NCBI GenBank assembly: GCA_977017645.1
Contig: OZ360222.1
Location: 81,282,001-81,346,000 of the forward strand
Length of the DNA stretch: 64,000 nucleotides
Direction: 5' to 3'
From: Torpedo marmorata
Taxonomy: Eukaryota
The position numbers and the translations under genes are program-made. A model generated the notes under the pieces. That model saw only the letters and a list, made by a program, of their open reading frames with translations. It had not been told where the DNA came from and made no database searches. This document shows positions 1 to 64,000 of the stretch, piece after piece. How positions within the stretch are numbered: position 1 is the stretch's first letter; each line of letters starts with the position of its first letter.

Positions 1-12459: not shown

Positions 12460-12780
12460 ATATCTCACTCTGCTTTCCACTAAACCTGCTTGTCGTTCCC
12501 TTCCCCTCCCCCCTCACCTGTCCCTGTTTTTCTCCACCTACCCAGCCATCCCTCCTCCCCCTCTTTGCTGCTGTCCCCTCCCTCCTTTCTCCACCTATCA
12601 TCTCCTGCCTTTGCCACCCCCCTTCCCCCCTCACTCTTTTGTTCGGACGCCTGCCGGCATTTTCTCATACTTTGATGAAGGGCTCAAGCCCGAAACGTCG
12701 GTTATGTATTTCTACCTTTGCTACATAAAAGACACTGTTTGACCTGCTGAGTTTCTCCAGCATTTGTGTTTTTTACTCAC
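12460..12780 (+). mobile_element. Penelope-like element pseudo-LTR fragment carrying a hammerhead motif
   Basis: Pyrimidine-rich tract, then TTGATGAAGGGCTCAAGCCCGAAACGTC and GACCTGCTGAGTTTCTCCAGCA. Confidence 0.75.
12666..12706 (+). ncRNA. Minimal type-I hammerhead ribozyme motif (variant core, probably degenerate)
   Basis: (U)UGAUGA core, stem II GGGCT-CA-AGCCC, GAAAC-GUC, short stem I CATACT/GGTTATG. The canonical C3 reads T. Confidence 0.55.
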
Positions 12781-13279
12781 TCAATATTGCTCTGATGCTG
12801 TTTTCATAGGTTAAGACTGACAGAGTCCAAATGATTCTCACTGGAGATTATGTTTTTCTTGTAAATTACTAAATATTCCATATATTATTAAACACATTAT
12901 AGATGCAGACAGAACAGAGGAACACATTTATTTTCACCTGGTACATTCTAATTCTTGCCTTTCCTTTCCCAGATTCTCGATCTCCAGTTCAAAGGATTGG
13001 TTAGCTAGCAGCTGGTATCTGCTGCAAGACCTCTCCTTTCTGCAGCGATCTTGACTACAATTCCTCCCTCCCTGATTTCTTTGACTCCATTTCATTCTCC
13101 CAAAATCTCTGTTTCTGTTATATCTACCCTGCCAAAATGCCCCTTTCACATTAATGTTTCCAATGTGTCTTCCTTTTTCCTCATCCATGATTTTGTCTAC
13201 AAATCTGCTCTATCTCTCCTTCCACTCTTGTCCTCACCTTCCAAATTCACCAGCCTCTATACTCCAATGTAATGATACA

Positions 13280-13720
13280 TTCTTCCTTCCCTCCCCATTT
13301 TCGCATTCCAAGGGGGCCGACCTTTCATAAACAGACAAATCAAGTCTTTCATCTCACAACCGATATCCACTCTCCTTCCCATCCAATTGCAGGAGATGAA
13401 ACACCTTCAAACGTGCTCCTATGTCTTATGGTCTTATGGTCCTAAATTTACTTTGTCCCTTCCTGTTAACCAAGAACCCAAGAGAAGCAGCATTCAGTGG
13501 TCACAATGCAGTTTCCTCTATGTTGCAGTAACCAAACACAGATTTCATGACAACTTTTCAAAACAGCCCTATTCATTCAGCAAGGGTGACCCTAAACTTC
13601 CTGTCACTTTAAGCCTCCATTCCACTATCTTTTACCCCCTGCACTGTTCTATCATAAACTAAAGGAACTAAAGCTCATCTTCTGACAGCCTTCAGGACTC
13701 AACAATGAATTCAATTATAT
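13280..13720 (+). mobile_element. Decayed Penelope-like ORF 3' end (GIY-YIG endonuclease remnant)
   Basis: SIQWSQCSFLYVAVTKHRFHDNFSKQ...KGDPKLPV resembles the PLE pattern CIRCSRCGLLYIGETKRRLGDRF.EH...LPVA. Confidence 0.65.
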
Positions 13721-13904
13721 TAAACAATTCAACATTCCCATTTTTATCTTGCATTTCTAACATTCATTGTTGTCTCCTCTCTTCAGTAATTTAAGATTTC
13801 CTTCCTCTTGCTTACAGACTTTCAGGACATGGCCTAATTCTGCTCCTAAGTCTTAAGATCTGGATACTCTTATGGAGCAGTTCACTCTTTGCCTTCATAC
13901 TCAA

Positions 13905-14170
13905 GCAGTTGATTAGAGAAAGCATGCAGGTGCAACAGGTAGTTAAAAGGAAAATGGTATATTGGCCTTCATAGCAAGATGATTTGAGTATAGGACCAGG
14001 GATATCTTACTGAAGGGCCTTGGTGAGACCACACCGTGCATATTGACCTGGGCTGCTAATCTAAGAAAGGGTGTTGTTGCTATGTAGAGAGTGTAGCAAA
14101 GATTTACCAGATTGATTCCCGGGGTGATAGGACTAACGTATGATGAGAAAGTACGATTGGGACCATATGG
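13905..14170 (+). mobile_element. CR1 LINE fragment
   Basis: GCAGGTGCAACAGGTAGTTAAAAGG...GGCCTTCATAGCAAG...GCCTTGGTGAGACCACAC matches the CR1 ORF2 C-terminal region. Confidence 0.8.
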
Positions 14171-14207
14171 GAGCAGTATGGAACAGCCATGGGGTTTAGT
14201 GCTGCAC

Positions 14208-14334
14208 AAGTACTGGAGAAACTCAGCAGGTCATGCAGCATAAATGGAAAGCAAAGAAAGCTTCAGGCCCAAAACGCCAACTGCCGATTGCTTTCCATGG
14301 ATGCTGCATGACCTGCTGAGTTTCTCCAGCACTT
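14208..14334. repeat. Palindromic Penelope-derived element (47-bp inverted arms)
   Basis: AAGTACTGGAGAAACTCAGCAGGTCATGCAGCATAAATGGAAAGCAA and its reverse complement, 3 mismatches. Confidence 0.85.
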
Positions 14335-15872
14335 TTTGGACTGTAATGATAAGTCTGTTTCTCACTTCACAGATGTTGCCTGAATTGCTGGATATTTCAG
14401 CATTCTGCTTTTAATTTCAGATTTTCAGCAAGTACAATGTATTGCTTCTCCAGTTTGTATATCCCAGTTACAGCATTGCTAATTTTCTCCTCTTTTATTT
14501 AGCTCTCTCCCTCTGTTTTATTTCTTCTGATCCTACTCACACCTCCTCCACATAGATCAGCAAACCTGCACCTCACTCTCTCAACTGGCACCTCCATCAC
14601 TTCTGTCCATCTCTATTGGCCTTCATCTACTATTGGCCATTCCTCTGTCTCCCCTTTTTTGGAGCATAAAACATGTCTGGTTTCTAACTTTTTTTAGTTC
14701 TCATAATGTTGTTAACCTGAAGTGTTAACTCTGTTTCTCTCACCTCAAATGCTGCCTGGCCATCTGAGTACAGTATTTCACACATTCTCTCCTTTCATTT
14801 CAGATCGCCATTATCTTCAGTTTTTGGTTTTCAAAAGCCAAAACGTGAGTTCAACAGCAGCAACTAAAACAATGTTATTTATCCAAAAATGGGAACAATG
14901 ACTGAGGTGCCTACAATACTCAACCAATTAAAGACAAATTCAATCCAACAATTTACCATCCCATCAACTGATTTGCAATGATCAGAAAATGACACAATCT
15001 TCTGTCAACCGTGCTTTTAAATGTGATTTAATTATAAATAACATGCTAGCCAGTGCTCAGTTCTCCCAATTTCATCCAGCTCTCAATCTTGCCCTCACTG
15101 CTAACGTGAATACCACATTTCAACATCAGAGATAAGGTGTAAAGTGACATCAAGACATTTAAAAAGTGTACCATGAAGGAGTCAAATTAAGATTTGTTCT
15201 GCTTGATGGCAGCTATTCATCTCTGCCCCAGGACATTGTTTCTGGACTTCCTCAAGGAAAAATCTAAAGGTCCAATTATATTCAACTAATTTATCACAGA
15301 CTTTCCTCACCTCACAAGGCCAGAAGAGACACTATTTACTAATCATTGTTCAATCTTCTTCTCGACTTATAACTTGTTAGGCAATGAGACAATCCATACA
15401 TACAAGCAGGTTCTGGCTGAAAATGTTAAATAATATTACTTGTGACACAAATGTTATACAATGGAGATCAAAAGGGAATGGACAATAATAAAATAGAACT
15501 TCAATCTTTGGCTTTCCTGCCATCAAAATCCTGAGTATCTCTGTTGACCAAGAGTTCATCTCAAACTTATATTTTGGCTACCAAATCATCTTCGCAGTTG
15601 AGTTTTCTGTTTCAAGTGGCTCACCAAATGACCCTCCAAATCTTCTTTATAATCTAGAAAACACAAGTCAGGAGACCAAACGAATTCTCTCCATTTGCTT
15701 TGATAGGTGCAGTTGTAATAACACAGAAGTACTGTGAAAATAATCAGAACAGAGTTTGTTTGCTGGTTTATTCACAGATTTATGTATCCACTCCCTTCAC
15801 CAGTGGCACACTGTGCATTTAATATACCGTCATCTTAGGCAGTGCCTCATGATCATGGATGACTTATTAAAA

Positions 15873-16586
15873 AGACAAAAGTGCTGGAGGAACTCAGCAG
15901 GTCTTCCAGCATCCATGGGAGGTAAAGATAACACTGGACAATGAAGATGTTGCTTCCTGTACACTTTTGCATGTATTTTATGGATTTTGGACTGCTGATC
16001 ACTAAAATCACCTTAAGAATTTCCTGTCACATACCGATGTTTTAGATATAACCTATTTTTGTGATTTCCTGTCATATTTTAACTCTACTTCGAGCATACA
16101 GAACCATGAAGTGCAACCTGTTATTGAAATTTCATTTTCTACATTCGCACTTGGACTTATTCCCTGCTGATCTTGGTGCAGTCAGTGATGAACATGGTGA
16201 AAGGTTTCACCAGGACATTGTGACCATGGAAAAGCGGTATCAGAGCAACTGGAATCCCTCAATGCTGGCCGACTATTGTTGGACACTGACACGAGAGGCA
16301 TCAGATGCTGAGTACAAACGAAATTCGGTGGCAAAACATTTTTAGGTGAGTTGCACTAATGCAATGTGTCAGCATCATTATGTGATTAAACATGCTAAAT
16401 TCAATAATAGTTAATTGAATGTTTATCTAACTTCCTACGTGAAACAGCAAATCTGAAATTATCTTTGTGTTCAGCGTGAAGTTGTCTATCATAATTCACA
16501 TTTTGTTTTCAGGAAGCAAACCTTTTGAAAAAAATTGTTGTCCAGTGTAAATAACCAAGGTTTCGGGCCTGAGCCCTTCTTCTAGT
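15873..16586 (-). mobile_element. Penelope pseudo-LTR fragment split by the Chapaev3 insertion
   Basis: CTGGAGGAACTCAGCAGGTC...GGTAAAGATA resumes at 16548 as ATAACCAAGGTTTCGGGCCTGAGCCCTTCTTC, the reverse complement of the 12672 motif. Confidence 0.7.
15932..16547 (+). mobile_element. Chapaev3-type (CMC) DNA transposon, deletion derivative with transposase C-terminus
   Basis: TIR CACTGGACAA...TTGTCCAGTG, 3-bp TSD TAA, ORF 16061-16345 LKFHFLHSHLDLFPADLGAVSDEHGERFHQDIVTMEKRYQ...MLADYCW. Confidence 0.8.
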
Positions 16587-19500
16587 CCAGCTTTGTTGGT
16601 TCTAAAGTGGCTATTGATGCCAATGTTGGACCACAGACACTTCCACATGTGGGGGAATTGATGGTTTTCAGTGTGACGTGATCCTCCCCTTCTGCTGTCC
16701 AAGATCTTCTAGGGGAAGTGATTACCAGGCAGACAGGAGGAAAGATTCAAACTGGAGAATGAGCTTTTGGGAAGGTATTGAAACTCTCAAGCCCATACAT
16801 CAGGAGCAGACATGGGCCCTCCATAAATGGCATGCAATATGGACAATCAAATTAAAGCATTGCAGCAACCAACCAAGACTTCTTCATCACACCTCCCATA
16901 CCTGCAACCTACATCATTCAGTAAGACTAAGAAATGTATAGGAACAATATCACCTTTTCCAAGTCATACATTTATCTGACTGTCATGTATTTCATCATTT
17001 TTCCACCGATGCATCAAAATTCTTAGAAACTCGACATACCAACATTTTGGGAGCAGCTGCACAAAAGAATCACAGTGGTTCAATAAAGCATGCAAATGTC
17101 ACCTTTCTTGGGACAATTAGGCAGTACAACCGTCATCTGTAAATGAGAAAAAGACAATTAAATGTCACTTCGGATTGTTTGGATGTATAGCTGATGCACA
17201 CAAATTAATGTACTTATAGCAATTGCCAATAAACATTAAATGAAAGAGACTGGATTACTTGCTTTCGCCAATAACAGAAGCAAATTTAGGCATTTTAGTT
17301 TGAATGTTGAGCCTCTTTACCTACAGCAGAGGCCTGGGAAATTATTGTCAGAAAATGAAACAAAAATTCTAGTCAACAGCAAGGGAAAAATAGTAGAAAA
17401 ATATTGATAGTTTCAAAAGCAGGAACTAACTTTCACCCTTAACCTGCCACTATTTTCTGGAAAATCCCATCTTCCTGCATCAACTCATGCACATACAGTT
17501 GTTTTGAAAATAGTTTTATGGATAAAAATACATGCTTCTTAAAAATTGCTCTATTACTATAATAGTATCACCACTCTGTCAAATTAAACACCATCAAGGG
17601 TAAATTGTCCATATGCTTTCCTGCATGTCTCTTTTTACTATTATCTTTCTTGCATCAGTCCCTTGCACACTAATTGTACGTGTTCCCTGTTTGGAAAGCA
17701 GTAATTAAGAAGGCAGTCTTGAGTCTAATAAAAAGAATGGAATGTGGGGATTAACCCAGTGAGATATTCAACCATGCAATTGATCTCTGAAACAAGAAAT
17801 AGAGATTGGATGAAGGGGGAAAGATGCAATGCAGAAAATGAGGCATTCATTTCTTGTATCTCTCAGTTATAGTGTGTGCCAAACAAGCAACCTCAAAGAT
17901 ATCTTGTCTTTGCCACAGTACTCTCAATCAGATAATAGAGACATGCCAAAAATATAGGCAGGATTATTTTTATATTAATATTTCTGATTGTAATGCTTTC
18001 AGGAGAGATGAGGATGGAAAAGAACAAGTGGATTGGCTCACCAGATTGTAAGATTAGATTTGAATAGAATCTATTATGAAATGGTTAAATAACAGGAATT
18101 AAAATGTTTGAATGAGATAGAGGTAGAGATCTGCTGACAATTCTGAAATTTGTAGGAACAGCAGAGCAATAATATTGATAAATTCAAACAATATCAGGAT
18201 AGCCTGAAATTAAGATTATTGATAAAGTCCAAAGATGCAATACTTTCTAAAGTTCATCCAGGTCTACTTCTAGAGCAGTGGGTTTATCATTCACTAAAGC
18301 AAAAAAATAATACTGTAGTCAATTTGATTATGGACCATTAAATGTGGAGTTGGTAGTGACACAGAACCCTCCCCTGCACCTGAATATAAAGCTATGGTAG
18401 ACATGGCACTAGGAAGTTTGTGACAATTCAAGGTGGGGTTGCTTTTCTTCACTTGCTTGTGAAACATTTTTAATTTGAATGCTATTATTCAAGATTGACC
18501 TTGTGCATAATGTGGTAAAATATGTCTTCCTCGGCTTTATCAAAAATCATGGGTCTGGGTCTGATTTCCTTGTTAACTGTTCCTTGTAGAACCAGTAAGT
18601 GAGGCATTTATAAGGTGGGGGCATCTGCTTGTGGGGAAAAGGAGGCTAGTTCAAACTATGATTAATATGTGACCAGAAATAACAATTTAAAAAGTAGGGA
18701 TATTTTAAATTTATATTTTGTGATCGATATAGATTCTCTTTAAATATTCAGGAGCTTTATGTGGATATTTGCTCCAATTTTGCTTTATTAAACAATTTAA
18801 TGGGTAAATCACGTATATTGTTACATTGACCTTGTCAACACAAGCAACCAAGATATTTCAGAGATACTGTGAAACAAATGGTACATAATTGTTTCATGGG
18901 TGAAAAGAGTCTCCATTTTCATTTGTACCAATATTTTTTTCTATCAAGATGTCGAGGTAATACAGCTCCTTAATACGTTGCCCCCACACAACCTGACATG
19001 AACATGACCCGAGTGAACGCACAATCCTGCAATTGGCCAGTTAATGTCAATCTAAATTAACGTGGACCAGCGAGTTGCTTTTATCTGGATTTTTATATGA
19101 ATATCGACACCTAAAATGGTATTTTTCACACATTTCTGTTATGTGACTACTCAGTGTAACCTATGGTTCGGCAATGTGTAATGATTAACAATACCAGCTT
19201 CACTTGCTTAGCTAGAATTTTTCTGCTTCGTAGTTCTATCCAATTTTCTCTTTACGTTGCTGTTACCATTTTCTTTCTCAGCATCACTGAAGTTTTATTT
19301 TCAAACATAGTACACGTAAACTCCGAAGATACCATCTAAGCCACTTGTAATCACAGTGTGACTAGCAGGTAGACAAGGTGCAGTTACACAACGACAGCGT
19401 TGACACAGCTGTATTCGTGCTGGGGACAATTTAAGGTCCAAAGTTATTATTCTTCGATAGAATTTCCAACTTGTTAACACGTCCTTGTACAAATATTACT

Positions 19501-20589
19501 GAAATCTGCACCATTCACCTTTCTGCATTTGCTGGTTCAACTTTTAACCTCTGACCTGCGCTACCCTGGTAACGGAGATAATGCTTGCGTCGCCCATCAG
19601 ACGCAAAATAATTGAAGTATATTGTCACATTTTCAAAAGAAAATACTGAGTAAACACCAGAGATTATAAAGCACAGTGAAATTCAGAGATCAAGACCTGT
19701 GCAACTTCCGATGAGATAAGCTACAGGCTTCAGTGTTTTAGGAAGTGATCTATGTATTTAGTTATTTGACCTACTGCAAGTGCACCGATACATTGACAGG
19801 GAAAGACGAGGGAGCTGACACTGGGAAATATTTTTGACGTTGAGATGTAAGCGACCATTCGGTTGCTGTGCAGCAAAACACGAGATGGGGACAACAATGT
19901 CTTACCACGTAATATCAAAATCCAAATTGCCTGTCAATTTGAAGTAGTGCTTGACCACGGAACAGAGAGCATTAGATGTTTTCTTTGGACTCGATTCGAA
20001 TTATTTTTGATCTTTCACTGTTAGTGGAAAATGATATTATTAAAACCATTTTCCATATGTTGGGTTGGAGTTCCGATGTATCTATCCATCAGGCTATTTA
20101 CTTTCAATTCCATTCTCTGCTATCAGCTATCAATCTTGCTCCGCGTTTATCTCCATCTCTGTATATCTAGACTTCAATGTCTGTTCAGATTTATTGCAAA
20201 ACTACCTTTAATTCCAATGCTTTTACATTTATATTGCAACATAGTATTAATCGAGCGAGGTTGTAGCAGTTAAACAATAAATATTACTTAAGTCGCGCTT
20301 CGCAATTTAACATTTCCCGTCAACTGTCCTGCCAGTGTTCCATTGCAATTTTGTTTCCAGTTTTTAACTCCATGCTGCTTGTGATCATGTTTAACTTAGT
20401 CTGTTTGGATTTTTAAAAATCATTCTAAGTTCCCGGGCACGGGAAGACAACTTTCCATCAATGTGTTGCGCAGCGTCAATTCCATCTACAACTACCGTTG
20501 TCTCATTGTGGTTCTTTGATAGGACAGGGCACACATACATTGCAATGGTTAGGCAAAAAGGCACATTCAGTTATTTCCCTAATAATATA

Positions 20590-20635
20590 GTGTGTGTGTG
20601 TGCGTGTGCGTGTGCGTGTGCGTGTGTGTGTGTGA
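20590..20635. repeat. (TG)n/(TGCGTG)n microsatellite
   Basis: Read directly from the sequence. Confidence 0.95.
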
Positions 20636-23600
20636 GGTCACTACATAATGTCTTTTGGTAAAGTCAGAATTCTCTCTTCAAGCTATTCCCATAACACTAA
20701 AAATCAGATGTCGTTTGAATGAACGTCATTACTTTCAAAAATCGTATTTTTTGAATTGGCAATGTAAATTCTTTTTAGCCGCATTCGTTTTATTCATAAG
20801 TTTAGTGTGAGTTTGCCAGACCAAAAACTAACTTTTTGTCCCCATTACTGTTAGCCTAGGTGTCGATCCGAGTGATAGATTACACCGAATGTCCTTCAGT
20901 TTGGTGCGTTTCTGTGGGTTTTTTTTGCGCAATGATGACGGTGATATTTACTTCGTAATTTTTATAAATTATAAATGGTTGACACCGTGAGACTTGGATA
21001 TTTTTGTGTCATTTTTTCAGGTTAGCCACAATCGCTTTTGCACCATTCTTGCTAATCGATTCTGCGTGTAACTCTGTTGAGAAAGACATAGGTAAACCTA
21101 AGGTTTGTTGTCTTGTTAACCTATGGTAGTCCAATAACCACTTCATCTTTTCTAAGTAACCACCTGGAAGTTGAATTATTTTCTACTTTGCGCGAAGCTA
21201 ATCTATTTAATAATACATCAAATTCATAGATGGGGCTTTCTTCTACCAAATATGGTAAAATCTGACCGCATCTGTTCCTTTGAACAGCTCAAGTACAACA
21301 TTATATTTGGTACATTATAGGTGTACGTGTACAAAAAAATAAAACGGCTGAGTTTAACATTTCCGTTTCTTTCACATCAAATTGAAGATTGGAACATTGG
21401 AAATAAAGTTATAATCACATCCCCAATGTTCACACACTTCGAGCCGACGATGCATAGGAAAGTAAGTTTAGCATACGCAAACATTGCTACCAACTGTGCT
21501 GCCGTCTAGGCAGAATTATCACAAGGAGTTTCTAAAACGTTCTCCACCGACCCCCTGAACCGAAATATTCACCCTGTTATGCGCAAGTTATTTATCAGAT
21601 AATCGAATGTGGTCTCTTTTAGCATCTACGCCCCCTATTCCTTTACTGCTAATTAATATATGAGTAAGATTTATTTCAAACGGGAGTTTGTAACTTCATG
21701 CATCAAGTTGTCATCCCCATCTCCAAATATATCACGTCAAGCATTAACAGTAAGTTTGTTCTGTATCTCACTTTACCTTGTTTTTTGTCTTAGTTTCTAA
21801 AGATCTGACGAATTATACTACTTTGTTAACACTTTTTTCCCTCTAGACTTAGCAGAATTTGTCTAATGTCAGACCTGTGGTTTTCCACTCCTATCCATGG
21901 TGACCGAACTGTTTGCCCTCTTTCAAGGTACACTATTTCAAATTTACTTTAGGAAGAAATACTATTCTTTCTATCAGTATCTTTAAGTTGCTACAAGTTT
22001 TCTGAATCATTAACAATTTCCCTCCCAAATCATCGCCGCGGACGTGACTGCATTACCATAGGCTTCTGTACCGAATATACAATATTTCGATTTCTCCATC
22101 TCTGAAGCACGTTTATTACAAGGTTAATGGCTCAAACAAGCCAGGTACTTTGCAGTAATATTTCATCTGTCTTAATTAGTATCTTCTTTGAACCAAATGT
22201 CCGATGAAGGATATAACAACCCCACACCGACACCACATATATGCCAAATTTTATTGTAGGTGACATATCGGTGTACGAACGTGTTTAGCAATATTATTTT
22301 CAGAATTCAAAGGCACATTCTGACCCTATAGGTTTACCCTTTTTCACAAACTGCACTGTTGGTAGGACGCCTCATGAGCTAAATTGTTCCTCTAAACAAC
22401 GTGCATTGTTTTCCACGTCGGTGTTCCAGCTGGCATTGAACTCCCGCAATCAAAGATAATGAGGGTTAAAATAATATTTCGACCACCTAATCACCGTCAT
22501 ATATGCAGTGCAGTATTCTATAGCACATCTTATATTTCAAAATTATGCAGGCAAAACAACTGCATACTCTATTGCACTTTCAGAAACAGTATCTCACTAA
22601 AATCTGTGTTAGTAAAGAGTTAATGGATAACGGTTGAGAACAGTACACTTCATGCGGTGAAAATCATATCTTATTTGTTATGAATGTAGGAATCATCATA
22701 GTTTTTTTTGTTCACATGGTATAACAAATTTGTATCAGTAAATTACGCCTAACAATGCAAATTTAGCCCAATATCAAATTGAATAACTATTAGATTTCCT
22801 TCAGAACAGCGATCTTTTTTTAAAATCAAAATTGCATTTTCCATGAATAAAGATTGTAGGTTTATTTAAAAACTCTCTTAATATCTATATTTCCAGCCTG
22901 GAAATTCATAATAAGAATGTGCGCATATGTGCGAGGCAGCAGAGTTGTGGAATAATATTCCAGAGCAAAGCAGGGAGACCCGCATCTCCTTGCTCTTTGA
23001 ACAACCCGATGTCATCTGGTCCTTGATTGTAATAAAATTCTCAAATTTGGAGAGACACTATGCTTTGAAATTCAAATTTATTTAACTCTGATTCACGCAC
23101 AGCTACTGACTTATGCACAAGTCTACGTGTTTATATGTATGGTACCCACAGTGTTTTCTCCTTTACGTGGCGCGGAAATACAGCGAAGGCTGTTTTAAAG
23201 TAACTACTTGGGTTACGGGTTCCCAGACAGTCGTCGATATTTTCGCCATTCCACCATGCAAATTGTCGTCAGACAGGTTGGGGTAGGCTAAAGTATTGAT
23301 TTTAGTTCGAATTAGCCCACTCAGGTAAAGGTGGGTATTCGCGTCAATAAAATAGCAAGGATGGTCAAAATTAGAACATTCAGCGGAAAAGTGGGAAGTT
23401 GATAAATTGGTCTTCAACTTTTGAGTCATTTACACGAGTTTTCAAAGCCAGCCTTGCAGACGGATTAATGCGAACCCTTTGTTATTATTTTATGGGGCAT
23501 GAGATTGGAAATGTATGCAGTGCAGAAACAGGCTGATGGGCATAAATCAAAGACTGATTTCTAGTCACATCACCCCTTTAAAACGCCTGGAAAACCTTTC

Positions 23601-24342
23601 GAGTCGAAAGGGAAAGAAATAATCTGTAATTCTACACAGAGAAATAGACATATAGTTTAAATGAACGTCAGATCCTCTTGAAATTAAGCACTTAATGTCG
23701 TAAGCAACAATAAAGGCACAATTTATCCGTAAATAGGGAGGACCAAGTAATGCGGGCGAGAATTGTATGCAACAATATAAGAATTTGTGTTTTCATAACT
23801 CCAACATTTAAATCACATACGAGTTCATGAATAGTCGAGCTCAAGGTACATCTTGAGCAACGCACAACCTTAAACAGTTTTACTCATATGCAAGAGAATT
23901 ACTCAAACTAATCCGCTAACACCAGAGACACACAACGTTTATTTTAAGGTTAAATAGAGCAATGTGTCGCAAGAAATAAACTAAATAAATAAACCATGGC
24001 AATTACACTACAAGAACAGGCGAATGGTCTTAAGTATAAATCTTGCATTAAAAAAACCCAGAAACATACACCGTAATCAGTTTCAATTGTTTCTTGACAA
24101 CTCCTAAGTTAAAAAGGAGATGAAGATTTGTTTATTTTTTATTATCTTCTCATATAAAAATATAGCAATGTGCACGCTCCTACCGTGAGTTTTTAAAATG
24201 CTGAAAACATGCACAGATCTCTGCCAAATTTTCCTATCATTACAGTTGGGTTACTCTCTCCTCAGGTGTACCAGGCTGGCGCTCTGAGAAACATAGCAAA
24301 TCCTTCAAACCCTACAAGTTTGTCGCGTGGATCAGCTTGGGG

Positions 24343-24460
24343 CTCTCTCTGTCTCTGCATCTCTCTCTCTCTCTCCTTCTCTCTCTCTCTCTCTCCCCCA
24401 CCCCTACTCCTCTCTCTTTCTTTTAAACAGACACACACACACAAACACACACTCACACAC
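24343..24460. repeat. (CT)n and (CA)n tracts just upstream of the putative TSS
   Basis: Read directly from the sequence. Confidence 0.9.
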
Positions 24461-24578
24461 ATTCTATCCATCCCTGTAGATTCTCTTTCTATATTTCTTT
24501 CTTCCACTGGAAGGGGGGCTCATGCGCAAAATTACGCATTCTTCTCTCATTTGTTCCTTGTATCAATCAAAAAGTTGG

Positions 24579-24588
24579 CTATTTATAG
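24579..24588 (+). promoter_or_regulatory. Composite TATA-like/MEF2 site CTATTTATAG
   Basis: Exact match to MEF2 YTA(A/T)4TAR, located ~170 nt upstream of a GTGAGT donor in the CpG-rich domain. Confidence 0.55.
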
Positions 24589-24610
24589 GCTACAGAGCCT
24601 GGGATGGTAA

Positions 24611-24751
24611 TACTGATCTCCCCCTCTCTGTCTGTTCCGAAGTTGCTAAGTGGTCAGGTTGAGTGCAGCTATTTGTCCATTTGCTATTGCTGAGTCCAGG
24701 AGGAAGGTCCCAAGCTGTGATTAACTCAATCTAACTGCAACCACGAACCAT
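24611..24751 (+). other. Putative first exon (5' UTR) of an unidentified host gene; start approximate
   Basis: TATA-like box ~30 nt upstream; donor CAT|GTGAGT at 24752. Confidence 0.5.
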
Positions 24752-27700
24752 GTGAGTACTTCAATAATTATATCTCGGCTCCAAATATTTTATTGTTCTT
24801 AATGTCTAAAGCAAGGTCTTTATGCTAAAGCTTTTTTGTTGATTTTTTAATGGATGAGCGTAAACCCCAATATATGACGAGTTTATTTTTGCGTCTTACT
24901 ATTTTGACAAATGTGTCATCCAATAATTCTTCACATGAAGGAAGCAGGATAATGCATATTTTCATCGATGGAATGCATGCTAAATGTCTCTGCAGTAACT
25001 GCCGTGCTTTATGGTTAGAATAAGATGGTTGGTTTTATGTGAAATTGGAGTGGAATTACTCAATATTCGATCCTTTTATTCCTCCTCGTTGAAGGAAGTG
25101 AAAATGTTGGCCACACTGTGAAAGGAGCCATTCTTCAATTTAAATTAAGAACGAAACAGAATAAGATGGGGATTTTCAGTTTTATAAATTAAATGTTCAG
25201 TCGCCAGAACTGAACTGGCAGCGATATATTCGCCGACACTGGTTAAGGGTTGCTGTAAATATATCCGAGAGTATTTTTGTGAATCTTATTTCGACGTATC
25301 ACTTCAAGTACTGAACCCCAACTTTCATACCGTTTTTTGGGGTTTTAACACAATCTGCGACCTCTATTTGCGCAAACGTAGTTATTCCACGTGTTTTATT
25401 ACCCGTTTCAAAGATTAAACATATAGAAATTATAAACTAAATCACCCGATTATTTCTAAAGTTCGAAGTTAAAGACCGCATACGCAGGTTAGATCTCCGC
25501 GTCAGGTTAAAGTCTTGCAACTAGTCGTCGGGATGTTGACAAGGAATTTTAGCTTTTGTTTAGCAACCATTTCGCCACGTAAAGTGGCAACAGCAAATGG
25601 TTGAAGATTGCACTAAGAATGATACGGCTATATCTCACAAACAATTTCTGTCCGATCAAGCAAACAATAGATCATGCAGTTAAACTTAGTTTTATCTGTT
25701 ACTTTGGTGATCATACGGCGGTCAAATATGCGAAGCAATAATCGCTTTCCTCAGGGTACATTATTTCTGGTGCGCGCGTCCAATTTATACAGAAATAAAC
25801 TCGGTCCTGTAAATAAAATAAACCACACCCTCAATGATAGTCACTGATAACAGTGCTCAATAACGCGTGACGGATTGATGCCCTTCTCAGATAATTTTGA
25901 TAACACCAGTACCCCCCACCCCCTCCCCAATCAGCTTCTTTCTACTCAGCATCGATCATTATTAATGCACTGATATTCCCAAATTAAGCGCACACGCACA
26001 CTCTCGCTCTATCAGAAGATCGGAATTTGCCTTCGTAAAATTCCCGACCCGAATCTACCAGTCTTGGTTTGTACCTGGACATTAAGTCCCAGTAGAAGTA
26101 AGAACCTTTATGGAGGAGAGGTCGTTTTAAGGGGTTTTAAACCTAAAATAAAATGAAATCGGCATAGCTATCGCCGAACGATACACAATTAATCATGTGG
26201 TTTCTTTTTTAAAAAGAGTTGGAAATCACTTCCAGAGCGCAATTCTTATCAGCCTGGAGCCCCGCCAGTGCCGTGAGACCGTGAATTTTCTCCCGTCTGT
26301 TGCAACTTGTCATTGATAAAATAAGCAGGCAGGATGACGCTGTGGGTCACGCTGAGTACGGACGGGCGCATTGCCGGGCGGGTGTGTGCCGATCACATGA
26401 CTATCCTTACAGCACGCTTATTTCAACCAGAAAACTCGGCACAGCGGCTCTAAATGACACAGGCGCAGAGATCACTTGGCGATCTTGACCCCCTGGCCCT
26501 CTACCCCTGACGATATTTTGGCAAAACAGTGGCAGCTACTGTGACGGCCACCCCCTTGAATTAAAGAGTACTGGTTGCCAGGAAAGGGAGGCGTGTGTGT
26601 TGTAAAGAGGGTTGCAGCGTTTCCGAACCCCGTGGACATTAAAGCGAAAGTAGCCGGCTTCCATTTACTTTAAAGTACCAAATAAACCCCGGCACCAGCT
26701 CTCGCTCTGATAGGGAGGTTGTCCAAGGTAATCGTAAATCAATCACACTTTGCTAAAAGGGAGAAAAAAAGACGTGCAGCTTTTTCTGACAGTCTCCGTT
26801 TGCGATTTTATTAAAGCGCCTGTGCAGCGGCTGAGGTTACCCTTGTAGAAGGTTGCCACTGTGCTGCCGACTTCGGATTCCAAAGTTCCTGCTATTCTTT
26901 CCTGTCTCAGGCTCGGCGGCTGCAGCGAGAGGGACACGATGATGTAGAATGATCATTTGTAGGTCTTGTCCTGAAAATAGATGCTAGGGTTTGACAGCTG
27001 ATCCACTGTAGGCCTGGAGATCCTGGCGCGTCAGTTGCATTTTTTTTTTGCTTGCTTGCTTCAGTTTTGTTGTGACCACATGGGGTTGGTGGTAGGAAGC
27101 ACGTTACGTGCTAAGGTAGCTGGTTTCCTGGCCGTATGTAGTTTAGGTGTCTGTGTGCGAGAGGCGGATGTGTGTGTATGTACGTTAGAAGAGAAACAAA
27201 CGCAAGTGTGTGTGCCTGTGTGATAGAGAGAGAGAGCGAGAATGGTAAAGTCACATTGAATGCTGGGCCGGCGTGCCGCATTATCTCGGCGAGAAACAAC
27301 ATGATATCCTTCCGTATTCCAAGACATTTAGCGGCAATAAAGCGGCGGAAGGCGCGAGAAAGAGAACTAACGAGATGGCCCTAAAAAGGCACTTATGTAA
27401 CTTGTGAGCTGTGGTCAGTCTTACCATCTAACCAGTACAGATTTCGAGTGGATTTGGCCAAGATGTTGTCAGTGAGAATATACTCGTTATACTGAAGGCC
27501 CGTTGTTTCTCAGGCCGTTGCAGCAAACAGTCAGTACACAATGCAACCTCCCAATGCAGTGTATACATAAAACAGATTCACACTAGATGCAGTCAAGAGA
27601 ATGAATTTCTCAATAATCGCATGCATTTTCCAGGTCCTTTCATTACTGATTCATACATCTTCAGAAACTCAAATCTGGGGACATATAACTGAAAACTTAG

Positions 27701-29355
27701 AAGGCCTGGGAACATACAAACTACCTTTAACTTGCAAAGCTATAAGTTAAAAACACTTGAAGTAGCAGGCTGGCTGCTTGTTTACGTTTAAACAGTCTTG
27801 ATAGGACGTGGTCACATGGAAGTGCTTGAACTCGCCCTCCACTTAAACCCCTCGTAGTGGCACTCTTGAAATTTGATACCATTGCTTTTTAGTGTTTATA
27901 GTGACGCAGAATGCCTGCCAGTCAGATCCTGCAAATCAAGGACTCTGTTTACCCACGTTATGGTGGGAGCGCTTTTCCCCATCTAAAACAAGACCCCTCT
28001 TTGCTTTCGAGCCACGTTGTTTTCTCATTTTAAGCGTCTGCATTTATGTATGATGTGTTTGCATAGATGTTTTAAAAGTCTAGAAATAGTTGCATATATA
28101 TATAAGGTTAGCTTTGCTTAACCATTATTTCATTCAAAGGTGTCGCTTTTGCTGATATTTTGTCAGAGACGAGACCACGCTGGTAAGTTTTATGATAGAT
28201 TATTTTAAAGAAACAATAGTGTTTCAGCCATATGTATTTATTTTTTTCTGCATTTTCATGTAACGATACAGCTCAGGATCATGGTGTGTCTATCGGAATA
28301 GGTGTTGACAGTGTTGTCAAGGAAATGCTGCCGGTGTCGTTTGTTTAGATCGTTATAATACCATTGTGTTTTATGCTTTATTTGCATTTGTGGGATTATT
28401 ATTCGACATATTCATTCTATTTGCTTATTTGTTTCCCTGGAATGAAGTTGATGGTATTGCTGTGAAATGTTTAGCGTTTTACTTATTATCAGTGTAGAAT
28501 TATTTGATTTTCACTCGGTGAAAACCTTACATCCCGATATGATGTGCGTATGGAGGATTAAAACAAATCTTACTACAAATCTTAAGTATGACCCATAATT
28601 CATATCATACAGCGCTTGCAGTCAGTTGATCAAATGCCCTCTCCTTGGTAACACAGGTTGATAGCTCCATTGTGCTTTCTGAGAAATTCTTGCATTGAAT
28701 CCAAAAACTGCACACAGTTTAACTACTGTATTGAATGTTAAATGGTAACCATAGCTTCTAGAGCTTAAAACAAAACTATTGAATTCATTTTTGTGAACCT
28801 TTCAGTGAAAAAGATGCACAGAACAGGCAAAGATTGTTGGAGTGTAGAATGATGTTGAATCATTTATTGTCACTGTAACTCATCACATTGAATGTTCAGC
28901 ACAAATTCCAAACTAATATCCTCAGAATTACCAAACACAAATAACCTGTCACAGTGATTCCTGCACCATTGCACATTTTAAGAAATAATAAAGAAAAGTT
29001 TTCAAAGTAAAATAGATCTTTATAAAACTCAAGTTTTAATAATGTTGTACTGGTAATAGAGGAGTGTTAATAAGGTAACCATACGACTGGTTGAGATATG
29101 AACTTGTCTTTTTTTTTTCCATTTTCAAATTCGAAGTAATTTCTTCAGGCTTTTCAGCCTGACAGTTTGCCATAAGTTTCTGATCATTATTACTTGCAAA
29201 TAAAATATTTTGTGAGATATACAAAATGAGGGTTGTTTTATTGCAATCTAAATGGTCTGGTTGCTTTATAAATACTTAAATGTTTGTAATTCTAAAAGCA
29301 ATATCATAGGGAGCAGATTTTTTTCCAGAACTGGATACTTTTAGTTGTGATCATA

Positions 29356-29748
29356 AGCCCTTTTTACACAGAGATCCCTCAATACTGCCATAAAGAAGAC
29401 CCGTCATTAAGCCGGCTTTGCTTGTTTACACTGAACTAAACAACACCGGCATAATGCCAGGCTAGTGTGTCATTTTACACAGCAAGCAAGCATTCCGGGA
29501 ACAAAAGAGGCGGGACTTGTGGCGTCAAGTGTGACGTATAACATACACATCCTTTTCTGTCCTGGTCCCGGCTTGCCAGATCGCCCTTTTTACACAGACG
29601 TCGATTCGGCGCTGTGACTACCTCTGCTGCCGGCTTAAAGCCGAGACTGGAATGACCCCCCCATTCCGTGTTCGTACCTTTTACACAAAAGGCGTGGCGC
29701 AATAAAGGCACAACATTCCCGCATTGAAGTGGCTGTGTAAAAGGGGCT
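29356..29748. mobile_element. Non-autonomous DNA transposon (MITE), probably PIF/Harbinger-like
   Basis: TIR AGCCCTTTTTACACAG...CTGTGTAAAAGGGGCT; internal TTTACAC repeats at ~29425, 29474, 29588 and 29680. TSD unclear. Confidence 0.7.
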
Positions 29749-29749
29749 A

Positions 29750-30178
29750 CTGATTAGAGAAGGTAGGATTGTTTTCTTTGGAATGGTGGAATGGAGGCAG
29801 CAGAGGTGAGATTTAATCAAAGTGTTTAAAATTATGAATGGAATTGGAAGAGTTAGAAGGGCCAATTTACCTTGGCAGGGGGTTTAAAGCCAAGGGAATA
29901 GACTTAAAAGTATATGGGAAAATGATGAGAAGGACGACGAGGAAAAATATTTCCACTTGGATGGGGGCTTCTGATGGGGACCTGGGATTCAGAACATGAA
30001 AGGATGATGGAAGCAGAACCCTTATCAAGAAATACTTGAATTTGCGCCTGAAGAGGGGAGGCGGGCAGGACTACTGACCTAGTGCGAGAAGTGGGATTGG
30101 ATTGGATAGCTTTTTTTTTGACAAACATGGACATGATGAGCTGAATGGGCTTCTCTGTGTTGTACAGTTTCAATGATT
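29750..30178 (+). mobile_element. Old CR1 3' fragment
   Basis: GAGGTGAGATTTAATCAAAGTGTTTAAAATTATGAATGG (GDLIKVFKIM-like) and CR1 3' end GGACATGATGAGCTGAATGGGCTTCTCTGTGTTGTA. Confidence 0.75.
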
Positions 30179-31426
30179 TTGTGTATTCAACTGTTGGTGT
30201 TGCTTAGCAGTAACTAAAGCATTGGAGGGTTTAATGTGAAGTTTAGACAAGAGTGTCCATTGTTTTACGATGGCAAGAGGACACCTTACTCACTTGTCAG
30301 CAAAACTGCTGCATGCCAGGTAAAGTAGGCTCGTCTGCAAATGAAGGTAGTTTGCAACTGATGGGTTTCCAAGGGACATAATTTTATTTAGTTAAAAGAA
30401 ATGCATGCGGAATGTACCCATGGTAGGTGCATGTTTTGTATTCAAAAATCAGGCAAAGCATTTCTAATTTTCCCCTTCCATTCCACCTTAGTAGATGGGA
30501 AATCTTGATTCATTACACTGAACATGTTTGCCTCAGGCTCTGTGAAGTAATTGAGTTGTAACTCAGGTTAGGTTTTAAGGGTTCAAATTGTTATTTTAAG
30601 TTTTATGGTTAGATGCTCTAGTTAAGTTTTAAGTTTAAATGTAAGGCTGCATACTAGGGTCAATGCATTGTTTTTAAGGTTCACAGTTAATGATTTTACT
30701 AAATATTATGGTTATTCTATTGGGGAATGCCTCAGAGTTGAATCCTGATTTGATTTTTCTTTTTGTTTGATATTTAGAGTCTTTCAGGGAACATAAATAT
30801 CATTTTGGATTAATAAATACAAATGTATTTGTCAGGAAACAAGAGGGTATTCAAAAGGCAAGCACTTTGGCAAAGGTGCTAAGCAAGCATTTTAATTTGG
30901 AGAGGTTGCTCTATTTGGATTTTTATGTCAGCATGATCTAATTTTGCTATTATCCCATTTTGCTTACTTGAAAACATTGTCAGAAATGTGTACTGCAATT
31001 ACTCTGTATGCTGTACTGCAATCTGTCAATTAAAATGGCTGATACTTTTGGAGTCACACTTCCTGATTTTGGAGCACATTGCTTCAGTGATAACATTCTG
31101 TTAGAAAACAACCAGTAGCTAATAAACTTTTATTTGGAGCCCCAAGTAAACAAATATATATCGCTTTGACTTCTTGATTTACCTCTGTTACTGTTTTCTA
31201 GTTTATCCAAGGATGGTTTTCTTGTTTTGCGCTATGGTGTAATTCCACTTGATTTAGAACCTTCAAACTGTCTGAAGAAGATGTGAAGTTAGACATCAGG
31301 TTATGAAGTTCATCATTTTGAAGTTTTCATCACACCTCCTCTGATAAAGTAAACAATTCTAATTTTATAAACATTCTTCATTGTTTTTATTCTAATCCCC
31401 ATGCCCTCACCTATGTTTTCCCGCAG

Positions 31427-31517
31427 AAGGTTGTTGCTACTCTATAGTGGCCTTTAGTAGAAGGTGGAATGGACTAAAATTTGCTGACTATCAGAAGCAG
31501 TGCTTGCTTATAACAGG
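31427..31517 (+). other. Putative internal 5' UTR exon (91 nt; tandem CAGAAG acceptor)
   Basis: Branch-like TCTAAT, pyrimidine tract TTTTCCCGCAG acceptor, AGG|GTGAGT donor; contains stop codons. Confidence 0.6.
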
Positions 31518-34500
31518 GTGAGTGAGTTATGACCTTCATTATTTTTAAAATCTTAATTTTTAAGTGAATCATACAACTATAGAAATTAGTAATATTTTGT
31601 GAAATGGCACAATCTGTAAATGTGCCTTTAACTTCATACAAGTGCATTCTGTTTGATGAACTTTAACCATTTCATATCAGACATACTTCTGCCCTTTTTG
31701 TGAGACTCACAGTTTAACACTATTCATGGATGGCTTCATGTGTGGGTCACACTTGCTTGGGACTGGCTTGAGATTAATTAAATTCATTTCATTTGAGAAT
31801 TTTGTCAGTTGTTAACTCATTGACAGTTGTCTTCCTTGTTTGGGCTACTTTTAGACTCATGGCCAGGAAGGGAAAGCTTGAGGTTCCTTGCCTACTATCT
31901 TTACATATTCACCTGCAATGGCCCCTACTCCTGTTAGCATAGTCAGTCAGCACTTTCGAATTCCCATTTAGCTATCAAACTTTGTGAAAAATCGTTATTT
32001 ATTTTGTGTTAAAAAGGACAAAGGTCAATTTTGATTGGGTTTGATTGGATAAAGTTCATTTGTTGATGCAGTAATATTTTAGAAATATCAATGATACATT
32101 GCAATACCATGCACTTTGAATACTTATGAAGTGATTTTTATCAAATTATGCTTGTTTTTGAAATTAATGAATCTATATGGTGGGGTTGTGGCTACAACTC
32201 TGCAGCATAACAACGCCTCCTGAGAGACGTAGGATTGAATTCCAATTAGAAATGACGTTGATACTTTGACTCTGCGTAAAGACTGACTTTTCTAAGTTAA
32301 GTCAGCTTGGAAGTGGATGAAAAACAATCAGACTGTGATCAGTTCTTCACTCTTATTCTACCTCAACTAAAAAGAGCCATTGATAATATTTTGCTTCTTT
32401 CTTGGTGATGGAAGGTGAGATTGCATCATGGGATTTGAGGTGTTAGGAGTAAAATAAAAATAAGTGGTAAAACATTACAAATAGAGTTAAAATGTCTTGC
32501 CGTGCTGGGATTCTTTTAAGTGAAAAATGACATATTAAATGACATAGCTTAAAGTTAGGGGAAGCTGTAACTATTGCTGGTGGAGGCCGACAATCAACCC
32601 ATTTAAACAGCTATTATCATTAGAGGGTTTCCAGTTGATGCTGGTCACCTTTGGTCAGATTCTGTGATTGGGTTTAGCACTTAGCATCGTGGTAATGCAA
32701 CAACAGCAAAAAAAAATCACCTAGCTTGTATTTCTAGCAATGCCTTCTTTTCCTCTTCTTCAGTTTTATAGAGTAGGCATCCAACAAAGCTAATTTTTTG
32801 AGGATTAATTTTAAATATTTTAAATTAATAGACTGAAAAATAAATGTCATATCTTAAATTGGATAATTGCCATGCTAATATCAGCATTGCAACATTGGGC
32901 GCAACTGACGTGACTCTACGGAAACTAATATTTGATACATAGAAATGATAATACATAGAAATATATAGGAGTTGCAACATGGAAACAGGCTATTTGGCTC
33001 AGGCAATCCGTGTCAGGTTTTAATAACTAGATTTGAATTCTTAGAATTAGAAATGAATATTTGGGAAAATTATCAATAGAGCAGAAGCAATCACGCTACA
33101 CTGCAGGCTGCTTAACTACTTTATTCAAGCAGAGATGTATATTCGGATAATATTCATCTGAACTTTTGGGGGTTTGCTAATCCCTCAGGCAGGCTCAGTG
33201 TAAAGGGCAAACATATTTATAGTCATCCAAATCAGACAGCAATGAATGCATCACATATTGCTGGTATACCAATGTTGACACTACTATTAAATACAAAGTG
33301 ACACATAGTTCAGATTTTCCTATGTATTTATACAAAAAATATGAAGCATCAGAACAATGTTTATATAAACACGTTTATGAGCTTCCTTCAGTAATTTAGC
33401 ATAATGTGTTTTAAAAAAAAAAAAGAGATCACGAAGCTCGATAATTTCCCATGACTGAGTCACCAGCATGAAGCATGTAATTTAGTATGATTTAAGATGC
33501 ATATCTCTGAGTTTGTGCGTTGTTTCCAGATCGGCCTTCGTTTTCCTGACCTTTTCTGATACATTTTTGGCATTCGCCCCTACTCATTCCATATGTTGGT
33601 TACACAGGTTAAAGCTACAAAAAAATGCAATATTTTTAAGGCAGTCTGTGTAAATTGTACAGTCACCAGTTGCTGATAATGAAGGAGTAACAGTGAAGGA
33701 TAAAGCAACATTTTCACTTTTATTTGAAACAAGAATGTAGTCATTTCAGAAGTTAATTTTCCTGCAGGATTTAAGAGACTTCTAAAACAATTGTATCTTT
33801 TTTTTTTGTTCTCTTTCCATTATGTGGCACATAATTCTCTGGTTTGCAGAAGACTGAGGGTGATTTGTTTTCTGGCTTCTGCTAATGGTGTCAAGTAAAG
33901 AATGAGCCACCTGCTATGAGTCTGCATAAGTCTGACTTTGCATCTTTTTGTATCCTTTTTTTCCCTCTCTCTTGTCTGCAGTCTTTCCCCAGGCAATCTT
34001 GCACAACTTAGAATCGCGTTGCTTGGGGAACCATGGCCTTTCAGTTTATACCCCATCACTTCACACTGAAATTACTTGTTGGCCAAGTGTATGTTAGTCA
34101 ACCCAAGTGTATGTTAGTAGACCCAAGGAAAATCCCCATTCTCAATTCATCTAGTAGTTTTCTAATCGTCTCTCAGCTGTCATTTTTTAATCATCCTGCT
34201 GAGGCACTACCAATTTAATGGCCTATTCATGCATGATAGAGAGTCTGAAGCACATAACAGAATCCCCAAAATTAAAGGTCTGTTTTGACATTATAGCTCA
34301 TTTACTGAGTTTGTCACAACAGCAGTCACTGTCTATTATGTAGATGCACATACCATTATAACCACAGGACATTTTGCAATTTGCATACTTTAACACCTTT
34401 AGGTACCTATAACTCTCTGCCTTTCTGTGATCCACTGTGAATATATCAACAACAGAGGAAGTGGAGTGGACATTATCTTGGATTATGTTTGTACTTTGTT

Positions 34501-34759
34501 TAGATTGAAACTCTATTACAAAATTAAAGTATGAGAAAGCAGGTGGAATCTATTCTCCCATCACTTGACTCCTACCCAATATTAGATACAGTTGTTGGAT
34601 GGAGTTGTGATTCAATTGACCTAATGAGAAAGAGAAAAGATAGTGAAGAGATCATGGGTGTTTACCATGAGCCAAGATTGTACTGGGGCTCGTACTGAGA
34701 GGAGGTCACTTTTGGTAAAGGTGACCGTAAGTACATGCGACTTTCTAGAATTTCAGTAA

Positions 34760-35340
34760 TTGAATATTGATATTTTGTAGACTGTTAGTAACTTAAAAGG
34801 AGTTTTTTGATGAAGTTACAGTGATGGTTGATGAGGGGACGAACCTTGACATGATATATGTGGATTGCTAAAAAGCATTAGATTCCACATTATAAGCTTG
34901 TCTTCAAGATTGAAAGCCATGGTATAAAAGGGGCTGTTGCAGCATGAATAGAAAATTGTCTAAGTAACAGGAAACAAGAGAGTCAAGATGAAATGTTGGT
35001 TTTCAGATTGGCATCAAAAGTGCAGAGAAGTTCACCAGGGGTCAATTGAAGGACTGTTACTTCTATATAAGTGATTGGACTTTGATGTACAGGGCAGAAT
35101 TTCTAAATTTACAGATGACATAAGAGGCGGGAGGCATAATGAACAATGAGGAGAATAGGAATTGTGTTCAAGGAGACCTACTGGTGGAATGGGCAGATAG
35201 GTGGCAAATGAAATGTAATGCTGTATCAAGCGTTACATTTTTTGATAGGAAGAATGGGAAATAACAATAAAAAGTACAGAACATATTTTTAAATGGGGTG
35301 AAAGAGAGATTGTGCATGGTTCATTGTAGAGGGCAAGCAG
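34760..35340 (+). mobile_element. Decayed CR1 RT fragment
   Basis: Degenerate DMIYVD..KA, PGS..GP and SKFTDD-like segments. Confidence 0.7.
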
Positions 35341-35964
35341 ATGGAGAAAATAGTTGTAGACCATAGTTCATATTGTCTCAATGGGGTGTGCACACCATCT
35401 AGTAAATGCTCACGGTGATTGGGATTAACCTTTAACATGTGCTACATTCTAACATGCTATCTACACAGACATCAGGCCTTACACTGACGTTTAGTAAAGC
35501 AAGGGCGTAGCATATCTAGATTTGATATTTTCCCTTGTTAATTTGTGACAATCTCAGTGTAATTATTAAAAATTGTGATAAATCTCACATATTTAAAAGA
35601 AGCCATAGTGGGTGCTTTGAAGTAGCATTCAGATGCACAAAAAACACATCAAGTCCATGAGATTCTTTATGGTACAGACATCCATCAGCCAAAATATAAA
35701 TTTTTATTCATAATATTCGACATCCTAACTCGATCTTTTTAGAAAGTGGTATCCATGAATACCTGAAAAGCCGCAAGAACCCCGTAATGACCTCCATATG
35801 CTGCAGGAAGGGGTAGAGGTGGGGTTATTCAGGAACTGATAATCATAACAAATCTGTACTTCCATGGTGAGACAGTCAAGCACTTGTGCTACCTGTTGCA
35901 CTGAGAGATAAAATTCAACATTGGGACATTCACTGCATCACTGATGACATAAAGATTATTAGTC

Positions 35965-36748
35965 GTCAAGTTTATTATCATTGATTGCATACATACAACC
36001 CGACGAAACAGCCTTCTCTGGTCCTCGGTGCAAAACATGCAGGCACACAACCGGACATAACACACATACAGACAAACAATACATATGCAGGACAAGTATT
36101 CATATATACAAATAAATAAATATTGTTTCATGAGTATGAGAGTCTCGGATGGTTAGTGTGAGCAGTTCCTTTGGTCGTTCAGCATTCTCACTGCCCATGG
36201 GAAGAAGTTATTTCTCAGCCTGGTGGTGCTTGCTCTGATACTCCTCTATCTCTTTCTCGACAGGAGTAGCTAAAAGATGCTGTGTGCGGGGTGGAAGGGG
36301 TCCTCAATGATTTTGCGCGCCCTCTTCAGTCAAAGATCCCGGTAGATCACGTCGATGGTGGGAGGGAGACTCCAGTGATCCTCTCTGCCACCCTTATGGT
36401 CTTATGGATTGACCTCCGATCCATTTCTCTGCAGCAACCGTACTACACTGTGATGCAGCCAGCTAGGACGCTCTCGATAGAGCTCCTGTAGAAGGTTGAC
36501 ATGATGGTGGCCAGTAGCCTTGCCTGCTTCAGTCTTCTCAGGAAGTGCAGTTGTTGTTGTGCCTTCCTGACGAGTGAGATGTTGTGTGTCCACGATAGGT
36601 CACTAGTTAAGTGAACTCCAAGGAACTTCGTGCTCTCCACTCTCTCTACTACAGAGTTGTTGATGTGTAGTGGAGGGTGGTCATTCCTGGTCCTCTTGAA
36701 GTCCATGATCATCTCCTTCGTCTTGTCCACATTGAGACTCAGGTTGTT
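35965..36748 (-). mobile_element. Rex1/Babar-type LINE 3' fragment
   Basis: ORF 36443-36814 NNLSLNVDKTKEMIMDF...KFLGVHLTSDLSW...KAQQQLHFLRRLK; 3' end homologous to the 3295 copy. Confidence 0.92.
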
Positions 36749-36889
36749 ACGATCAGAATATTTAGTAATTATCTTCATATTGAGGCAGGTACTTGATTCG
36801 CATTTCCCATGCATTTCTAAATCTGACTCTGTGGCACTTGATTTGCTGCCTTCTAATGGAAATCATGGTGTCACAGAAATAGTAAAAAA

Positions 36890-37690
36890 AAATCATTCTA
36901 TGTCTGTGTACCAGTCCAAAAGAGCTTTCTGAATTAATTCCAACTTCCAACACTTTGTCTGTAGCTTTATAGGGCGCATATCACTAAATCAAAGTACTTT
37001 TTAAATATGATAAGATTTTTTGCTTCTACCACACTTTCAGACATTGAGCACCAGAAACTTATCACCCACTGTTTGAAAGGTCATTTCCTTCTCTTCACTT
37101 TAATCTTTCCACCAGTCTCTACACTTGATTTTTTACAGTTGGCCGAAGGAAATAGGACCTTCCCTCTCCAGGCCACTCATAAATTTATTCATTTCCTTTA
37201 AGTGCCCCATCACCCTCCTCTATTGAAAGAAGAATACCTTGACTTACTCAATTATTTCTCATACGTAAATTTTGCAGTTTTGACAATATCCTCTCAGATC
37301 TCCTCTGCACCCTCTCCAATGCAGGCACAACTTTCACAACTAACCCTAACTGTATGGAACATCAGGCTGTGTTCCAACTAAAGCTGTGTAGAGTTTGATC
37401 ATAACTTCCCTGCTCTCATATTCTATTTCTTGACTTATAAGGGAAAGCATTCTGCTTGCCTTGTTAATTACCTTATTAACCTGTCCTGCTATCAAGTGTC
37501 TGTGGCATACATTCTAAGGCTTCTCTGTTTCTCCAACCTCTTAATATACTTCCATTTATTGTAGATCCCTTGAGGTGTCATAGTGCTTTGTCTCATACTT
37601 TTCTGGATTGAATTCAAATTCCCAATTTTCTGTCCAAATGACATGAGGATCAGCATCCTCCTGCAGTTCTAATGCCTTTCTCCTCAGTTT
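36890..37690 (-). mobile_element. Old CR1 fragment
   Basis: CTCCTCTGCACCCTCTCCAA and similar segments shared with the other CR1 copies in this window. Confidence 0.65.
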
Positions 37691-37854
37691 CAACTCCATA
37701 GACGTTTAAAAAAAAAATCTCCCATTTAAATTGAAAATCATTAATGTGTGCTACTAAAAACAAATGTGACACAACATAATTAGGAAACATTTATGCCTCT
37801 GCCTCATAAACTGATGATTACATTAGTTGGTTTGCTGAGCATGTGGGGATTTGA

Positions 37855-37901
37855 TAGGCTGCTGGTAGCTTGTACAATGTGTACAAGCTACCAACAGCCT
37901 A
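37855..37901. repeat. 47-bp near-perfect palindrome (22-bp arms, 3-nt loop)
   Basis: TAGGCTGCTGGTAGCTTGTACA-ATG-TGTACAAGCTACCAACAGCCTA, one mismatch. Confidence 0.95.
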
Positions 37902-37969
37902 CTACTGACCTTCATTGAAAAGGAAATCATAAAGAAAGATCACCATCATCTATCCACATATGTCTCAAC

Positions 37970-38175
37970 AATCCCACCTCGCCCTCCCCCACTTGGTTCT
38001 AAATTCTCCTTCCCCATTCTTCTTCACCTAGTTCCACCTATCACCCCTGTCTCTCACTTCTGCCTCTTCTCTCTATGCTCTCAGTTCTGATGTAGGGTCT
38101 TGAACCAAAACGACAACTATTCCTGTGCCTCTCCAGATGCTGCTTGAGCTAACAGCTCCTCCAGCAGTTTATTTT
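37970..38175 (+). mobile_element. Penelope pseudo-LTR relic with a decayed hammerhead motif
   Basis: Pyrimidine tract, then CTGATGTAGGGTCTTGAACCAAAACGAC...GATGCTGCTTG...CTCCAGCAG. Confidence 0.6.
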
Positions 38176-38829
38176 ATTGCATTACGGAACTGCATTTTGA
38201 TTTCCCTGCATTGCTGGATTCCTCCAGGTAGAAAACATCATCAACTGCATGGATGTAACTTCCATCCATTTAATGTACAACTTCTTTTAGCTGCAGGCTT
38301 GCACCTAGCATCCTGGTTGTAAGTATGCATTCACAGTATGCCTGTCCTCGACTCTCACTCTTTAACATCTAAACCATGATGTGGCTGTTTGGCCAGAGGT
38401 ATCCTTTCACTACAAGACCAGTCCTTCCTGTCAGGAATGCAAACTCAGACAATGAGCTCAACTGCACTACGAAACCCATCACCCACTTACTCGATGCACA
38501 GAGTATGAGAGCAAGAAGCTTATCCTAGAACTGTATGCAGCAATGTAAGGAAGAACATTTCAGCACAGGAACAGGCCCTTTAGCCACAAGACCATGATGC
38601 CAAATTAAATTTCGCCTGCATAGATTCAAGAAGCGCAGGCGAAGCTTGTAAGCTACTAGCAGATCATCTCTTCTCATAAGTACAGCCATTCTACTCTGCT
38701 CTCCCTGTACTCTAACACTTTCTGTCTACTGTGTGATTGTTAGAGCTGGCCTTTTAAACTGCTTGCAGAAGAACCCTTCTCACTATTCTAGGTATAATGT
38801 GATAAAAAAGCTTAAACTTGAACTTAAAC

Positions 38830-40560
38830 ATGATCTATATACCTCCATTCCCTGAATGTTCATGTGCCTGCCTAAATGCTTCTAAAATGTCATTATTGTA
38901 TCTGCATACACTTCCTCTCCCACCCCTGGGCAGTGCATTCCAGTCACCTACCTTGCACATTTCCTTTAAACTTTCTTCCTCACACCTAAAAGCTATGGCC
39001 CCTAGTATTTGATATTTCCACCCTCTGAAAAAGTCTGATTATTGACCATATTTGTGCTTTCCATAATTTTATAAACTTCTATTAGGTCTCTCCTCAGCTT
39101 TTTATGTTCCAGAGAGAATAATCCAACTTTGTTCTACTTCTCTATTCCAGGTGTTACAAAATCAAACCAGCAACGACAGTAGACGCAATGCAAAAGGGGT
39201 AAAATTGAAATTTATATTTATTAAACACAATTAAACATATAATTTCACAACAATTAACCCCACTATAAACGTCTATAAACACTATTCTTATCTAAAAGGT
39301 GTGTGTGTGTAAAGCCCAGACCATTACAGTCTGTGCCCAACCCTTATGTAAAAATGGAAAAACTTTCCCCAAAAACCCCAGGTCAGTCATAAAAAAACAA
39401 GTCAGTCAAAAAAATAGAATAATACAGTCCACAAAATTCACTCTCTAAGTTCAGGCTTCAAATTCAGCTCTGTGTCTGGTAGAAGTACTTCTGAATGAAC
39501 GTTGGAGAGAGACAATGACTGTTTATGCTTACAAATACTTGTTTTCTTTTCTGATGACGTCCCCTTCTTTTGTGTTCATAAGGATTTCGAGTTCAGATCA
39601 GTATACCACTGATTTAGGCGTGTGCTTGAATCTCACAGCTAGTCTCGCTGATCTCACGCCTGTTCTCCACAGAAGTTGCTTTTAACTCAGAATTTCTCTG
39701 AGACAGGAGGCCATGTGCTATTCTGCCAGTCTTTTCTCTGACTATGCACAAGCCTAGATTTGGCTGTGTTCTCTAGCCTTTGCAATTCACAACTGTCTGC
39801 TTCTTGCAGAGATCTGCACCTGCTTTTGCAAAAGTGCAACAAATGTATCTTGTCCACAGTCTGTCTCTCTCTCTCTCTGGTCTCTCTCTGTCTGGGTACA
39901 CCAAAAGTCCAACAATGTATCTTGTCTGGGTACACCAAGTCCTGGGGAAGTTAACTCTTTCAGTACCTGGCCCCAGTGTATACTCCAAAAGACTTCATCC
40001 TTCCTGCTGACCGTCCGCAGTCCAAATGGTCAGTCATGGTCCATAACACAGGCAACATTCTGTTGAGCCTCTTCTACACCCTTTCCAAAGTCTCCATATT
40101 CTTAATGTAATGCCGCAACCAGAATTGCATTCAATACTCCAAATGTGGCCTAACCAAAGTTTTATACAGCTGCAACATGACCCCGACATTTATACTCAGT
40201 ATTCTGACCATTGAAGGAAAGCATGTTGCATGCCTTCTTTACCACTCTATCTACTTGTGTTGCCATTTTCAGGGAGTTGTGGACATGAACTCTTAAGATC
40301 CCTCTTGACATCAATGTACATAAGAGAACTGTTATTTACTGTATACTTTCCCCTTGCATATGACCTATCAAGGTGCAACACCTCACACTTGTTCAGATTA
40401 AACTTTATCTGCCATTTCTGCAACATGTCCCCATCTGATCTCCAATCTGCTGTATTCTTTGACAACCTTCTTAACTATCCAAAACTCTGCCATTTTTTTT
40501 GCATCATCTACAAACTTGCCAATCAGCCCACATACATTTTTGTCCAAATCATTTAGTGCT
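38830..40560 (-). mobile_element. CR1 LINE fragment split by a solo LTR
   Basis: TATTCCAGG|CAACATTC rejoins across the LTR; ORF 40247-40465 WQIKFNLNKCEVLHL. Confidence 0.8.
39152..40048 (-). mobile_element. Solo LTR (897 bp)
   Basis: TGTTA...TAACA termini, 4-bp TSD CAGG (39148-39151 and 40049-40052), AATAAA on the minus strand near 39220. Confidence 0.85.
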
Positions 40561-40804
40561 ATATGTATGTCCCAGCACTGAGGGAAAAAAAAACCAAAAC
40601 ATTATTGTGGAAAGTATCTTCTGAATAAACCCTGCTCTCAACACCAGTTATCCTTCACCTAATTCACACAGTCCTAGCACCCACCATTCGTATTCTCCTC
40701 GATCAAAATTATGAAAGCAACAGGTGAATTCAAGACAAATTGCCTCTTTGCCACCCCACCAATTCCTCTTTAGATTTGGCAATATGACAAATGTACAAGA
40801 TTGA

Positions 40805-41455
40805 ACCATAGAACATTACAGCACAGAAACAGGCCCTTCGGCCATTCAAGTCTGTGCTGATCCATTTTTCTGCCTAGTCCCACTGACCTGCACCCAGTCC
40901 ATAGCCCTCCATACCCCTCCCATCCACGTACCTGTCCAAATTCTTCTTAAATGTTAAAATTGAGTCCGCATTCACCACTTCAGCTGGCAGCTCATTCCAC
41001 ACTCCCACCACTCTCTGTGTGAAGAAGTTTCTTCTCCCCCACCACCCCCCCATGTTCCCCCTAAACTTTTCCCCTTTCACCCTTAACCCATGTCCTCTGG
41101 TTTGTATCTCACCTTCCTTCAGTGGAAAAAGCCTATCTACATTTACTCTGTCTATACTCCTCATAATTTTAAATACCTCTATCAAATCTCCCCTCATTCT
41201 TCTACACTCCAGGGAATAAAGTCCTAACCTGTTTAACCTTTCTCTGTAACTCAGTTCCTGAAGTTCTGGCAACATCTGAGTAAATCTTCTCTGCACTCTT
41301 TCAATCTTATTGATATATTTCCTGTAGGTAGGTGACCAAAACTACACACAATACTCCAAATTTGGCCTCACCAATGTCTTATACAACTTTACCATAACAT
41401 CACAACTCCTATACTCAATACTTTGATTTATGAAGGCCAATATGCCAAAAGCACT
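40805..41455 (-). mobile_element. Younger CR1 3' fragment
   Basis: ORF 40874-41296 QRRFTQMLPEL...SYRERL..LGLYSLE.RRMRGDLIEVFKIM...TRGH...FFTQRVVGVWN.LP. Confidence 0.95.
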
Positions 41456-42410
41456 CTATCTTGTGACATCTATCACAAATTGCCTTCATGTTATCCCTGG
41501 TATTTGCTTTACCTAACAGCCTTACAACCTAACAGCCTTACGATGTAGCCACCAGGAGTTATAGTATGTCACATAAAATCTATCTTTAGGCTCTTGAGAT
41601 GTCATTGGTGGGTAAGTTCAAGGGAGATTAATTGAAACTGGACCAACATTGCCTGAGATCAATAACAGCTAGCCAAAGAATGGGTGTGTTGTCATCCTGA
41701 ACCATGTGTTTGGATCAAGAATCAAAGCCACCGATGAGCCTGAGCCTCAACCACTTCCGTTACTATTTCAGATCTGGTGTAATACATATGTTTGTGAAGT
41801 CTCCAATTACATTAGTCTCTAAGCTTTGTATGACAGGTGAGAGGCTATATCTCAAAACCAAGAAGCTAGCTTTCTCATCTTCTAGTAAAAGAATTTCTGA
41901 ATCTGTAATCTTGTGCTAGGCCTTCAATCCAAGGTTGACTGTTGTCTCAGTGCTGTGCACGAAGACAGCAAGAATCCACTGGCCTCGGACTTTGTACATG
42001 AGCACCCAACAAGGCGTCTGGTTCTCTTTAAAAGGTGCACATTAACTGCTTACTGTGCATAGCAGGATAGTTACCTTGAACAAGGTTAGCTTCTAATCTA
42101 CTGCTTCTCTTGTTGTTTTATACCCCTGTCTTTCCTCTCAAGTTAACATTGCAGTTGAATTTCTACAAGCATGCAGGGAAACTGGAACTTGTTGTCTGAA
42201 AGGGCAGTAGAGGCAGAAACCTGAATCTGCCTATTCAGGGCCTTAACCTATGGAGCCACAAATCAGGAGCTGGGAAGTGAGATTAATCCGAATAACACCT
42301 TTCTTGACCAGCATTGATACGATGTGATGAATGGCTTCTGCGATATTTTGTTAAACGTTAGTCCAAGTGAATCTCAGAATGATATGAGTTGAAAAGGATA
42401 GCTTAGATTG

Positions 42411-42587
42411 CAGGGATGGCAAACCTTTTAATTTTTAATTTAGACATACAGCACGATAACAGGCCATTTCGGCCCATGAGTCCATGCCGCCCAATTAACC
42501 TACATCCCCGGTACGTACTCGTGGGCCGAAATGGCCTGTTACCGTGCTGTACGTATAAATCAAAAATTAAAAGGTTGGCCACCCCTG
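42411..42587. mobile_element. Chimeric fold-back MITE: hAT-type TIRs with inverted V-SINE tail arms
   Basis: CAGGGATGGCAAACCTTTT...AAAAGGTTGGCCACCCCTG; ~71-bp arms contain the SINE tail; flanks GCTTAGA(TT)G and GCTTAGAG. Confidence 0.8.
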
Positions 42588-42591
42588 GCTT

Positions 42592-43140
42592 AGAGTCATA
42601 GGGTTTTACACCACAGAACAGGCCCTTTGGCACAACTTTTCTATGCTGTCTACATGAACTAGTCCCATTTGCCTGCATTTGGCCCATATCCTACTAAACC
42701 TTTCCTATCCAGGTACCTGTCAAAATGTCTTTTAAATGTCATAGCTGTACCCATTGCTACAATGTCCTAGCCTATCCAGCCTCTTGTATCTCAAGTCCAC
42801 CAATCCTGGTAATATTCTCATGAATCTTTTCTGCACCTTTTCTATCTTCTTTACTTATTTTCTATAGCTGGGTGACCAAAACTGAATACAATATGCTAAG
42901 TGTGGTCTCACCGATGTCTTGTACAGTTGTAACTTGACATCCCAACTCCTGTTCTCAGTGCCCTGACTGATGAATGGAAGCATCCTAAATGCCTTCTTCA
43001 CCACTCTGTCTACCTGTGTTTCCACTTTCAGGGAACTATCGACCTGTTCTACAATACTTTCCTGGGCCCTACCATTTCCTGTTCTCTGGTTTAACCTGCC
43101 AAAATGCAATGCCTTGCACTTGTCCAATTTAAATTCCATA
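42592..43140 (-). mobile_element. CR1 fragment
   Basis: ORF 42855-43139 MEFKLDKCKALHFGR...SLKVETQVDRVVKKA...LYKTSVRPHLAYCIQFWSP. Confidence 0.9.
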
Positions 43141-43861
43141 GTTTAGCTGCCCTTGTCAATTCATTGAACTTCTTCCCAAATTACGCCCTGTGTGTGACAT
43201 TGTCCACTCAAATCTGGTGGCTGGCTTGGAAAGTTTGCCACTACCTGCTAGTTGGAAGACATCACATCTCCTATTGCCCTCCTTCACCAGTATCTCTGAA
43301 GCATGGTCTAAAAATCTCTTGCAACTTTTCTGCTTGACCTTGCTCTCTGATCATTCTCTGCAACCAAGCTCAATATCCCCTTTGTAAGAGGTGCAGATTG
43401 TAAGATACGTCTCCCATCTGGTAAGTTGCCAGTTCTCAACATGAGCTGCACTGCCACCCTGCCTACTTAGTTCTTGTTCATGAGATCCACATATGAAGAG
43501 TCTTGTTTGCAGGTATAGATCAGGCGAGCATTTCACTTGCGGATCCCCTTCTGCTCACAAAGACACTATGAGAGTAATGTTTACCTTTAAAGTTTCATAT
43601 ACTGTGTTATTGGCATTCACATACCCTTGGAAAATATATTCATCCAGCTGGTTGTATGGAAAGAACAAATAATTGAACAATATTTTCTTATTAGTATTCT
43701 ATTTCCTTCTTTCCTGTAGCATCATATTACTTTATATGAAAGGAACATAAGATTGATAAACATTAAAACAGCTGCATATTCTCTTAATTGTGATTTTCAC
43801 ATGCCACAATGAAGTGAATAAACAGAGTAATTTTGAAAGAGCAAAATAGTTTGAAACACCA

Positions 43862-46800
43862 ATTTTTTTTTAACCTAAAATAGACTTTATTCACAATAGA
43901 TTATTTACAAAAGGAAAACCATTCAAAATCTCTTCCAACCATTAACTTTGTATCCATACATTTCCATCGCTATTAATTGTTACATTCATTTCTATTTACA
44001 CCATTGCCACCACTGTGGCATCATGTCGTTACTCTCCCTTCTGTTGTTTGAGGGGCTTCTCCTCGGTCTCGGCCCCTCAATGCCCAGTAATGGAAGGACT
44101 GTAGACTGTGGTCCTTCCCCCACAGTGCCCTCGTGTTATCTGCGCCAAACATCAGTGCATCCGTCAGAACGTACTCCTGCAGCCTGGAATGTGCCAGTCA
44201 GCAGTATTCCCACACCGACATTTCTGTGTGCTGCCAACAGGTTTCAGGCAGATCAAAGTGTGTCTTTTAACAAGTTGATGGTCTTTCAGCAGTTCTGGAA
44301 GTCTGACTCTGTGCGCATCCCCGGGAACAGCCCGTAATCAGAGAATCCTCTGTGATGCTGCTGTTCTGGATGAACTGTGACAAGGACCCTTGTTTCCTTG
44401 TCCACACACTCCCAGTAAATCTGCTTTCTGCAAAGAGGTGGGCGATGGTCTCTACTCCATCGCACTCATCTTGGAGACAATGTGCGGTATGGATGATGTT
44501 CCCGTTGTACAGGAATGATCTGATTGGAAGGGCTCCTCTCACCGCCATCTAGGCCAAGTCCTGGTGCTTATTTGAAAGCAATGGCAATGAGGCATTCCGC
44601 CAGATGAGCTGGACGATCTACTCCGGGAACCACCCCACCGTGTCCATCGAGTCCTTGTCTCTCAAAGTGTTTGCAGGACGTTCCATGGGACCACTGCTAG
44701 ATGGCCTTGTGGTCAAAGATGTTTGTCTGGAAAAACCTTTCCACGAAGGCTAGGTGGTGTGTCAAAATCCAGGTGACTGGGACATTGCGCGGCAATAGGG
44801 CCAGGCCCAATCCTTCGCAACACCTGGGACAGGTAGAACCTCAGAACATAGCAGCACAGTGCCCTCATACTTTGGTTCCACGCACAGCCTGTTGCACCCA
44901 CACACATTGTCTGGTGACTTGTACATGCCAACCTGTTGGACCTTTTCCATCTTGGATCTCCATATGAACCTGAAAACCAGAATCTCCCACACCTCCTCTG
45001 GTGGAGGTGCGGGTGATTGGCCACACCTGTGCCACGTACAGCAGAACCGAGAGCACCTCGCATCTGATGACCAGGTTCTTCACAGACGTGTCCACAGACC
45101 CAAGTTCTGGTGGACCTTTGCAATCCGCTCTGGCCAATTTTTGTTGCATGCCTCGGCCCATCCAAACCAAATCCCCAACACCTTCAAGTAGTCAGATCTG
45201 ACTGAAGGGGATAGTTGACTGGCCAGATTAGTTACCAAAGAGCATTGCTTCGCTCTTCTTCTGGTTTGGCCTGGCATCCGATGCAGACTCAAAATGACTG
45301 CAGATGCTGATCAGTCTGTGGAGTGATCGTGTGTCCGAATAGAAGTCCGCGATGTCATCCATGTACAGGGAGGCCTTGATCTGAGTGCCTCCACTGCCAG
45401 GCAACGTCATTCCTCTTATACTCTCGTCCTTCCTGATGGATTCAGCAAAGGGCTCTATGCAGCACACAAATAAGACGAGAGAGAGTGGGCAACCCTGCCT
45501 GACTCCAGACTTGATGGAGAACCTATTTGTTTCCCACCCATTGATTTGAACTGCACTACAGATGTCAGTTTAATCTAATTTCAGATTCCATCCCCAAATC
45601 CTATTTTGGAGAGCACATCCATCATGTACGTGTGTGATATCTGGTCAAAAACCTTCTTGAGTACGCTGACCAGGCAGGTGTCCACCTTCCTGTCCTGCAT
45701 GTAGGTGATGCTATCTCTGAACAGTGCGAGGCTGCAGAGATTTTCCTGCCCAGAACCGTGCAGGTTTGGTCTGGGTAGATCACCTGCCCCATGGCAGACT
45801 TGACTCGATTGGTGATGGCTTTGGACAGGAATTTGTAGTCAACGTTTAACAATGAAATGGGTCTCCAATTCCTGATTTCCTTCTTCTCCCCCTTCTGTTT
45901 GAAGATAAGGGTGATGATTCCCTTCCTCATGAAGTCTGACATGCTGCCTGCCAGGAGCATAGTAGTGTATACTCCCAGCAGGTCCGGACTCACCCAGTTC
46001 CACAGAGCCATGTACAACTCAGCCAGTAAGCTGTCGCTTCTGGGAATTTTACTCAACCCAAATGAACCAGGGTAATTGGCTGGTCCAAACTCTCCTGCTT
46101 GCAGTCGTCTAAGACCTCCGTGATAGAGGACAGGATGCACTGGGAGGCCATTCTGCCTCTAGCCTTAGTGTCGTACAGTTCAGCATAAAAGAATCTGCTG
46201 TTCCTCTGAATGCCTCTCTGCAAGGTTGTGACTGAGCTGCCCTCTTCCTTAAGTCGGTGAATCACAGAGCTCCCTGTGTGAACCTTTTGGAAGAAGAAAT
46301 GTGAGCATGTCTCATCCTGCTCCACTGTGCGGACTCTGGATCAGATGATGATCTTGGAGAACTCTGAGGTGAATAGCGCATCTTGCTGGATCTTTGCCTC
46401 TTGGATTTCCTCCCTCACCTCCACCCCTTTCAACTTCAGAAGGAGGAATTGCTGCAGGTCAGTCTGGAGTTGGCTCAGTTCCCTATGCCTCTGTCTTGCT
46501 CTCCGAACACCTTTCAGGATAAATAACCTCTTGATGTTCTCCTTGGTCTCTTCCCACCAGTTCACTGGGGAGTCAAAGAAGGGTTTCACGGTTCTCCAAC
46601 CAGCGAACGTACTCCTTCTTTAGTTCTTCTCTGTTCTCTGGTGTCAGCAACTTCACGTCCAGCTTCCATATTCCCCTGCCCACCTTCTGGTCCTCCTGTA
46701 GGTGACAGGAGACATGAAGGAGGCAGTGGTCAGAGAAGAACACCGGCATGACATTGGTGGTTCTGAACGTGACAGCCTTCGACACGAAGACGAAGTCTAT

Positions 46801-47150
46801 CTGAGACCAGACTGAGCCCTCCGATCTTGACCAGGTGGATGCAGGGGTGCTCTACCTGCAGGGTTGCTGAAAGCATCGCACAGCAGTGCATTCTTTACCG
46901 TCCATCAGGAGTCTGGAGAAGCTGTCCAGTCTGCTGTCGTCACTGCTAGATCATCCAGCCGCATTGATGATGCATTTGAAGTCACCGGCCAGAACGACCG
47001 GTCTGAACATCACCAGCAGCGGTGGGAACTGCTAGTAGACGGCTAGCCTCTCACTCCGCACAGGCGAGGCGTGCACGTTGATCAGCCAAAGCAGGGTGTT
47101 GTGGTAAATCCACCATGAGGTGATAACCCCCGACCACCTTTTAACCACAC
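43862..47150 (-). mobile_element. Tx1-clade LINE (decayed EN-RT ORF2), 5'-truncated
   Basis: LINVHASP, FSDHCLL, WKLDVKLL, WRPISLLNVDYKFLSK, QGCPLS, SLYMDDI, ETIAHLFAE; AATAAA and A-tail at ~43862-43892. Confidence 0.92.
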
Positions 47151-47156
47151 AGATCA

Positions 47157-48155
47157 TTTTTTAAACCAAAAATGGACTTTATTCACAATATTTTTTTTAC
47201 ATAAGGAAAACCGTCCATAGTCTCTTCCCACGCTTAGTTTCATATCCATAACATTTCCATCATTGTACATTGTTACATTCATTTCTGTTTATACCATGAC
47301 CACCACTGTGGCATCTTGTTGTTACTCCTCCTTCTGTTGTTTGAGGGACTTCCCCTCGGTCTCAGCCCCTCAATGCCTGGTAATGGAAGGACTCAAGACT
47401 GTGGTCCTTCCCCACATGCTATCTGCACAAAGCCTCAGTGTGGCCCTCAGAATGTACACCTGCAGCCTGGAATGTGCCAGTCGGCAGCATTCCCTCACCA
47501 ACATCTCTGTGTGCTGAAAGACCAACAGGTTTCGGGGCAGACCAAAGTGCATCTTTCACCGAGTTGATGGCCTTTCAGCAGTTCTGGATGTCTGACTCTG
47601 TGTGTGTCCCCAGGTACAGTCCGTAAATCAGAAAGTCCTCTGTCATGCTGCTGCTGTGGATGAACTGTGACATGGACCCTTGCTTCCTTCTCCACACACT
47701 CCTCGCAAATCTGCATTCTGCAAAGAGTGGGCAACTGTCTTCTTTCCACCGCAGTCATCTTGGGGACAGCATGCGGTATGGATGATGTTCCGGTTCTACA
47801 GGAAGGATCTGACTGGGAGGGCTCCTCTCACTGTCAGCCAGGCCAAGTCCTGGTGCTTTTTCATGAGCACTGGTGATGAGACATTCCACCAGATGACCTG
47901 AACAGTCTGCTCAGTGAACCACCCTACCATGTCCATCGATGCCTCGTCTCTCAAAGTGTCTGCAGGATGTTCCATGCTGAGTACTGCCTGATGGTCTTGT
48001 GATCAAAGGTGTTTGTCTGGAAAAACTTTTCCACGAAGGATAGGTGGTGTGGCAAACTCCAGTTGACGGGGACATTGCGTGGCCACAGGGCCAGGCCCAT
48101 CCTTCGCAAACGGTGATTATGATGCAGCCACACACTAAGCTGATGAGCACACCAT
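47157..48155 (-). mobile_element. Second Tx1 3' fragment, directly adjoining the first copy
   Basis: Colinear with 43862-44820 (shared GACTTTATTCACAATA 3' end and RRMGLA/WPRNVP/SFVEKFFQTNTFDHK). Confidence 0.9.
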
Positions 48156-49739
48156 CCTACTGCTTTTAAAATGTTGGAAGAGGGCAAGCTGGGTCCCTTT
48201 TCTAATCATACTGAAGCTGGGTTGTAGATCTCTATGGAGAAAAATGTTTGTGGATATTTTTATGAGAAATTTTGATTTAATCTTAAAAATAGTTCGGCAC
48301 AAACCCCAAACAATAATTCATGCAAATTTTCTCATGGTTCCAAACTACCTCTGATAGATCAGAATAAGTACTGTCAGAAGTCCACCAATTTTACTGGGGC
48401 CAATCCCAGAATGTCATTTAAATGGCAGCTTGCCGCTGAACAGCAGGTTCTGTTGTCTGATTACAATCCATTTGCACATAAAAGTGGTGCTATGAGACTT
48501 AGAATTTAGCTTGTGATTTACTTTTGAAGTGAACATCCGCATAATTCCTTCTGTTTTCCCATTTAAAGTATTTCCATGGTTATGACTAAGATAAGCTTCA
48601 TTTCAGCAGGTCAAGAATGTGCAGTGTCAGTCCTGTAGTACTTTTAAGTACAAGATATAATAATCTTTGTACAATTCAGGCAGCATTGAAGTTTTCTTGA
48701 ATCCTGCATGGAGTTGTTTGTTGGTTTCTGAAAGTGCAGAAACCAGTTCAATCATTTAAAAAAAAAAGCTTGCAAATATTTTATGCTGTTGTTTGAAAAT
48801 TATATTGCACAAGATGGGAATAGATTATACTTAATGACTTGCATTGGTGGTGTTTAAAAACACAGAGCTGTCTGCTGATATTCGAAGAGTGTTTCATTTG
48901 CATTAATTCATTCCAGAGTATTCTGCAGTCTTTGATTTGCAGTGAAAATGTTGATGTGTATGCATTTTGATATTTTGTCGATGATAAACTCGTGTAATGC
49001 TGCATTGACTGAAGCAAAGAAAAACACAGTTGTATAACAATATTAATGTTGGACTTGGTCCCCCCATTGTGTTAGCATTTTGTAGCTACACTGGATTCAA
49101 AGTCAGCTGTGTAGAGATACAAATTGCTTACTAATCTATGTAGAGCTAATTTATATTGGATAGACTTTAATGAGATGCACCCAATCTTTTTACTTGTGCC
49201 ATGATTAGAATCAAGCCCCGGGTCTTGATAAATATTCCATCAGAGTATTCAAATTACCCTTAAGGGCATTAATATAGGATAATAGATGGTTGGCAGTGAA
49301 TTACAAGGCAGTAATTCAATCGAGTGGCTCTGATGATGTCATAAATTGAGAGCCGAAAGTGTCTTCTGAATATGAGCAGACTAACACCAACCCCCACCAC
49401 CGCCTAACCCCACCATCCTGGATTTAATTACGGCCTTAATCCATGGCCACCTATTACTTTCTTTTGTATCTCATTAAACAGAGAAGAATACTTACATGAA
49501 TTTCAACAGTTTAGGGAGGTTTGGTGGGAGCAGCAGATTTGTTGAGTGCAGAGGCACAGGTTATCATAATGCCACGAGAGTGGGAGTGAAATCGAAAATC
49601 CTCTTGACGAAAAATGGCTGATTCCAGTTAACTCGTATTGCTGCACATCTCATCTGCTGGATCAGAGGCATTAGTGGAGGCCTTCAAGAACATCACAGCA
49701 GATGCACATACAAGCAAAGACAGGGTACCTTGAACAAAA

Positions 49740-50250
49740 TATTTTTAGCCTTGCAGCATGGAAGTAAGGCTCGTTGATCCTGTGCTGACCACCAAATATC
49801 TCTCTCTGCTAATCCTCTCATCTAGTACTTGGCCCATGGACTTCTTAGCCATGCTGTTTCAAATGCTTATCTAAACACTACATTTTGTGAGAGTAGCTGC
49901 CATCTCCATCCTGAGATTCTACTCTGCATTCTCTGCAGTGCAATCACATCCTTCCGATGGTGAGACAACAAAAAGTGAACCCAGTGCTCCAGCTGTGGGC
50001 TAACTAATATCTACTTGTAATGTAACTTCCCTGTGCTTATATTCTCTGCCCCAGCTAATGAAGGCCATTTTAATCAACTTACCGACCTCGTCTGCTGCCT
50101 TCAGGAATCTTGGATGAGTACATTCCAATCCATCTGTTCATTAGTGCTTCCAGATGTCCTACCATTCATTGTGTATAATCCTAGCCTTACTAGACCTCCC
50201 AAAATGCATCATGTCCCATTTTTCAAGATTAAATTTCATCAAAACAGTGA
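49740..50250 (-). mobile_element. Old CR1 fragments
   Basis: Degenerate similarity to the other minus-strand CR1 copies (3' end GCAGCATGGAAGTAAGGC; CCCAAAATGCATC). Confidence 0.55.
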
Positions 50251-51096
50251 ATTTGGCTTAACATTTTTCCCCCCAGATTAGAAGCAGAACATTATTTTCA
50301 GCCAAATACATGCAGGAAATCCATTTGTACAGCCTTAATCTATGTACTTGTCTGAGAGAGCTGTTTGAATATACTTTATAATGGTTGTTTGATTTTATGT
50401 GTCTTGTGTGGGAGCTATTTTTAGCATACCAGACATTTGAAAACATCTTCAATTAAAACTTAAAATAAGCAATTAAATTTGTAACAATTTTCTGTCTTTT
50501 GAGATTATGCATAATTTATTTATTCTAATTTCCCCCATCTCATTTTGAAATTATTTCCTTTCTTTATGTTCCCTTGTACCATGTGTTATTCATGGGCCAA
50601 GAGTGAAGGCACAAAACCCATACCCAGAGTTGTAATGGTTCTGTAACCAGCAGCTAGAAGGTGTGCACATCCTTGATCTTTGTTATTGTCATTTTTCATA
50701 ATGGATCAACTGAATCTTTTGTTGATAATCCAAGGCCAAGGTTATTGATGCTGAAAATTCTCAAGACAAAAATGAGTAGGAGAATGAGCATGAGTTTTGG
50801 AGAACTAATTTGTTAATGACAAGGAATCCTTAAAACCTTGAAAATTGTAGAAGTGTGGGGAAGCAGAGGAAAAAATGTATTTGCATTATTTTAAACTCTT
50901 GAGAGAGAGCAGACAATGTGATTATTTTTGATTTTAAAACAGTAAAAAGCTGGGAGGGGTGATATGTAGGATGGCGTTATTATTAGTAGAGACCCTTTAT
51001 TTTGATGGATGGTGAGCACCTGTTAACTATTTGTGTAGGGAAAGAAAATGTGCAATTAAAATGTGATCTTTCTCCCCCTTTTCTCCCTCATTGAAG

Positions 51097-51177
51097 ACGC
51101 TGCGCTGCAGTTCCACAGGTGTCGACAGCTCTCCCCACTTCGTCCAAGAGCCCATTCTTCATGTGGAAACTTAAACC
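51097..51177 (+). other. Putative exon of the host gene (81 nt); possibly the first coding exon (ATG at 51161, MWKLKP...) or a symmetric exon
   Basis: Long pyrimidine tract TCTTTCTCCCCCTTTTCTCCCTCATTGAAG acceptor, ACC|GTGAGT donor, higher GC/CpG than the flanks, two of three frames open. Confidence 0.6.
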
Positions 51178-54100
51178 GTGAGTATCGGCAGGTTGTTTCA
51201 CTTTGAAGGGCATAGAAGCTCTCCTCTCCTGATGTTATGTATTCCAGTAATGGTCACTGGATGGTAACCCGGAGCTGGGATCTTGGCTGCTTTCCTCTCT
51301 CTTCCTTTTTCTAGTCTGGAGATACGGATATTTATTGGAGTCATCTAACTCTAATCTGCCTGTGCTTATTGAGGTCCAATCTGAGAACATATTCCTTATT
51401 CATTGGTAGCGTGCAGTGTTATCTATCTCCTCATCACTCCCCATCCCTCCCCCCGCCCCCCCTCCCACCCCCTGCCCAACCTGACCAATCAAGGCAGTTC
51501 AATGAGATCATTTATATATTTTTTGCTCCTTTCTTACATTTGACCATAATATTATTTCATCAGAACTCAGGTTTGCTGGAAAAATTATGAATTTAATTTG
51601 TGGTGTAATCCCATAATTTTGATGTTTCTGAACTAAAAATCACGTAACAGGGATCCTGAATGCAGGATGATCAGAAACTCTGAGAAATAAACAAACAAAG
51701 CTAGTGACTGAGATTGAAAATAGTTCCATGACAGCTCACTAATCCTCTGTGCTGCCTTCTCAGGAGCTAAAGTGGGACTTTACAGTTTCACTCCTCACAT
51801 GTTGAGCGATGGAACCTTTGGGAGAAAGGGATGAAAGGAGACTAAACAACATAGCAAGTGAAGTGAAGGGTGAGAACTCATCAGCTTGAGTGTCAGTGCT
51901 AGAAGCCTGGCAACAGGTTGTGTATCTGCTGTCTAAGCAAGGGGGAATCAAGCCCAATAATAAGAACTTTACTTCGAGACACGACACGATTTTTACCATT
52001 ATTGCTCTCGGATAAGTTCTTGACACAGATGTTTTTAAACACACGATAATGAATTCATTCAACAGGATTTAGCTAAAAGATCAGTGATAAATCTGGAAAA
52101 GAGGAAGCTAAATCTAAATGTATCTTATTTTGCTCTGGGGAAGCCATACTTTTGATTTAAAAAAAATTTAGTGTAATAAATTCATCAAACTAAAATGCAG
52201 GAGCTAATAGACTGCTCAAGTTTCAATGAATGGGAAATAGAAATCAGACTCCTATTACTGCAAAGATACACAGATGCTGTCTGCCTTAATCACTTGGTCA
52301 TGGTTGGCAGACAGTTAGTCACCATAGACTGTGACAGGGTGAAAGCAGGGTACCAGGGTCCCTCGCAAGTGAACATTTGATGCAGAAAATGATCTTTCTC
52401 CCTCCCTAGAAGTTAACAGCAACATTTTACTTCAAATCATTAGTCTCGCATAACTCAATCAATATGGATTTACTCAAAAATCAATTTCCTACCGCAAATA
52501 TGATTGTTAAATAATTCACAAGTAACAAGCCCTCTGGCACCTAGAGGTTGAAGGGGGGTAAGTGCTGAACAAGATTTAAAGCAGATTTCAATTAAATGAA
52601 GAGAAAAAATATATATTAACATTCAGTCAGCCTTTGAAACTTTTCTTTGCTTGGCCAGAATTTTTTTTTTTGGGTGGGCGAAGGGGAGGGGCAAGTGGAG
52701 GAAGAGAGTTCTGGAAAGCTGCATAAATCAGGGCAGGTGCAATGAAGCGAACTTAACTGTTAAGCATATGTAAGTGCAATCTGAAAATCACTTGAAATTG
52801 GTCCCTAATGACCTCTGCTTTTGTCATATGGTCATGATTATAACGATAAAATTGCATTGCCATGCCTTTAGTGAGAACGAGGTGGATGAATAATTGTTAC
52901 GTGTATTGAATACAGTGTGTGCCTGGGTGAAACAGGGCAGCCACTGGACATGTACTTGAAACAGTTTTCAAAGAGTCCACCTCTTGTGCTTAAAGATACT
53001 TGGCAAACTGTTATTTTATTGGGAAAGCCAGCCAGGTTTTTGAATGTGTGTGGAAACCTGGTGCAGATATGATGGCTGATTCTGTGTTCGCATCAAGCTC
53101 GCTAATAAATTCTAGCTAATTCATTTTTTATTCTCTCTCGGGGTCTGCTTGCAGACTTGACTTAACAGAGGAAGCATCATGTTACTTCCTTTAAATAATT
53201 GATGTCTCTTGGCCTAAGCCAGCTCAGAAGAAAATCTGAAAATAGTGACTGATTAAGTAAATATGTAGCTTTTGCATTCCTGATACGTGGCTGGGATTGC
53301 TGTCATTGAATCTATCTGCAGAGTTCTCCATTTCAGAGGATGCACTTTGACAGATTGTCATTGATATCAGAAATACAATTAAAGAAACCTTTGTTTTTTT
53401 TTAGTTTGGCCTAAAATGGCAGCTTCCGTAGCTGTCATAGAAACAATTCAATATAACCATTTTCCATATATTCCAATCATAGAATTTGCTGGTAATTCAT
53501 AAGAATGACTACAGAATGATTAATGTTTCAGTGTGATCATCATCACAGATCAATGATCCTGAGTGCTCTGGCAGTTGGCATCTATATTGAAAGCTGGTAT
53601 CAGCAGAAAAAGAAACCCAAAATGGAATAAAACCAGGCCCATACTGTATAGTATGTAGATTAAAAATAACAGATACCTTATAGTGATTACAATGCGGTAA
53701 TCTAATCTCACAGTTTAGATGACCGTTATAAACCACTCAAGGTTTACTTTTGTGGCTCATGACATCACCTGAACCTGTCTATTAAATTACTGCCTTGTAA
53801 TCACTCTTTGGAAGCCATTATTCTCAAATACCTATGGAATAGCTTATTTTTTAGTAATACACCCTGCAAGTAAACTTGTAATGCTGCAGTGGCAGTCATG
53901 TGATGTACTTGTAACATCGCCCCAAACGCTGCTGTTAAGTTTATTATCCTTTCACCTTTGTAATTGCTGTGAACAGTGTATGACTTGTAAAGATTAACTG
54001 GAGTTCAGTGAGTTGAGGTAAGAGTTCAGTTTTCTATAGATATAAATTGTTTGAGTTTTTCTGTCTTGATGCACAATACAATTGAGATCAGTGATTGCTC

Positions 54101-54210
54101 ACTTCTGGTTTGTCCGCTGTGGATCAGTTGCCCTCCTGCTTTTGTGCCAGAGGCTGTGTGTGGGTCCAAATCTGACTCCAGTTGATTGAAAACAGAGTAA
54201 ATTGTTGTTC

Positions 54211-55036
54211 AAGATTCAAGATTCAATTTGTTATCATGTAATATTGCACTGTTTTTATTACATGAAATTCACTTTAGTCTGCCGTAGGGCAGAGAGATTC
54301 GCCATCAGCAGAAATTGCCTGAAGCACCTCTTACAGTCAGAGAAAGAGAAGCAAAAGAGAGTCGCCCCCCCAGAGTCACCTAGTGTCCGTGGATTTGCCT
54401 CCAGCGCTTACGCAGCCCACGCAGCCACAGAGTCCAGTCCAAACCATCAGCAGCCCGAGTTCCAGATCCGAACCTCCGACATCATCAGGAAGCCTTCAGT
54501 GCCCTCAGCACCCTCTTGCATCCCAGTTCTGATACCTGGTACCCCTTCAGCCAGTCTTGAGCCAGTCTCCAGCAGTCCGCCATCTGGTGTGAATCCCTCG
54601 CCTCGAATCTCCAACAGCCGACCGACCGCCTGTGCATTTCTTCAATCGCTGAACTCCTCACAGGTCCACTGCTGTGATCACCGTCCCATGGGTCCTCTCC
54701 TCTGCTTCTCCTTCTCAAACGGGGGTGGGGGGGGGGGGTGGTTGTCTCCTCGCTTTCTAGTGCCCTGCACCAGTCCTCTGCTTCCCCGGAATTGGCAACC
54801 CCTCGTGGCTGCTGCCGATCATAGGCACTGCCATCTTGGGCGCAGACACCGCGGTCGTAGTATTTTAATTAAAACCACCGTTGGCTCCATTTACAGGCCC
54901 TTTAAAGCCTGTACAGAGCTGACGGCAGTCGGACTGGGTGGATGGACCCCGCGGGAGCGCTGTGTCTCCGCTCCTCACTCTCCACAGGTCCTCGGCAGTG
55001 CTGCCGTTACAGCAGCTCTGGCAGCACCGCCATCTT
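54211..55036 (-). mobile_element. GC-rich non-autonomous retroposon, copy B (more diverged)
   Basis: (CAAGATT)n tail at the left, CCGCCATCTT head at the right, flanking TTGTTC duplication (54205-54210 and 55035-55040). Confidence 0.88.
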
Positions 55037-55174
55037 GTTCCAGTGGTGAGGAGGTGCACTATAGTGCAACATGATATTTTAAATTGAAACTTTCTCAGAG
55101 GACACATAAAATCAAACGGTGGATCCAATCTCAGATTAGGAAAATCATTGCAGGGATCGTGGAAAATATTTATC

Positions 55175-56015
55175 AAGATTCAAGATTCAAGATTCAATTT
55201 ATTGTCATAGTAATAAGACAGTGTCATATTCCATGAAATTTCTTTTTGCCTGCTGCAGACAGATTCGCCACTGGCAGAAATTGCCTAAGCGCCTCTAACA
55301 TTCCTTACAGTCAGAGAAAGAGAAGCAAAAGAGAGTCCCCCCAGAGTCACCGAGTGTCCATAGATTCGCCTCCAGCGCTTCCGCAGCCACACAGAGTCCA
55401 GTCCAAACAATCAGCAACCCAAGCTCCAGATCCAAACCTCCGACACGGTCAGATCGCCCTCGGCACCCCCTCGCAACCCGGTTCCGATACCTGGTACTCC
55501 TCCAGCCAGTTCGAGCCAGCCTCCAGCAGTCCGCAGCCCGGCGTGAGTCCCCCGACAGCAGTCTCCAGCAGCCCACAGCCTCCGCGGGTTCCTCGCCTCG
55601 AGTCGCCAGCAGCCCGCCGCATGCACTGGTCCTTCAGCCTCAGAGCCCCTCACCGGTCCGCCACCGTGGTCACAATCCCGTGGGTGGTCTCCTCCGCTTC
55701 TCCTTCTCAGACGGGGGGTGATCTTCCCGTCCTCTGGTGCCCTGCTCCACTCCTCCGCTTCCCTCGAATCTGCAGCCCCTCTTGGCTGCTGCAGGTTAAA
55801 AGGCGCTGCCATCTTGGGCGCAGACCCCGTGGTCGCGGGATCATAAATAAAACCACCGTTGGCTCCTTTAATGGGCCGTTCAAAGCCCGTGCGGAACCGA
55901 TGGCAGTCGACTGGGCAGCTGGACCCCGCGGGAGCGCTGCATCTCCGCTCCCATGCTCCCCGCATGTCCGCACCAGCGGCAGCGCTGCCGCTATAGCGGC
56001 TCCGGCAGCGCCGCC
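55175..56015 (-). mobile_element. GC-rich non-autonomous retroposon, copy C
   Basis: Close match to copy A; TSD ATTTATC (55168-55174 and 56016-56022); the empty site is visible in the duplicated copy at ~60262-60275. Confidence 0.92.
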
Positions 56016-56217
56016 ATTTATCCCTCAACCAATAGCTAAACACATAATATCTAGTCATTATTACATTCCATTTTCTTTTCTGCATATTATTGCTGCCTTT
56101 CACAATCATAACATCGATTATGCATTAATTGTATCCTGTCATGGAAGGTGTATGAATTCAAGCCCTTCTTTCTTTATCTTGACATGGATGGCTGATCGTT
56201 ATATTGCATCTTAATCC

Positions 56218-59200
56218 GATGATCCAGTATTTTTTGAAAAGTTTTTTTCCTTTTTACCTGATTTAAATCGGTATTCATTGATTTTGGGAGGTGATTTTAG
56301 TTTTAGACTGTTCTTCGTTAAAATTATCAACTCTCTCTAAATCTGCAGTATTATTACATTCCTTTATGTCGAATTTTGGTATTACAGATGTTTGGCGTTT
56401 TTTAAATCCCACTAGTAGAGAATATTCTTTTCTGTCCAATGTTCATCGTTCTTATATGAGGATAGATTACTTTTTAATTGATAATCAATTAATCTCTATG
56501 ACTAAATCATGTGAATATCAAGGAATAGTGATTTCTGATCATGCTCCAGTTATTTTATCTATGAACTTCAATGATATCCCATTTATAAAAAGACATTGGA
56601 GATTTAATACGACTCTCCTTGAAAATCAAGATTTTTTAAACTTTATGGAGAAGCAAATACAGTTCTTTTTTGCTACTAATTCTTCTCCGACGATGTCTAA
56701 TTTGATAGTTTTGGAAACTATGAAATCCTATTTGAGAGGACAAATTATTTCATATACTGCTAATATTAAGAAGAAATCTAATAAGGAAAGATCTGATTTA
56801 ATTAACCAGATTAAACAAATTGACATTCAATTTTCTCAAAATAAAAATCCAGATTTGTATAAGAGAAGAGTAGAGCTTAAAGCAAAATTTGATCTTCTAT
56901 CTACTTATCCCGTTGAGCAACAATTGTTAAGAAGTAGAAGTCTCTTTTATATTCATGGAGAAAAAACTAGTAAGTTACTAGCTGGACAATTGAAATGAAT
57001 TTCTGCTAAAAAACAAATAAATAAAATTAGGATGAAAGATGGAAAAATGACAACAGATGATCTTGAAATAAATGAGACTTTTAAGGAATTTTACTCTAAC
57101 CTCTATAAATCAGAATTTGGTAATAATCATGACTTGATGTCATAATTTTTGGATCGATTGAATCTTCCGGTATTACCTCAGGATGAACGTGCAAGCTTTG
57201 AGAAACCTATTTCTCAAGAGGATATAGCTGTCGCTTTTTCCTCGCTACAGTCTGGTAAATATCCAGGGCCAGACGGATTTCCTGTGTAAGTTTATAAACC
57301 TTTCTCCAACCAGCTTGTACCTCATCTGAGTGTGGTATTGGGTGACTCATTTAATGAGCAAAAGCTTCCCGTATCTTTTAATGAGGCCAGTATTTCCTTA
57401 ATTCTTAAAAAGGGTAAAGAATCGACTGAATGCACATCTTATAGACCCATTTCTTTACTTAATGTGGATATGAAGATTTTGTCCAAAGTATTAGCACATA
57501 GATTAGAAAATATTTTACCTTTAATTATCGATTCAGATCAGACTGCTTTTATTAAAAATCGTTATTCATATTATAACATTAATAAATTTTGGAATATTTT
57601 ATATTTATCTTCTACTCCAGCGACGGAATGTGTCCTTTCATTAGATGCTGAAAAAGCATTTGATCGGGTGGAGTGGGAATATTTATTTGCTATTTTACAT
57701 CAATTTAATTTTGGTTCTGATTTTATTAAATGGATTAAGTTATTATACTCTTGTCCTATTGCCTCAGTTCGATCTAATTTACAACAATCAAATATGTTTC
57801 GGCTTAATAGAGGAACCCGACAGGGTTGCCCATTAAGTCCTTTGCTTTTTGATATAGTATTAGAACCTTTAGCTGTTGCTCTTCGACAATGTAGAGAATT
57901 TAAAGGTATAACTAGAAAAGGAATTGAACATAAAGTATCTCTCTATGCAGACAATTTATTGTTATTTATTTCAAACCCTGAAGTCTCTATACCAAATATA
58001 TTAACCCTATTTACTCAATTTAGTCAATTTTCAGGGTATAAATTAAACCTACAAAAGAGTGAACTATTGCCTTTAAAAGGACCTCTTATTGGTTATTCCA
58101 ATTTTCCATTTAAAATAGTGAGCGATCAATTCCAATACTTAGGAATAACAACTACAAAAAACCATAAAAATTTACTGAAAGAAAATTTTTGGGTATTAGT
58201 TAATAAGATTAAATTACAATTATTGGGTTGATCACCCTTATCAATTACAATGATGGGCCGTATTAATTTGATTAAAATGAATATTTTGCCTAAATTTTTA
58301 TATCTTTTCCAATCCTTACCAATTTTTATTCCTAAAACTTTTTTTACTTCATTAGATTCGATTCTTTCTTCATATATATGGCAGGGAAAACATCCACGAA
58401 TAAATAAATCCCATCTTCAAAAAATCAAAAGAAATGGAGGGTTATCACTTCCAGATTTTAGATTTTATTATTGGGCTATTAATATTCATAATTTGCTTTT
58501 GTTATTGCAATTTGATAAGTTAGAGAATCACCCATCCTGGGTGGAAATGGAATTGAAGTTTTCAAAAAAATCATCGATGTTTGCAATTTTAGGAACCTTT
58601 TTACCATTTTCATTTGTTAAATTAACTCATACCCATTATTGAGATATAGGTTGAGAATATGGGCACAGTTTAGAATTTTTTTTGGATTTAATAGCTTTTC
58701 TCTGGCTAGTCCTATTATAGATAATCACATTTTCCAGCCGTCTGAAATGGATGTAGGATTTAGGGAATGGTATAGATTGGGAATTCATAGTTTTAATGAT
58801 CTTTTTATTTGAGATAGTTTTGCCATTTTTGAACAATTGGTCAATAAATTTAACCTTACTAATAGACAATTATTTAGATATTTACAAATTAGACATTTTA
58901 TTCAGTCTAAGCTTTCAGATTTTCTTCGAATTTCAAGTTCTAATTTTCTCGATTTACTTTTTAATCTACGGTTCTTTTTCCAACGTGGATTAACATCATG
59001 TATATATAATAATTTATTGGAAATCAGAGTAGCTTCTATGACGGGGATCAAGAATGAATGGGAATGTGATTTGAATGTTACATTTTCAGATGAAGATTGG
59101 TATAATGCTCGATCTAATTAATGCCTCATCTTTTTGTGCTAGACACTGTTTACTACAATTTAAAGTGGTACATAGAATTCACGTTTTTACACCGACATAG

Positions 59201-60000
59201 ATCCATTGTGTGAGAGATGTAAAATTTTTGAAGCTTCACTGATACATATGTTTTGGGAATGCCCCAATTTGGAGAGATTTTTGAAGGATATTTTAAAATC
59301 TTTATCATTGATTTTTAAGATTAATATTGAACCATGTCCTATAATTGCTCTGTTTGGTTTTTCACGTGAACCTAACATACCTTTGTCTTCATCACAGGAA
59401 AAAGTTTTAGCTTTTTCCACATTGATTGCCAGACGAGCAATTTTATTGAAATGGAAAGATGAGTTATCACCGACACATAGACAGTGGTTACAGGATGTAA
59501 TGTCCTATCTGAGTTTGGAGAAAATTAGATATAATATTAAAGATAGAAAGTTTCAATTTTTAAAGATCTGAGGGCCATTCATTGAATACTATTATGATTG
59601 GAAGAATTAACAAAACTGACTATCCCGAGGAGTCTCTGTCCGATGCTTGGAGGTCGCTGCAGGATCCATACCTTTTTTTTGTTCTTTTCCTTCTTTTTTG
59701 CAACATCAAGGTAACCTTGCTTAGAGGGAGGGGTTAGAATAGATTAGTTATTAGTGTTTTTTTTTGTCTTTTTTTTTCTTTCTTTTTATTTTATTTTCAA
59801 TTGTTCTTTTTTTAAGATAATTATACAGAACTAGAGTTTTAACCTATATTCAGAATTTAGTTACGACAATTTACCTAGTTTTTAAAAAATATATATACAT
59901 GTATGAATACCAGCTGATTTTTTGAATGTTTTTCTTAATTTTGTTACTTTGTATGCATGTTTATTGTTGAAACTCAATAAAAATATTTTAAAAAGAAAAG
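56218..60000 (+). mobile_element. L1-clade LINE (fish-type), 5'-truncated within the endonuclease; ORF2 has stops and frameshifts
   Basis: DDPVFF..LILGGDF, RIDYFL, ISDHAP, WRFNTTLL, PGPDGF, YRPISLLNVD, SLDAEKAFDRVEW, RGTRQGCPLSPLLF, LYADN, YLGI, CERC...HMFWECP; AATAAA at 59976 and A-rich tail. Confidence 0.97.
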
Positions 60001-61716
60001 AAAGCCTGTACAAAGCTGACGGCAGTCGGACTGGGCGGATGGACCCCGCGGGAGCGCTGTGTCTCCGCTCCTCACTCTCCGCAGGTCCTCAGCAGCGCTG
60101 CCGTTACAGCAGCTCTGGCAGCACCGCCATCTTGTTTCAGTGCTGAGGACGTGTACGACAGTGCAACATGATATTTTAAATTGAAACTTTCTCAGAGGAC
60201 ACATAAAATCAAACGGTGGATCCTATCTCAGATTAGGAAAATCATTGCAGGGATCATGGACAATATTTATCCCTCAACCAATAGCTAAACACATAATATC
60301 TAGTCATTATTACATTCCATTTTCTTTTCTGCATATTATTGCTGCCTTTCACAATCATAACATCGATTATGCATTAATTGTATCCTGTCATGGAAGGTGT
60401 TGTATGAATTCAAGTCCTTCTTTCTTTATCTTGACATGGATGGCTGATCATTATATTGCATCTTAATCCTATTAGATATCTGAAATGAGGAAATGTAACC
60501 CATAAAAGTAAGATTTTTCCGTTGGCTGTAAGAAAAAGATTGTTATCATTAAACACTTGGACTCTATACAATTGCGGAGAAGTAGGATAAAAATGTAACA
60601 TTTTATTATTCCTTGACAACACTGTCCTTCGTGGGCGGGGGGTACGGATAAGATGATTGTTAGCTAGTTCTTCGAGGAGTAGTTGTTGGGTACCAAGTCC
60701 TGGCTGGCTTTTGTCTGACATCATCAATTGTCTATCACAAAATGCAAGTTCTAACAAATTTCTGGCAGGTGATCAAAGGCTGACTTCCCTCCCAATACCA
60801 AACCAGTGGCAATGAGACCAGTTGTATATCCCTCCCTACTACTGCTGCAACTGAGATCAATAACTTATTGTAGGTCAGCAATGAACCCAGGATTATTCTG
60901 GTTATCATATTTTCTCGTGGTTCATATTAGATTATCAAATAATATTTTGCATAGAGGTCTTTTAAGGGATCCTTAATTAAAAATTAAAGTAAATTTTAAT
61001 GCTCCTCCATTCAAAGAACAGAAATAATTTTATTATTTTTTCCATTCATATTCTATGTCATATTTAATTTGGTATTAAAAATTATATCGTTTGTATATTC
61101 ATGGCACTGAATGTTTTTGACCAAGGTTCCTTCCAAGTGTTGAACCAGTACACATGGTTGAACAGCCAAGGTCAGTGAGATGAGTATACAAGCTGTAAAT
61201 CAAAAGTCCACTGTTATCGTGCCCCATTTTCACAATAACTTTCTGGCTTCTAAATGTTCAAAATTACCTATTAAATGAAATTACTTTGAATAATTATTAT
61301 ATTTGTATCAATAGATTGAAGCCTTAGCCAACCGGCAACTCTAGTTAATCTTAGCAGTAAATTGTGCGCTTTTTACTCCAATTAGTGAGTATTGTGGCAT
61401 AGGAATTGTGTAAGTTAATAATACAGAATCCAGTATTACAAAGCAGTCGACTGTATTTTTCCAATAGGTTATGCAATTAGCAGTTTTTTCATTTAATATT
61501 AAAATAATTTCATCAGCAAGAAAGCTGACCATCTTCTCCAATCTACTCTTATCAGCTAAATAATTAGTTAAGATAAACCTTATTCTTTATGCAGTAATGC
61601 TGTATTATTAATTATTCAGAAATTTCCGCCAAAGGTGACATTCAGGAGTTTTAACCATTTGTAGTATGCATAAACTGCGAACTGCTTCTAAATTGTACAG
61701 AGACACTATAGTTATA

Positions 61717-61965
61717 GGGGCGGCACAATTGGCGTAGCGGTTAGCGCAACGCCTTTACAGCGCCAGCAATCGGGACCGGGGTTCGAATCCCGCGCTGTCT
61801 GTACGGAGTTTGTATGTTCTCCCCGTGTCTGCGTGGGTTTTCCCCGGGGGCTCCGGATTCCTCCCACCGTTTGAAATGTACCGGGGGTGTAGGATAATTG
61901 GGTGAAATTGGGCAGCACCAACTTGTGGGCCGAAATAGCCTGTTACCGTGCTGTATGTCTAAAGA
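61717..61965 (+). mobile_element. tRNA-derived V-SINE (HE1-like), full length
   Basis: A box TGGCGTAGCGG, B box GGTTCGAATCC, V-core, CR1-like tail. Confidence 0.93.
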
Positions 61966-62802
61966 AAATGCTTTCCATTCACAGTAATGAAATTATAAGC
62001 AGAAATACACCTCAGTAATTGAATTACAGAACTCTTCACAACAAAGACTGAGGCACAGGAAAATTCTGCTTTGGCAATTTGGAAGCAAATCTTAAATTCA
62101 ATTCAATTGTTGCTTGGGGTTTAAAGATTATATTTCATCAATTAACTGTTCAACCACCTGGGTTATGCTACTATCCTCTTTGAGGTTTTCTGTTTCTGTC
62201 TGCCACTGATTGGAAAAAATAGGTAGTGGATAGCAAAAGACATGGGAAAAAAAAATACTTGAAGAGGAAACCAGTTGCCAATAGTGGCTTGCTGCCTTGG
62301 ACCTACAGGTTTCCATATTGTATTTGCATCTTAAAGGATTGACATATCTGTAAGATGTCCTAATTTTTCAGGTAATGCCTGATTATGTTAACCAGAGTGT
62401 GATATTTTGAAGCAAGGTTAAAGGGCAAGGAGGCGGCAGATGGAAAGGAAAGGAGAAGAGAGGAGCGAATGGTGAGATTAGGAAGAAATATTAAGTAGTT
62501 AACATATTAAACAGTGACATCCTTGAGATAAAACTGTGAAAAGATCAGGCATTTGGTAGAAGAAAGCAAATGGCATTTTAGAATAGAACAACAAAATGCA
62601 AAGTGGTATTGAAGATATTGAAGATATTGTTTAAAACCTTGATAAAATTGGGATGTCTGTGTCCTGGAAAGATGGTGAATCATTTGTGAAGTCAGGGGCA
62701 GGTCTAATTCCTGAATTTAGAAGGACACGTTAGGAGGAAAGATTGTCCAAAGCAAAACTTTACCAACAGGAGAGGAGGAAAATGAAGAGTGGGTGGGGGA
62801 GG

Positions 62803-62822
62803 GTGTGTGTGTGTGTGTGTGT
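62803..62822. repeat. (TG)n microsatellite
   Basis: Read directly from the sequence. Confidence 0.9.
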
Positions 62823-63302
62823 TTTCAAGGAGTATCTTAATTCTAAAGACACAAATAGTCTCAGAGCCATATAAAAGAGTCTATTTGACCCATTGTGTTC
62901 ATGCAAGCTGAAACAGCTGTCAGGTTACCCCCACTTCCCAGCTCTTGTCTGTTTGGTTTGTTGCCTTGTAGTTTGAACAAGGAAGAACAAGGAAGATTTC
63001 AGCAAAGGAGTGGATAGAGTCCCATGAGGGGAAGTGGCACTAGGCTACTGACTTCATAACGTTCATGTGGAAAGTATTGCAGCAGTAGGGCAGATGCGCA
63101 GATGAAATTCCCAAATTCAAGCAAATTACTTTTGCTGTTACTTTACGATTATGTTCAGCCAACAAATTAATTAGAAATATAAAATGTTGTAACAATGTAG
63201 CAGGTCTGATAGCATTTGTGGAGAGAATAGAAAAATTGATGTGTCTGATGCTAGCCTATTGTTGGGAGTGGAATTTGATGGTCTGTGCCTGAAAGGTAAA
63301 TA

Positions 63303-63510
63303 CTGGTATATCCCGCTTTACGAAACTAGAGCGTTTCTATGAAACATTTCGTAAGCTGAAATGGCATAATGTGAAGACCCATTCACTACTATTGAAGGCT
63401 ATTTTCGTAAAAGCGAAAACCCATTCAAATCTCTTTCGGATAGCGAACACAAGTTTCTTTGTAAAAGCGAATTTTCGTAAAGCGAGTATTCGTAAAACGG
63501 GGTATAGCTG
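63303..63510. mobile_element. Tigger/pogo-type MITE
   Basis: TA-flanked imperfect TIRs CTGGTATATCCCGCTTTACGAA...TTCGTAAAACGGGGTATAGCTG; internal TTCGTAAA repeats. Confidence 0.8.
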
Positions 63511-64000
63511 TATATTTGTCCTCTGCTCAGATCCTGATTGACCATCATGTCTTGTGTTTTCTGGTTTTGTTTCAGATTTATCTTCTCTTCAGTATTTTGT
63601 TTTTTTAATTTGTAAAGCAAATTTCTCTTGTCTGTCGCTTGTATATTATGTGTGGCTGTGCAGTGTTGTATGCTCTATATTTTGTTAATCTCCACTCATA
63701 ATTGGACTTGTCATAAATTTGTTTGCAAAGCTACTGTCATACCTTTGGAGGGGGTGAGGTAATAATTGCTACTTCCTAAATGAATGTGCAGCAACAAATC
63801 TAATCGTAATAGTTTGCACTGACAGAACAGTAGATTACATTCTTACCTTGAAATTTGTATGGGGACATCAATAAAATGAACTAATTTGATTATTGACCAG
63901 CGACATTTTCATCGTCATTATTATACAAATAATAATTGCATTAAGGGAAGGGAGAGATTAGACTGTTACCTTCCCCTTTCTGAAAACAGTAAATTAATTT

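What the first reader, a model, noticed from the sequence alone, without database searches (positions are those of the whole stretch)
42411..42587. Chimeric MITE: hAT/Charlie-type TIRs enclosing an inverted pair of SINE tails
Seen: a 177-bp fold-back with ~71-bp arms. The outer ~19 bp (CAGGG(G/A)TGGC(C/A)AACCTTTT) look like a DNA-transposon terminus. The inner ~45 bp are the 3' tail of the same V-SINE found at 3426, 4570 and 61717, once in each orientation, and the loop is also SINE sequence. The flanks read GCTTAGA(TT)G and GCTTAGAG. Established: hAT-Charlie elements begin CAG(G/T)G and make 8-bp TSDs resembling NTCTAGAN. Inference: a SINE landed just inside a hAT TIR, that end was copied by fold-back, and the chimera then moved as a cut-and-paste MITE. 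That would be retroposon sequence recruited into a DNA-transposon family, giving a long intronic hairpin that could yield small RNAs.
Basis: partly seen in the sequence, partly recalled or inferred. Interest (0 to 1): 0.75.

Follow-up and report, generated by a model that had tools for sequence, protein, structure and literature searches.

The report
Transposon-tipped hairpin built from SINE tails
A 177-base hairpin in what looks like a shark or ray genome joins the tips of a cut-and-paste DNA transposon to two mirror-image pieces of a retrotransposon; it may belong to a hybrid mobile family, but only one copy could be seen.

Summary
The anatomy holds. The 177-bp fold-back has 71-bp arms, 64/71 matched (z = -14.8). 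Its right tip is identical (16/16) to the published hAT-Buster2 TIR. The interior is the 3' tail of the V-SINE found three times in the window. Both arms share one TIR/tail junction, and the turn sits on an imperfect inverted repeat already in the SINE, so one end was copied by fold-back. The right flank is a Buster-type nnnTAnnn 8-mer. The left copy is broken by 2 nt, though the 7-bp duplication exceeds chance (5e-4). Not shown: that the chimera itself moved. No second copy was found, but no eukaryotic genome collection was available and the other negatives say little. It lacks Buster subterminal repeats, and symmetric Hermes ends barely transpose, so in-place repair of a resident Buster element is a real rival. 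'Intronic' and small RNAs are unsupported. A V-SINE inside a MITE has a precedent (MER6). Verdict: new variant of a known kind; mobile chimera about 0.55; interest 0.45.

The parts
42401..42410 (.). Left target-site duplication remnant (7 nt identical to the right flank, then 2 extra nt, then G; or a 10-bp copy with 2 substitutions)
   Evidence: chance of a 7-mer match within 10 nt is 4.9e-4 (31 of 63045 positions) and 5.1e-4 (417 of 810540)
42411..42426 (+). Left Buster-type TIR, 14/16 to the published Buster2_NA_NH TIR
42427..42438 (+). T-rich spacer: reverse complement of the SINE's terminal T/A repeat; the first Ts are ambiguous between transposon end and SINE tail; likely priming site
   Evidence: alignment; the priming role is inference
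42439..42481 (-). V-SINE 3' tail core, original copy (SINE sense is minus), with the 4-bp tail stem-loop at 42462-42474
   Evidence: stem-loop folds in 4 of 4 strands
42482..42516 (-). Loop: contiguous SINE sequence with an 11-nt deletion. Holds the last 12 nt of the V domain (42491-42502) and the imperfect inner stem 42482-42489/42509-42516, the likely fold-back primer
42517..42559 (+). V-SINE 3' tail core, inverted copy made by fold-back, stem-loop intact at 42524-42536
42560..42571 (+). Inverted copy of the T-rich spacer (11/12 with the left)
42572..42587 (-). Right Buster-type TIR, 16/16 identical to the published Buster2_NA1/NA2_NH TIR
42588..42595 (.). Right target-site 8-mer with central TA (Buster rule nnnTAnnn); overlaps the tail repeat of the adjacent CR1 copy
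   Evidence: a central TA occurs in 6.6% of window 8-mers
42591..43137 (-). Older, decayed CR1-type LINE 3' fragment, at whose 3' junction the element sits (far end approximate)
   Evidence: about 70% to other CR1 copies; tail alignment
3426..3671 (+). Reference V-SINE copy 1 (source family of the interior)
4566..4806 (-). Reference V-SINE copy 2
61717..61963 (+). Reference V-SINE copy 3
   Evidence: V domain 64 of 73 to MER6's by hand count

Best explanation
A non-autonomous hAT-Buster MITE assembled from a retroposon. Step 1 (product shown, route inferred): a CR1-dependent V-SINE inserted at the T-run just inside one end of a Buster element. The plus strand reads TIR, T-run, SINE cDNA, which is the polarity of target-primed reverse transcription from that T-run. 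Step 2 (anatomy shown, timing inferred): about 90 nt into the SINE the new strand folded back on a 7-8 bp imperfect inverted repeat native to the SINE. It was then extended back over the tail and the TIR, giving two copies of the same transposon end. This happened during reverse transcription or at a later replication or repair event. Step 3 (inferred): a Buster transposase in trans cut the palindrome at its two CAG tips and inserted it at an nnnTAnnn site on the 3' junction of an older CR1 copy. The copy has since decayed neutrally (about 5% per arm). If step 3 happened once it probably happened repeatedly, so this is most likely one member of a small chimeric MITE family. Confidence in the anatomy (steps 1-2) is about 0.9; the number given is for the whole statement.
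For: Right TIR 16/16 to Buster2_NA_NH (PMC4298943). The palindrome ends exactly at the TIR tips, whereas in-place copying has no reason to stop there. The 7-bp duplication has chance about 5e-4, and the central TA fits Buster (PMC3517528; background 6.6%). Both arms share the same TIR/spacer/tail junction. At the turn, the element pairs 5 Watson-Crick + 1 wobble of 8, and the three natural SINE copies pair 4+2, 6+1 and 4+2. Random breakpoint pairs reach 5+1 in about 1% and 6+1 in about 0.1% of 19306 pairs per copy. The arms share 0 substitutions and have 2+2 private ones against SINE copy 1 over 43 nt, so the fold-back came early (low power). SINE copies are 4.7-6.5% from their majority, the same age class. 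The fold-back route for MITE origin is published (Angel model, PMC5172404). Inference: a rare structure met in a sampled window is more likely to belong to a family than to be a one-off.
Against: No second copy or other Buster end in 64 kb, although a 1000-copy family would show a second copy only 2-3% of the time. The left TSD is broken right at the junction; the adjoining 8-mers match at 2 of 8. The published Buster2 subterminal 8-mer is absent (0 matches at up to 1 mismatch), and Buster ends are reported as conserved over about 106 bp. In Hermes, an Ac-family hAT, RE/RE showed no activity and LE/LE little; Tol2, Tag1 and Ac need 100-200 bp per end (PMC10368747). The inner stem is not the minimum-energy fold of the SINE cDNA in 3 of 3 natural copies. 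No autonomous Buster partner was seen in the window.
Confidence: 0.55

Rival explanations
1. One-off rearrangement in place. An ordinary Buster element inserted here and made the TSD. A SINE later landed inside one TIR. Then excision and gap repair, or a replication switch, folded that end back and rejoined at the other TIR, deleting the interior. The chimera never moved.
For: It explains the TIRs and TSD equally well and needs no transposition without subterminal repeats. The 2-nt break in the left TSD could be an excision or repair scar (inference). Ordinary decay would put an indel in the 16 TSD positions only about 9% of the time (4 internal indels in about 690 SINE sites, hand count). The two TIRs differ at 2 of 15 sites, as a parent's left and right TIRs may. 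Other short palindromes occur in the window (14208-14334, 37855-37901).
Against: The TIR mismatch rate is no higher than the body's (2/15 vs 5/56, Fisher p = 0.63), as expected if both ends are copies of one end. It needs three events at one locus. Sampling favours members of families over singletons (inference).
Confidence: 0.33
2. The unit was spread by CR1 reverse transcriptase, alone or as well as by transposase, because a transcript of either strand ends in an intact SINE tail stem-loop.
For: Both arms keep the tail stem-loop. The SINE tail resembles the CR1 tails in the window (24 of 28 at 40817-40843). The element abuts a CR1 3' end.
Against: Both ends stop exactly at TIR tips with no added tail repeats and no 5' truncation, and the target has a central TA. 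It has no pol III head. The CR1 neighbour is far more decayed (about 70%).
Confidence: 0.06
3. Two independent SINE insertions into the two ends of a MITE, or a plain local SINE inversion with chance TIR-like ends.
For: The SINE is abundant: 3 near-full copies in 64 kb.
Against: Both arms have the same junction and spacer, whereas the three free SINE copies all have different tail ends. An exact 16-mer match to a published TIR at the very tip, plus the duplication (5e-4), is not chance.
Confidence: 0.04
4. Assembly or library artefact (a chimeric fold-back read).
For: The assembly has N gaps at 6718-6940 and 6993-7219, so it is a draft.
Against: The arms differ at 7 of 71 sites, whereas a fold-back artefact would be nearly perfect. 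It has TIR tips and a duplication.
Confidence: 0.02

Closest known systems
MER6/MER6A (Tc1/mariner MITE carrying a V-SINE; PMC6887750, parts 1-3 of 5 of the text and supplement passages read)
   Same: V-SINE sequence without its tRNA head, held between DNA-transposon ends; built by a SINE inserting into a non-autonomous DNA element.
   Different: MER6 is Tc1/mariner (24-bp TIRs, TA TSD, 865 bp), keeps 56-104 bp of both parental ends and holds one near-complete SINE body. Here the ends are hAT-Buster, only about 16 bp, both copied from one end, and the interior is an inverted pair of SINE tails. MER6 has thousands of copies; this one is seen once.
Buster2_NA1/NA2_NH (nhAT-5a/2a_Nhu), hAT-Buster MITEs (PMC4298943, first part of section 5 and supplement 1 rows read)
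   Same: TIR identical over 16 nt; short and non-coding; target with central TA (rule from PMC3517528 passages).
   Different: Buster2 MITEs are asymmetric internal-deletion derivatives with subterminal repeats right after the TIR; by eye nothing past the TIR resembles this element. No common descent is claimed beyond TIR type.
Angel-type palindromic MITEs and the fold-back model (as summarised in PMC5172404, passages read)
   Same: Whole-length palindrome, nascent-strand fold-back proposed as origin.
   Different: The published model concerns copying of an existing palindrome. Here the fold-back point and both parents (a retroposon and a hAT end) can be read off the sequence.
HE1-type V-SINEs of sharks and rays with CR1-like partner HER1 (table and passages in PMC3747384 and PMC4824008; CR1 nature of HER1 is recalled)
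   Same: The source SINE has a V domain and a tail like the window's CR1 tails.
   Different: The element holds only about 90 nt of the 3' end.
Palindromic MITEs that yield microRNAs (Made1/miR-548, MER53/miR-1302; PMC3742188 passages)
   Same: A palindromic MITE able to form a long hairpin if transcribed.
   Different: No transcription, host gene or processing shown here, and the arms decay without compensation.

Membership tests
hAT superfamily, Buster family (non-autonomous) | Short TIR (5-27 bp) of Buster type | tested here: met
   Right tip 16/16 and left tip 14/16 to the Buster2_NA_NH TIR
hAT superfamily, Buster family (non-autonomous) | 8-bp TSD directly flanking both ends | tested here: inconclusive
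   A 7-bp duplication beyond chance (5e-4), but the left copy is offset by 2 extra nt; adjoining 8-mers match 2 of 8, the 10-bp reading 8 of 10
hAT superfamily, Buster family (non-autonomous) | Target consensus nnnTAnnn | tested here: met
   Right 8-mer has central TA; background 6.6%; one site only
hAT superfamily, Buster family (non-autonomous) | Subterminal repeats or conserved ends beyond the TIR | tested here: not met
   Buster2 subterminal 8-mer: 0 matches at up to 1 mismatch, 3 at up to 2 (window mean 0.79 per 177 bp). So it is not filed as a Buster2 member; it works like a Buster MITE
hAT superfamily, Buster family (non-autonomous) | Cognate autonomous transposase with the same TIR in the host | not testable with these tools
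   No eukaryotic genome collection; no hAT domain among 360 ORFs scanned in the window
MITE | Short, non-coding, TIR-bounded | tested here: met
   177 bp; its two open frames have no Pfam match and no credible homologue
MITE | Many homogeneous copies with different TSDs | not testable with these tools
   One copy in 64 kb. GTDB scans were negative even for the SINE control, so they say nothing
V-SINE (source of the interior) | Conserved central V domain | tested here: met
   Copy at 61717 matches the MER6 V domain at 64 of 73 (hand count); the element's loop holds the last 12 nt, 12/12
V-SINE (source of the interior) | tRNA-related head with A and B boxes | tested here: inconclusive
   The free copies' 5' ends resemble published V-SINE heads by eye; ARAGORN finds no tRNA; the element itself has no head
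V-SINE (source of the interior) | 3' tail shared with a partner LINE | tested here: met
   24 of 28 to the tail at 40817-40843, which belongs to a CR1-like ORF remnant
miRNA/siRNA-producing hairpin | Transcribed and processed into discrete small RNAs | not testable with these tools
   Rfam: 0 hits at gathering score; 5 generic hairpin matches far below gathering; no reads available

The most novel reading that the evidence does not exclude
It is a real multi-copy family in which a Buster transposase moves a fully symmetric element with only 16 bp of transposon sequence per end. SINE tail sequence would then stand in for the subterminal binding sites that hATs normally need. Both strands end in an intact LINE-recognition stem-loop, so some copies might also be retroposed by CR1 (a class I / class II dual-mode element), and read-through transcripts would make dsRNA against the tail of an abundant SINE and its LINE.
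Probability: 0.1. Interest if true: 0.75.

Novelty: new variant of a known kind. Interest (0 to 1): 0.45.

Why it matters
MITE birth is usually inferred as internal deletion of an autonomous element. Here both parents and the fold-back point are readable, so this is a clear case of the fold-back route with retroposon DNA as filler. If other copies exist, the element contradicts the rule from Hermes, Tol2 and Ac that hAT ends need 100-200 bp of asymmetric subterminal sequence. That makes a direct test: does a Buster transposase move a symmetric 16-bp-TIR substrate, and does the SINE tail supply the missing sites? If it is single-copy, it is a tidy repair fossil of little wider importance. A SINE inside a MITE is not new (MER6), which caps the surprise.

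Tried and rejected
Second copies. Window: the TIR motif with up to 3 mismatches gave 4 matches, 2 being the element's tips and 2 lying inside decayed LINE sequence (chance mean 0.91). A profile of the two ends found only the two tips at significance. GTDB genome contigs: 0 for the junction pattern and 0 for the SINE-tail control, so this collection holds no detectable related DNA and the negative is empty. Plasmids: no match. The element is open in one frame on each strand, so translations were used to look for mis-predicted ORFs from other copies. Result: no candidates and 1 weak hit among 1.84 billion representatives (E 1e-4), an unrelated repeat protein judged chance. A CR1 control found 44 proteins, one named from a bamboo shark (55% identity). 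So related LINE peptides are in the set, but a 60-residue spurious ORF would rarely be called, and absence is weak evidence. The metagenome and viral contig collections stayed unchecked, and Dfam, Repbase and any shark or ray assembly were not available.

Host gene. 353 of 488 stop-to-stop ORFs of 48 aa or more (those wholly inside three retroelement blocks were dropped) plus 7 retroelement ORFs were scanned against Pfam. Hits were retroelement-type domains (RT, integrase, and the ALKBH8_N model on LINE-like ORFs), three below-cutoff hits, and one zf-C5HC2 hit at 17842-18048 just above cutoff (23.8 vs 22 bits). That hit had no PDB match and is treated as probably chance, not excluded. A crude splice-site scan gave 7 candidates, none convincing by eye. 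Short exons could be missed, so intronic status is open.

Hairpin function. Rfam matches are generic and below gathering. The idea that the inner stem dominates the fold of the SINE cDNA was not supported; it counts only as junction microhomology. The idea that the GC-rich hexamer at 42470-42475 mimics Charlie-type subterminal repeats rests on recall. It occurs twice in the element against 0.04 per 177 bp in the window, but those two are one site and its mirror, so it is only a lead.

Literature. Ten searches showed no description of this element or of a hAT MITE made of inverted SINE tails. The library lacks most subscription papers and Repbase Reports, and the original V-SINE, HE1 and Angel papers were not read. 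PMC4255032 (passages) had coelacanth palindromic MITEs and SINE composites but nothing like this. The PMC5804259 supplement had none of the search terms. Supplements 2 and 3 of PMC4298943 were not read.

Full report
Setting. The window is repeat-rich vertebrate-like DNA with a Ty3/gypsy pol remnant, several LINE remnants and three near-full SINE copies. The CR1 fragment at 40877-41341 found 44 proteins; the only one with a species name is from a bamboo shark (55% identity). V-SINEs with a LINE-related tail are listed for sharks and rays as HE1/HER1 (PMC3747384 table, PMC4824008 passages). A cartilaginous fish is therefore the likely host. That is an inference, and the species was not pursued.

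The observation. Positions 42411-42587 form a 177-bp fold-back. The arms are 71 bp with 7 mismatches, or 79 bp at 87% with a 19-nt loop if the imperfect inner stem is counted. It folds at -109.5 kcal/mol, z = -14.8, and 0 of 200 shuffles fold as well. The inverted repeat ends exactly at the CAG tips; the flanks do not pair.

The ends. A full-text search for the terminal motif led to PMC4298943. There the bat MITEs Buster2_NA1_NH and NA2_NH have the TIR CAGGGGTGGCCAACCT. The right tip is identical at 16 of 16 and the left tip at 14 of 16. The next Ts could belong to the transposon or to the SINE tail, so the secure transposon part is 15-16 nt, not 19. Buster elements make 8-bp TSDs of type nnnTAnnn (PMC3517528 passages). 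The right flank GCTTAGAG fits; 6.6% of window 8-mers do. The left flank repeats its first 7 nt, followed by 2 extra nt. Such a 7-mer match within 10 nt occurs at 31 of 63045 positions at this spacing and 417 of 810540 over many spacings. The duplication is real but imperfect: the adjoining 8-mers match at 2 of 8, and a 10-bp reading gives 8 of 10. The target overlaps the tail repeat of an older CR1 copy of about 70% identity, so the element arrived after that LINE.

The interior. Each arm holds 43 nt of SINE tail, and the loop is the next SINE stretch with an 11-nt deletion between short direct repeats. The SINE is a V-SINE: the copy at 61717 matches the MER6 V domain at 64 of 73 (hand count), and the loop holds the domain's last 12 nt. 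Its tail resembles the window's CR1 tails (24 of 28), and the 4-bp tail stem-loop folds in 4 of 4 strands tested. The left arm and loop are contiguous SINE, so they are the original and the right arm is the copy.

How it was built. Both arms have the same TIR/spacer/tail junction, while the three free SINEs each end differently. That means one insertion, then duplication. The turn lies on an imperfect inverted repeat native to the SINE. Of 8 pairs, the element has 5 Watson-Crick + 1 wobble, and the three free copies have 4+2, 6+1 and 4+2. Random breakpoint pairs reach 5+1 in about 1% and 6+1 in about 0.1% of 19306 pairs. This is the mark of snap-back priming, as in the Angel model (PMC5172404 passages), although that stem is not the lowest-energy fold of the cDNA. 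Over 43 nt the arms share no substitution against SINE copy 1 and have two private ones each. The free copies are 4.7-6.5% from their majority. So the fold-back happened while the SINE sequence was fresh, and possibly during reverse transcription itself, since the plus strand reads TIR, T-run, cDNA. Four substitutions give little power, and a later replication or repair event is not excluded.

Did the chimera move? This is the open point. For: the palindrome stops at the TIR tips, there is a Buster-type duplication, the TIRs are no more diverged than the body (2/15 vs 5/56, p = 0.63), and sampling favours family members. Against: the Buster2 subterminal 8-mer is absent. Buster ends are reported as conserved over about 106 bp. 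In Hermes, an Ac-family hAT, RE/RE showed no activity and LE/LE little, and Tol2, Tag1 and Ac need 100-200 bp per end (PMC10368747, passages and section 14). The break in the left TSD might be an excision scar; ordinary decay would give an indel there about 9% of the time (hand count). No second copy was found, but the searches could hardly show one. A 1000-copy family gives a 2-3% chance of another copy in 64 kb, assuming a 2-4 Gb genome. GTDB lacked even the SINE control. Protein searches with the element's open frames were blank. I put a mobile chimera at 0.55 and in-place rearrangement of a resident Buster element at 0.33.

Hairpin function. The RNA folds on either strand (-106.9 and -121.6 kcal/mol), but the arms decay without compensation. 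Rfam gives nothing at gathering score and only generic hairpin matches below it. No convincing host exon was found among 360 ORFs scanned; one borderline zinc-finger hit 24 kb away was not confirmed. 'Intronic' and 'small RNAs' remain conjecture. A 71-79-bp stem is longer than a typical pre-miRNA stem (recalled) and would suit dsRNA editing or siRNA processing better. Palindromic MITEs do yield miRNAs elsewhere (PMC3742188 passages).

Comparison and novelty. MER6 is a Tc1/mariner MITE that carried a headless V-SINE to thousands of copies (PMC6887750, parts 1-3 of 5), so retroposon capture by a MITE is known. The differences here are the hAT-Buster ends, only 16 bp of transposon per end, both ends from one parent end, and an interior made wholly of inverted SINE tail. 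It works like a Buster MITE but fails the subterminal-repeat test, so it is not filed as a Buster2 member. Ten paper searches showed no description of it. Dfam and Repbase could not be checked, and if it is multi-copy an automatic repeat library may already hold it.

Verdict. Observation confirmed; interpretation partly supported; new variant of a known kind; interest 0.45. The most novel reading, a true family moved without subterminal repeats and possibly also by CR1, has probability about 0.1 and would merit 0.75. One BLASTN against the host genome would decide between the two main readings.

Noticed in passing
window 14208-14334 (relatives at 12735-12774 and 15870-15925): A second palindrome (47-nt arms, 94%, 33-nt loop) from a different repeat family. 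Nearby 12674-12708 and 16548-16582 fold into small hairpins that look like minimal hammerhead cores of Penelope-like elements (resemblance recalled; no Rfam hit at gathering).
   Followed up: partly
window 54904-60472: An L1-type RT element (about 56221-60000; RVT_1 E 3e-38) is flanked by a roughly 470-bp direct duplication (54904-55174 plus 56016-56220 vs 60001-60472, 95-97%). The first copy is interrupted by an 850-bp repeat. This is far longer than an ordinary LINE TSD.
   Followed up: partly
window 1440-2303, 54208-55033, 55179-56017: A GC-rich repeat of about 850 bp with a short tandem tail, three copies at 73-91%. One copy interrupts the gypsy pol remnant. No family assigned.
   Followed up: no
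window 76-2901: Broken Ty3/gypsy-type pol remnant (RT and integrase domains), interrupted by the 850-bp repeat.
   Followed up: no
window 37855-37901: Small 47-bp palindrome (89%), also resembling sequence near 38640-38660 by eye; not classified.
   Followed up: no
window 17842-18048: Borderline Pfam zf-C5HC2 hit (23.8 bits, cutoff 22) with no PDB match; probably chance, possibly a decayed exon.
   Followed up: partly
window 43865-44820 and 47157-48109: Two decayed copies (83%) of the 3' part of another LINE, with RT remnants at 45231-46158 between them.
   Followed up: no
window 43136-43146: The far end of the CR1 copy is followed by an 11-mer resembling the sequence left of the element; possibly the CR1's own decayed target duplication, seen by eye only.
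   Followed up: no

Follow-up and report, generated by a model that had tools for sequence, protein, structure and literature searches.

An L1 insertion between two copies of a 0.47-kb host segment in Torpedo marmorata: a probable oversized target-site duplication

Can the insertion of an L1 retrotransposon by itself duplicate almost half a kilobase of host DNA, and can such a duplication be inherited? The question is raised by a locus of Torpedo marmorata that we analysed within a window of 64,000 nt (contig OZ360222.1 of assembly GCA_977017645.1, positions 81,282,001-81,346,000), in which a 5'-truncated fish-type L1 of 3,783 bp lies between direct copies of a single host segment (Table 1). 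The left copy spans 54904-56217 and measures 466 bp once an 848-bp, probably later insert (element C) is excluded, and the right copy measures 469 bp. These coordinates bear out the two direct copies of about 467 bp that an initial annotation had described, and so do their ends: the left copy starts within CCCTTT/AAAG and stops at the 5' junction of the L1, from which homology to ORF2 runs, and the right copy directly abuts the A-rich tail. We regard as quite probable that the locus is an oversized target-site duplication (TSD) made during the L1 insertion, the host segment being single in relatives. The window also holds two N gaps, both outside the locus. A candidate for a second giant TSD, at 43865-44820 and 47157-48109, was rejected, as each segment is the 3' end of a member of a single LINE family.

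Table 1. Features of the locus (positions in the window)
Feature	Position	Strand	Description and basis
Element B	54208..55035	-	Older copy of an ~850-bp non-coding retroposon-like family; self-BLAST, alignment
Endonuclease-type target site TT/AAAG (bottom strand CTTT/AA)	54902..54907	+	First base of the duplication is 54904
Left copy, first part	54904..55174	+	~130 bp of the 5' end of B plus host DNA; 95% to 60001-60271
Element C	55175..56015	-	Younger copy of the family of B, within the left copy only
Left copy, second part	56016..56217	+	Host DNA; ends at the L1 5' junction; 97% to 60265-60469
5'-truncated fish-type L1	56218..60000	+	ORF2 remnant, 3' UTR, A-rich tail; RVT_1, tblastn
Right copy	60001..60469	+	No interruption; in relatives, runs colinearly into the downstream flank

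By its sequence, the inserted element has the make-up of an L1-clade LINE, with an APE endonuclease followed by a reverse transcriptase (RT), a poly(A) signal and an A-rich tail. Its decayed ORF2 (56218-59607) begins inside the endonuclease domain, carries 6 in-frame stops and at least 4 frame breaks, and matches both an endonuclease-domain profile (E=1e-40) and the Pfam RVT_1 domain (E=2.8e-38). The 3' UTR contains a T-rich tract and an AATAAA signal (59976-59981), followed by the tail at 59990-60000. Among the best protein homologues, which are 62-64% identical, those that carry a name are LINE-1-type RT proteins from teleost fishes and a ray. With tblastn, the match to full-length EN+RT proteins is colinear (59-60% over 770-780 residues), and homology to full-length ORF2 starts at 56218, which corresponds to residue 117 of P0003 and residue 128 of P0002. 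Relatives were compared through four of five runs from two samples, namely X1 and the runs X2, X4 and X5 of one sample of an organism B (X3, from the same sample as X2, was left out). In these runs the L1 family is hugely abundant, with a depth over the L1 of 1e5-1.4e6 in X1 and of 1e2-1e4 in organism B, where diverse loose contig ends place the 3' end of the family near 60003.

Three features tie the duplication to the insertion of the L1: the endonuclease-type site at its start, the A-tail abutting the right copy, and ORF2 running from the base that follows the left copy. The limits of the repeat match the two L1 junctions to the base. The L1 endonuclease is known from published work to cut 5'-TTTT/AA-type sites, and only 0.35% of plus-strand positions in the window (221 of 63,527) offer a site as good as TT/AAAG. 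The far end has no endonuclease-type site, the best in the last 30 bp being TT/ATAT and TT/AATC, with two of four purines each. A profile built from 74 ORF2 N-termini and scanned against the frames of both copies detected no L1 protein homology in the right copy, and on the side of the left copy homology began at the junction. A tblastn extension to 56089 had raised the possibility of an old L1 remnant at the end of the host segment, or of broad homeology between this end and the L1 just upstream of its truncation; we rejected this, since the profile is blank in the right copy and 4-25% of window positions score equally well or better at four lengths (anchored codon-profile score). Microhomology at the 5' junction, assessed with the protein-derived profile only, gave p=0.04-0.25 over four lengths, and the contig rows listed include no loose ends at 56218. 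The search for same-family DNA covering this junction in JGI metagenomes returned 134 pattern matches, none of them confirmed; junction-peptide searches gave no same-family protein, and 64% was the closest match in the RT search.

The state of the segment in relatives is central to this reading. In organism B, one 1.8-kb contig covers 60092-61700, running through the segment of the right copy into the flank; it is the only contig listed over 60150-60415 and continues for 225 letters upstream. In X1, one 302-nt contig covers 60104-60405 with 0 gaps. Both contigs bridge 60271, and neither contains element C. Depth over 60244-60427 is 23 in X1 and 12-14 in organism B, which makes the segment single-copy. 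Both relatives carry the letter of the left copy at 60143, 60150, 60154 and 60224, as do organism B and most of the X1 depth at 60415 (11.7 of 28.3 reads the letter of the right copy there). X1 carries the right-copy letter at 60159, and the relatives are presumably right-type at 60157, 60256 and 60261, where no variant is recorded. As a recombinant, such a mosaic would need at least four switches; an ancestral single copy would show just this pattern. We rejected loop-out recombination and bubble popping as sources of the X1 mosaic, because a switch of letters occurs within 31 bp and organism B is in accord. When checked for the tandem copies that the initial annotation had named as an alternative, the relatives thus appear to hold one C-free copy each, of ancestral type, and by implication an empty site lacking the L1. 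Among the contigs listed, none spans the stretch and only one per run overruns an end, at 61700; the L1-host 5' junction thus appears in none of the four runs, and these contigs speak to presence, not to absence.

Two further elements help to order the events. Elements B and C belong to a family with a GC-rich 5' end and a tail of tandem 7-mers at the 3' end. By self-BLAST, B is 73% identical to C (55179-56017) and 75% to a third member, copy A (1442-2303), while C is 91% identical to copy A (1440-2303); the long frame of B has no Pfam match. The L1 target site lies inside B, about 130 bp from its 5' end, and the family's 5' end falls at the matching place in the right copy, 60130, where 96-312 contigs per run have diverse loose ends. 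B diverges by 16% at non-CpG sites from A and C and the duplication starts within it, which upholds the proposal that B preceded the L1 and the duplication. A direct repeat of 7 bp stands on either side of C (55168-55174 and 56016-56022); two bases or fewer of it per end may belong to C. Its presence in the left copy only agrees with the proposal that it came last; its order is that of greatest parsimony, and C likely inserted into the left copy after the duplication. At non-CpG sites, C has 10 private changes in 634, a rate statistically no different from the per-copy one (8 of 860; p=0.34).

Over 466 aligned columns, 16 substitutions (3.4%) separate the two copies, together with one 3-bp indel; the substitutions agree with the 16 or so counted by eye (3-4%). 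The E-values of the two parts of the repeat by self-BLAST (1e-119 and 1e-95) mean that it is not due to chance. The alignment gives 14 mismatches in 264 between 54904-55167 and 60001-60264, none in 133 between 56016-56148 and 60265-60397, and 2 in 69 between 56149-56217 and 60401-60469, the right copy having three extra bases at about 60398-60400. The differences are therefore unevenly spread (14/264 versus 2/202, Fisher p=0.01), and half of the 16 substitutions are in a CpG context. About 7 changes could be assigned to each copy, with 2 left unassigned; five sites in the B part were polarised by copies A and C and by CpG direction, and the others by the letters of the relatives. The per-copy divergence is about 1.7% (1.0-2.8%). 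The six stops of the L1 correspond to a decay of 3.8% (95% range 1.4-8.4%), which overlaps this value, so that the L1 does not postdate the duplication; the stops are slightly many for 1.7% (p=0.055), which counts against the preferred reading. The initial annotation had used the divergence to date the event, and it serves as a loose date only, for at 16/466 the copies have diverged about twice as much as the window has from the X1 flank (16/1031, p=0.03), although X1 apparently lacks the insert. In addition, over 302 bp each copy has accumulated 4-5 private changes, and X1 has 0-1. Neither the excess nor the few private changes of X1 would be expected under a simple clock, which leaves room for copies that derive from two haplotypes.

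From the anatomy and junctions as observed, we infer the following course for an oversized TSD. The L1 endonuclease would have nicked the bottom strand at TT/AAAG (54903/54904), inside the older element B, and reverse transcription would have copied 3.8 kb before stopping in the endonuclease domain. Instead of meeting a second nick at the customary distance of about 15 bp, the cDNA end would then have joined a 3' end of the top strand that was free some 469 bp downstream. This distal end most likely came from host replication or repair, whether through a nick at a distance or through breakage of a sister chromatid, and fill-in synthesis would have left the segment on both sides of the L1. The allele would have passed through the germ line, each copy gathering about 1.7% of changes, with element C likely inserting into the left copy afterwards. 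The claim that retrotransposition itself duplicated host DNA is thus made likely by the junctions, the endonuclease-type site and the single copy in relatives, but the sequence does not point to one route to the distal end: a second nick some 470 bp downstream, which had been proposed along with strand invasion, would read the same as invasion of the sister chromatid, copying induced by a break, or a crossover of two L1 alleles.

Among other origins, an unequal crossover between two ordinary L1s, situated at the two ends of the segment on different homologues, would yield an identical final anatomy, with one chimeric L1 between two copies. The extreme abundance of the family (depth of 1e5-1e6 against about 10 in X1) would favour it, and copies that start as two haplotypes would suit their excess divergence, the presence of C in only one of them and an L1 whose age equals or exceeds that of the duplication. 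We nevertheless find it unlikely. Two insertions in one orientation, separated by 469 bp, would have had to co-segregate, and the second would have required an endonuclease site no more than about 20 bp from 56217, where sites match at only two of four positions; the crossover, too, leaves the short branch of X1 unexplained. That the assembly has written two haplotypes, or a repeat-induced misjoin, in tandem might be suspected from the junctions being in no contig of the four runs and from the N gaps elsewhere. However, both copies bear private derived changes in similar number, the 56217/56218 join offers no overlap usable by an assembler (the host end has neither homology nor significant resemblance to the L1), and L1 hallmarks stand at both junctions, so that we give this explanation very little credence.

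A tandem duplication into whose join the L1 later inserted is formally possible, but it is nearly refuted: the join would read CC/AAAG and not TT/AAAG, the good site being the start of the left copy; the insertion would have to hit one exact base and leave no TSD of its own; relatives hold one copy; and the L1 is no less decayed than the copies are diverged. Least credible of all is that the right copy was brought from elsewhere, either behind the L1 by 3' transduction or by capture during break repair. Its position directly after the L1 tail would accord with this, but inspection past 60469 revealed no second A-tail or short TSD, and in organism B the sequence of the right copy runs on colinearly into the downstream flank. 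Moreover, the segment is single-copy, whereas L1 3' ends in organism B run into unrelated flanks (agreement 0.35-0.36); the 3' transduction that had been raised initially is absent here, and for the L1 family at large it is refuted. A bolder version of the preferred reading, which we think improbable, is that this family routinely ends its germ-line insertions at distant host ends, seeding many heritable sub-kilobase duplications missed by TSD finders capped at 30 bp, and that the second copy here came from the homologous chromosome; the latter would explain both the excess divergence and the presence of C in one copy only.

As a probable oversized TSD, the T. marmorata locus is apparently an inherited, natural case of a rare class described from cell lines and tumours, and it seems to have lasted long enough for 3.4% divergence and a nested insertion. 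One paper expects such structures to be short-lived, since recombination between the copies can excise the L1 as a loop (PMC5223499, Discussion). The literature searched, which includes few subscription papers, yielded no inherited or fish example of an oversized L1 TSD. One genome survey took in only TSDs of 5-30 bp (PMC2912911), so the germ-line frequency of giant ones has been little measured. A single non-coding example alters no mechanism; a family-wide count in such an L1-rich genome would give the germ-line rate and tell whether L1 contributes materially to small local duplications.

Ordinary L1-clade TSDs, which peak at 13-15 bp in human, cow, opossum and zebrafish (PMC4245944) and have a median of 21 bp among human polymorphic L1 inserts (PMC12350158), share the 3'-end hallmarks of the T. 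marmorata L1 but are about 30 times shorter. In cultured cells, TSDs of more than 100 bp make up to 10% of HeLa L1 insertions and 57-91% in NER-deficient (XPA/XPC/XPD-deficient) cells, and the large de novo human examples listed span 242-6,765 bp (PMC5223499). These resemble our locus in their endonuclease-type start, A-tail at the 3' junction, 5'-truncated insert and size range; they differ in being engineered in cell lines, with identical copies, whereas ours stands in a genome assembly, aged by 3.4%, with a nested insertion and a fish-type L1. Zebrafish ZfL2-2 in chicken DT40 cells gave a 1,228-bp TSD in one of 25 insertions (PMC2666801): a fish LINE can thus produce a kilobase-scale TSD in repair-proficient cells, although ZfL2-2 belongs to the L2 clade and was followed in culture, not inherited. 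Finally, the L1-bridged tandem duplications of tumours (PMC7058536; 10.1101/2024.12.14.628481) likewise have one L1 between two direct copies and an endonuclease motif at the 3' breakpoint, but they are somatic and larger, while the T. marmorata duplication is of 0.47 kb and apparently heritable.

The L1-type LINE insert of this window lies between two direct copies of a host sequence, which the initial annotation had put at about 467 bp with some 16 substitutions, and this structure is borne out both by the window self-comparison (54904-55174 against 60001-60271, 95%, E 1e-119; 56016-56220 against 60265-60472, 97%, E 1e-95) and by a gapped alignment of the copies, whose blocks of 264, 133 and 69 bases carry 14, 0 and 2 mismatches. 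This amounts to 16 substitutions in 466 columns (3.4%); the right copy also holds 3 bases that the left one lacks, and the left copy is interrupted by 848 bp made up of element C together with one unit of the 7-bp repeat that flanks it. The left copy opens at CCCTTT/AAAG. The right copy is directly preceded by AATAAA and then an 11-base A-rich tail, and inspection of the sequence 3' of 60469 found no second A-tail. The differences are unevenly spread along the repeat (p=0.01). Of the 16, 6 are packed into 23 bp just outside the 5' end of element B (55040-55062 / 60137-60159), on both copy lineages and with an inferred ancestral base that is always G or C, in contrast with the 133 bp at 56016-56148 that hold no difference; a hotspot, multi-base mutations or gene conversion are possible sources of this cluster.

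The insert is a decayed L1-type LINE (RVT_1, E 2.8e-38), and its nearest homologues are 62-64% identical, the named ones among the best 120 of 1,470 coming from teleosts and a ray, which makes a fish-like vertebrate host likely. Homology to full-length ORF2 begins within the endonuclease domain (residue 117-128), at 56218, the first base past the left copy. When the right copy's frames were searched with a profile built on 74 ORF2 N-termini, nothing matched; the duplicated DNA is therefore not of L1 origin. The ORF2 holds 6 in-frame stops, and its frame is broken at least 4 times; 4 more tblastn stops, within a frameshifted stretch, were left out of the count. With the chance of a stop set at 0.046 per substitution, its decay is estimated at 3.8% (1.4-8.4%) against 1.7% (1.0-2.8%) per copy (p=0.055 for 6 stops); the two values can be reconciled, and the L1 is not the younger of the two. 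The L1 tail (59990-60004) consists of three A-runs, each ended by G, and finishes in the target's own AAAG; this pattern may reflect priming that was repeated at the nick, or slippage at a later time.

Features of the window and their positions
Feature	Position	Strand	Remarks
Left copy	54904-56217		466 bp without element C
L1 insert	56218-60000
Right copy	60001-60469		469 bp
Element A	1440-2303
Element B	54208-55035
Element C	55175-56015		in left copy only
LINE 3' ends, 83% identical, ~955 bp	43865-44820 and 47157-48109	minus	T-run at low end, zf-RVT match
Decayed RT and integrase (rve) frames, LTR-retrotransposon-like	76-1615		element A inserted into or beside it
~220-bp SINE-like repeat copies, 87-89% identity	3451-3665, 4566-4799, 61736-61963, 42431-42560
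Two ALKBH8_N matches	3783-4226, 36446-36862		presumably a DUF1891-type LINE tail
Two assembly gaps, 450 N together	6718-6940, 6993-7219		distant from the duplication

The paired LINE 3' ends imitate a second giant target-site duplication (TSD), a reading we rejected because they belong to two copies of a single LINE family. One copy is long and decayed, contains endonuclease and RT, and runs from 43865 to ~47150; the other, 5'-truncated, stands head-to-tail directly upstream of it. The element at 43865-48109 looks Tx1-like. No host protein family was found near the duplication among 60 of the longer frames scanned outside it.

All three elements, A, B and C, belong to one ~850-bp family, which is GC-rich at its 5' end and closes in a 7-mer tandem tail; their long frames gave no Pfam match. 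The family is non-coding and retroposon-like; its hairpin-prone 5' end starts near AAGATGGCG and is seen in hundreds of contigs per run, and elements B and C point the same way, with 140 bp between them. Outside CpG, B is 16% divergent from A and C, and A differs from C by 4.2%. The duplication begins within B, ~130 bp from its 5' end, which makes B the oldest part. Loose contig ends confirm that at 60001 a family copy normally carries on through the element body (151-165 contigs in each organism-B run), and that its end lies at 60130; the right copy begins mid-element and then runs into host DNA, which means that it did not arise as a family insertion of its own. Against A, the private changes of C (10/634 non-CpG, 13/149 CpG-context), which give an upper bound on its age, accumulate at a rate no different from that per copy (p=0.34 and 0.63). 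This allows the proposal that C entered the left copy after the duplication, for which the argument is one of parsimony.

Five sequencing runs contain part of the region: X1, from organism A, holds 0.59 of its words, and X2-X5, from one sample of organism B, 0.14. All contigs of four of the five, X1, X2, X4 and X5, were placed on 56196-61700. Organism B has a single 1.8-kb contig (60092-61700, ~90% identity) without C, the sole one listed over 60150-60415. X1 has a 302-nt contig (60104-60405), the only one at rows 60143 to 60250, with 5 other letters and 0 gaps, hence no C. Among the 11 host-part copy differences, the relatives carry the left copy's letter at 60143, 60150, 60154, 60224 and 60415; at 60159, X1 has the right letter and organism B a third one; 60157, 60256 and 60261 are presumably right-type, no row at these being among those listed and the X1 contig having one unlisted difference only; and 60137 and 60450 were left unpolarised. 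A, C and the direction of CpG change served to polarise the 5 differences of the B part; these divide into 3 left and 2 right, for a total of ~7 changes on each copy. In both organisms, left and right letter types alternate over as little as 31 bases, a pattern that neither a popped bubble nor a single crossover yields; the relatives' segment appears to be an ancestral single copy. As for the orthologous empty site that was to be sought, one C-free copy is present in each of X1 and organism B, from which the empty site itself is inferred; organism B's contig runs 225 letters further. In each of the four runs, the only contig to overrun an end of the examined interval does so at 61700, and hence no host-L1 5' junction was seen; such contigs are no proof of absence.

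In X1 the summed depth of the L1 family is 1e5-1.4e6, where unique DNA has ~10, and 13,694 contigs match it at 99% or more; in organism B the depth is 1e2-1e4, mostly below 95% identity. A large recent expansion after the split of the two organisms is likely, depth being no exact measure of copy number.

The initial annotation took the copy divergence to date the event. The 3.4% was measured, but it is twice the flank divergence between X1 and the window (4/466, 8/387 and 4/178 bases; 1.55%; p=0.03), though X1 seems to be without the insert. The single polarisable flank contig has 4 changes, all private to X1 and 0 on the window's side, against 8/604 on the window lineage within the copies (p=0.011), a contrast that disappears (p=0.82) if all 12 unpolarised flank changes are assigned to the window. 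Moreover, at 60415 X1 shows the right copy's letter in 11.7 of 28.3 depth. These conflicts, together with the uneven spread, make the 3.4% a loose date. The excess could reflect faster decay in the copies, an old allele whose empty counterpart lived on in the lineage of X1, or an origin from two haplotypes.

We consider it likely that one L1 insertion event produced the duplication as an oversized TSD. The endonuclease-type site at the repeat start is equalled by 221 of 63,527 positions. A nick at 54903/54904 would prime reverse transcription of 3.8 kb, the truncated cDNA would be joined to a top-strand end ~469 bp downstream supplied by host replication or repair, and fill-in synthesis would leave the segment on both sides. 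As to the distal end, this reading agrees with the second-strand nick or strand invasion suggested ~470 bp downstream; the kind of end is unreadable from sequence. An apparent signal of long homeology at the L1 5' junction failed a control. The main rival, an unequal crossover between two offset L1 alleles, would yield identical anatomy and fits the excess copy divergence, but it requires a second insertion at a poor endonuclease site, those in the last 30 bases 5' of the L1 5' junction being 2-of-4 at best, and we judge it unlikely.

Misassembly is a weak explanation and very improbable. Slightly less credible still is a tandem duplication that came first, with the L1 landing later at the join, which would read CC/AAAG. 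Weakest is 3' transduction or capture of the right copy. The segment 60001-60469, which might have trailed many L1 copies, does not: X1 covers 60244-60427 at a depth of 23 and organism B at 12-14, far below the L1 depth in either, and L1 3' ends in organism B enter unrelated flanks (agreement 0.35-0.36).

Set against published cases, usual TSDs are reported as 9-21 bp (PMC4245944, PMC2912911, PMC12350158, 10.1101/2025.10.25.684559), one of these surveys being restricted to 5-30 bp (PMC2912911). TSDs above 100 bp never exceed 10% in HeLa and reach 57-91% in NER-deficient cells according to PMC5223499, which proposes that they arise from an unrelated nick at a distance or from a replication end, and expects such alleles to be short-lived. 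For ZfL2-2, 1 of 25 insertions had a 1,228-bp TSD (PMC2666801); a 22.6-Mb tandem duplication bridged by L1 was given a sister-chromatid model (PMC7058536); and tandem duplications of 1-10 kb were taken as large TSDs, with break-induced replication put forward (10.1101/2024.12.14.628481, first version PMC11702581). A literature search of partial coverage found no inherited or fish example of a giant L1 TSD. The duplication is real and most likely an oversized L1 TSD of this known rare class, in a case that is notable for being apparently inherited and aged.
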